Source: Sphyrna mokarran
Lineage: Eukaryota
Assembly: GCA_024679065.1 (NCBI GenBank)
Contig: JAGIQG010000026.1
Coordinates: forward strand, 36,084,001-36,148,000
Direction: 5' to 3'
Length of the DNA: 64,000 bases
Shown here: positions 1 through 64,000 of the stretch, in pieces
Layout of the letters: every line of letters starts with the position of its first letter
Numbering within the stretch: position 1 is the stretch's first letter
The notes under the pieces: generated by a model
Told to the model about the DNA's origin: nothing
Databases searched by the model: none
Seen by the model: the letters and a program-made list of their open reading frames with translations, nothing else
Position numbers and translations under genes: made by a program

Positions 1-1521
1 CTCTCACAGCCACCTTGTCCATATTATTTTTGAGACTCTATTTCTTATCAGGATTCCATGCTAATCTTCCAGCTTTTCCTGATCAAAAATGTAATTTCAG
101 ATTCAAAACACTAACGCTCTTCCTCTCTTCACAGATGCTGCCAGACTTGCTGAGTTTTTCCAGCATTTATTGTTTCTGTTCCAGTTTCTTTGTCTCTTTT
201 AACTGTTGTGATGATGCCACCCTTTGCAGCAGTGTTTGTATGTTTTCCATTTTCCTTAATCAAGGCTTCTTAATCTGCTTCCCAACAATTTATGCCGTCT
301 CTCAAACGTAATAAACACACTCAGGCACTTGACAAGAGTATTATAAAACAAAATATGACACAAAGCCACATAAAGAGATTTTGACCAAGCCATTTTGAGG
401 AGTGTCTTAAAAGACGAAAGTGAGACACACAGGATTAGGGAGAGAATTGCAGAATTTAGGATCTTGGAAAGCAAAGGGGCATCCATCAATTTATGCAGCA
501 ATTTCAAAATGGGCATTTTCAACATCCAAGACAAGGCCAGTATTTGTTATTCATCTCTAATTGCCCCTGAAAAGCCACCTTCTGGAATCATTGAAGTCCG
601 CAAGTTGTAGACATTTCACTGCTCCCCTCTCCCCCCCACTCCACTGTGAATGTTTATGGAATGGTTGCATTCTGGTTCATTCCAAATACTTTCAAACTAG
701 GCAGTTGATCTTTTTCTCAAATCAGGGAAAGACAAAAGGACATTTGAAATTTAAACAGACTTTCATTTCCCCAATAGCTGCTTCCATCCACAGCCAATCC
801 CACCTTCCTTTACTGTTTGAGAGAGCTTCAACCCTTTCGCACCATCACATTCAACTCTCCAGCCTCTGAAGCACAGTGTCCCATTAAACTCCACACAGTC
901 ACCCTATCTCCCATTCACAGTCTCCTTGTTCATGCTGGAATTTTCCCTCCAACACCCAACAGAAGAAGCTCCATTCTCCAATTTCTTTGTTTTTCCCTTC
1001 CCTTCCCTTCATTGACCTCATTGCTGCTCTGAGTCTTGTTACTATGATTCTATTGGTTGCATGTTCTGAGCCAAAAGGTCAGGTTTTGTGGTGAATTCAC
1101 TGCAATGGTGATTCTCTCTGTAACTGGATACAGTTAGGATTGACACTACGGTGAAAGGTTTGCTGGTTTTGTGCTCCATGTTTGTCTTTGAGTGTTACTA
1201 TTCAGACCTTGTCCTTCACTGCTGGCTCAATGTGGGATGCTTCTGGTTGTCATATTGACACTGAGCCTGTAGCTTCATGTTGCTGCATCATGTACACTTG
1301 TGTGCCATTCAGCACATGCTCTAATCCACAGTCAGCAGGAGGATACTGAACAATAACTTTTACATCAAAATTAGTACTTCCTTTTTAATTTTAAATTGAA
1401 CCTAAACAATCATCCAATAAACTCCAATAGCAATATTTCAAACCTGCTTCAATCAAATTCTGAAATGATCCCAAGTTTTTGTCCAACTTTATACAAATTT
1501 GTTTTCTGGTTCTGATTCCAG

Positions 1522-1844
1522 CTCAGCAACTCCCCGCCCCTTCAGTGAAACTGCTGGGACCTTCAGATGATGAACTGTCCACTAAAGGAGCTGGCACGTT
1601 AGTTTGCCTTGTCAGCAAACTGTCCATGGGCTTTGCTGCGGTCAGCTGGACAGTCGATGGGAGTCCGACGAGCAGTGATGTCCAAACCAGCGTGGCGTCA
1701 CGGAGCTCAGACAACACCTTCAGTCTCAGCAGCTACCTGACAGTCCCTGGCGGAGATTGGAGCAGTGGAAAGGTTTATTCCTGTACCGTTCAACAAGGAG
1801 CAACTTCAAAAACAACCGCAACAGCTTCACAATCCAACTGTTAA
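1522..1844 (+). CDS. Immunoglobulin light chain constant-region exon, intact, most similar to the sigma isotype
   Basis: Acceptor ttctgattccAG ends at 1521 and the exon is phase 1. It encodes (A)QQLPAPSVKLLGPS...TLVCLVSKL...VSWTVDG...DNTFSLSSYLTV...WSSGKVYSCTVQQG...SQSNC*, a C1-set domain with both Cys, the Trp and a terminal Cys for H-L pairing. CxxSKL and YSCxxQQ (no His) resemble amphibian sigma C as I recall it. V and J lie outside the window. Confidence 0.93.
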
Positions 1845-2181
1845 ATAGATGGAAGTTTCATTGTGTCAGCTGCCTGAGTAATTAGAATCACTTTATCTTC
1901 CTCCACCATTATCCACCCTCTCACCTGGTACCTGCTGCATTTCGTGTTTCTTTGCTTTACCTGATTCTGCTGTATTAGTTGAGTTGTTTGTATTTGAGGT
2001 ACGTTTTGTGCAGTCTCTCCCAGGATTAATGTGACCAGTTATTTAGCTCCAGTCAGAAATTTGAGTTGAAAATGGATTTTTTCCTCAGCAACAGAACTGG
2101 ATTAATGACGATGATTGATGAAGGCAGTTTATTATAACAACAGCATCAAACTGACAATGACTGTCACTGAGAATATCTTTC

Positions 2182-2187
2182 AATAAA
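2182..2187 (+). promoter_or_regulatory. Polyadenylation signal of the IgL C transcript
   Basis: AATAAA about 340 nt after the C stop, followed by a GT/T-rich tract (tttgttctgtc...ttgtgttc). Confidence 0.7.
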
Positions 2188-4221
2188 GAGAACCCTGTGC
2201 AAAAAAAATTTGTTCTGTCAACTTGTGTTCTCCTTCCCATCCCTAACCTCAACAAATGGTTTAAGTGTGAGGAGACCAAGGCTCAGGGTTCTGTTTCCAT
2301 CTATTGAAGAATTGTGGCAAGTGGGGGAATAGAACAAAATTTTCTAACAATTATTGGGTGTGAGATTTGGGTTAGGTTTCTTCAGGATTGCCATTGAAAC
2401 AAAGTAACTGGGTAAACCATACAACTATGGACAGTCTTATGAAGAACCTTTAATAGTAAGCTTCCAGAGGCCACAGTAGTGGGAAAAAATAACACTTTCC
2501 TTGAGATTTGAGCTCAGTAAGGAGAGCTAAGGTTTGTCTGGCAAATGTAAATTGAATGTTTTAACAAGAAATTCTTTGAAGAAAATGCAGAAAAGTCCAT
2601 ATATGGAGTTCCAAAAAGGATAAGATGAAGAAACTTGCTAATAAAATTAGTGGGACTGTAACAATATTGAAAGGACAGAATACTCTTGGTTAATGGGTGC
2701 TCATTACCTTTGAAGGAGATGTATAATAATGTGCCATAGAGTCCAATGTTGGCTCCATTCATTTTGGTAAATGTTAATAATCTGTATTAACAGTGAAATT
2801 ATAATCTCAATTTCTGGTTAGCACAATTGAAGCGTGTGGTTACCTATGAAGAGACCTGTGTGCAACTTCAGAAAGATATAGACTGATTAGAAGATCAAGC
2901 AGTTAGATTCAGTCCCTCAAGTCTGTTTTATTGTTCGATTTGATCCTTAGTCATTTGTACACGACTTCCTTTACCTGTGTTTAATTCATGCCCTAGGATA
3001 CTCCTCCCTAATAAAACAAAATGACAATCCCCAATTTTCCCCTAGCACTCCAGATATTTGGGGAATGAATTTCAGATTTCCATTACATTTTGTGTGGAGA
3101 AGTGCTTCCTGACTTTTCTCCCAACAGCATAACTCTTAATTTTAAAATAATGCACCCCTCTTCTGGATTTCTGCCACTTGAAAAAATAACTTTTCTAACC
3201 CAACCATCTCTTTGACTTTGCAGTTATATATTTGTGTCCGACATCATCTAGTCAATTGCTACCAGTCTCAATCAACAGTTCACTACCAATCAGAATAGAC
3301 TGGAGGTTTCTTAAAACTGCCTTCATCAGAGCAGCTCCATAACCCAAACTGTTTCATACAGAATGTAATACAATATAAACTAAATTTATAAATTAAATGT
3401 TGAATTTAAGTATTAAAATGTTTTATTTTCAAGCATTTAAAATGTTTAGTGTATAAATGAAAACATTTAAATGACTTTAAAAAATGCCATTAAATGTTTG
3501 AATTGCAGTTGAAGGTAATTGTTTAACTGGCTAAGTCACAGGTAAGATATACAACTCTTTTTTACATAATTTGATGAGTTTCATTTATCTCCCTCCTAAG
3601 ATAACCTCAACATTTATCTTGAACCGCACTGCCTCCAGTTTATTCCTCAAGATCCACAGTTATTTTTTCAAAAGCTTTCTACTTCTATCCTACAACCAAT
3701 TTTCTGATGCACTGATAGATCTGCTCTGAAGCCACTTCCTGGGAGGGCTCAGTAGAATTCTGGGGTAACTCTATTTTCTCTCTAAAACATTCAGGATTGC
3801 AGCCCTATGTTCCAATTCTAGATAGTGAAGGTGGTTTCATTATTGCTCATAGAGTGAATCTGTCACCATGTTCCCGCAGCGATCAGAGGGATGTGTGGGG
3901 AGAATGCTGTCCATGACATGTCCTTCGAGCCAGACTCCTTGATATTAGCATTTTATCTGCTGGTATTTTATCTGTAAACTTGTCAGCAGACCTATTTGGT
4001 GAGCCTCTCTCCTCAAACAGTAAAGCTTGCTGAACATTGATAGCAGCCACCCTGTTGCTGTCATTCCCCACCCTAAACCCTCTGCCTCAACACCTCTCCT
4101 CACAATGAAGTCTCTCCCTCCCTGCTCTGTAGCTGCTGTCTCACTGCCTCTCCCCTGTAGCCATCTCTTCTCGTTCCTTCACCCCCCCCTTTTAAAATGA
4201 ATGTTTTATAGGGTGTGACTG

Positions 4222-5990
4222 TCATTTATTGCCTATTGCTTGAGAAGGCAGTGATGAACCACCTTCCTGCACTGCCACAGTCCATGTGGTATAAGTACAT
4301 CCATAGTACAGCTAGGGAGGGAATTTCAGGGTTTAATCCAGTGACGGTGAAGGAACAGTGATATAGGTCATAGTCAAGATGCTGTGAATCTTGGCAGGGA
4401 ACTTGCAGGTGATGGTGTTCCCATGTGTTTGCTGCCTTTGTCCTACTAGGTGGTAGAGGTCACATTTTGGAACGTGCTATTGAAGGAGCCTTTATGGGTG
4501 CCACGTACATCTTTTAGATTATACACACTGTTACTAATGTGTCAGTAGTAGAGGGAGTAAGTATTGAAAGTGTTGGATGTTTTACCAATCAAGTGGACGC
4601 CTTTATTCTGGATGGTATTGAGCTTCTCGAGTGTTGTTGGAACTGCATTCAGCCAGGCAAGATGAGAATATTCAAATACATTCCTGACTTGTGTCTTTCA
4701 GATGTTGGACAGGCTTTGGGAAGTGAGAAAGTGAGTTACTTGCTGCAGAACATCCAACCCCTGATGTGCTCTTTAAGTCATGGTATTTAGTTGGGTAATC
4801 CAGTTTGGTTTCTGGTCAATGGTTAATTCAAGGGTGCTGATAATGGAAGAATCAGCTATGGTAATGCTACTGAATGTCAAGGGGAGATGGTCAGAATCTG
4901 TCTTGTTCCAGATCATTGTCTGGCACTTGTGTGGCACAAGTGTTAGTGTTACTTAACAGCCCAAGCTTAGATATTGCCCATGTCTCATTGCATAAACTTC
5001 TAATCTAATGAGTCACAAGTGCTGCTGGACATTGTAGTCATCAGCAAACATAAGCACTTCTGCCTTACAATGGGGGAAAATACCATTGGTGAAACAGGTG
5101 GAGATGGTTGGGCCTAGGACACTACTCTGAAGAACTCCACAGTGATGTCCTGAAACTGACAATTGGCCTCCAATCCCCACAACCATCTTCCTTTGTGCTA
5201 AGCGTGACTCTAACCAGTGGAGAGTCTTCCCCTTATTTCCATTGACTCCAGTTTAGCTTGGGCTTCTTGATTCCATACACAATCAAATGCTCCCTCTATG
5301 ACAAAGGCAGTCACTCTCACCTCACCTCTTGATATCAGTTGTATTGTCCACGTTTAGGTCAAGACTAATGAGGTTTGGAGCTCAGAGACATTAGCGGAAC
5401 CCAAACTGGGAGTCAGTGAGCAGGCTATTGCTGAGTAAGTGCTGCTTGTTCGCATTGTTGACAACTCCTTCTATCACTTTATTGATGATTGAGAATAGAT
5501 TGATGGGGTGGAAATTGGCCAAGTTGGATTTGTCCTGCTTCTTGTGGACAGAACATACCTGGGCAATTTTCCACATTGCTGGGTGGATGCCAGTGTTATA
5601 ATTGTACTGGAAAAACTTTGCTAGGAGTAGTTTCTTATCTACAAATCTTCAATACTATTGTGGCATATTCTCAGGATCAGTTTTGCATTAACTGGTGCCT
5701 TCAGTTGTTTCTTCGTATCATGTAGAGTAAATTGAATTAGTTGAACACTGAATCTGGATTCTGGAGACCTACAGATTAGGCCAATATGGATCATACACTC
5801 AGCAGCTTTGGCTGAAGGTGGTTATAATGCTTCAATCTTGTCTTTTACGCTGAAGCGCTGGGGCTCCCCTATCTTTGACAATAGGGAACATTTGTGGAGC
5901 TCCCTTCTCTGGATTGTAGTTTAATTGTCCACTACCATTCATGACTGGATGTGGTGAGACTGCAGAGCTTAGATATCTACCTATTGTATG
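4222..5990 (-). mobile_element. Decayed CR1/L2-group LINE ORF2 fragment
   Basis: WKIAQVCSVHKKQDKSNLANFHPINL...DSQFGFR, with many stops. Confidence 0.85.
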
Positions 5991-6424
5991 ACCTTCCCCT
6001 GTATGGCGTGCAACTTTTGCTGTGCTTTAGCTTCACCATCTTATCCAAAATAGTATCAGCTAATTTGCAATTTGATTTCTTTGCTTGTCTTCCAGAGTTC
6101 ACCTCCTGTCCAAATTTATCCATTTGTAAACTTGTTATCACACTGTCAGGAAACAAACCAAAATATTCTAACTGCATCACTATTGTGGATTTCTCTTCCA
6201 CAAGCTATTCAACTGTAGGTGGCATCACCACCATGTGATCTTCTCCACTTTCTAATGACTTTAACTGCCAAATTTTAAGCTAGAATCCTCTGTCACTTTA
6301 TTTTCTTTCCTCCTTTTCTAACTTCACTATTTTCAATTCCCTTTACTTTTTTTTTCTCTCTTGCTTTTCTGCCTGTTCATGCTCACTCTTTTTTCTCCAT
6401 TTCTTGCTTTCTCAATTCTCACGG

Positions 6425-6650
6425 CTACAAGTTAAAACACCATCCAACTCTAACGTACTTCAGAGTGACTCTGGGTAGGACACCAACCTTCCATGAACAT
6501 CTAATAACAACTACAGACAAGCTCAAAAACAACTTGATTGCCAAACAAGCCGGCTCAATGTGGGGTTTTGCTATCACTATCCTCTGAACCTCAGCACTCG
6601 CATTCTAATACTCAGTAGCTGAATAGTGCTCCCCTGTTTGGTCAAGATAA

Positions 6651-6684
<34 letters not shown>

Positions 6685-7217
6685 AGACTTGATACCCAGC
6701 TGAATGCTACCATATGTATATTACTGAAACACTACACTCAGCACTAATCTCTTGGCTCCCTGTCCTTGTAAACATCAGTCCTCCATGGTTCCACTGACTT
6801 GCAACAGCCCATAAACTTGACAGAAAAAGTTTGCAATTGCTCCCATCTTCCATTAGATTATGATCTATTCAAGCCCATCAAGGAGATTGATCTGGAAAAC
6901 CCTTCCACACAGGACATCAATGCAAACTTCACCTGGACAAATGACTGGGAATCATTGGACATGACAAACTAGTACCTGGTTTCAAACCCAACTCAATGGC
7001 TACCTGGTTTCAGTCTTCCAAGGAAAGAATGGCCCTTGCTTAGCCACCTTCCACAGATGGGGCATTAGTGCCAGGCCTGTAGGAGAGAAGAAACTGTGCA
7101 TCACCTCATTGAAGACTGCATCCAATCCATAGACTCAGTGGAGGCCTAACTGCAATCAACACAACAGGACTGGAAGAAACATCTTGGTTTTGGGACATTG
7201 CATTTGCTAAATAAAAT
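6425..7217 (+). mobile_element. Decayed I-group (Ingi/Vingi-like) LINE 3' fragment containing a (CT)n(CA)n microsatellite at 6651-6684
   Basis: Degenerate translation ...TSALAF*YSVAE*CSPVWSR...DTQLNATICII...WLPVL resembles the post-RT region of this group. Confidence 0.55.
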
Positions 7218-7264
7218 TATCACTCTCTTCCAATTCAATTTTTTTTTTTACAGTGGTGTAAAGT

Positions 7265-7577
7265 GGAGGCAGCGGTGTAGTGGTACTGTTGCTGGACTAG
7301 TAATCCGGAGACCCAAATCCAGGATAATACTCTTGGACCTCGGTTCAAATCCCACCATTGCAAAAATTTGAATTCAATAAAAATTTGGAACTAAAAGTTG
7401 ATTGCCATAAAAATGGTCACTTATGCTCTTTAGAGAAGAAAAACTCTCATCTTTACCTTGTCTGGCCTACATGTGACTCCAATTCATAGCAGTGGACTCT
7501 TAAATGCCCTCAGGGATTGACAATAAATGTTAGCCCAGCCAGGGATATCCACATCCCTGAAACAAATACAAAAAAAC
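7265..7577 (+). mobile_element. tRNA-derived SINE
   Basis: A-box-like ggtgtagtgg, B-box ggttcaaatcc and an A-rich end. Its caataaatg tail resembles the 3' end of the LINE at 4222. An older copy lies at about 17005-17350. Confidence 0.75.
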
Positions 7578-8125
7578 TGACCTTAGTCCTCTAAGAGAAG
7601 CTGGTCTCTTGGATATTGCTTCCAATTTCAAATTAGCAAGTAATCTAATTGTAATTTATCTTTTGTTACCTTTCGTAAATCTTCCAAGTTTATATTTCCT
7701 ATTCCCAGACAAATTTTAGCAATTGCCAAAACTATTTTGTATTCACCCACTTTAAAGTTGCATAATACCTCTCCTGGTTCAATATTTTCTTCACTCTTGT
7801 TACCTTTAAATTCATCAATTCAAAGACAAACAAGGAATTATTCTTTTAATATCCCACAAAGAGACTCCAATTTAGTTCAGGGCACAGCTGATAGTAAACA
7901 CCAGGTTGTTCAGAGCCCAGAAGGAGAACTTGAAACAACTGCCCTCACATTTGTGTTTGCTATTTATATATTATGCGGAGAGGTTTTGAAATCAGAAATG
8001 ATCTCCCCAACTATTTGTGAGGATTTTATTGTAAATGTTCATTTAGAAATAATAAAGAAAGAGTTACACTTAAATAAGATAATGGTTTCACAATAAATGG
8101 GGAAAGGTTTCAGAAATAGGCTTCA

Positions 8126-8680
8126 GGAGGGGTATAGAAAACTGATTTAAAATAGGGATCATGAGCTTTGGGAGTCCCTGGGAAGTGTGTAAATAAATGA
8201 TGATATTGATGTACTTGTTTTTATCCTAGAGGTGCTTTGGCCCACCTTGTTGTCTAACAAGGGGCATACACGCGATGGGTCATGAGAGGGCTGCTCTTGG
8301 ATCTTTTTCGAGAGTATCCTAGTGCTTCACGTCGTTAGTGTACACTTGACCTGGACCATTTGATGGGCAACATGACAGCTCAGTGACCATCACTGTGCTG
8401 TGCAGATACATGGATTTGGGCCTGTATCTGTGGGAGTTTGCGCATTCTCCCCGTGCTTGCGTGGGTTTTCTCCGGGCGCTCCGGTTTCCTCCCACGTCCC
8501 AAAGATGTGCTCTTAGGCTAATTGGCAAAACAAATTCTCCCTAAATTGTCTCAAATTTTGTTTTTAGTCCATAGATCTATAAACATGGACAGGGATCGTG
8601 GGTAGAGGTGGCAACATAGGGGTGGCGGCGTGGGCTCGTTGGGCCGAAGGGCCTGTTTCCCGTGCTGTTTTGTTCTTTGA
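8126..8680 (+). mobile_element. Second, shorter copy of the CR1 3' UTR/V-SINE composite
   Basis: Aligns with 27597-28147 along its whole length at over 90% identity by eye. Confidence 0.9.
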
Positions 8681-9358
8681 AATCTAAAACACAAAAGGGA
8701 CTTGGGACTCCTGGTTCAAGACTATCTTAATGTTAACATACAAGTTCAGCTGGCAGTTAGGAAAGCAAATTTAATCTTAGCATTAATGTCTACAGGGTTA
8801 GAATACAAGAACAAGGATGTACTGTTGAGGCAGTAAAAGGCTCTGGTCAGGCCTCATTTGGAATACTATGAGCAGTTTTGGGCCCCATAACTAAGGAATG
8901 ATACGCTGACCTTGGAGGGGATCCAGGGGAGGTTCATAAGAATGACTTCTGGAATGAAGGGCGTGTCATATGAAGAATGGTTGAGGAGTCTGGGTATTTA
9001 CTCAATGGAATTTAAAAGGATGAGGCGGGAATCTAATCAAAAATTATATAATACTGGAAAGAGCGGACACGAAGAGGATGTTTCCACTAGTGGGAGAGAT
9101 AGAATTTGAGGGCACAACCTCAAAAGTGAAGACACACTCCTTTAAAACGGAGATGAGGAGGAATTTCTTTAGCCAGAGGATGGTGAATTATAGAACTTAT
9201 TGCCACAGAGGGCCAGGTCACTGAGTGTCTTTAAGATAGATTGATAAGTTCTTGACCAATTAGGAAATCAAAGATTACGGGGAGAAGACAGAGAATAGGG
9301 ATGAGAAGAAGATTCGATGGGCTGAATGGCCTAATTCTGCTCTTGTATCTCATGGTCT
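8681..9358 (+). mobile_element. Decayed CR1 3' fragment
   Basis: ALVRPHLEY-like and LEGIQGRFIRM sequence, and tail gatgggctgaatggcctaattctgctc. Confidence 0.85.
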
Positions 9359-9649
9359 GATAATTCAAGACAGTTCCAAACAATCTTGATTTAAATACAT
9401 TCTCCATCTGTTCAGCAACATCTTATAGATTTTAAGATCCATAAAATTTCAGTAACTTTTATCATACACACTGTGCCTTTAATTTTTGTTGTGGTACCCC
9501 AATGCGACCAGCAATTGGCATTTCAGATCAGGTTCTGTTCACACTGCTTTCTTGGAGTTTGACAGCGATTTCTGCTATCTGCTGAAATCAAGGACAGCCC
9601 TTTCATTGGTTTCAGTTTTTCCTTAAATACATTCCTTCCTTCTGGCGGC

Positions 9650-9905
9650 AAATAGTTAACATTGCCGCCTCACAGCGCCAGGGACCCGGGTTTAATTCTT
9701 GACTCAGGTTGTTGTCTGTCTGGAGTCTCCCTGAGTCTATCTGGATTTCCCCTGGCTGCTTTGGTTTTGTCCCACAGTCCAAAAGGCATGCCAATTAGGA
9801 TCATTAGCCATGTTAAATTCTCCCGCAATAGGAACTAGATTTTCACAGTAACTTCACTGCAGTATTAATGTAAACCTATTTGTGACACTAATAAATTAAC
9901 TTAAA
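9650..9905 (+). mobile_element. HE1/V-SINE-family element
   Basis: gcctcacagcgccagggacccgggtt head and a degenerate V domain. Confidence 0.75.
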
Positions 9906-11379
9906 AACTTAAATAAGGAGGTGAAGGAGAAAAGAAACAGACAAGGAGGAAAGAGGAACGATTTGGACATATTAATTGAACATTTTACATGTAGTCTTAC
10001 TCTTCTCATAATTTCTGCACATATATCAAAGCCTCAAAAAACTTCAGTCTTTTAAAAAGCCATGCTAAAAGTCTGATGTACCAGCAGTGATTGAAAATCC
10101 AGAGCCATGTTCTATCTGCATTGGATTCTGCAATATCTGTCAGAGATAGTTCACATCAACTCACATAAATTAACTAAAGTATTGAACTTTCCTAAAGTAT
10201 TTGAAGGAATCACTGAGGCTTGTTAAGGATCAACGTTACATCAGGCAGTCTTGCTGAAAATACATAGTAAAATCCAAATGCACTTTCATTGACACTTATT
10301 ACATACATTCCAAACACGCTATCCATGTTTGTGGGTCATGTTTCTTGTGCAGGATTTATTTTAGCAGTTTGTGCTATTATTGTGCCATTTTATCAGCAGC
10401 CCTGTTGTTACTGCAGTAATATAATTGACCTTAACTGCAAAAATGTTTGTTTTAAATTGAACTAATATGGAGTTATTATTTTAATGTTTTCGGCTTTTTT
10501 TGAGTGTGGCTTGAATTGTGGATTGACAGCAATAGCATGTGACTAGATGGCACTAGGCTTACACTGAGAAATCAAGTCAGTTGCTATTTTGGAAGCTACA
10601 AAGTAGCCATCTCTCTCTCTCTGAAGTCTGGAGATTGATATCTACCAGAGACTAGGGGGCAAATTTTACCATCCTGACTTCCATGGGAATCAGACCATGG
10701 AAAGATCCATTGACTTCAAGCAGGATTTTTTGGTTTTGGGGCAAAGAAGACTAGAAATTCCCAGCAACCTCAAAAAGACTGGTGAGTTTGGTGGGTCCTC
10801 AGAAGATACTCTCTGAGGTTGACTAATTTGTGGTCTCCAATATGAGGCTTTCTGAAGAAGACTGCTTACTGAATGTGCTTTGTTTTTAAAGACAGAAAAA
10901 AAATCAGTGTTAATGGAATTGTCTGCTAAAGAGGCTTCATAAATTGGTGCAAGAATAAAGATCCACAAGTTGCGAACTATCCATAAGAAGTCAAAACAGC
11001 AACAAACATGTCACAGACTGCCAAAATGAGCCATGAATGCTGGAGCCAGAAATGTCAATGCAAAAATTCTGGCAAAATGGGTTACATTGTAAAAGCATTT
11101 TGGGCTAGACCAGCTGAGAAGAATATTCAGAAGAAGAATTGTGACCGTGAAGAAGTGTCCAGAATTATGATGAAGAGCTCCAGCTGAATGTCTTATGTAT
11201 ATAGAAGTATATAGATTCTGAAAGATACTCAGTTAAGCCTATTAGGATGAAGGTCGGTTGATGCTGGTGCTGTTGTATCTTTAGTTCCTGAGACCAAATA
11301 CAAACAAAAGCTGATGAATCTTTCTTTAAAACCAGCTGACATGATTTTAAGGACATATAAATAGAGTTAGGGCAGGATT

Positions 11380-13520
11380 AGAACATAGAACATTACAGCG
11401 CAGAACAGGCCCTTCGGCCTTCGATGTTGCGCCAACCAATTAGGAAAAAGTAATGACCCTCTAACCTAAACCATTCTCTTTTCGTCCATAAACTTATCTA
11501 CAAACCTCTTAAACGCCACCAAACTTGGCGCATCTACAACTGCCGCAGGCAGGGCATTCCATACCCTTACCACCCTCTGGATAAAGAACCTACCTCTGAC
11601 ATCCGTCCTATAACTACCACCCCTTAATTTAAAGCTATGTCCCCTCGTGCTAGCTTTCTCCATCCTAGGAAAAAGGCTATCACTGTCCACCCTATCTAAA
11701 CCTCTAATCATCTTATATGTTTCAATAAGGTCTCCTCTTAGCCGCCTTCTTTCTAACGAAAACAACCTCAAATCCCTCAGCCTCTCTTCATAAGACCTGC
11801 CCTCCATACCAGGCAACATCCTGGTAAACCTCCTCTGTACCCTCTCCAATGCCTCCACATCTTTCTTATAATGCGGGGACCAGAACTGCACACAATACTC
11901 CAAGTGAGGCCGCACTAGAGTTTTGTACAGTTGCAACATGACGTTGCGGCTCCGAAATTCAATCCCCCTACCAATAAAAGCTAAGACTCCGTATGCCTTC
12001 TTAACAACCTTATCGACTTGATTGCCAACTTTCAGGGATCTATGCACATATACACCAAGATCCCTCTGTTCTTCAACACTATTAAGAGTCCTACCATTAG
12101 CCCTATACTCTACACATTTGTTATTCCTGCCAAAGTGAATTACCTCACACTTTTCCACATTAAACTCCATTTGCCACCTCTCGGCCCAGCTCTGCAACTT
12201 GTCCAAGTCTCTCTGCAAACTATAACACCCCTCTTCACTATCTACCACTCCACCGACTTTAGTGTCATCTGCAAATTTACTAATCCATCCTTCAATACCC
12301 TCATCCAGATCATTTATAAAAATTACAAACAGCAGGGGCCCCAAAACAGACCCCTGAGGTACACCACTTGTAACCGAACTCCACGATGAATATCTCCCAT
12401 CAACCACCACCCTCTGTCTTCTATCTGCTAGCCAATTCCTAATCCAATTAGCTAAATCACCCTCTATCCCATACATCTGCATTTTCTGCAGAAGCCTTCC
12501 ATGGGCCACCTTATCGAACGCCTTACTAAAGTCCATATATACCACATCAACTGCCTTACCCCCATCCACCTCTTTGGTCACTTTTTCAAAAAACTCAATA
12601 AGGTTAGTAAGGCACGACCTACCCTTCACAAAACCATGCTGACTATCCCCAATCAATTCATTTCTCTCTAAATAACTATAAATCCTATCTCTAATAATTC
12701 TCTCCAATACTTTGCCCACAACAGAAGTAAGACTCACCGGCCTATAATTCCCCGGAAAGTCTCTATTCCCCTTCTTGAACAATGGGACCACATTCGCTAT
12801 CCTCCAGTCTTTCGGCACTATACCTGTAGCCAACGACGACCTGAAGATCAGAGCCAGAGGCTCTGCAATCGCCTCTCTCGCCTCCCAGAGAATCCTAGGG
12901 TAAATCCCGTCCGGCCCAGGGGATTCATCTAACTTCAAACCCTCAAGAATATCTAGCACATCCTCCTTATCTACTTCAATACTTTCCAGTTTGCAACCCT
13001 GTATCCCAGTGTTTTCCACAACTACATTTACATCTCCCTGCGTGAATACCGAAGAGAAATATTTGTTCAGTACCTCTCCAATCTCTTCAGGCTCCACGCA
13101 CAACTTCCCACTGCTGTCTCTGACTGGCCCTAATCTTGCCCTAACCAATCTTCTATTCTTAACATATCTACAGAAAGCTTTAGGATTCTCCTTGATCCTA
13201 TCAGCCAAAGTCTTCTCGTGTCCCCTTTTAGCTCTCCTCAACTCTCTCTTTAGCTCCCACCTGGCTAATCTATAGCTATCCAGTGCACTAACTGAGCCTT
13301 CAAGCCTCATCCTGATATAAGCCTCCTTTATCCTTTTAACCAGCGAATTAACTTTTTTAGTACACCATGGTTCCCTTACTCGACTATTTCCTCCTTGCCT
13401 GACAGGGACATACTTATCAAGGACTCGCAGTAGCTGCTCCTTGAATAAGCTCCACATTTCAGATGTTCCCAGTCCCTGTAGTTTCCTAGTCCAACCTATG
13501 CACACTAATTCCCTCCTTAT
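11380..13520 (-). mobile_element. Young 5'-truncated CR1-clade LINE with an uninterrupted ORF2 RT region
   Basis: ORF 11466-13505 (679 aa) has PGPDG, YRPVSLTS, DFSKAFD, GVPQGSVLGP and FADD motifs. The 3' tail is a ctatgtt-type repeat. Near-perfect 9-bp TSD ggcaggatt (11371-11379) and ggctggatt (13521-13529). Confidence 0.97.
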
Positions 13521-13789
13521 GGCTGGATTTTCCAGTTGTGCTCACCCCAAAACTGGAAAATCCTACCTAAAGACAATGGACCTTCGCATAGTCCCTCCTT
13601 CCCCCGCTATGATTCCTGTGGCAGGTGGGATGGAAAAACTTCCCCCATTGTGTCATTTAAAAGTTACATCATGGTCAACATAAAGTTGAGTGGCCAAACA
13701 ATGGAACTGATTTCATGTGTTTTGTGGGAATTTTCCAGCTCCATTTGGAAGATCATGATTGGAGAAGTGCTGTCAACAGGCTGGCCAAT

Positions 13790-14100
13790 GGGTGGCACAG
13801 TGGTTAGCACTGCTACCTCATAGAGCTAGGAACCCAGATTTAATTCCAGCCTTGGGTGACTATCTGTATGGAGTCTGCACATTCTCTCCGTGTTTGCGTG
13901 GGTTTCTTCTGGGTGCTCAGGTTTCCTCCCATAGTCCAAAGGTACGTGGGTTAGGTTTATTCACCATGGTAATTTGCCCCTTAACATCAATGGTATTAGC
14001 AGAGTAATACTTGGGATTACGGGCTAAGGCCTGGGCGGGACTGTTGTTAGTGTAGGCCAAATGGGCTGAATGGCCTCCTTCTTTACTGTAGGGATTCTAT
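13790..14100 (+). mobile_element. HE1/V-SINE
   Basis: ggtggcacagtggttagcactgct head, V domain (tgcacattctctccgtgtttgcgtgggttt) and CR1-type tail. Confidence 0.9.
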
Positions 14101-14104
14101 ATCA

Positions 14105-14390
14105 AAACAGATCTACAGCACTTCCTGGATAAATACAAGAATGTATTCTTCCTGGATAAATACAAAGAGACACTTGGCTCAATGAAGAGAGTTTAAATGA
14201 AACTCAAGACAAAACCTATCAAACCAAAAAGTCTCAAAAGCAAGAGCGGTGCCATACGCAATTTGTCCAAAGCTCAAAGGGAAATATTCCTAAGCAACTA
14301 ATTCCAACAGTAAAAATTCTAAAGCAATTCTTGACAAAACTGAGCTTGTTCAGATTCCCTGCTGTAGTGGAGACAATATCCCTTTAAACA
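14105..14390 (+). mobile_element. Gypsy pol fragment
   Basis: Degenerate KETLGSMK...KARAVPYAICPK, typical of the start of Gypsy RT. Confidence 0.55.
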
Positions 14391-15891
14391 ATGAATATTT
14401 GATACTTAAAGGAATGCATCAAATGAAATAAAAACCAACGTATTTGTGTAATGTTTGTATAAATACAGCTCTCGATTTTGTTCTGGACAATCTCTCTCAA
14501 AATAACATTGCAAAGTTCCTACTGTGACCCCTGGTGTTTGTAAGTTTCTCACCCATTCCAGATTTAGACTGCACTGATATGCCAAAAGCTGAATGGGTGA
14601 AGTTGTCACAGCAGAGATGCTAGTTTAACTTCAACCCAATCTTCTTCAACATTTAAATGAAGTGTGATTAGTTTTAGGGAAATAACTATAACACAATGTA
14701 CTTAGAAGTTAGTAAATATGTTTAACAATCTTTGTCATTTATTATTTAATAGGTTAGTACGAGATAGTCAGGTAGCTGGCTCATTAAGGCGTCAGGCCTT
14801 TTCCTCTTGAGCATATCAATGTTAAAACAGTACTGACACGCATGAAAAAATGATCTAACATTAAATGAGCAAGTTTGACAATATATTGTGGGAGGACTTG
14901 AGGAGGGTGCAATAACATATGCTATATCAATGTATGATCTATGAATTTTATAAAAGCATATGTATTGGGAGGACGCAAGATAAAAATTATTTTCTTGTCC
15001 GGTATTTCTCAAGGGAGTCTTACTTTGCCTGCTTCTTCTATCCAGGGCTAGAATTTAAATGGCAGATCACATCTTTAAAACAAGAATTCCACGTTCCCCT
15101 TTCGGAATGATGGTAATAGAGAATCCATTGATGGGATGCACTTGGTGCATCTACTTGAACCAAAAAAAATTGCTACTGTTTGTTCTGGTGTTGCCATCCA
15201 GCATGACCATGTTTGCCACTTTCACAATGAAGTCTGAAGGCTGTTGGAGTTTGACATTCTCCATGTGTAAAAGAGCAGGTTTTTTGAAAAAATGCATGTT
15301 TAAAAGTTATTCCATGCTCTGCCAATCTCCAAAATAATTTTGCAACATTTGTAAGGATCATTATAAAATGTCTGAAATGTTTCCTTTATACATTGAAGCA
15401 TTTCAGGATGTTACTTGAAGTATGTAGAGTCTGAATATCATTGTTTTTTGTATGGTCATTTTGTAATATTTGTAATGTTCTGATTGATGAATAAAGTATA
15501 TTTTATTCATAAAATATGCTGCCTCTAATTTCTTCGTTGGGAAACTATCTTCTGTTTGAAACTTTATTCAGTTTTAACTGGATTGATGCGTCACTGTGAA
15601 TGGGAGGCCTTCAGATCCTTGCTCTGATTGGTGTGTTTGATAAACTATTCTAATATTTTATATTTCATAAAACCACTTTAATTTTTTTCTTTATGCAATA
15701 TTTTCCAATTGAAACAATTTAATGATTGATGAAATTTTGAACCTCAGTGCCCAGTATTGTGTTGATGACATTTTACTGTCAGTGCGTGGGTGTTGCTGAG
15801 TTCATTCCTTACTGTCCATACCAGCAGGAGCACTGGAAATACTCGAAGACTGATTAATGCTGGATTGGAAAATCTGAAACGTGTTTTCTGT

Positions 15892-15930
15892 GATTTCTGT
15901 ATGGATTGAACCTTAGAACATCACACTGTA
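15892..15930 (+). other. Degenerate 23-bp-spacer recombination signal sequence upstream of J
   Basis: Nonamer gatttctgt (15892-15900; consensus GGTTTTTGT), exactly 23-nt spacer (15901-15923), heptamer cactgta (15924-15930; consensus CACTGTG). Confidence 0.8.
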
Positions 15931-15965
15931 TTTGTCTGACCAGGGGGCCAAACTCTTAGTTACAG
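15931..15965 (+). pseudogene. IgL joining (J) segment pseudogene
   Basis: TCT GAC CAG GGG GCC AAA CTC TTA GTT ACA G|gtaaat reads SDQGAKLLVT, which is FGQGTKLLVT with three single-base changes. It has a phase-1 donor, follows the RSS directly and lies about 1.46 kb before a C relic. Confidence 0.82.
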
Positions 15966-17424
15966 GTAAATGACTGGAAACTACCCCTGCAGAACAGCGT
16001 GAATTTATAAGTGTAGTAATTCATTTACAATTTAAACTATTCTTCGAACACTTGTATTGTGTGTAATTGCTGGCTCTATGTTTAATGTCTAAGACTTTCT
16101 GTAAATTAGTCTCATGTTTTCACACCAAATCTGCTCGACTTCTTGATTTACGCTGTATTTCTAGGCCTAATTGTTTAGTGCTATTTCTCTGAATTAATGT
16201 GGCATTTCTAGCTTTGAATGTGCTGCTTCTGAATTACAGCTGCACTCTTGGTGTTGTGTAGCTTTTTCTATGAGCACACATGTCGCTATCTATTAATTGA
16301 CTAAGTAACTTTTGAGTAATTGAAGGTCTTGTTTGTGGCTCAGCAGTGGCATCCCTTCCTTGGTGCAAGAAGCTCTGCTTTTCACTCCTATTGCAGGACT
16401 TGATGGTTATGGAGGTACCATGACCAAGCAGTTGGGTTACGAGTCTGTAAACACTCTCTCAACAGCAGGAGAGTCTCCTCGTCGGCCAGACTGCAGAAGG
16501 CAACCACTGCACTGCATAATCATGGACCAATCCAAATTTTGGGGCATTGTACTTTATGTAGGAGGAATTTTGAGTGCATTCAATTATGCTCAACTCTATT
16601 TTTAATTCTGAAAATTAATCAGAACTATCTCATTCTCAAAACTCTGCATGAACATGGAAACAAAAGCAGAAAAAAATCTGGTTCAGTATATTCTGGTTTG
16701 TTCAAACCTAAGATGGAAGGAGTGGCATTGGAAAGATATAATTGTAATGACTGGATGAATCTATGCTGGATGTATGCACATGAATGATAAAGAGTTAAGA
16801 ACTGAAATTGAGGAATGCTGTGCAAAGATTTGGAAAAAGCAATTCTGTTCTTAGCCCCAGCAGCAGAGATCACTAATTCGTAGTGAAAATATGAAAATCA
16901 GTATCAATGTTATCCTTAACTAAGCTGTTGAAGTCAACTCAATTGTCCAAGATACACACGTTCATTGGCTGATGCCAGTCTTGGGCTGGAACCTTGGGGA
17001 AAGTGAGTTATTAAGAGTTTAGTATTTCAGATTACTATAATAATCCAGAGGAAGGATTCAAATGCCATTACAATAATTGGAGAATTTGAATTCCATTTAT
17101 TCAAACGTATGCATGAAATTGTTGCATTTTTGTTGTTAAAAACCCAAATTGTTCAATATCTTCAGGCAAACAACCCTACCGCGTTTAAAGTTTGGGACTT
17201 CAGTCCCACACAAATATGATAACTGCCCTCGAATAGCCACTCCATTGTATCCAACAGCTATCAATGATTCAAGATGTAGACCCATCATCACCACCGGGCA
17301 ACTTAATGAGGGACTGCTGCAAGTGATGCCCACAATCCAAAAATTAATGGGGGAAGGGATCACAGTGTGATGATAATCTACTAAACTATCTATAATAACT
17401 TGTTTCCTCTGGTTCTGATTACAA

Positions 17425-18108
17425 TTCAGCAATTCCCTGACCCTTCAATAAAACTGCTGGGATCTTCAGCTGATAAGTTGTCCACCAAAGGACCCGGCCC
17501 ATTAGTTTGTCTGGTCAGCAAACTATCCATGGGCTTTATTGTGATCATTTGATGGAAATCTGATGAGCAGTGATGTCCAAAGCAGTGTGGTGTCGTGGAG
17601 CTCAGCCATATTTTCTTAGTTGATCTCCAATTTATGCATGTAATTTCACTTCCTGAAGAATTCCCTTCTGCTATACACTGGGGAATAAATGCTTGCTCAA
17701 GATACAAAGGACTTTCAACCCAGTGTGGCAAGTAGAGTGAGCCTGCTAGAAAGCTAGATGTAACTTACAATCTGTTCGTTTATATTTGTTTCACATCTGT
17801 CAGAGCGCAGTGTGGTTGTAGAACATCTCCGTTGCATTAATTAGATAAGCCAACAAGGACCTTTTCCTTAGTTTGGTGTATTAATTACTTAAGTTGATTT
17901 GTTGAAGCCTGAAAAGGTGAAATCTTGTTCTTTGGTTAATGCTCATTGGAAAATTAATCTCTTTTTCAAAAGTTGGCAGTAACAACAGGGCAACATCTGT
18001 CATCCCCTCAGCTGGCAGAGATTGGAGCAGTGAGAAAATATATCCGATACACTTCAACAAAGAGCAGCTTCAAAAACAACCATAACCACCTCACAATCCA
18101 ACTGTTAA
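17425..18108 (+). pseudogene. IgL constant exon pseudogene, copy 2, interrupted by a 404-bp insert
   Basis: 17425-17605 and 18010-18108 align with 1522-1844 (aaactgctgggatcttcag, gtcagcaaactatccatgggcttt, gagattggagcagtg, cacaatccaactgttaa). The acceptor AG is mutated to AA and there are frameshifts. Weak 3' UTR similarity continues to about 18400. Confidence 0.93.
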
Positions 18109-19040
18109 ACAGGTGGAGTTTCACCTGAATAGTAGGAAAATATTATGTTGCTTTTTCTCAACATACCATTTTCTACCTCTTGATGTCTATTGTATTTTGT
18201 GCTCTGTATTTGAAGTGTTTGTACATTAAACAATTTTGTTTTACCCTAATTCAGAAGCCTCATGAAGGTAAATGTGGCCAGTCATTGGAGAATGACTTGT
18301 TCAGCACGAGCAATGGATTTAATGAAGGTGGTTTCTGATATGCTACCATCTTCAACCAAATCAATGCAAACAGACTCAATTAAAAAAAATTGTACAGGGA
18401 ACCAAGTGTATTTTTCTTTGTTCTCCGCCAGTCAATGCTGCAAAAAAATGAATAGAATGACTTATCTTCAGCTGCTGTATTATTTCAGCTTTTTAACAAG
18501 TTCACTAGGCCTGATGTGGAGGCTCACTTTTAAAAAAGCTACAATACAGGAAATTTAGACCACAATCTCACTTAACCAGGAATAAACTAACCTAGTCAAA
18601 TTCCAGAAGTTCCCTATATGTTGGCAAGACTCAAAAGCAGAGGGGATGACAGATGTTGCCCTGTTGTTATTGCCAACTTTTGAAAAAGAGATTAATTTTC
18701 CAATGAGCATTAACCAAAGAACAAGATTTCACCTTTTCAGGCTTCAACAAATCAACTTAAGTAATTAATACACCAAACTAAGGAAAAGGTCCTTGTTGGC
18801 TTATCTAATTAATGCAACGGAGATGTTCTATAACCACACTGCACTCTGACAGATGTGAAACAAACATAAACGAACAGATTGTAAGTTACATCCAGCTTTC
18901 TAGCAGGCTCACTCTACTTGCCACACTGGGTTGAAAGTCCTTTGTATCTTGAGCAAGCATTTATTCCCCAGTGTATAGCAGAAGGGAATTCTTCAAGTGA
19001 AATTACATGCATAAATTGGAAATCAACTAAGAAAATATGG
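17606..19040. repeat. Inverted repeat with arms of about 400 bp (17606-18009 and 18640-19040)
   Basis: The arms are reverse complements with only about 10 differences, separated by a 630-bp spacer. Confidence 0.97.
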
Positions 19041-20549
19041 GCATGAGAATTTTACAAACTGATTTGATGCATGTCACTGGGAAACAAGACATTAAACTTG
19101 AGCTCATGTTCTCTCAGTCTTTCATACTCTGCTTTCTAAGCAAAAGTACAGTGCCTTATCTTCTTATGTCCACCCACTGGTTTTTTTTTAAGCAGAGTCC
19201 TTGAAGCCTTCTCCTGGACCCTGAGTGGACCACAGGCTCTGCAAACTACTGCTCTAGATTGTTCCAGGATTGTGGCAAGATGTTTAAATGCAAATCAACA
19301 GCTGTGACGTGCTTAACTGGGAGCTGATCTGGAGCCACAACACCTGGGAAACTATTCTATTAGCTGAATATGTCTTCATGTCAGATACCAGGATCAATGT
19401 GAAGTGGCTTGGGATCCTCAGTTTGAGGTTTCTTTGATGAAGGTTTCTCCCCATCTGTAACATAACAGAGGTCTACAGGTGAGGAGATCCGACATTGTAC
19501 TCTACATTGGAGCAATCTTAAAAACATCAAAAAAAGTATTTGATCAAGCATTTTTTAGGGGTAGGTAAGGACTTCATCTCTTTTAAGCCAGATTTGTTGG
19601 GAAAGCATTTGATAAAAAGGGGGCAGGGATTTGTAAAAGCTCCTTTTGGAGGTCATAAAACTCTTGGTACTAGCATACTAGTTCCAAACCAGAGTGGAAA
19701 ACAGAGCAGGTTGCAATATTGGTCAGATCTGTTTCTGTTCAATTTCTTAGTCTATTATTCTCAGCTGTGTTCAGTTTCTGTGCTGAGTGTGCAATGGATC
19801 ACCAAAATTATGGAAATAAGTAATCTCACCAAAGTGCAAAGGGTGGGGTTAGACACATATTTCTGTTTGAATCTAATGTTATATTCACTTGTAGACTAAG
19901 GTAACAGTATTCATTGAATGATAGATTTCAGAAAGCCACTTTGCATGCAATGTAACTGAACTCTCGAGTGATGATCCTATGTATTCACCCAAAGAATTGA
20001 AAGGGCAATTTTGTGATGCTATTGGCAGAATGAACTGATACTATGCCAGAATACCCAAATTGGTCAAGGATATGCAAACAATGTCTTCTTTATTCACCCA
20101 GAAACAAGTATTAAGGAAATGGACCATGGTTTTGGGCTATTTAAGAAGTCAGTCAATAGCTTTCAGCTGAGGTGCTTTTGACTCATGTAAAGTTGAAGCG
20201 TGTAGTGAGTTGCTGGAATTAAAAGGCTTTTGTTGATTGGAGGAAGGCAGAAAATAAAATTTGTTTGCATTGGCATGGGAGCAATAGTTACAGGGCTACT
20301 TGTTTTGTAGCCAAAACAGGACTTGTGGAGGAAGAGACAGGAAGGGGAACCTCTGCAAATGAAGTGATGAAAGAGGGCTCTGTACAAAACGGCCTCCATT
20401 CCTACATTGCACTTAATCAAAAGCCTTTGAAAGTCTTACTTCACAAAGGTTGTGTCACCTTCTTTATGTGGGCCCTGAGCCTCAATTGGTCAAGGTCCTC
20501 CAGGAAGATAATAGTTTCCTTAAATTATATGTTGTTGGTTCCTTTCAGA

Positions 20550-21000
20550 TGAGAGCAAATGTCACGTGCACTTCACAAATTGCTGTGCATAGAACAACAA
20601 GGAAGCTAGAGCGGCCCTGTTTAGAAAAAGAGGGCACTTAATTCTTTCTCTGAAGATGAAAGGGTACATAATATTTTCTGGATAGCAGGCTTCCTGATGT
20701 TATATTTATGTGATTGTAGGCTCCCCGCATTAATGAGGCACGATACTGCAATTACAAGCTATCACTTACCCAAACCAATTGATGTGTGACCTTGGGAAAT
20801 ATCTGCTATCCTGGCAACACCCGTGAAGCTTTTATCCTGTGACAGCTGGCAATTCTCATTGCCTTCTGGCCTGAAAAACGTAACAGGATATTGCTCAGAA
20901 ACAACAGCTATCCACTCTGCGCATGGTTCACTATTTCCTTCTGCCATTCCACCACTTGTAAAGATGCACAAAGAAGCAACTTACCATCATCCAGATGACT
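20550..21000 (-). mobile_element. Possible PIF/Harbinger transposase relic
   Basis: Frameshifted ARIAx-FPKV and CCSMHSNL, compared with the family motifs IAGFPxV and CCxLHN. Confidence 0.35.
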
Positions 21001-21649
21001 TTGACAGAAGCAGATGGTACTAGTTCTGTGTCATTAAATGTCCATCTTCGAGGGTGCTGACATGATGGTTACATGCTGGTTCTCTGCGAGTGCCTTCGAT
21101 TACAGCCTTCTCCTTCAAGAGTGGACAGACTGACTGTGTTAATGGGCTTGACTGAAGTGTTTGCCATAGCTAAATTGAGTACATTCAGAAGGTGAGATGT
21201 AACATGCAGCTGTGAGGAGAGGTCATTAATTGTTTTTCCAGCACTGCTGCCATATTCTCAAAATTATACTTTGTTGTGTGCTTACATTCCTTGTAGATAT
21301 TCAGACTTCCTGCCTGACTGCCCTTCCTCTCTGGCCAATAGGTCTAGGGCAGCATTGCTAAAACTGAGGGTCCTTTCCTTCACCTGTATGCCAACATCTT
21401 CATTAGTGTTCCAAGTAATTCTCCAGTAGCAGGCTGTGCATTGCTGCAATTTCCCTTAAAATAACACCTTTTAAAATGGAAGGCGACCTCAAGCACATAC
21501 TTTCTTCACAAGGTCGTATGGTCTCCTATAATGTGTCAAGGAAACTGACAGCACATTGAAGTCCAGTGTAATGCCATCAGAGAAATGACGATGATGCACA
21601 AATTACAGGATCCCTTCCCAAAAATTGGGCAAACTAATTTTTAGTCCAA

Positions 21650-22640
21650 TGCTTTTGTTTATAAAATTAAGGGCTGTGTGTGCACTTTTAACAATCTTCT
21701 CAACCTGTGTGTCCATTTTCAAATATTAGTGCATATAAGCCCCAGATATCTGTTTCTCGATGTTCTTTAGTTCTGTACTATTTACTTTATCATTATGATG
21801 CCTCTCTCATTTTTGCTACAAAAATGTATTGTTTCACCCTTCTCTGTCATCTGCCAGGTTCGTGTCATTTCACAGTCTCTATATGTCCTCAAAGTCTCTT
21901 ACTTCCCTCCTCACTGCTGCATTTGAGTTTCCTGTCATCTGCATATAAGGCGGTTGTCACAAAACTGGCCTCTGGGGAACACCACTGCATACTCCCCTCC
22001 GGTCCCTTAACCCATTTTGTACCTATGGTGTCACTGCCACTATAATTTCACGAGCTTCAATTATATTAATAGGTCTTATGTGATATTTTATCAAACACCT
22101 TTAGAAAGTCTATACATGAATCAAATAAGCCATCTTGATCAACTCTCTCCATTACTTTACGGAACAAAGCGATCAAGTTAGCCCAACACATTTGATCTTG
22201 AACAAACTTATGCTGACTTAGTTATTAACCCCTATTTTTCCAAGTGAGAATTAATTTTGTGCTGACTGGTGTGTAATTGGTTGCATCTTTTTTAAACATC
22301 ATCATGAGCAGTTGCAATTCACAAGTTTTCTCACACTGTTTCCAGACTGAGAGAATTGCAAGATCACAGCCAATGTCTCAGCAATCACTTATGTTCCTGC
22401 AACTACCGACGTTACTTCCCTCAACAACCCAAGATGCATCCACTTACAACGCTGACTCGCTAAGTTGAAATTGCCAACCTTTTAAGTACCTAATCTTTAC
22501 TTTATTCACATCAATTATTTTGTTTACTACCTCTTCTTTAGCTGTGGCATTAATGGCATCATCTTCTTTAATGTAAGTGATTTGGTACTGCAACCATGCC
22601 CCTTGCTACATGAGATAAAACACCCTTTTGGTCACTAATT
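21650..22640 (-). mobile_element. Old CR1 ORF2 remnant
   Basis: Degenerate similarity to the CR1 at 11380-13520 (ctgtcatctgcatat, ttttatcaaacaccttt, tgctgact). Confidence 0.6.
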
Positions 22641-23969
22641 GGTTTATGACATTGCATTGGCAATCCAGATTATGCATTCAAATCCTATAAAAGCAAGTTG
22701 GAAAACTGAATTGACTTAAATGGAAGTAGAAAAAAAAACAGCCTTGAAATATGTTAATTAAGAGGGGTTTCACAATAACTTCATTGCAGTGTTAATACAA
22801 GCCTACTTGTGACACCAGCAAATAAACTTTGTGTTAATTAAGATAGGAATAAGCCAACTCATATCTTAAATGAGAATTTCTACCTAGTGTGTGTCCATAG
22901 CAATTATTTATAGCATCATCAAAAACTGGAGGCATGAAGTATCTTGGTTGTCATTGCACAATGGGAAAATTTCTTAAAAGATAACCCGCTATCAGCTAAA
23001 TTTTCGCCTCGGATTCCAGCAAGAATTCACCTCATGAACACTGGTTTACAAGACTAGTAGGCTAACTGCAGAGCTATGAAGCTAACAAGGTACCAAATTT
23101 CACAGATGAGAAGATTATGCCATTATCAGACTTAAAAAGAAGGCTATGTATGGAATATGGCAAATCATATTCTATATACAGCTGGATCATTGAACAGGCT
23201 TTCCCACAAAGTTGTATTTCCTTTTCTTTTTGTGTCAAGCTTTCCTATTTGAAGGGGAGGGGGTGGGGTGGCAGTAGAGCTATGCTGTGGCAGTCAGGTT
23301 GATTGGGTTTTTTTCCCTTTGGACTTTGTTTCTTTTTAGGCAGACCGTGGTTTGAAAACAGTTGAACAGCAAGCTAAGAAGCAGTCTCTTTCTCTTCCTG
23401 CTTTTTTCTCTTTGGTTTGATTCTGCCTTAAAGAAGCTGTGTTTTGGGAAATAGATTTGACTACAATCTCTCTCAGTTTCTTCACAATGGAGTTTCAGCA
23501 TTCAACCCAGGAGACTCTAACAAGTGGGCATTAACTCATGCTGTATTGTTTATTTAGAGTTTATTTATGCTGTATTGTTTATTGTATTGGATGTTGGTTT
23601 TGGTTGGAACACATTAGCAAGGTTCTTTAAGTGTTATACATTATCGTGGATGTTGTGTTTCTTGTTTGTAATTGTTAAAAGTGTTTGCTAAGTGTACATG
23701 TCAACAATATTCTTAATTAAACTTTGTTGTTGATAAAAGCTCTTCTTGGGTCAGTTGAAATACACCTGAAGTGAAACCTTTCATGCTCATCCTCGCCAAA
23801 TTCAACATAAAAACATTACAGATTAGGCAAGCTTCATAGAACACTTTGGAGCATCCAACCTGACTTAACAATTGGCAAAAACATTTAGCAGTAAATCATA
23901 ACTGATTTATATTGCAGCACTGGATGAATGGGTGGCGGAAGCAGATTCAGTAGTACGTTTCAAAGGGCT

Positions 23970-24320
23970 ATTGGCAAAGTGGTTAACACCACTGCCTCTC
24001 AGCGCCAGGGATCCAGGTTCGATTCTGTCTTGGGATTACTGTGTAGAGTTTGCATGTTCTCCCCATGTCTGTGTGGGTATCCTTTGGGTGCTCCCGTTTC
24101 TTCCCAAAATCCAAAGATGTGCGGGTTAGATGGATTGGCCATGCTACATTGCATCTTAGTGATCAAAAGATGTGAAGTTGGTGAATTAGCCATGGTAAAT
24201 GCATGGGATTAAGGGGATAGGGCAGGGAGAGCGGTCTGGGTGGGATGCGCTTTCGGAGGGTCAGTGCAGAGTCGATTGACTGATGGCCACCTTCTGCACT
24301 GTAGGGAGTCCATGGTTCTA
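23970..24320 (+). mobile_element. HE1/V-SINE
   Basis: Same head, V domain and tail as 13790-14100. Confidence 0.88.
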
Positions 24321-25964
24321 TAGGATAAACACTCAAATAGGATAAATATTGGAAAAGAGCGAATTGGCACAAACACAAAGGGTCAGGGAGCCTCCAGTAC
24401 TGTACTATTCTAGTTTATGAAAGTGATCACTCTAATTAGATAATTTAGCTACTGAGTGAGTTTTTCACATTATTGTTAAAACCTCATTGTGAGAAACTCT
24501 CAGCTGAAAATTGCTTCTCTGCCATTTATTGAACTAAAATATTGCCCAAAATATGTCCTTTCACTAAATGTTGTGAAATTTCATTTCACAACATAAATAA
24601 ATCTACCTAATGAATTGTCTTATATCTTGTTATGCCTTTATCAAAGATTTGTTGGAAGTTCTCAACATGTCCCACTAATCTGGGTTAGACCTTTTACGAA
24701 TTGATGAGCTGAATTTGCTTTTGAGTTTTTTCTTACATGTATCTGTGAGGGAAGAAAGACACTTGTTTTGATGCATTTCTATAGCTTTTATTTTATCTAT
24801 GAATATCAGAACTTATACTAATAGTAGATGAAAGGAAATAATACCTTATGTTTATGCTAGTTAAAATAAAAAAAAAGTTGAATGTCGAGATCGATCCCGC
24901 CTGTTTTTACCGACACTAGTTGATCATGAGAGACACATGTATAAAATACATCTTTCTTATTTTAATTTGTTTTGAAAATAGTTACATTTTCAAAGAAAAC
25001 AGCTGGAGAGAAACAGTAGAGACAGGACAAGGGAACTAGCTTGAGCGAGCAGGCCCCAAAGAACAGCGTAAAGGGATGGAGCGAGTGATTAGTCCAAAAC
25101 AGTACGAGTTAGGGGATCATGGTGGAAGGGAAGGAGAGATAGTAATGGGAATCTAAATAAATGGGCAATATAGCGGAAGTGACTGAATGAGGGAGTTGTT
25201 GAAGGAGACGTGTTTACAACAATTCCACTTCATTGGAACTGCTTTCCCACATCATGCTAGACAGTCAAAACATACCACTCTGAAGGAACAAAAAGTGCAA
25301 GCAGAGGAAAAGAGAGACTGTTAAGCAGAGAGAAACATGAGAACAGCCAGAGAGAGAGAGACACAGGAGCAGACAGAGAGAAAAAGCAATACAAAACTAC
25401 AATACAGCTAGGAAATAATTGATGTCCTGTAATTTAAAGTAAAATGTCAGGTCATATGATGAAGCAACAATTTCACATAAAGCTGCAAACTCCAACTGTG
25501 AAACTCAAGTAATCTTTTAATGCAGCAGAGAATGAAGCATTGCATTAAACTCATCGTGAATAAGTTTCGAAGTCTGATTGACAGGCTACTGCATAGTGAA
25601 ATGGTGCAACACAAGTGCAAATGTAAGAAACAACAGCCATCACTTGCAAATCATACAGCTGTTCCAAAGAGCACAATAATGGAGTGTCTTGGCAGCAATG
25701 ACGGAGGGTGGAAGCCACATCCAAGGCTGGATGCAGCACTGATGATCCAAAGTCTTGTTTTGTTGGAACAATTGTAAATTATCAAGGGAATGAATAGCAG
25801 GAGATGTATTGCAGACAAGAACTTACATTATGAATGTGTATGTACTTTATTATTCTATTGTCATGTTGCTCCAGTTTCAATTACAGCCCAGCAACTTGCT
25901 GATCCTTCAGCAAAAAACTACTTGGGCCTTGAACAGAATTATCCACCAAAAGACGCCCACAACT

Positions 25965-26277
25965 GGGGCAGCACAGTGGTTAGCACTGCTGCCTCACAGT
26001 GCCAAGGACCCAGATTAGATTCCCAGCTTGGGTCACTGTCTATGTGGAGTTTGCACATTCTCCTTATGTCTGCACGGATTTCTTCCCACAGTCCAAAAAT
26101 GTGCAGATTAGGTTGATTGGCCATGCTAAAATTACCCCTTAATGTCCAGAGATATATAGGTTAGAGGGATTACTGGGTAAATATAGAAATATGGGAGTAG
26201 GACCTGGGTAGGATGGTGGTCAGTGCAGACTCGATGGGCTGAGTGGTCTCTTTCTGCACTGTAAGGTTTCTATGATT
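25965..26277 (+). mobile_element. HE1/V-SINE inserted in C relic 3
   Basis: ggggcagcacagtggttagcactgctgcctcacag...ctgcactgtaaggtttctatg. Confidence 0.92.
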
Positions 26278-26413
26278 TATAACACTTTGCCTGGCCAGCA
26301 AATTATCCATGAGTTTCGCTGGGGCTAATTGGACAGTCACTGGAAGAACAAAAGCAATGTGTTTCCCTATCCATCGCTGTTGTGGAACACAATCTCTACA
26401 GCTACCTGGTAGT

Positions 26414-29400
26414 GAAACCAAAAGAAAACATCCTGGAAAATCTCAGGTCTGGTAGCATCTGTAAGAAGAGAAAGGGGCTGATGTTTCAAGTCCAGATGAC
26501 CCTTTGGCAAAGCTAAAAGGCATTGGAAGTGGGAGATATTTATACCGTAGGGTGAAGGAATGAAAGATGAGTTAGCCACAAAAACAAGGGGAAAGGCTGC
26601 TAGAGAGAATAGAAGGTCTGAAAGACCAAATGGTAGAGAAACTGAAAGCAGAAGGTAAACTGTGGCAGTTGATGATGATGTGGGGCAGGGGTGGGGAAGA
26701 TGGATGGGAGAAAAGGGAAGCAAAGGGGTGAAAAGATAAGAAAGGGGGATAAAATGGGGTGGGGGCAGAGTGGGCAGGCAGAAAAAAATAAAGTGAAGAA
26801 ATAGAATAGTAAAAATTGAATAAAATAAAAACAAAGGGGTCAAGCTGGGATAGAGTTATTCATCTGAAGTTGTTGAATTCAATGTTGAGACCAGAAGGCA
26901 GTAAGGTACCTAGCCGGTAGGTGAGATGCTGTTCCTCCACTTTGTGTTGAGCTTCACTGGAACATTGCAGCAGGCCAAGGACAGACATGGACATGTGAAC
27001 AAGATCAAGTGTTAAAATGGCAAGTCATGGGAAGATCAGTGTCCTGATTACGCACAGACCAAAGGTACTCAGCAAAGCAATCATCCAGTCTACGTTTGGT
27101 CTCTCTGATATAGAGGCCACGTTGGGAGCGGTGAATGCAATAGACCAAATTGAAAAAATTGCAAGTGAAACCCTGCAAGTGAAATTCTAGTTAACATGGA
27201 ATGTGTATTTTGGACCTTGGATGTTAAGTATAGAAGACGTAAAGGGGAAGGTGTTTAATCTTCTGTGATTGCATAGGAGCTGCCGTAAGTGATGGGAGAG
27301 GTATTGGTTATAATGAAAGAGTGGACTGGGTTATCCCTGGGGGACGATCTCTGCAGAATGCTGACAAAGGGAGTGAAGGAAAGATATGTTTAGTGGTGGC
27401 ATCACATTGGCGAAAATGATGGAGCATTATGCTTTGCACATGGAGGCTGATGAGGTGAAATAAGAACAAGGGGGACTCTAGCCTTCTGGGGGTGGTGGTG
27501 GGGGTATGGAATGCACTGCCAAGTAAAGTGGTGGAGGCAGGTACTCTGGAGTTATTTAAGAAATACTTAGATGGGCACATGAACAGAATAGGAATGGAGA
27601 GGTATAGAGAACTGATTTAAAATAGGGATCATGAGCCTTGGGAGTCCGTGGGAAGTGAGTAAATAGATGATGGATGTATTTGTTTTTATCCTACAGGTGC
27701 TTTGGTCCACCTTGTTGTCTAACGAGGGGCATACACGCAATGGATCGTGAGAGGACTGCTCTTGGATCTTTTTCGAGAGTATCCTACTGCTTCACGTTGT
27801 TAGTGTACGCTTGACCTGGACCATCTGATGGGCAACACGACAGCTCAGTGACCATCGCTGTGCTGTGCAGATACATGGATTTGGGCCTGTGTCTGTGGGA
27901 GTTTGCGCATTCTCCCCATGCTTGCGTGGGTTTTCTCCGGGAGCTCCGGTTTCCTCCCACATCCCAAAGATGTGCTCTTAGGCTAATTGGCAAAACAAAT
28001 TCTCCCTAAATTGTCTCAAATTTGGTTTTTAAATCCATAGATCTATAAACATGGACAGGGATCGCGGGTAGAGATGGGAACATCGGGGTGGCGGCGCGGG
28101 CTCGTTGGGCTGAAGGGCCTGTTTCCCGTGCTGTTTTGTTCTTTGTTCTTCTGGGAGGGAGTGGAAGGGGTGAGGATCATGGTGCAGGAAATGGACCGCG
28201 TGCCGTTGACAGCCCTGTCAACTTCTGTGGATAAGAAACCACAATTGAGGAAAGAGCACATATTAGAAGCACCACTTTGGGAAGTGATATAATTGGAACC
28301 AATATGATGGAGGTGAAGGAGCTGAGAGAAAGGGATGGAATCCTTACAGGATGTAGGCTGTGAAGGATTGTAGTCTAGACAGCTGTGGGAGTCAGCACGC
28401 TTATAATGGAGACGAAAGGAGACAGAAAGGTCAAGGAAGGAAAGGGAAGTACCTGAGATGGACCAAGTGAAGGTGATGGAGTGGTGGAAATTGGAAGCAA
28501 AGTTAATGAATTTTTCCAGGTTTGGACGACAACATGAAGCGGCAGCAAAATAGTGTACTAGTAAAGGAGTTGTGGGAGGTGATCTGGGCAGGCCTGGAAC
28601 AAGGAATGTTCCACAACCCCAAAAAAAGACGAGCATATTTAGGACCCATGGACATACCATTGTTACTCCTCTGATTTGGAGAAAGTGGGATGAATTAAAG
28701 GAGAAGTTGTTGAGAGATAGAACGAGTTCAGCCAGGTGGAGAAGAGTAGTGGTGAATGGGAATTGTTTAGGCTTCTTTTCAAGAAAGCAGCAAAGAGCTT
28801 TCAGGCCATCCTGGTGTGGGATGGAGATATAGAGTGATTGCACATCCATGGTGAATATAAGGCAGTTAGAGCCTGCGAACTGGAAGCTGTCAATATGACA
28901 CAGGTCATTAGAGAAATCCCGACTGCAAGTGGAGAGGGAATGAATCAGAGGAGTGAGGGTGGACTCAAGTGGGGCGTGAGCTGACACAATGAGCCTACCA
29001 GGACAGTCCTTTTTGAATTTTGAGAAATAGGTAGAAGTGGGCTGCCTGGGGTTGGAGACTATGAGTTTGGAATCCAGAGGAAATGGTGTTGGAGATAGTG
29101 GCTTGACATTCAGTGGTGTGGTCACTATCCAGGGGTAGGTAGGAGGAAGTAACTGAGAGTGATGCTCAGCCTCAGTGAGTAGAATTCAGTATACCAAATG
29201 ACAACAGCACCCCCTCTATTGGCAGATTGACAACAAAACCTGAGGCAGCAAAGAGCAGAAAGTTCAGGAGAAAAGAGATTAGAATGGGTGAGGAGGACAG
29301 AAATATTAAGATGGCCAATGTTCTGTCGACAGCTCTCAATGAAAAAATAGTTGTCCCTTTGGGAGTGTCCAACTAGAGGACACCTCACCCTACAGTATAA

Positions 29401-29533
29401 ATATCCCCCACTTTCTATGCTCGAAATGTCAGCTCTTTTCTCTCCTTACAGATGCTGCCAGAGCTGCTGAGATTTCCTAGCATTTTCTCTTTTGGTTTCA
29501 GATTTCAGCTTCAGCAGTACTTTGCTTTTATCA
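26414..29533 (-). mobile_element. Penelope-like retroelement (RT + GIY-YIG endonuclease) with inverted terminal repeats, decayed
   Basis: RT motifs PGRLIVS, FTMDVQSLY and LNNFSFNSSHFLQIRG (28150-29125). GIY-YIG relic NLVYCI...LYIRETKRRL (about 27065-27152). Ends 26414-26490 and 29420-29500 are inverted copies. 14-bp TSD agctacctggtagt (26400-26413 and 29534-29547). Confidence 0.92.
27491..28147 (+). mobile_element. CR1 3' end with embedded V-SINE domain, nested in the Penelope element
   Basis: ORF2 C-terminus VVGVWNALPSKVVEAGTLELFKKYLD, then a 3' UTR containing gagtttgcgcattctcccc...ccggtttcctccc and a gttctt-type tail. TSD cttctggg (27483-27490 and 28148-28155). Confidence 0.88.
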
Positions 29534-31834
29534 AGCTACCTGGTAGTCCTTGGCACAGACAACTTTGAAAACAATTGCAACAGTCACATAATCCAATTAA
29601 GATTAATAAGTGTTACAAGTTTGTACTGTCTGTTTTGTGATAATAAAATACTGTATAACCCAGAAGAAAATGTTCATTTAAAGATTTAAAAATGGAGTTC
29701 TTCAAACCCTCGATAGTGGGGATGGGGAAGGGTGGCGGAGATGGAGGGAACAGAACTCACCTGGCACTTTTGTTCCACGTACTTAATGGAAAGATAGGGA
29801 TGAGGACCAAATTAGGCTCTGTAGAGATGGCAAAAAGCCTGCTAATATTCACTCTTTAACTATTTCACTTGTCAATAGGGTAGTACTTAACCAAGTATAA
29901 CAACTGACATGTGGAAGAGTCGGCAACTTCATGGGAGGACAGGAGGAAAAGAAGATAAACACATTTTATAAGTGGATATTAAATACCCTACACAAGAAAG
30001 TCGAAGCAGATTCAACAGGAACTTTACAAAGGAAAGTGAATAAATACTTGATAAAGGTAGACAAGGATAGAGAAGTGGAATTGATTGGTTCACCTTTTCA
30101 AAGAGCCAACACAGATGGCTTCAATGGCCTCTGATAGATGTATGATTCAATTATATGTGAAAGAGCAGGTGTTCAAATTAAATATGAAACATCTCACAAA
30201 GGTTTGAAACCCAGAACTTCTCTTTTCTGGAGTCAGAAAAGACCCAAAATGAATCCTCAGAAAATGGGAAAACCATTTAGGTTGTGTTAGCAGAGGATGC
30301 TGTCCTATGTTGCATCATCTATGTTCTCACCATTGGGTTAACCTGGCTTGTCTGAGGAGTTAGAAAGAGGTAGTACTAATCCCTCAGTTGATAAATGCAA
30401 CATACAGACCAGAAATGCAAAGTTCACCACTTGGTCTATGTTGAGCTAACTCACCACAGCCAGCAGCCAGAGAAACAGTTTTGTCCTTGTTGTGTCAAAA
30501 CCCATCTCTATTGAATTCCTCCCCAAATAATCTCAGTGGCAGGGGATGGAAAGTGTCTCCATGCCCTTTGTCCAGGCTCACATTTGAGCAATGTGCAGCC
30601 AGCTAGAACAGGAGTGAGGATCAGATTAGGCTCTAGGGAATGGGCAAAAAGCCTGTTAATATTCACTAACTACTGCTCTCATAAATAGAAAGAACTTAAC
30701 CAAAGTATTGCAACTGACATGTGGAAGAGTCAGCAACTTCAGAAGAAGACAGATAGAAAAGGGAGACAATCACATTTACCCAGCACCCACTCCCTCAGTT
30801 CCCCGATTATTTCATTTACTAATACTGATCAATCACATCAGCAATGGTTATGAGAAGTGACCATATATGACAAAGGTGGCTGATATTTCTCCTTGCTTCC
30901 CAAGATTCTGCTGCATTGTCACGAATGCTTCTCCAGCCGAGATCCACAAATCTAAAATTCTCTGGTATTACAGTGGCCAATGTACTTACCTTTTGAATTC
31001 AAGGTAGGAATTCTTACTTGTGAGATCTGATGCACACAATACTTATATACTAGCTGTTAGAAGAAACTGGTATATATGTATATTCATCTAAGTGACTTAA
31101 GTTGATGAACACAAACATACAAAACATTTAAAATCATCTTCTTACCAATCACAAGAAGTCAGCAATCAAACCATGTGGGCTTTTGTCAAATTAGTTGATA
31201 GTGTGGTTCACAGCATCAGATTGTTAATCCTTTGTATCAGCTCCTCTGATAATGCCACCAGCATTTACTATTAACACAATGCTAAAAAAAATTAACATTA
31301 AAAACAAATTAAATCTCAAAAATAATCAGTCCACTTTTAGCAGTTTAAATTTTCAACAATGTAATTGATGACAATCTTCTTGTAAGAGATTTGTACTTAC
31401 TGATTTCTTTCATCTCCTTCCTCCTACTTGCTGTCAATGTTTTAAACCAGCAACTAGGAATAGCCCGATGGAGGATATTTTGTGTAGATTGTCTCTTTGA
31501 CGATTTCAGTGTTCTCATTTGCGATATCAAGAGATTCTGCCCCTCCAACTAATACTCTATTCGCCACAAGTACAACTTATTTTCGAAAAAGTGTGTGCAA
31601 AAACAAAAAAGGACAGTTCAAGGGGCATACAGCATCAATGAATGTCACCAAATGATCTTTCCTAGACAGAGGTAAGACAGAAAAAGTAATTTTAAAAATG
31701 CTTACATGCAGTGGTAATATGAATTAATTCAGGTCATTTCCTGCTTCCATTATTTTCAAAATCTCCTCTTAAGGGTTTGCAGGCAGTAGCCACTTTTTAT
31801 GTCAAATTACTGTGTCAGTACAATCATACTAAAG

Positions 31835-32060
31835 TTCATTTATTAGTGTCACAAATAAGCTTACATTAACACAATGAAGTTACTGTGAAAATTTCTTAAC
31901 TGCCACACACTTGAATTTGTCTGGGTTCACTTACCAGCACATCTTTTGGACTGTGGAAGGAAACCCATGCAGACAAGGGAGAATGTGTAAACTCCACACA
32001 AAATCACCCAACGTGGGTCCCTGGCACTGACATAGCAGTGCTAACCAATGTGCCACCGTG
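31835..32060 (-). mobile_element. HE1/V-SINE-family element
   Basis: The reverse complement has a cacggtggcacattggttagcactgct head and the same tail as 9650-9905. Confidence 0.78.
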
Positions 32061-35000
32061 TAGGAGATCATAGCCAACCCCAATTCTATTTTCACTTGTA
32101 ACTTTTTTTTGGAAAAGAGCTGGATAAGCAGTGCTCTAAGTGCAAGTTTTAAACCAATTGGACCAGGCATTTAGTGGGTCTTATCTATCTGTGCAGTTAT
32201 TTGGTCTTAGTACAATCGTAGGAGTGCTCCAAAGAACTTTTGAAATTGTAGGCTCGGGTCAAAAGCCCAGCATTTATTTAGTAAGAAGTGGGAATTAGAT
32301 TAAGGCATGTTTGGGTTTGGTTATAATACTTCATTCTCCTCCTTTCATGGTTTAGATTAGAATGGCTACTTGGATAAGTTGCTTGATAACACTCATGACC
32401 TATAGTCATGAGTCAACACATTCAGGAGTAAGTGGCTGGGGGGCACAAAACTTACATAAAAATTTTGACCTCAGTGCCAAATACTTTATGGAGCAAGTTG
32501 GCTATTAGGTTACTGGGGTATGGATGATTCATCCATACAATGCACCTGGATTGCCAATGTACACTTTGTTAACCACGTTCAAAGGATTGGGGGTGGATAT
32601 GAAGCTGTTGCAATGCCAAAGAACAAAGAAAATTGCAGCATAGGAACAGGCCCTTTGGCTCTCCAAGCTTGCGCTGACCATGCCCATGTTTATCCTTCCA
32701 GGGACCATATCCATCTATTTCGTTCCGATTCATCTATTTGTCAAGATGCCTATTAAAATTCACTAAATGTTATGATTGGTAATGTCAAAACTTTCAATTT
32801 TAGGTTGTAATGTTATGTTCTCCATACCTGAATTAATGAAATGGCACAAATGCTTTTAGTATTTTTGACTTCATATGACAGTTATCATGGATGCTACAAT
32901 CATCCTTGCTGAACGTGAGAACTTTAAAAATTGGGTCAACATTCTTGCTTCTGGTGAACTTTGCTGGCAGATGAGTATGTATCATTGGAATATCAAGTGA
33001 GTACTTTATACTGTTGAAATCACAACTGAACCTAATGTCCTGGTGCCATTCACTATCTAGCTTACAAAGAATAAACAGAATGTTTTGTTCTCTCCTCCCA
33101 AAAGCTAAAACAAAAAGCTATATTTCAGTTTCAATTCAGAAGACTGATATTTGCAAATTGGCTTCTGGTGATCAAACAACTAAATGCAAATTTCTTAATC
33201 CAGCAGGAGAGCTCAAGTTATCAGAACTGGATTCAGCAATATAATTTGAACCAAGTACAAAATCATTACATCCACAATGACAAATCATGGACTGACACTA
33301 TTAGGTAGGTTTCTTTTGAAAAATAACTGGATCCCATCCAGTTGGATAGCCATTTAAAATGGAAAGGATAGTAAGCACAGGAAACATTCAAAAACCAATT
33401 CCTAAGCAGAGGTCAATGTTAGGAAATATTATTTTCTTGAAACTTTGGCAAATATTTATTCCTTACTGTCTTTCAAAGGGAGCTGGATGAGTTCCTGGAA
33501 AAGATGGCAGCATTTTACAAACCTATCCTGAAAAAGGGTTCCGTTCCCAGCTGCTGGCAGTGCACATCAGAAGATTGAATGGAACATTATCTACCAGCAG
33601 CACATACCTCAACAATTTTTAAAACAGCATTAAAACCATCCTGAGCCATGGTACCACAATTAAGAAGTGGTGAAGAGACAGGTTTAAACAAAAAAAAAAT
33701 CCACTAAATAGAACAGGCCTAAAGCAGCTGAAATCTCTGCTACCAATTTCAGGAATGTAGGAAGAAGAAATGCACAAAGTAGGCCAGACTCAAAGGTCAA
33801 AAATGAAGAAGGAGGAGGCATATGTGGAGATCATGAAATCAGGATTGAAGTTTGGCCAGCGAAGGAATTAAAGATAAGGTCAAAAGACTTTGAATAATGC
33901 TTTAGGCACAAGGACTCAGTATAGCAACTGTAAGACCGCCTCTTACAGCTTATCAGAGGTTAGAAATAAGCATTGCTAGAAGTTATTTGCCTACTTTGCA
34001 CAAAGCCCAATTTTCATGATTCTAAATGTCACATTCCCTTGACAATATTGTATTTTAGACTGCGCTGTGTGGAGCACTTTTAAGTCTCCAATCTGATCCT
34101 TGTAGTAAAATGTCACAGTCAGGTCATGAATTGACACTATAGTGCATTAAAGGAAAGCAGGTGCTCAGAAAACCATCCTATCCTACTAAGGCTAGCGCTG
34201 GAGTAAAATTCCAGTGTTCCATGAGATGGATTTTCAAGTGTTTAGGCCAATTATTAGACCTTGATACAGAAGAGATACTCAAAATGGAAAACATTGGTTA
34301 AGTGAAGGTCATCAAAAAAAAAAAGAGCCTGAGCATTATTTCAAAGAGTATTTATTCCAGTCTACATACTTCAGGCCTGCTGTTTTTTTTTTCTCCACTG
34401 GACTGTACAGCAATTTTGAGCATTTTGTGAAAACTGGACATAAAAACAGTAACTTCTTATAAAAAAATCTGTACAGCAAGGTTCCTAAACACCCTAATAC
34501 AAATTACTCCTATACAGATGACATACAATATGGAGCAATGATTTTTTAAAATAAAATCATTTTTCTATTATGCATTTCATATTTTTGTTGAAATATAAAA
34601 CATATGATGTGTTGATCCTCTTTTGAGAACATTTTTGCTGCAGGTCATCCAGACAGTTGTGATTTGTCCACTATGTCTGTCTGGTCTGGCATCTTGATAT
34701 TATACCGTTACTGGAAAATGCAAATGTCAAGAAGTTGAGCAATGCTAACTTGGCTTAAAACAAAAGCTAATGTTTTTTCTTTAACTGTATCATTCATTAG
34801 GATCGTCAGATCCAATCATTCATGTTGTAGATAAGAATAAATGAGCAAATATCAGACCACTGAGATCAGAGCCTGTAGTCATCTCATTGGCAAGACTCAT
34901 ATGTAGCCAAACAACATAGATTAAAAGCACAAAAAGAGGACTGTATTTATCTGTTTCAACTTAGAGAAATGCACATTCTTGCCACTCTATTTCCTTACAC

Positions 35001-36519
35001 TCAGCTTCCAGGCTTTATAAGATATTAATTTACTGGGTCACAATTGTAATTTCTTTTATATGTAGGCAACAACTGTGGTAACCACCCTTTATGATCTTTC
35101 AGGGCCTCAACATCAAACTAGTCTATTGTTAAAGTATTGTTAAAGATGCCAACTGCCTGATTTCTCCACACATGTGAACTGACTAGTTCTATGCTTCCAG
35201 TGTTTCCTGTTTAGAATTCAGTTCCCTAAACTTCTTGGGCCAGTTTCCAGGTATGACCCACAAGTCACTTGTAACATCCCAAATTGGATTCAAAATAATA
35301 TAGCAAATTTGGGTTTGGTTTTATTTAAGTACTTATCCTATGCTTTCTAATCCAAGAATTCAGGAATACCGACCTGGGAAACTTAAACTAAAGCCTATTG
35401 GTCAAATGTAAACCCCAAGACCCATCAAGTTAAGTTAACCATGCTTTAGTTTACGTTGATTGGCTGGCATCCAGCACATAATCTTGGAGATTTGAAAAGG
35501 ACTTTTTAAGCACTGTTGCCACAATATTGGATAAATATTAATCTGAACACTAAGGTTTATTACTCTCAGCAGCTTCAAATATACATAGGTTAACGGAAAA
35601 AGATGGATTTAAACTTTATGTTTGGCCTCCTAAAGGTTCATTGTAACTCATAAGTTATTACGAATACCTCAGACTCTCCTCACTTATGACCGAAGAAAGC
35701 TGATTACAACCTGACTTCCATCACGCCGTCCTCATTCATTACTTAAGAACAGAATTTAAGTCTTCCTTTATCTGCAAATTTGCAGTGGATGGGGAGGGAG
35801 GGGGACGCAGTGGAGAATTGACAGTGACCAATAACACATTTATTCCCAAAAATTCAACTAATCTGATCCCCTAATTACTGGCAAGATAATGACTAAAGCC
35901 AACAACAATTACTCATTGATTTTTGATCCAGTACAACCTACATTTGTATTAGCCAGGGGTCAGCTTCTGTCTGCTTTGAAACTTGTTTTGAGAAGTCTAG
36001 GCCAGTGGCTCCCAACTGGGGTGCCGTGAAAAAAGATTCAAAATGATTAAAAATTAATGTAATTAAACTAAAACTAACCTCCATCTTTAGCCCTATAGTC
36101 ACCTTCTCAAAGACCCGATGAACCTCAGGTCTCCTGCACATGTGCTGGTAAGCAAAGAGTCGCAGATGTGCGGTTGAGATTTTTTTCTGTTGGTCAGGCC
36201 CATAACCAACAGGATTTGCAACTGAAGACAAACGCCTCATTGCCCCACACAAAAAGCAAAGACTCAAAAAGGATACAAAACCATGGTTGAAGTGAGAGAG
36301 AGACAGAAGTAAAAACTAGCATATGCTGTTCTGAAAATCAATATTGAAACCATGCCAATATTTTGTACCTATAATAACACATAACTAATTCTAGATATGA
36401 GATTAATATTATGCTTAAACTTCTGTCCTGCACTTGATCCTTTTTTTTTTTAAAAAAAGTTGCCACTTTTTTCTCATATTTCATTTTTTTTTACCTGAAG
36501 TAATACTACTCAAAATATT

Positions 36520-36635
36520 AATAAAAGCAAAATACTGCAGATGCTGGAAACCTGACATCAGGAAAAATACTGGCAAAACTCAATTGGGAAGCATCCATGG
36601 AGAGACAATCAATATTCCTGCTGATGACCATTTCA
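36520..36635. mobile_element. Penelope terminal-repeat fragment
   Basis: aaaagcaaaatactgcagatgctggaaa is similar to the reverse complement of 29440-29530. Other fragments lie at about 100-190 and 55045-55105. Confidence 0.6.
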
Positions 36636-37149
36636 AAATATTCAATCTTGCATGAATTGGATACATTATTCGTGAACTTTTTTTAAGGAAATCAAGAATC
36701 CCTTTATATAGTTTCCATTTATATTGTACTGTTTACATTTTTCCCTAGTAAATGGCTCACGTTCTGCAATAGTTGGAACTTAAGCTATCAGAGGTCAGTT
36801 ACCATGCTGGGAATTGGGTTTTTAGCATACCCTCATGCACACTGCAACATGGAAACCAGCCTTTCTCAATTCTCTCTGGATTTCTGCCCACACTGTCATT
36901 GCGAATGGAAGCACAAAATGGCCCCAAAAAGTCTTTTGCTAAAGGGTAGTTTGGAGAAAACAGGTGTGACTCAAAAATATTTTGATAGTATAGAGGTGTG
37001 CCTTAACATATAAAAGGTTGGAAACCATTGGCCTCGGCTTCAATATTCCATTTACTATGTAAATGATTAACAATTGACTCCAGTTGTCTAAATCAATAGG
37101 CCATAACTTGCAGTTATTAGTGTACTTCACTGATGGAAATGCTGTTTTC

Positions 37150-37530
37150 CCACTGACTGAAATAAAAATACCGTTTGCTTCAACATGCTTGTCTCTGTCT
37201 CAGAAATTAGTGAGCTATGCACTTAAGTCCAGAGCAAGATTTCAAAAGTGCTGCTTCATCAGATGTTCTCTATTGATTATGGTCTACCAATGTTTTTCCC
37301 TGTCTGCCTACTTATGGATGTAAAAGATCCTCAGGCGATACTTGAAGAGGACAGTGCTCTTCACTGTCCTGGCAAACATTTATCCCTCAAACCATCATCA
37401 CCAAAAATAAGTAATTTTATCATTTGTTAATTTGTGTCATTGCTTTGGGCAAATTGACTGTGAAGGCCATCTATAATCAAAGTATATTTTAGAAAGATCC
37501 ATTGCTTATAAAGCACTAGACAAATGCAAC
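37150..37530 (+). mobile_element. Ancient SINE remnant (Deu-domain-like)
   Basis: ggatgtaaaagatcc...tgtcctggcaaacatttatccctcaa matches my recollection of the DeuSINE core. Confidence 0.5.
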
Positions 37531-40500
37531 ATATTACCTGTTTTGAGGTGGACTATTCCCAGCAAAGAATTCTGTACCAATTGGTAACTCCTGCATATTA
37601 AGCCGCAGCTTACATGATACCACTAGTTCTTGGTACCAATTCAATTAAGCAATTTCAATTTGCATTTTTAGAATAAATAATTGAAAATTACCACTGATTA
37701 ATTCAGTTAAATATTGTCTTGGAATACATAACTAAAGTGGCACTAAGAACTGGACACAATATCTTCCAAATTCTGTAGTTTACCAACACAGCTGAACAGA
37801 AAATTAATATACAAGTCTAACATAATAAAGGTCTGGCTAAATAATGGTAATTGTCACCTTCTAAATACTATCCTCCCTCTGATCTCGACCTTTCCAAACT
37901 CAGAATGGGCCAAACTGTAATCATTATACAAACAGGCCTTGTGTCTGCATCTTGAAATACCTTCCTAACTTCTTCGATAAGTAATCAAAATAGGTGGAAG
38001 GGGGCAAAAATAGGCACCCAGATATATGGGATTCGTTTCCTAAAATTGCTAAATAAAGATACAACCATTATACAACTTGAATAAGACACAATTATGATCT
38101 TAGGCTGCTTAGTGGTCAGTACCACAAGGCCCTCTAGTGGTGGAAATAACACAATATTAGGAGTCACAAGGTATCTTGATTGAATAGGTTAATTTGCAGG
38201 GTTAAAACACTAATTTAATCAAATCATCCATGCAGCTCTTATGATGGTAAACACAAATTGTGACACTTTGTAAAAGCAGCACATTATTCTTGGAGAATCT
38301 CATTTTTATCAGCTGCTAGAGAAAAGGCACAGAGCAGTAGGAAGCAGGTGAATGCCTCATAATGTAATTCAACACAGGCACTAATGAGCCAGGCTTAAGG
38401 ACATTAGAAATTGTTCCTATAATAAACACAAATACTGCATTAATATCAGCGCAGACCTGTTCTCATTGCTGGATATAAATTCTCGCTAAATTCAATAAAA
38501 ACTCTGGTCGTTATCTAGCTCAAAGGTTCAAACATCTATTGTAGGGATACTCTTGCCAGAAACTGTTATATGATCGGGGATAAATACTTATGGTGCGTTA
38601 ATAACCTGCAAAATGAAATATCTGATGTCTTAGAACCATATTAAGCTAGCACCTCCTCTGAGTTTCTCCTCACCCTCAATCACCAAAACATTTAGCAACT
38701 CTGATATAATTAATGAAGATTCGTACTTAGTGCACAGGGGACAGAAGTAAAACTACAATTCCCAATAAGCTCTTATCCCATGCAAAAGGAAATAAAGCTA
38801 AAAGCAACATTTGATCTGCAGAGTAAGGGTAATTACTGCTAATGTACATTCTGAGGTGACAGAAGTCAAGTATTTTCCATAGCTCTTCAAATCCTGGTGA
38901 GGATGTCCTGATCAGTATACAGTGGTCATGGCACTGATTATTGCCAATGAAGCTTCACACTACATTCAATGAATTAGATACATTTCCTACAAACACTAAT
39001 ACAACTCAAACTAAATACAAATCCATACATTGAAATCACAAGGAAAAATGGAACTTTAAAAATATTGTCCTAAGTTCCACAGAAACTATGGACTAATTGT
39101 AATGCATTAGTCCGTGGGAAAGAAAACATTGCACTGTTGGTCTAAGTGATATCAAAATATCTTGCACAAATCTGCAAAGGGGCAAGGACACATTTAGCAA
39201 TGAAGTGAATCTATGTATAGCAGATTCATGTGGTCTTGAGAAATTGGAAATACTGACTGCATTCCTCTAAAATGCAAGGACACTCCTGATGGGAATCATA
39301 GAGCTTCTGTAAAATCAGTGTAAACCATTTAAATCTTGTCACTATAGTGATTTGAATTATGAAACCATAACTGAAAGCGCAGCATCGTTTAAAGTATTTG
39401 CTTCTATAGTCGGACCTGTGCATAGTATCTCAATTAAAGGTTTAATTTCAAATGTTATACTTTGTATTATGCATCATAATTGAATAGCTTGCTCTTAATG
39501 GACCTGAAAGCAATTTTAAATGCCCAATTTTGAGATGATAATTTGCCAATGAAAGAAGCAGTGAAAGCAAACAATGCAAACTTAATTTCTAGTTAAGCTT
39601 CAATCATTTTTTCCCAGATTTCACTGTACTTAAACTAGACATACCAACAAGAATATTCAGACACAAGTGTGTATTTTGGCTGATCACAAGCACAGGCCCA
39701 TAACAGAACCAATTAAATCTGATTTGAACCATCGGTGACATCATGGCATAAGCATAAATATGGTCAATTGATGAGGTCATTTTCCACTCCACCAAACTGA
39801 TATTGGAGCGAAGCTTATATCGCAAGAAAGAAAAATCAAGAACCTTTAGAAATCCTTTCTATTTCAAACCCTTGAGTTTAATGCTTTTAGACCACTCAAG
39901 GCAGTCACGTGATACATAATGTAGTTCAATTTTTAAAACCTGAAAGAAAAAAAACATGAATACTATTTTCCTTCAGACTGTGTGGAAAAGCAAATCAAGA
40001 GTTCAGTCAGACTCATCTTTTAAAACAGAATCAAACATAATTTAATATTGGTGAGAAAATAAATTAAGTACAAAAATGTTTAATAACTTAAAACAACCTT
40101 CTGGCTTTGTAGCAAACTAAAATAAAGCAACAGTATTTAAACATTTACATCCACCAACTCACAGTACACATTAAGCCTAGGCACTTCTACCTTGCCAGGA
40201 ACTATACTTTGTACTGAATTAATGAAAATAATTCATTCTAGCTGCCATGCAATATTTAACTCTTTAAAAAAAATGTAACATACAACTTTAAAATACATCA
40301 CACTCGCCCCTCCTTTTTGGCTAGATCTCAGAATTGATGATTGATTTCCCTGGGTACTCTGGACAACATCCAATCTCTTGTTTTATACAACTTTCCCAAT
40401 CCCTGGAATATTCCCAGTGCTTCTTGCAGACTCACTTGAATGACTCAATTTTTTAATGCTTGTAGTGCTGAATATTCAAGTAAGTAAGTAGCATTATTAA

Positions 40501-43500
40501 ATTCAAGGTAGTTTAACTTGCAGTAGCTGTCATATGGTCTCATGTCATGTATGTTAGGGTATTAAATTATGGAATGTCTTAACATGCTTGTACTGTCTAG
40601 CTCCAGAGCTTTTGTTCAAACTATACTATGGAACAGGAAATTCAGTATTTTTTTTCCACCTTAAAGAAATCCTTTCCGATTTTATCTCTTTTATATTCTA
40701 AGCTTTTAGTCAGCTCAAGTACAAAAAATAAGCATCTGAAATGTAAATTTATCCCCATGTCCATTGTGCATAAAACACTTGGAGCCAATTTAAAAACTGT
40801 CTCAGTGTACATGCATCTGAATTAGGCTAGAAACAATGAGATTCAAATTCCCATTTGCTTCCTTGCCTGATTGCACATCCAGTGCATTCATCAGAACATG
40901 GTGTGGTACCATACAGCATGTACTGTTTAAGGCAAAGTATAAAACTAGTGTGATTAATTTAAATTAGACCAATACATTCAGAATTCAAATCTAAACTATA
41001 AAAGACTTTTCCTTTTGCAACTTTACAGTAACTATTCAGTTATCTGCATCATGGCTCGTTAAAAAAAGAGAAATTGAGTATTCTGTTTCCACAAGAAATT
41101 TAAATAGCTGTCCATAAGCATAGCTATAATCTAGGATTAAAAATATTAGTGCAACTTAAAAACTGTGTGGACCATTTTTACAGAATTTTGGCAGTTGACT
41201 AAAAATCAAATTTTGATAAAAGCTTCACCTTCTGAATTCTGGTGTTTCAACTAAAAAATCCACCTACACCTCAGATTTTAAAATACCCAGTTCGTTACAT
41301 TACACTGCATGTACATAATTTATTAAAAAATAACAAAGGAAAACAAAAAGCAGCTCCTAAATGCACACTTTCTCCAGATGAGATAGTTGCAATAAGATTA
41401 AGGATTTAAAATGGCTGGGATAATGCAATTACAAGTCAACTTTACCTAACTGTAACTTCACATAGTTGGCTATTTGTGTATAACCGTGCATATACAAGGG
41501 GGAACCTAGTGTTCAAAGTTGCTACAGGGCTACTCTTTTAAAGTGCTGTTCATTTCCTCTATATAAAAAAGCATGTTTCATATTTAAGTGGTCCTTCATG
41601 CTAAAGATAGTTCTAAATTAAATCACAAACTAAATGGGATGCCTATTATAGTAAATATAAAGCATTTCATTCTTGTTAGAGATGCAAGGATTGTATAGCA
41701 ACAATTTTTTTTTTAACATTTATCACCTCGCACCTTCAGCAGGTTATGGGGTTAGAACTGTCACAGTCTGAATTTTGAGTTCAGTAAGTTGTGTGTAGAC
41801 AAATTACACACATGCAGAATTATAAAAGGCCTTGAACATAAAGGTTGCACCATTTCTGTTGACTCTTGATGTTGGATTCAAGTTAAGTGCATGAAGCCTA
41901 CTGCATTTTGCCAATATATTAACCTGAGGCTCCCATTAGCAGCTATACAAGCACAGCCCAGGGAACAGAACCTAGTTAAGACAATATTAAATCTAAAAGT
42001 ATTCTGCAGATGACACTATGACAGAATATATTTCACACTTTTAGTCATAGAAATATTTAATATATAAAATTAAAAAAAAGGCAACCAAAGTAAATGAAAG
42101 GCCCAGCGCTGCTGCTGATCTAACAAGCTGTATAGGAAACTTCATAAATCACTTAATATCACACCTCTGATTTGGCATGTTGTTTCGAGAGCTAGTGCTC
42201 ATAATTATCACTTGGTCCCATTTTTATTCTTAATGTCATTTAGGTTGTCATACGAAGCCTTCACTATTCTCTCTGGGGGAGGGGGGTATGATTACAAACA
42301 TCGACTAGTAATGCTCCCAATTCAGCTATTGAAGGCTTTTAATATCCACTGGTCCTGTCTCCATTCCACTTTTTTAGGTTAGGATGGATGGATCTAACAT
42401 TCACTAGTATTTCTTTCTTCACAGAAATAGCTGATAAAATTTTCAGGTCTGACTTGATATCCACCTGTGTTCTGTCTTCTTGTTAAACACCTATCACATT
42501 AAAGTACACGAAAAAGCATATAATGCACTAACATCTGATTTCATCTTGGGATCGGGAAAAACTACTCATTGTATGGAAGTCAGGCACTCTCTTCCAAAAC
42601 CTGCAAATGAGTACTCTTTCTTTCACAGTCTCAGATATTCTTTTAATAGCAAATCACAGGATAAATAAAATCTACTCAATGTTGAGCGCAAAACAGTGGT
42701 GACAGAACGGGCCTCTATATTAAAAAGACCATCTTAATTAAATGTTTTAACAGACACTCAGATATCAAAGTGAAAATGCAATAATATCTATCACTCAGAA
42801 ACAGTGGAAACAAACCACAAACATCAACGACTTTTCCTTGTTTGATTCCACCCAAAATACGTAAGACTTCACAGAATAAGTATATTAATTAAGACTGAGT
42901 GGGATTGATCAAAAGATAACATTTATTGTAAACTAATTTTATTTTCAAATATAATTTACCTGAAATGCTGAACTCAAGTTTCCAAATGGGTGGCTAAATT
43001 TTTCAGAATACAAATACATATTGCTGCAGCAATTGAGCAATACACAATTGCTCCAATAAAATTACTAGGTCATAAGTAATTTCCTTTTCATCAGTTTTTT
43101 GTTCCTTTGTTTCTGAAGAAAATGAAGGCTTGCTGGTGTGGTGCCATATGTTCTCCAGCAATTAGCCTAAATAACCATTATTTACGTGAGCCTTGTCAAT
43201 GGGGGGGGGGGGGGTAAAAGGAGAGGAAGGGAAATGCCAAAAAAAGAGTTCTTAGCCGAATATAATCCTATCCTCATTTCTATCAGGGGATCTTTGTATT
43301 GGAATCAGGAGCGCGAACAGCGACTAATTTCCCCTCACCCATGAGCACCAAGACCAACTGCCACATACTCAATTATCATGGCTGAGACCACTAACTTAGC
43401 AATGATCAGAATTTAAGTCTTCTTCATTTCTATTTTTAGTTATTTATTATGCAAATTCATTGAGCTGCTGACTCTGATTGCAAAAAACATTATAATATTT

Positions 43501-46500
43501 CCCCAAATTGCTGAAAATAAGACACATAATCTACTTTAGGCATCAAATTGGCTGAGGAAACTAGAAGACTATTCCAAAATGGATATACAGCAGATCTTAT
43601 TAAATCTGAAGATCTGTTTAGTGGAATTCAGACAATGTATAAACTGATATTGTCTCTAGGAGACAATATATAAACCCATGTCATCCAAGATAAATTTGTT
43701 ACTTTGCCTGCACCTTTCCCAGTTAAAATATTGCCAACTGGAAACAGACTTCTCTGCCTGCAGTGAACTAAAACAACTGCATGTTACTTGAATGGGCAAG
43801 TAGTGTTTTAACTTCTTCAATTTGTCCTTTTCTAAAATAAATCCAAAATATATCACAAAACTTCACAAACTGTACTTTTGAAAGACATGAATAATACTGA
43901 CATGACCTACAGGTGCTCTTTTTGGGGGTGGCAAAAGTCAAATTCTGCTAAGATTTCAAAATCTAAGGCAGCGATGATTAGCCTAATTTTCAAAAAGGGC
44001 AATTTGGAAAAACTGAACTCTAGAGTGATGCATAGGATCATGCATTATATTTTCAATCAGTAGCATGCTTTTACTAGAATTCCTCACTTTTGTGCAGTTC
44101 ATTCACAGCAGATTACAAACTAGGAAATACCACATAAAATCCAGCTATATGAAGCTATATTTTCAGAGCTTCTGTCAAGAGATTCTGGTCAGCTCTATCT
44201 GAATTTACTAATCCACAAGTGGTAACAGTCAATTGTCATGAGCCAATTTTACTGGTAGAGTTTAATTGATTAAGATTTCCAATATCCACTCCAGGTGTTT
44301 GAACATAAATTACTGATGGCCAATTACAACTTTTTGGGAAACATATGTTTTGTTTACATGGGGCTTAGCAATCATTTGCAATAGTGTACATATGCTAAGT
44401 GAAGGAATATTGACTATTAATCGGGCCTCTTCAAAATGTATTTTACAGTTCTATTTTACAAATACAATAATACAAAAACAGTTTGGTGAGAACCAATGAA
44501 TAGGAAGATAAATTATTTAGATATGTTTTTAAAAACTGTCCAAGTTATTTCAGATATCACCCATGTTCTTCTGATAATGTCACTAAGACTAAGAAATCAT
44601 TAACTCTCATGTTAGAGATTTTGAAATAGAAAATTAAATTATATTCACGCTGGAAGTATGTTTCTTTCTTTGGTGGTGGGCAGGAGTACAGGTTGATAGG
44701 TAAGAAGAGAAGGCAAAGAAATATAGGCAGGGAATTTTTCTGGAAGCATTAAGTAGGAGAAAAGCACACCCTGAAATCTTAATTTAAAAAGATGTACAAC
44801 TGGGAGACAGGGGAGGAAGAAGAATATGGTATTAATTGCAGCCACCTTGTTGATTCCTTAATTAAACTGAAAAGATTTTAAGCTGGTGAAAAACCTTTTA
44901 TAGCTACACTTACATCAATTGCAGGATTTAAAAAAAACTATAAGAGGCAACAATTGTGTGTGCACCTTTTGTTTTGGGGGGGTAGATTGGAATAACTAAT
45001 TAGGACAGTAATAAATTAGAAGTGCCAACATACAGATATCCCCTGCAAAACAGGAATCAATACAGACAAAATCATTATGACTCGTACCTTTTCATAAAAG
45101 ATAACTGATCTGTTGTGAATCACTACCAGGAGATGCAACCCTAATTCTTCACTATGAAAACTAATTTACAATTTATTCTACTGAGACAAGGCATCAAAGC
45201 TTTCCTAAATCTCCACCCAAAAAATCAAATTGTGGGCATAAAGCAAAGCAGGCCAGAGAATGACAAGTTGCAGATCAGTGCGATATCTGTAAAGAGAACG
45301 CCATCTCAGTTTGTGTTTTTGAAAAAGTGCAGCAGAATTGCTTTTATACACTACACATTAGTAGTCCAATTCATATTAGTTAGATGCTGTGCAGTAAATA
45401 AGCAGAGAGCAAGTATGAATGAAGATAGGTGCAAGTTAAATCCACTTAGTTTAACTGTCAAACTAAAGCATGCTGAATGGGAGAACAAAGAAGCAATGGT
45501 TGTGACAGGTGTCCAACCGTAATTGCACATTACCCTTCAGTTGGAAAAATACATCACCAGTCCTCGGGTTACAAATTAAATTAATAGTTGACCATTCACT
45601 AGTTAGCAATTAGAATTATTGGTTTGTCATTACAGACAAACTGGTCTAGAAATCAACTAAAGAAAAAAAAAAAAATCAGGTATCAAAAACTTTACCATTT
45701 CAATCACACAAAATACCAAACGCAACTTTTGTCACATATCATATTTGTGGCAAAGTATGCTGTTGAGTATTACAAAGTCCTAGCAAAAATCATTCTTCAA
45801 ACATGCTAAACTTGATTTTACTAGAAAATGTAAACTCTCAAACAAATGCACAAGGTGTCAGCCAGATTCTATTTTCACAATAGGGTTTTCTTACATACAT
45901 GTTCTGAAAATGGTTGAGTAACTGAACACATTTAATCAGTTGAATAATAAATCAATTTATAAAAGTGAATAATTAGCTCTGAACCAAATTAAAGTCAGAT
46001 TGTGATGAAAATCTACGCACACAATCACATAGATAATCCAACTGCTTTGTTATTCTCCTCTGCAGACTATTCCTAATTATTTCAGATACAAATTACATCT
46101 CAAATATCATTTCTTGTGTGAAAAACTTCTATTTTCCACTAGAATGTAACTGATATTTAGGAAATAGCATTGAAGTAAATTCTGAAATATTACCATAATC
46201 AATCTGTTCTCTGAATAAGACCGAACTGCATCGAGCACTGGAAACTACAATATGCCAGGCAATGCCAGGTGAAAAAGCACCTTCAAGTGAAAAATGAGAA
46301 TCTTATATCAGGCGTTACGGCTTTTAGCTTCCTGAAATTGCAATTTCTCTACAATTTTGCAAAATTCAAAACGTATGGTATACAAAAAATTAAGTACATT
46401 ATCTTCCAGCTTCTTTAAAGGACTAAAGAGCTGAGGAATGAGGAAAAGTCATCTGCAAGTCCACTTTGCTTAACTATTCATATTTTCAGATACTCCAAAA

Positions 46501-46828
46501 ACATTCACAAATCATATTCTGGTGTTTAAACGTAGTGCACTTGGCCAAAAAGAAAGTGGCCCAAAATAAATGGAACATTTGGTGTCACTCCCTTTACCAT
46601 ACATTTGAGGCTAAGTATCAGTGCGCATTTACCATGGGCCCAAGAAGTTTAATTTCCTCAATCATATTCATAATCATGCACTAAACATAAGCAATACAAC
46701 TTCACTTCCCTCCTTGCAACCTCTCTTAATTCAAACAGGACCAGTGGATTTGTGTCTGCATTTAATTTTGACAAAGATTTAAAAGCCGGCTACAGCTAAC
46801 TGTCTATTGAAGGTTCAAGTCTGATTAA

Positions 46829-46834
46829 TTTATT
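46829..46834 (-). promoter_or_regulatory. Candidate proximal poly(A) signal of ELAVL1
   Basis: First AATAAA I found on the minus strand after the stop (about 1.4 kb downstream), following a long U-rich tract (47070-47190). Confidence 0.45.
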
Positions 46835-48216
46835 TAAAAGCTCACCAGTTAGCATACAAAACTTTCCACTCAAAATCCCCTGCTAGCACTCCTGTAAAAA
46901 GTTTGTTTATAAAAATAGATGCTCTGTGAAGCCCATTTCAGCATAAGGTTGTAAAACTCTTTGGCAGGGTACCTAAAAATCAGGTGCCTGTCTGCACACT
47001 GGCCCCTCAATCCCTACTCTTAATTTTAAAACAAAATTTTGAAGCGCTAAACAGCAAATGAACTTTAAAAGAGAAAAATAACAAAAACTAAACAAAATTG
47101 GAGCAAAACAAAACAAATTTAATGATCATAAATGCAAAAGTAAAATCAATAGTCAAACAAAACAAAGGAAACAAAATGAAAAGAAATTATATAACAGAAC
47201 ATTAACTAAGTTCAAAGGCAGTTTGTAAAAATTTTTAGATTAGTCTTCTTTAAGTCTATTTTAACAAAGCTTTGTGTTGACAGCTAACCTGCATGAAAAA
47301 AAACATTAAGTACTTTCTATTCTGATGCATTATCCCAATTTAGCATGTCAATTATGCAAAAACAAAAACTTTTTAAAAAAAGAAATGGAGTTCACTAGAT
47401 GGGGTGCAACAAACCTACAAATGTTCAAATGTTTGAACTTCTATGATAATATTACAGACAGAATAATCCTGTATTACATGAGATTTCCCAACCAAAATGT
47501 TCCTTTCAACCAGAAATTTGGCAAAATTGCGAGTCACCTGCTCCATTTTTGTACCGTACACTGTAAATTTCATTAATTGACTCATGGTTGTACTTATGTC
47601 AGGAATTAAAACCGAATTGTTTTGCACTTACCTCCATATTTCATGGGACAAGGAGAACACAGAAGGTGCCATTTATACTTATCTATAGAAAACTGTAAAT
47701 TACAGCCATGGCTCAGAAGTCTGGATGAACTTATTACTAAACATTAATTTTATAGGCACAAATCAACATTTTAATTCAAAAAGGTTTACTAATGCATAAA
47801 GCCTATGCTAACATGTCGTGCATTCATGAAATCGCTTTCTCAAATGCAAGCAGAAATTAACTAAGAGCTGCTAGTCATGTAACTGATTACATTAAAATGG
47901 AATGAATGTTGTAATTTAAAGCGATATTATTTCAAATTCAAGGAACTAATATACAGTTTAGTATTTTACCCTCCTTTTTTGGGTATGTAGGAAGAAAGGA
48001 GGGGAACATGGAAGGAAATGTATCAAACTTTTGAACATTTCATGTTAGTTGCATCCCAGAGTACTAATATAAAAAATCCTTTTCACTTATTCTTCTAGAA
48101 TGGTAGACAAAACACTTTTGTCACAACAGTAAGAGTTGCTTTACACTAGTGGACTTATTCACCGTTCAGCAGTGTTATTTCTAATTGAATGCTTACAAAT
48201 GAGCACAAGCTTTAAA

Positions 48217-48591
<375 letters not shown>

Positions 48592-50835
48592 TCAAAGGTG
48601 ACGAAAACAAATGAAAATTAGTAAAAAAATTCTCATACCCTTCCCCTCCAAAAAAAAGGACAATAAAAAGTTCAATACATGGGTTTGGGAAGACTATTGC
48701 TGTTAAGCCACTAATTTAAACTTAGCGGACCTGATTCATCCAGACAAATGTAGGATCCACAGTACACATCTTTCACTTAAAACTGGTATAAAGCATTTTA
48801 TGGGATTCCAAACCCCTACACTGTTGCTGGACACAACTCATTGTGCATTTTTACACAAGTACAGTCAAAGAGTTATCAAGTTTCCTTCTGCCAGATTCAT
48901 TCCACAGACAAACAAGTATAGCTTCTTTACCAACACAGCTTTTTACATCCACTGGGACAAAGGAGCAGCTTTATCAATGCGAACACAAGATCAGAATTTT
49001 CTGGTCGTTTTTGCTGGAGGGTTCTTCCCGTTCCACTAACAGCAGAGGGCATAAAATAGGAAACTCTGTTGAGAGGCAGGATCAGAAGATCCCACCGCCA
49101 ACCAATGGCAGGCCTGAGTGCAGAAAATTCCACCCAGAGTTGCCTTATTGGCTTCATTCTCCTGCAACTTGAACTACAGAATTATCAAATAAATGCATCT
49201 AAACTGATACTTTATTCCAGTCAAAAACCAAAGCTACATATTAAAGTGCCTAATACTAAATCCTGCAATTATCTTCGACTTTTTTGCAAAGGTAGCATCT
49301 GAACAAATCCTAGATTATTCGCCATATTTGTAGCACACATAAATAGATGATGCTAGATATTTTTGACAAGACAAATAAGAAAGTATTTTCAAATGTCAGC
49401 TGCAGTTCAAAAGTTACTTCAACTTTGGAATATATAGTACATCTAAATTATATGCTGACGCAGTCCAAACCTCATTTTTGCTTCTGTATCAGTGGAGACC
49501 TGAACTATCAAATAATGGTGCCAGCATTCACAATAGGCAGAAGCACATTGCTCACCAGTTATCTTCTCCCATTCAGTATTATTCAGCGAATGAAAATTCC
49601 CGAAACCAAGTGATTGCCTCTTCATTTGCTGAGTTAATGGCGATTAGTCCACTACTTACTCTGTAGAGGGGACACTCCTTGGTAATGAGCAGCATTGTTT
49701 GTCTCTCCACTAGTATACTGTTGCCATAGCAGTGGAGATAGCTGCAAAGGGGACCTGAACCTGTTTAGCAAGGATCACTCTCACCATGGTAGTTCAAAGC
49801 CTGTCATTTAACAGATAGGGTTTATCACAAGGAAATTAGTTCCATCCAGAGTACAGTATTGTAAAAATTTTGAGGAACGTCTCATTTAAAGGGTGTGGAA
49901 AGTTGCTGAGGTGATACACATGTTAGCTTGTTGCATTCCTGCTGTGTCTGCTTGATATTTTTTAAATTCCTCACTAGAAAATTAACTGTTTATGTCAGTT
50001 GCTTTATGCCCCCAGGCAAGTCCTTTGCACTCACTTGCCCTTAAATCAGATATGGCTAGAAGTGAGAGGGAGAGTTGCTGTTGAGGTTTGGCCAATCTAC
50101 TTAGCATTAGCCAAAATAACTGTTAGAAAGTAACAGAGCCCAAGAATTGTCTTCTAATAATTCCATGTTGTCATAGTTAAGGCACTTTTAGTCTGTCACA
50201 TTTCCACAAAGATACAACTTAATGTTCAGCATTTTCCCCAGGAGCCAGGCTTAATAACAATGATGTGACCTCACCTCTTTCCCATTGTAGCAGGGACAAG
50301 GAAAACAACAGGGAAAATGAGAAAAATAGTGGGAAAAAATGCAGTGCAAGATACAGACATGCTGTGGGTTCAAAACACCAAAGAGCACAATGTATACTGG
50401 GGTTGCCATGGTGTTGAATGACGATTCCACCTAAATCAAAATGGACAGAATGGATTTAATCATTTGTATATCATTTGATAGTTCTGAAGAATGGATCTGG
50501 CCAATTACTACAAATATTTGAAAACCCGTTCCCTCATAAGATATCGACAGTATAAAGTTCCACTCAATAGCCAAGTCTTTCTGGTCATGCCCATCATCGT
50601 TCCAGCATTCATTTTCAAAAGGGACAATGAGTGACAAATCTATCTATAATATGAACAGAAATTCAAAAATTATTGGAGTTAATCAGGATCCAAATTGCTG
50701 CTCATTAATAAATGGTCAAACACAGCTATCCCAGTTGCAAAGTTCGGTACTATATCTGAAAGAATTCACAAATTCTAACAGGAAAACACTGTCAAAACAA
50801 TGCTGCAACCTCAGAGTTCAGGAAGACTGAAGTCA

Positions 50836-51279
<444 letters not shown>

Positions 51280-52033
51280 CTAGTGTGCTGGCAATCCAGT
51301 TACAATTGGTTTAGAAAATGCAACCTGTTGATCTATATTAAGGTAAATTATTTTAATAACTTAAAAAAATTAAAAATGTGGTATCAAGACTGGTTGCGAT
51401 CATAATTACAGGAAAAAAATCCATTAGGTATGAGTGCCTAAAAATCGTCAATCCTTGGTCTATGTGATCAAAGTTCTTGGATGTAATATTGCACTTCAAC
51501 AATTTAAAATGTTAACATACAAAAGCCTTAAGTATAATTTCATACAGGAATGCAATACAGAATTTAACCATTTTAGTGAATTTTGGTCGAATTAATTGGG
51601 AAACCATATCCCAACAAGTAAGTCAAAGCTACCTTCAGAAATATTGTCAAAAGAATTTGAAGAATGTAATCCTGAGCATTTGGAGCTGGCTGGGCTGCTG
51701 GCACTATTAAATAATATTTGAATGCTTAACAATTAAAATGGTATTAAGCAAAACAAAATCTGATCTGTATTCAAGAGAATCTGAGGTGTTAGCTGAATAA
51801 CTTCTGGATAACAGGAATAAGAGGAGAATAATATAGAGAACAAAAGCCAAGTTGCCAGATATGTTTCCACACTCATGATTAAGCAAGTTAACAAAAACGG
51901 GCACTATAATGAGCAATTTATCTCCACTTTAATGCAGTCTGACAAAGTTCAAAGACAATATTCCGAAGTTACAAAGATCAACTTTATGAATACTTAAATA
52001 TATTCCTTTCATTACTGATAAACATAAAAGTTA

Positions 52034-52195
<162 letters not shown>

Positions 52196-53140
52196 TCAAT
52201 TAACATATTCATTTCTGGGATTAGCAGTTTAATAATAGATATGTAAAGGGCATGTCTATTTGAATCGTGACAAACAGATTTTGTTCTACTCTTCCCAAAT
52301 AGCACATTTCGATATCTTAAACATTAATTTACAAAAGGTATATACTGTTAGCATTAGCACGAGAAGTATTTTGAGAAATTATTTAAGAGCACGGCAAGAA
52401 GAAACATTGAAGTACATTTGCTTCAAATTTTTCTGTACATCAGCGATACCAATACCTTACTTGATTCTAATAACAAACTGACGACTAGACACTTTGCATT
52501 TACGCTCGTAGATTTAATTGTTATTTTTAAACATTTATCAGAGCATTTGTTTTTGAAGCAGTATCTATGATTAACTCCTGTGACGTTTAATTTGATTTCA
52601 CTTGAGAGTACACAGTACTCTGTCACTTGTCCCCTTAAAAAGTATGTACATTTGATCTCAGGGCTTACATGTGCTGAGTCTGAAGGCACATGTTCTAAGG
52701 AGGTGCACAAAATTCAAACTGAAGATAACACCTAGCTTTTTAAGGAAGGATCTCATCGCCAACCGAAACCTCAACTGCAGGACGATTGAAGAAGCTTCAA
52801 AGCTCACTAAAAAATGTAATTTATAAATCACTATATCACCATAAGATGTGAACTTTATCACGGTGAAATTTTGTTCAACTCAACTTATAATCCAATATTT
52901 AAGCACCATAACAGGGCAGTTGCAGTTGATGAACATTGCCCAGCATAGAATTAAGCCAAACAGATTATGTTTCACCAAGTTATTGATCGAAGTGAGAACA
53001 ACAGGAGTTTACCATAACTGACTTCATCTCCGGACTAAGAAAGAGGACAAAATACCGATGTTTAGCACAAATCAATAACTTTGAGGCTGTAATGAAAAAA
53101 GATCAAATGTTGTACATATTGTGAAACATGCACAAGGTTA

Positions 53141-53266
<126 letters not shown>

Positions 53267-53436
53267 TTAAAAGTAAGTGTTTGGTTAGCAACAATCCAGG
53301 TAAATTTCCAGGAAGGAAAAGCTCTAATTTTATGACATGCTATTTCCAATAAAACTTTAATCTGCATAAGCACTCAAAGTTTTACAGGCTACATTGAGCG
53401 GAAGCAACTCTTCATACAAACAAGTCAGAAATGAAG

Positions 53437-54376
53437 GGAGTGATTCCCCCATTCTGCTGCACCGACTTTTTTTTTAAGCATAGCGGGATGGGAGATTTTA
53501 GCAGGGCCAGATGAGTGCAATTCACGCTATGCGCCTGGCACCAAGCGCATTTGTCATGATGTAGAGATACCGGCATTGGACTGGGGTAAACACAGTAAGT
53601 AGTCTGACAACACCAGGTTTAAATCCAACCAATTTATTTGATAGTAAACTCGCAAGCTTTCGACTCTACGGCCTTCATCAGGTGAATCTTATGGCTTGAC
53701 GAAGGCCATAGAGTTGAACGTTTGCGAGTTTACTGTCAAATAAATGGTTGGATTTAAACCTGGTGTTGTCAGACTACTTACTGTACCAAGCGCATTTCCC
53801 AGTGCTAGATATCCAGCGCTGGCAGCTCCGCGCTGGATATAGGAGTGGAGCTGCATAATTTATGTTAATTCGAATTTAGATGCTATTTACATGCTCTTAG
53901 GGGGCCTGGGACTGCCCAAGGTGCAAAGTGTCAATGCCCAGGGGCACCTTGGCACTGCTCACCAGCAGGGGCAGTGCAGTGAGGGTAGTGGGTTCTGTTT
54001 CCTCTTTGACTTTGGGATCATGAGCATAGGCCAACAATTCTTTGTGGGAAAGGGATTGGAAAGGCCAGCGTTGCAGTGGTTGCGGGGCTGGCCGGCAACT
54101 GGGAGGCCAGCAGACAGGGACCAATGCGCAAACATTGATTCAGTACTGATAAATCAACGCATGTGCAGTAATCCACTCAGCACAATGCTGCTGGCCTCTC
54201 CAGCAGGAATAGGGCCTATCCCCTGATTTTCAATCGCGATTCACACTACTGCACTCTGCAGTGCATAGAGTATAGGAAATTCTTCTCTGAGCTTCCACTG
54301 GGGAAAAAAAAACGTGATTTACCCCAGTTTTCATGCAAATTTGACATTTAGAATTTTTTTGGGAAGGATCCAGCCT
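53437..54376. mobile_element. Probable non-autonomous DNA transposon (Harbinger-type MITE) hosting the palindrome
   Basis: GC-richer block with degenerate inverted termini (gggagtgattcccc...gggaaggatccagcc). Similar short elements lie near 10655, 13521 and 48990-49135. Confidence 0.45.
53553..53784. mobile_element. Palindromic non-autonomous Penelope terminal-repeat derivative
   Basis: Inverted arms of about 90 bp (53592-53682 and 53695-53784) and a 13-bp TSD accaagcgcattt (53540-53552 and 53785-53797). Confidence 0.85.
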
Positions 54377-57300
54377 AAAGTATTACATAGTAGGTTTTCT
54401 AAAACCATCTAATCCCACTTTGTGCTATATTGCCAGTGTACTCTGCACACAAGATCCCAGCTAAAAGTCCATTCCTGGTTTAATTTAACCCAAGAGATAA
54501 GTCTTGTACCAAAGTTACACTAACAGAAAGGTCTTTCATGTCATGCCAGAACTTTTATAAAAAGCCAGTATGACCACCGATCAGTAGTTGAAAGACAATG
54601 CACCACCTGCTCCCTTAAGATCCCCTATGCAAATGTTTATCTCACAAACATGTACAGCATATAAATTGCACTGTGATCAAAACCAGCAATACATGTTTAA
54701 CACTGCAGCACTATAGTGGCACTAAATTAATTATGGTTGAATTAATCATTATGGTTGAATAACTGATTAGTAGTCACCCAACCTCTCACTGAAACGAAAC
54801 CTGCAGAATAAACCCAGCTGAGGACAAAAGCAACAATAAAGTCTATCCATTGCACATTCATTAGAAAGGAATTGGCAGTGGGATAAAAATATTTTCCTGA
54901 AATTTACAATAATTTATGCAATGTTCTTTACACCGTGACTGCAAAAGTGAAACCCTTACAGCGAGCAGCTTTATTGAAACTTTCATTTCAGACAAAATGT
55001 GCTATCTCAATAAGTACAATGCATTGACAAGAACAGGCATGATTTTCTGAGTATTTTAGCACTTTTGGTTATAATTTCAGACTTGCAGCATCTGCAGTAT
55101 TTTTTTTTAAATTGGGCAGAGTAGCTAAGCCTTATTACTGAACTACTTTTCCATTAGCTTTCACTGAACAATTTTGAGTGCCTTTTCACTTGGCTATCAT
55201 AAGTCCCATTTTACACTTTCTTACGTCCAACTCACAGAAAATTAGAAGAATGCTAGATATATACTGCACTAGCATCACTTTTGGCAAAAGGTACACAATA
55301 TGAAAAGGAAAAGGATGGCGTCTCATCATTTCTGGAAGGCAGTCAGAGTCACAACAAAGCAACAATGATGACTGAAAACGAAGAATTAAAGGTGACAGAA
55401 AAAATTATTTGTTCAGTTGTTTTGGGAGTAAACGTAAACAGAAGACTGTAAAATACAAAAAATTAGCTATCACTTTATATATTGTTGGAAGTAAGCAGTC
55501 AACACTTTCTAAAACTTCCATTTCAGCTTAGAAATTTACTCAATCAGCACAATCTTTGATCATAGAACACTGAGAAACTGAATAACCTACAAAAGTTGTG
55601 ATAGGTGAGGTATTCTGAAGTTAGTCAAAAACCACTCAACTTTATTATATTTATTTCTCTCTCCATCACCATAAAAGGCTGAGCACCAAGTAAATCTGTC
55701 ATCTCCAAGCGTCACAAATTTTAACACAAGGTTCAATGTGATTATAAATGCACAGTACAATTATCGTCATTTCTGGTGAATTTTATCAAAGGGCTGATAA
55801 TCTATCTTGATGTCAATGAATTATTGCACTCTTTGCTCTGGCCTCTCTTCATCCCACCTCCCTACTGCCAAACCTAACTCCATGCCAGCTTTGGGCAGGT
55901 CCATCTAAGTTTACACCAATTATTTTCCTGTGAACCTTTTCACGTAACACTGCCCCTCAATCCTTTTCAAGTCACCAATATAAAACATCAGACCTGATAA
56001 GGAATACATTTCACCATGACCTTTGTTCCTTCCCCTCCTAAAAGTTAAACAGTCCACCAACTGTCTGTCTAGGTTCAGTGGTGAGGAATGGTCATGGACT
56101 ATCTTGTACTTTTTTGAGCGTTTTTGACCATTGCTGCTTAATGTCCATGCCTACAAATTAGTTTGGAACAGGTTAAATTCATATCTTGCGCATAAATCCA
56201 CTGTTCCATTTAGGTCAAACTAAAAATTAAAAGATTTAAAAATTAAACGAACCATCTGTATGGATTGTCAGCTTAAAGGTATTCAAAGGCTGTTTTTGTT
56301 TTGGTAGGGTGACATAGCAAAATTAGGAGTAGAAATACTTATTTTGATATCTTTTGAATTTCTTGCAATTGAAAAAGCGTGACACTAGACAACTACTAAC
56401 AATGACAATTACTAAATGAGCAGCATGGAATGACACATTAAATACTCTTAGATTTACACAAGAGTATCAGTCTTTGCGAGGGACATAGGGACAAGGAGTG
56501 GGTGAAGAGGAGAGTGAAAGAAATATTCCAATGGGCTCTGCAACCACAGGACAAGGAAAGAAAAGCAGCTTGGTATTCCATTCTATTTTCAAATCCTCTT
56601 CATTATACTCATGCAATCCAAAAGAGTGACCAATTCCCGCTTCCCCATCCACTTGATTGAGTGACTGAATAAACCAGATAAATGGTTTAACTATTAAGGC
56701 GTGCAAGCACAAATTGGTTTGGTAAGTACTGAAGAGTAACGTGTCAGAGGTGAGGGGAAGTCAATTCATCTTTAATGGTAAATGCCTGCACTATTTTGCC
56801 TTGTGAATCATGCTGGGGAGAAATTGCTGCATCCACTGAAAAGGAAAATGAGGTCAATGCGATAAACCTCCAAGATACCACAGAGAAAGAAGCCTTTGGT
56901 CCCTTCTTAACAGCAAAGGTGAAGGATCCAAATGGATCTAAAAATGCAAGAAAAAAATTCCTTCACTGGAGTTACAATTTGGATTGCATTGAACAGCGAG
57001 AAAAATGCTTATTACATCTCAAAATTTGTCCCCTTTTCTCTCCCCATAGATTACTCTTCCTAGTGTGCACGTTCCCAAGCAGTGTTAGTTTCCCAAGTAC
57101 AATGAATTCATCTCGAGACCAATCAGTATTCAGATCTTTTGAGATCAGCAGAGAACAGAGAAAGACAAGAGAGGGGAAAAGGAAGCAAAGCGAGAATGAT
57201 GTCACTTGTAGTTTCAGCATGTGGGGTTAAGGGAAAAATAAATTTCTACAATATAAAATATCTTTCACTTCCCTAATGCCATGAACTCTTCCAAGACCAG

Positions 57301-58499
57301 GTCAATAACAAACGATATGAAAAATTAAAACTGCTCTCAATGAATCATAAGTGTACTGCATGAAAATAGCATAGCTGTGACAGAACCGAGGTACTAAATT
57401 CAACATCCATCATAAAAATAGCTAACTGCCTTCAATGATTAATACACTAAGCCTGAAAGATACTTTCAGTTTTATAGCACCAGTAATTATTTTATCTTTC
57501 ACGCTTATATGTGCTTTTAAATCTACCCCACAAACATCAATTGAACAGATTTAACACCAAAGATTTGCACTTCCCAAATTGTGTCTGTCATTCAGAAGGC
57601 AGAATAACAACATGATCTTTAATCCGTGCATGATGCCATCAGAATAGAGTAACTTAATGTGCTTTCTTCGCTATCAGTTTAAGCATTTAATATGTTAACT
57701 ACCATTCCATTACCTATTCTTTCAAAAGTTGGGCATTCTACCTTCCGAAGTTGTTAGTTGAAATAGTCCTGCCATTCTTTGAATCCTTAGTGGCAAATGC
57801 TAAAATATCTGTCCAATTTTAGCAAAATATCAAGGAAGGCAGCATCCAATAGAGATATTGTCTGATACAAAATAATGCTATGGAAAAGGCTGAGAGGAAA
57901 ACATGCTTACAATGCTGGAAAATCTGTTTAAACCAGATTGTGACGTGAACTTACATTAATCTATATGTACAACAATGACATGACAATGTTTCTTCAATCA
58001 ACAGCACACAAATATTTAATAAGGCAAACTCCCAACCTGAACAGCAGCTGGTACCTCACTTTGAATGATACAGGAAATTAGGAGAGTTGAAAACAACAAG
58101 ATTGTTTCTCTTATTCTTTTCTATTCGTATTTATGGGGAGATGGTTCTGTATTGGTAATACTAATACTCTGGGAGCATGGCCTCAATTCCATCAAAGCAG
58201 CTGATGGAATCTGAATTAAATTAATGTGGGAATTCAGTGCTCTTTGCATTTCTCTCCTTTGCTTTCCAATCTGTCTTAAATCTTCAGCCAGTGGTCTTGC
58301 CTTGCTGCAACAGTACAGGCTACAAGGGAAAAAGCCAATTGCTAAGTAGTGAATAAAGTCAGGTTAAATATTTATTACTTTTATTGCTTAACGCTTGTAA
58401 GGTCTTTTTGTGGTTTAAAATTTGTATATTCTGCAGTAACAAGGATCAGGAAAGAAGGGCCCTGGAGCAATTGATTTTAATCATGGCAAGAGAGTTCAA

Positions 58500-61235
58500 A
58501 GCTGTGGTATGCTCCTGTGCTCCATGTGTGGCAAATCAGGAACCTTTACAGTGCCCAGGGCTCGCATGTGTGCAGGAAGTGTCTCCAGCTACAGTTCCTG
58601 AATGCCTAAGTTTCAAGGCTGGAATGGCAGCTGGGAACAGTGAGCATTTGAAGCTGAGAGTACTGTTGATAGTACATACAGAGAAGTGGTCAGACCGCAG
58701 GTTAAGATTCCACAGACATTCCACAGTGAATGGGTGACCACTAGGCAGAGTATGAGCATTAGGCAGGCAATGCAGGAACCCCCTGTGCAAGTCCCTTGCA
58801 AACAGATATAGCTTTGGATGTTATTCAGAGGACTAATCTCTGAGAGATCATTGAAAGCAGTAATAGCTAAATTTGTTGCATCTAAATTTGTTGGCTCTGC
58901 TGCATAGGAGGAGGAAGAGAAAATTTGGGAATGCAATAGTTCTAGGGGATTAAATTTAAGGGGAATAGAAAGGCATTTCTGTGGCTGCAAAGAAGGCTCC
59001 AGGATGGTATGCTGCCTCCCAGGTGCTAGGATCAACAATGTGTTTGAGTTTCTGGGCAGGCACGGTGGCTAGCATTGCTGCCTCACAACTCCAGGAACCT
59101 GGGTTCAATTCCCTGCTTGGGTCACTCTCTGTGTGGAGTTTGTATGTTCTCCCCATGTCTACATGGGTTTCTCCTGGGTGCTTCCAGAGTCCAAAGATGT
59201 GCAGAGTAGGTGGACTGACCATGCTAAATTGATCTTTAGAGTCCTGGGGTGTGTAGCTTAGGGGGATTAGTGGAGTTCATGTGTGGTGTAATGGGAATAG
59301 GGCCTGCGTGGGATTGTTGTGGGCGCAGACTCGATGAGCAAAATGGCCTCCTTCTGTAGTGTAGGGAGTCTATGATTTTCAGTAGCTGCAGGATATTCTG
59401 GAGAAAAGGGTGAACAGCCTGTGGTGGTGTTGCACATTGGTGCCAATGACATAGTAAAAAAAAGAGGTCCTAAAAGTGAAATATAGAGAGTTAGGAAGTT
59501 GTAAACTAGGATCTCAAAAGGTACTGATCTCAGGATTCTACCAGTGCCACATGCTAGTCAGAGTAGAAACATTAGGATATATTGGATGAATACGTAGCTG
59601 GAAAGAGAAGTTTCAGATTTTTGGGAAGTTGGAACCAGTTCTAGGTGGGAGCAGTACAAACTGGACGGAGTTGAAAGGAAAAGCATACGAAAAGACAAAA
59701 GTCAATGAGAATCCTGAAGACTGAGATAAATTCAGAATCCAGCAAAGGAGGCCTAAAAATTTAATGAGAGAGAAAATAAATGAGGGTAATTAGCAACGAA
59801 TATAAAAACAATAAGAGCTTCTTTAAACATATAAAAAGGTTAAAATGATAACAGGCCCTTAGAAAATGAATCTGAGGAGATACTTATGAGGAAACAAGGA
59901 AATGGCAACTGAGTTAAACAGATATTTTGCATCAGTCTTTAGGTTGGAAGATACTTTGAACATCCCATTAAAACTAAATAATACAGGGGAAAAATTAAGT
60001 ACAATCACTAGAGCAGCAGTATTAAACAAACTAATGAGGCTGAAGGTAGCTAAGTCCTGATGATATGCATTCTAGGATTCAAAAAGAAGCAGCTACAGAG
60101 ACAGTGGAAGCACTGGTTATAATTTTCCAAAACTCCTTGGATTCTGGAGAAGTACTGGAGGATTGGCAAACTGTCAATATGACATCATTATTCAAAAAGG
60201 AAAAAAGTGGATAACTGTAGGCTGATTGGCCTAATATCTATTGTTGGAAAAAGGTTGGAATCAGTTGTTAAGGAAGCAATAGCAGCACATTTGGAAAATC
60301 ATTATCTAGTCAAGTAGTCAGTAAAGCTTCATGGAAGAGAAATTGTATCTGACTAATTTATTAGTTTTTTGAGGAAAAAGCAGATAGAAGGGAGCTAGTA
60401 ATATATTGTATACGGATTTCCAGAAGGTGTTCTCACAAAATGTTGCTGTCGGATAAAAGTTCATGGTGTTAGAGGTAGTAACATGAAGTCACAGATGATC
60501 ACTCAAATGGTAGTGATATAACCTGAAGATCAGCACATCTAACACTTGCCCCTCACCTGAGAAGGCAGGGCCTTCATGAATAACCTCATCCAGCACAGGA
60601 ACTGAACCCATGCTGTTGTCTTGGCTTTGTATCATTAACCAGCTGTCCAGCCAATTGAACTAAACTTGAAAATATATATTGGCAGAGATACAGGATTGGC
60701 TAATGGGCAGAAAATAACAAGTGGGGATAAGGTTTTTTTCAGGTATGCGACCTATAACCAGTGGGGTTCCACAGGGATCAGTGCTGGGATCACAATATAT
60801 ATTAATGACTTGAAGGAGGAAGCAAATGTACTGTAGCCAAATTTTCAGACAACATAAAAATAGGTGGAAAGGCAGGTTGCGAGAGGGATACAAAAGTTTA
60901 CAAAGAGATATTGACATTAAATGACTGGGCAAAAAGTTGGCAAATGGTGTATAATAATGTTCTTTTTGAAATGAAGGACAAAAAAATTTTTACTTAAACG
61001 GAGAAAAACTGCAGAAAGCTGCAACACATGCAGCAGGTAATCATGAAGGCTAATGGAACGTTGGCTATTATTTCAAGGAATTTGGAGTATTAAAGTAAGG
61101 AAGTCCTGCTACAACAATATAAGGTACTGGCGAGACCACACCTGGAATTCTGTGATCAGTTTTGGTCCTCTTACTTAAGTAAAGATATTATTTCATTGGA
61201 GGTTCACCAAGATGATTCCCAGTATGGAGAGATTA
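58500..61235 (+). mobile_element. Decayed CR1 LINE with esterase-type ORF1 and ORF2 pieces, in an ELAVL1 intron
   Basis: VVLHIGANDI (SGNH esterase block), SGVPQGSVLG and VLARPHLEF motifs. A short SINE-like insert lies at about 60480-60665. Confidence 0.85.
59054..59374 (+). mobile_element. HE1/V-SINE nested in CR1
   Basis: Head, V domain and tail as in the other copies; it interrupts CR1 ORF1. Confidence 0.9.
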
Positions 61236-61267
61236 CTTTCCCAAAGATTTGTGTATGAAACATATTA

Positions 61268-61543
<276 letters not shown>

Positions 61544-62027
61544 TTACCTGTGAAAAAAAAAAACCATACATCACATTGTCTGAGAAAGAGGTAACTTAGC
61601 CAAGATCCTGAGAATCAACAATACCAGTGAACAGAAGCTGCAAACAATGCAATGGAGTGCATCAAGTCCTGCCTGAATTAAGTACATAATGAATTTTATT
61701 TTGGTCTCTGAACTTTCTTTTTCAGTCAGTTGGATTGGGAAGCGGAATGCAACCATAATTCCTATTTACATTTCAACTGTGAAAAAAAAAATCAGTGCCG
61801 CATTTATGAATTTGAAACCACCTGAACCTAAGTAAGTGACTGGAAAACTCAGTTTAGTTAGAGAACATTACAGTGAAGAAGAAATGTTCATCGTTTTTGG
61901 TATTGGACAATACCAATTAAATACATCACAGAAGTGATGTCATTTGATTTAAGATTATTCATCCCAACCACATTCTCTACATAAAACAAATTTTTTTTCT
62001 CTTCTGTACACCAGTTTAATACAAAAC

Positions 62028-62372
62028 TCTTGGGGATCATTTCGAGAGTGTTTTCCTAGAGATGCCTTCTGGCTAAAATCAAGTGTAGTGTTGACATGCT
62101 GCACTTGGTTGAAGTCACTGGGTTATATTTCAGCTTCATTTGAAGCAATTTTTTAAAGCAGTATCTTGGCCTTTTGGCTAAGATGCAAATTAGATCAAGC
62201 CTTGGAGGAGGAGCTACACCTACTCCAATCAGCTGGGATCATATAGATCAAGCCCAAGACAGGTGGTGAGAGCCCTGTCTTGTCAGCTTAGATCGGGAAT
62301 GTCTCAACTTGTTGGGACTCTGAATTGGCTTTAATTTGACTTGATTGGATTGGAATAAAGTTGCAAAAAAAA
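62028..62372 (+). mobile_element. Retroposed element containing U2 snRNA-derived segments
   Basis: 62064-62089 matches U2 nt 12-37 at 24/26 and 62164-62184 matches U2 nt 7-27 at 20/21. It ends in AATAAA and poly(A). Perfect 15-bp TSD agtttaatacaaaac (62013-62027 and 62373-62387). Confidence 0.88.
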
Positions 62373-62675
62373 AGTTTAATACAAAACACAAGGAAATTCG
62401 TCAAAAGTGCCAGATCAAGTGATTTGTCATATTTGTAATTTACTGCTGCAAGTGATATAAAAGATTATTCCTGGTAAGAGCTATGTCACAGTAAAATAAT
62501 TCAGTTCCTTTGTTTTCAGAATGGTTTAGTAGTTTAAAACTTCTGGCATATTACATTAAAAGTGTCTACCTGGCATGTTGCTTGGAGATAAAAAAAAGGT
62601 TTAGAAAAGCACATCAAGGAAAATAACTTGTTTATATTTTCACCAGAAGTCCAACATTTCATTCAATATAAATCA

Positions 62676-63760
62676 CATAAGAACATAAGTAGGAGGAGTA
62701 GAGGTAAACCTTATGGCACATTGAGCCTCCTCTGCTATTCCGTATCAAGCCCCTTCAGAATCTTGTATTTTTCAATGAGATTGTTCTTATTCTTCTAAAC
62801 TCCAGAAAATAGAGGCCCAATTTGCTCAACCACTCATTAGCAGACCATCTCTAGGTATACACAGGAAGATATAGGAGGGGCATCCAAGGTACGTTCTTTA
62901 CTCAGAGCGGTTGGGAGTGGAATGAACTGCCTGCCGTGATAGCGGAGTCAGACATTTTAGGAACTTTCAAGTGGTTATTGGATAGGCACATGGAGCACAC
63001 TAGAATGATTGAGAGTGGGATAGCTAAATCTTGGTTTTGGATAAAGTTCGGCACAACAAGGACAAAGGATTTGTACTGTGTTCTACTGTTCTATGTTCTA
63101 ACCCTCTCATCCCAGGGGCCAATTTAGTGAATCTTTGCTATACCATCTCCAATGCAAGTATATATTTTCTTAAATGTGGGGACAAAACCAGCACACAGTA
63201 TTCCAGATGTGGTCTCACTAAAACCTTGTACAATTTTAACATTACTTCTCTATTTCTGATCACCAATTTGCTTATAGTAATGGTCAAAATGCCAATTGCC
63301 TTGTTAATTGCTTACTGTATCTGCACATTGCGCTTGTTAAAGGAATGCAGAATGTCAATCAAGTCTTAATATCAAAAGTTTCATAGCTTTTAAAAATATT
63401 CTTCTTTTCTACTAATAACAGCAAAGTGAACAACTTCATATTTTCCTTCATTACATTCCATCTGCAACCTTGTTGCCCATTCACCTAATGCATCTATATC
63501 TACTTGCGTCATTTGATTCCCCTCTCAAGCTTACCACTTTTCATGGTCTCTTCATTTACATCATTAGTGCAAGTGGTAAATAGCTGAGGCCTTAGCGCTG
63601 ATACTTGAGACACCTCAATATTCACTGAATGCCAACTTGAAAATGCTCCGCTCGTGCGCATTCTCTGCTTCCTGTCAGTTAACCAATCTTCTACCCATGT
63701 TAATATATTACCCCCAACACTACGTTTCCTTACCTTATCCCTTATCCACCTGAAACGCTG
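62676..63760. mobile_element. CR1 3' remnants (a minus-strand copy with a plus-strand copy nested at about 62850-63100)
   Basis: cataagaacataag tail, WNELPAVIAESDILGTFK, ttctatgttcta tail, and cacagtattccagatgtggtct (reverse of RPHLEYC). Confidence 0.75.
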
Positions 63761-64000
63761 CTTTCACAAAGCCTAAGTACAATGGGATATAATTTATATT
63801 ATACTATAAAGAGGGAAACATGAATTTCCAGGTCAATCTGCTCTCAGTACCTAAATCCTAGAGTTCTTGTGTATTCTCTACACTTAAACTTTCTGCACAG
63901 CCAACAATAAATAGATGTCAGAGAATGAATTGGACCACAACCAAATGATAAAGGAAGTAAAAAATATCAGGAAGAATAAATTCGACCCAATATAATCTTG

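Follow-up and report, generated by a model that had tools for sequence, protein, structure and literature searches.

Retroposons headed by fragments of small nuclear RNAs (snRNAs) are best represented by SINEU, which in the account of Kojima (2015; PMC4494074) is reported from crocodilians only. SINEU families are marked by the repeated addition of U1 and U2 pieces at the 5' end, a poly(A) tail and an internal oligo-T stretch, and are mobilized by Tx1-Mar, a group related to Keno whose relatives have shifted to other targets; the oligo-T stretch was used there as an argument against transcription by Pol III, and the mode of transcription was stated as an open question (PMC4494074). U2 sequence also marks the insertion sites of Keno (Tx1 clade) and Utopia (RLE), which join U2 on their 5' side at nt 37-39 and have 3' junctions starting at U2 nt 39 (PMC4640811, PMC6136364). 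Reptile Utopia, with target-site duplications (TSDs) of 20 bp, also inserts at degenerate U2-like sites, and in most turtle rows of part 7 of S1 Fig, judged by eye and uncounted, TCTG-like sequence then follows (PMC4640811). In mammals, U3 and U2 both form chimeras with L1, the U3 parts being repeatedly found truncated and in sense orientation; each U3/L1 or U6/L1 chimera arises on its own and as a rule gives no further copies (PMC13174262). The mammalian snoRTE combines an H/ACA snoRNA with an RTE tail (PMC4233971). Searches of the open literature turned up no report of a shark or a U3-headed snRNA retroposon family, and such a family may be catalogued in Repbase, Dfam or subscription papers. 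By term counts, PMC5499810, on shark SINEs, makes no mention of snRNA, Tx1 or SINEU and PMC10620051 none of Tx1 or snRNA, while PMC4758252 and PMC5786205 only cite SINEU.

This article describes a composite insert in 64 kb of shark DNA (the window), whose features are collected in the table. The original prediction of a 345-bp insert with a perfect 15-bp TSD, AATAAA and poly(A) is correct in all its parts: 345 nt (62028-62372) are flanked by a direct repeat identical at 15/15 positions (62013-62027 and 62373-62387), with AATAAA at 62354-62359 and an A-run at 62365-62373. Exact repeats of at least 15 nt placed 80-1000 nt apart occur three times in the window, and in only one of the three do AATAAA and an A-run precede the second copy. 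A TSD, AATAAA and an A-run together are marks of target-primed reverse transcription by an enzyme of the L1/Tx1 group, and the insert is, almost beyond doubt, a genuine retroposon insertion. The nick sequence departs from the L1 pattern TT/AAAA (as cited in PMC5322556). The insert carries stops in 3/3 forward frames, with no frame open throughout, and BLASTN found no second copy of it elsewhere in the 64-kb window (best E 0.067).

Table. Features of the insert, its target site and the neighboring exon (window coordinates)
Feature	Position	Strand	Basis or remark
first coding exon, ELAV-like (ELAVL1/HuR-like) gene	61321..61547	-	putative acceptor 61548-61549 read from sequence
empty target site, similar to U2 nt 39-59 if a 2-nt gap is allowed	62003..62021	+	U2 numbering from human U2
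left target-site duplication, 15 bp	62013..62027	+	exact-repeat search
U3 snoRNA 5' fragment, nt 11-45, element head	62028..62062	+	28/35 ungapped; Rfam U3 18.9 bits, E 0.051
U2 module 1, nt 12-37 (match can run on to nt 39); forms 5' arm of hairpin 1	62064..62091	+	Rfam and by-eye comparison
U2 nt 12-39 in inverted, antisense orientation; forms 3' arm of hairpin 1	62096..62123	+	fold, z -5.2
T6 run (former Sm-like site)	62147..62159	+	5' strand of predicted 6-bp helix with 62328-62333
U2 module 2	62161..62186	+	nt 7-27 at 62164-62184, 20/21; z -5.3
structured repeat unit 1: GAUC-A-AGC-C / inner stem-loop / UCA-GCU-NN-GAUC	62193..62240	+	fold and alignment
structured repeat unit 2: unit 1 scaffold, other inner stem	62246..62294	+	z -4.1; includes hairpin 62255-62282
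short hairpin, 7 bp in predicted fold	62301..62318	+	fold
AATAAA	62354..62359	+	5 nt before A tail; read from sequence
A8 tail	62365..62372	+	ninth A (62373) is first TSD base; read from sequence
right target-site duplication, 15 bp	62373..62387	+	exact-repeat search

The insert had been described as built from U2 pieces. Two such 5'-end pieces are indeed present, but the 5'-most piece, overlooked at the time, derives from the U3 snoRNA: the first 35 nt match nt 11-45 of U3 without gaps at 28/35 positions (~3e-4 after correction). The reference is human rather than shark U3 (bioRxiv 10.1101/2021.08.01.454689), compared by eye, and its sequence agrees with a U3 primer in PMC7349977. The Rfam U3 alignment, which stays below the gathering score, places nt 1-45 at 62018-62062 with top posterior values and so reaches into the left TSD, where the closing 10 nt (62018-62027) agree with U3 nt 1-10 at 7/10 positions (P ~0.01 in fixed register), possibly the trace of a join by 5' microhomology. 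Since the 5' end lies in register with U3 nt 1-11, random 5' truncation is unlikely; a template read to U3 nt 1 and joined through microhomology would yield a full-length copy, which the insert probably is. The differences from U3 at nt 12, 15, 27 and 29 fall on upper-case (conserved) positions of the Rfam consensus and are therefore unlikely to be shark U3 variants. A degenerate second U3-U2 junction considered at 62235-62252 is better read as part of a repeat unit described below.

One base past the U3 fragment begins U2 module 1, in which 62064-62089 match U2 nt 12-37 at 24/26 positions (chance ~1e-5); module 2 matches nt 7-27 at 20/21 (chance ~2e-4), both estimates with a generous search space and both counts made by eye against human, not shark, U2 (PMC4640811, S1 Fig). 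The Rfam U2 model scores 23.1 bits (E 0.016 on 601 nt), and 18.8 bits on module 2 alone, both below the gathering score of 46. At gathering scores Rfam returns no match in the whole window; six matches have E<=10, and the sole U2 (E 1.7) and U3 (E 5.4) ones among them fall in the insert. The insert has no Rfam match to tRNA, 5S or 7SL. Matches to His leader, SAM-II, FIV frameshift, IsrM, RyhB and Ysr35 were discarded as chance-level. No contiguous copy of one snRNA, as in a U2 or U3 retropseudogene, lies between the TSDs; the sequence is a mosaic in which a U3 fragment, two pieces of U2 and an antisense arm are combined with an unrelated structured body of ~190 nt, which agrees with the earlier view that this is not a simple U2 pseudogene.

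An Sm-like site had also been proposed at 62147-62154, about 58 nt after module 1. The spacing is real, but the G found after the U-run in the Rfam U2 consensus is missing from the site, whose posterior values are only 6-7, and the preceding 58 nt are not U2-like and hold the antisense hairpin arm, so that the proposal was given up. The spacer (62085-62170) has no snRNA match in Rfam, and its supposed likenesses to U4 and U5 were dropped together with the Sm-site reading for that reason. What remains is a run of six T at 62149-62154, the internal oligo-T of the insert. This run speaks against transcription by Pol III, and hence for Pol II acting from an outside promoter.

The fold of the insert is strand-specific, with z -5.0 on the forward strand versus -2.1 on the reverse strand, an asymmetry equalled by 2/94 background tiles. 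By raw folding energy 5/366 background tile-strands are as stable as the insert, and when z was computed for the six tile-strands of lowest energy only the two strands of one DNA inverted repeat exceeded it. Module 1 and its antisense copy, which the original prediction had overlooked, form hairpin 1 (z -5.2), ~60 nt long, in which 22 pairs are predicted with p>0.8. With the arms classified by eye, the 28 positions of its stem comprise 17 Watson-Crick pairs, 7 G·U, no A·C and 4 mismatches; the 7:0 ratio of G·U to A·C has P 0.008. Two of the three changes from U2 on the sense arm remain paired. Module 2 departs from U2 at one position, which pairs up the mismatch in U2 stem I; with the flanking bases this stem grows to a perfect 11-bp hairpin (z -5.3).

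Downstream, the body contains a duplicated motif whose scaffold pattern occurs exactly twice in the window, as units 1 and 2. Between them, of 15 predicted pairs 5 are changed on both sides and none is broken, a comparison of two internal repeats only, aligned by MAFFT. A covariance model built from the two units finds only those two in the window and no third copy; hairpin 1 was tried as one and rejected (E 8 with this model). The two hairpins named in the original prediction, at 62255-62282 and 62301-62318, are both present. The AGATCAAG repeats noted there are also found, at 62192 and 62245, and stand in the modeled fold as the bases of the duplicated structured stem-loop; they fail as proof of U2 origin, the 8-mer not being enriched window-wide (6 seen versus 3.79 expected, with 21/100 shuffles reaching 6). 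A likeness of unit 1 to the 3' stems of U2 is likewise better explained by the repeat unit. A-to-I editing could account for some of the G·U pairs, not for the double changes. Fold and covariation, as modeled, point to structural constraint on the RNA lineage.

Against human snRNAs the modules differ at 10/82 positions, whereas the TSD copies differ at 0/15 (P ~0.02 with these human references); for the U2 modules alone the figures are 3/47 versus 0/15 (P 0.14, human U2). From these counts the modules look older than the insertion. Their divergence, together with changes that keep the pairing, favors a transcribed master copy as ancestor over a one-off chimera.

The closest model is SINEU (PMC4494074), as had been proposed. 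Like SINEU-1, -2 and -3, the insert is shorter than 500 bp and non-coding (345 nt, stops in all three forward frames), ends in poly(A) (A8-9), has an internal oligo-T (T6) and no tRNA-type head, and carries stacked snRNA 5' fragments with partial duplications, here U3 11-45, U2 12-37/39 and U2 7-27 in series. SINEU-3 has a TSD of 16 bp that starts with AG, and the 15-bp TSD of the insert also starts with AG. The differences are the host, a shark rather than crocodilians; the 5'-most piece, U1 or U2 in SINEU and the U3 snoRNA here; the antisense U2 arm in a long fold-back and the duplicated, covarying stem-loop in the body; and the target, Mariner-N4_AMi being preferred by SINEU whereas the insert lies at a U2-like site. 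The likeness drawn here is one of architecture. With U3 in the first 35 nt and U2 only from +37 the insert falls outside the strict definition of SINEU, a head from U1 or U2, while the U2 modules in the 5' half leave the working likeness standing. snoRTE (PMC4233971) shares a snoRNA-derived part in a non-autonomous retroposon, which in the insert is a 35-nt fragment of U3, of the C/D class, combined with U2 modules and poly(A). The insert is neither Keno, nor Utopia, nor a plain snRNA pseudogene.

We therefore favor, as rather probable, the reading that the insert is one copy of a non-autonomous SINEU-like shark retroposon family copied by a Tx1-group LINE. In such a family U2 5' fragments, at least twice, and lastly U3 would have been added 5' to a structured polyadenylated RNA through template switching by a Tx1/L1-group reverse transcriptase, and the composite would have propagated as a unit, its modules drifting from the snRNAs with the pairing kept. 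For a master copy, Pol II would start outside the element, at an snRNA-type upstream promoter, or arrive by read-through. The fold-back arms may hide the 5' sequences and the branch-point-pairing sequences of U2 in double-stranded RNA, and recruitment of the ORF2 protein of the Tx1-group LINE may fall to the A tail and to the folded 3' part that holds the duplicated stem-loop. Nicks by the endonuclease would fall at 62012/62013 on the bottom strand and, 15 nt beyond, on the top strand, and target-primed reverse transcription would proceed to the U3 5' end, to be joined via ~10 nt of microhomology.

The alternative of an autonomous element, by which the insert is the 5'-truncated 3' end of a LINE of the Tx1/L1 group whose structured 3' UTR captured U2 (and U3) pieces, is unlikely. 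AATAAA placed right before the A tail and a 15-bp TSD suit such LINEs, and the duplicated motif would fit a 3' UTR bound by ORF2; yet no coding remnant occurs in the insert, and truncation would need to land exactly at the U3 5' end. Some crocodilian Tx1 families do carry U1/U2 sequence, but at their 5' end (PMC4494074). A second alternative, which we hold to be decidedly unlikely, takes the insert as the retrocopy of a functional structured shark RNA from a single locus (a polyadenylated non-coding RNA, or a hairpin precursor made of old snRNA pieces) instead of a selfish family. The strong strand-specific structure with compensatory changes, the dimensions of hairpin 1 and the poly(A) signal would suit it. 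It is opposed by the lack of a fitting Rfam family, miRNAs included, by the fact that mosaics of snRNA fragments are a known mark of retroposon heads (PMC4494074), and by a vertebrate survey in which relaxed copying of cellular RNAs is described in mammals and anole only, from a panel that may not include sharks (PMC5322556).

Highly improbable is a one-off chimeric retrocopy, in which template switches among U3, U2 and U2 were made within a single insertion, as in the mammalian U3/L1 and U6/L1 chimeras. The insert shares with these (PMC13174262) a truncated, sense-oriented U3 5' piece at the head of a TSD-flanked poly(A) insertion, and the known ability of both U3 and U2 to form such chimeras adds to the resemblance. 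It differs in having several modules, diverged and with structure kept, and a nick other than TT/AAAA. Modules joined in a single event should be as young as the TSD, which agrees poorly with the differences counted above (P 0.02-0.14 with human references). The changes, moreover, preserve RNA pairing, which argues against a one-off event because an unexpressed copy is under no selection for pairing.

The target had been likened to U2 nt 39-59. On the human numbering the nick between 62012 and 62013 would correspond to U2 nt 50/51, and the 20-mer published as the Keno target (PMC6136364) was used to score the site. When a 2-nt gap is allowed the site is among the 3-4 equally good matches in 64 kb, giving P ~0.001 if the nick must lie within 10 nt of such a match and 0.003-0.004 if 30 nt are allowed, values that refer to one site; ungapped, 386 sites in the window are as good (P 0.13). 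With the gap the likeness exceeds chance at this one site; without it the match is ordinary. The core 10-mer of the target occurs twice in the window, the second time at 52225 (0.37 expected; 5/100 shuffles), and this, with the U2-like 8-mer at 62412, indicates that such matches arise by chance. A custom target pattern (one match, 0/100 shuffles) had been fitted post hoc and was discounted in favor of the published motif. The match at 52214-52234, in an intron of the ELAV-like gene, is as good as the insertion site and no insertion is seen there. At 62412-62421, outside the element and 25 nt beyond the TSD on its 3' side, a 10-mer equals U2 nt 24-33; it is read as probably due to chance, as the 8-mer AGATCAAG is not enriched.

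A U2-specific endonuclease, as originally proposed, is a weak claim: the gapped match ranks high, but the 3' junction at 62373 is equivalent to U2 nt 51, and the matching TCTGT (62003) lies 10 nt upstream of the TSD. Strict targeting, in which Keno or Utopia proper inserted the sequence at its own U2 target, is very remote: it could draw on the gapped match, on the end of module 1 at U2 nt 37-39, where Keno and Utopia have their 5' junction, and on the use of degenerate sites by reptile Utopia (PMC4640811), but the insert lies outside any U2 gene, has its 3' junction at nt 51 and not 38/39, an ordinary ungapped match and a TSD of 15 bp where Utopia has none or 20 bp (PMC4640811), and encodes neither reverse transcriptase nor endonuclease. 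The likeness of the target reflects either a Keno relative cutting in another register or chance. An endonuclease with a residual preference for U2-like DNA, in a register unlike that of Keno, is conceivable at somewhat less than even chances.

For the SINEU-like family favored here, no Tx1/L1 partner was found in the window, and the one reverse transcriptase ORF examined there (11466-13541) looks CR1-like, which counts against this reading. The fullest form of the proposal, a shark snRNA-headed family of its own with a U3 head, U2 in fold-back hairpins, the duplicated motif as an ORF2-binding signal and an undescribed Keno-related Tx1 LINE that nicks U2-like DNA in a third U2 register, lying ~12 nt downstream of where Keno/Utopia cut, we regard as doubtful. 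U3 shares its promoter and cap type with U1 and U2. If the head is U3, the U1/U2 rule would widen to capped small RNAs with upstream Pol II promoters generally, and a SINEU-like family in sharks, if true, would mean that such elements arose either a second time or far earlier. The covarying duplicated stem-loop, as modeled, would be a concrete candidate for the recognition signal of a Tx1 reverse transcriptase, the register of the insertion site would allow an unreported endonuclease that reads U2 to be tested for sharply, and insertions of the family, if it is recent, could be used as presence/absence markers in shark phylogeny.

As to the host, the claim of a shark origin is confirmed by an immunoglobulin light-chain constant exon (1515-1841), for which the best 8 of 54 matches are from Mustelus, Scyliorhinus and Carcharodon at 92-86% identity, Mustelus and Scyliorhinus being foremost. 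The exon region (1464-1844 of the window; matches named lambda-1-like or sigma in sharks) lies ~46 kb from the 3' end of an ELAV-like gene, which runs on the reverse strand with RRM exons at ~48.3, 51.2, 52.2, 53.2 and 61.4 kb. The acceptor of its first coding exon is putative, being read from the sequence, and the insert probably lies antisense to the gene in putative intron 1, ~465 nt upstream of this acceptor. On the host strand module 1 (62064-62091) is complementary to the branch-point-pairing region of U2, ~520 nt upstream of the putative acceptor; that it might serve the ELAV-like gene as a decoy branch site is speculation. A forward-strand exon around the empty site was dropped after hand translation gave stops in 3/3 frames.

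Other repeats and reverse transcriptase remnants occur in the window. Positions 53592-53784, within an intron of the ELAV-like gene, form a large inverted repeat whose 43-nt arms match at 98% and whose 62-nt inner arms match at 81% (tile z from -17 to -24); this is probably a DNA element of MITE-like or short fold-back type. On the reverse strand, a 380-aa frame at 28043-29185 has no Pfam match and looks to us like a decayed Penelope-type reverse transcriptase, and an uninterrupted ORF of 691 aa at 11466-13541 encodes a reverse transcriptase (Pfam RVT_1), presumably CR1-like, which suggests a recently active LINE. In the elephant shark genome CR1/L2 elements predominate (PMC5381603). Four related interspersed repeats of ~300 nt (13794-14100, 23973-24322, 25966-26278 and 59054-59378; 66-73% identity) are probably an old shark SINE, and the window further contains a near-identical repeat pair (8126-8679/27596-28145, 93%) and an inverted pair (17606-18013/18636-19040, 97.5%).
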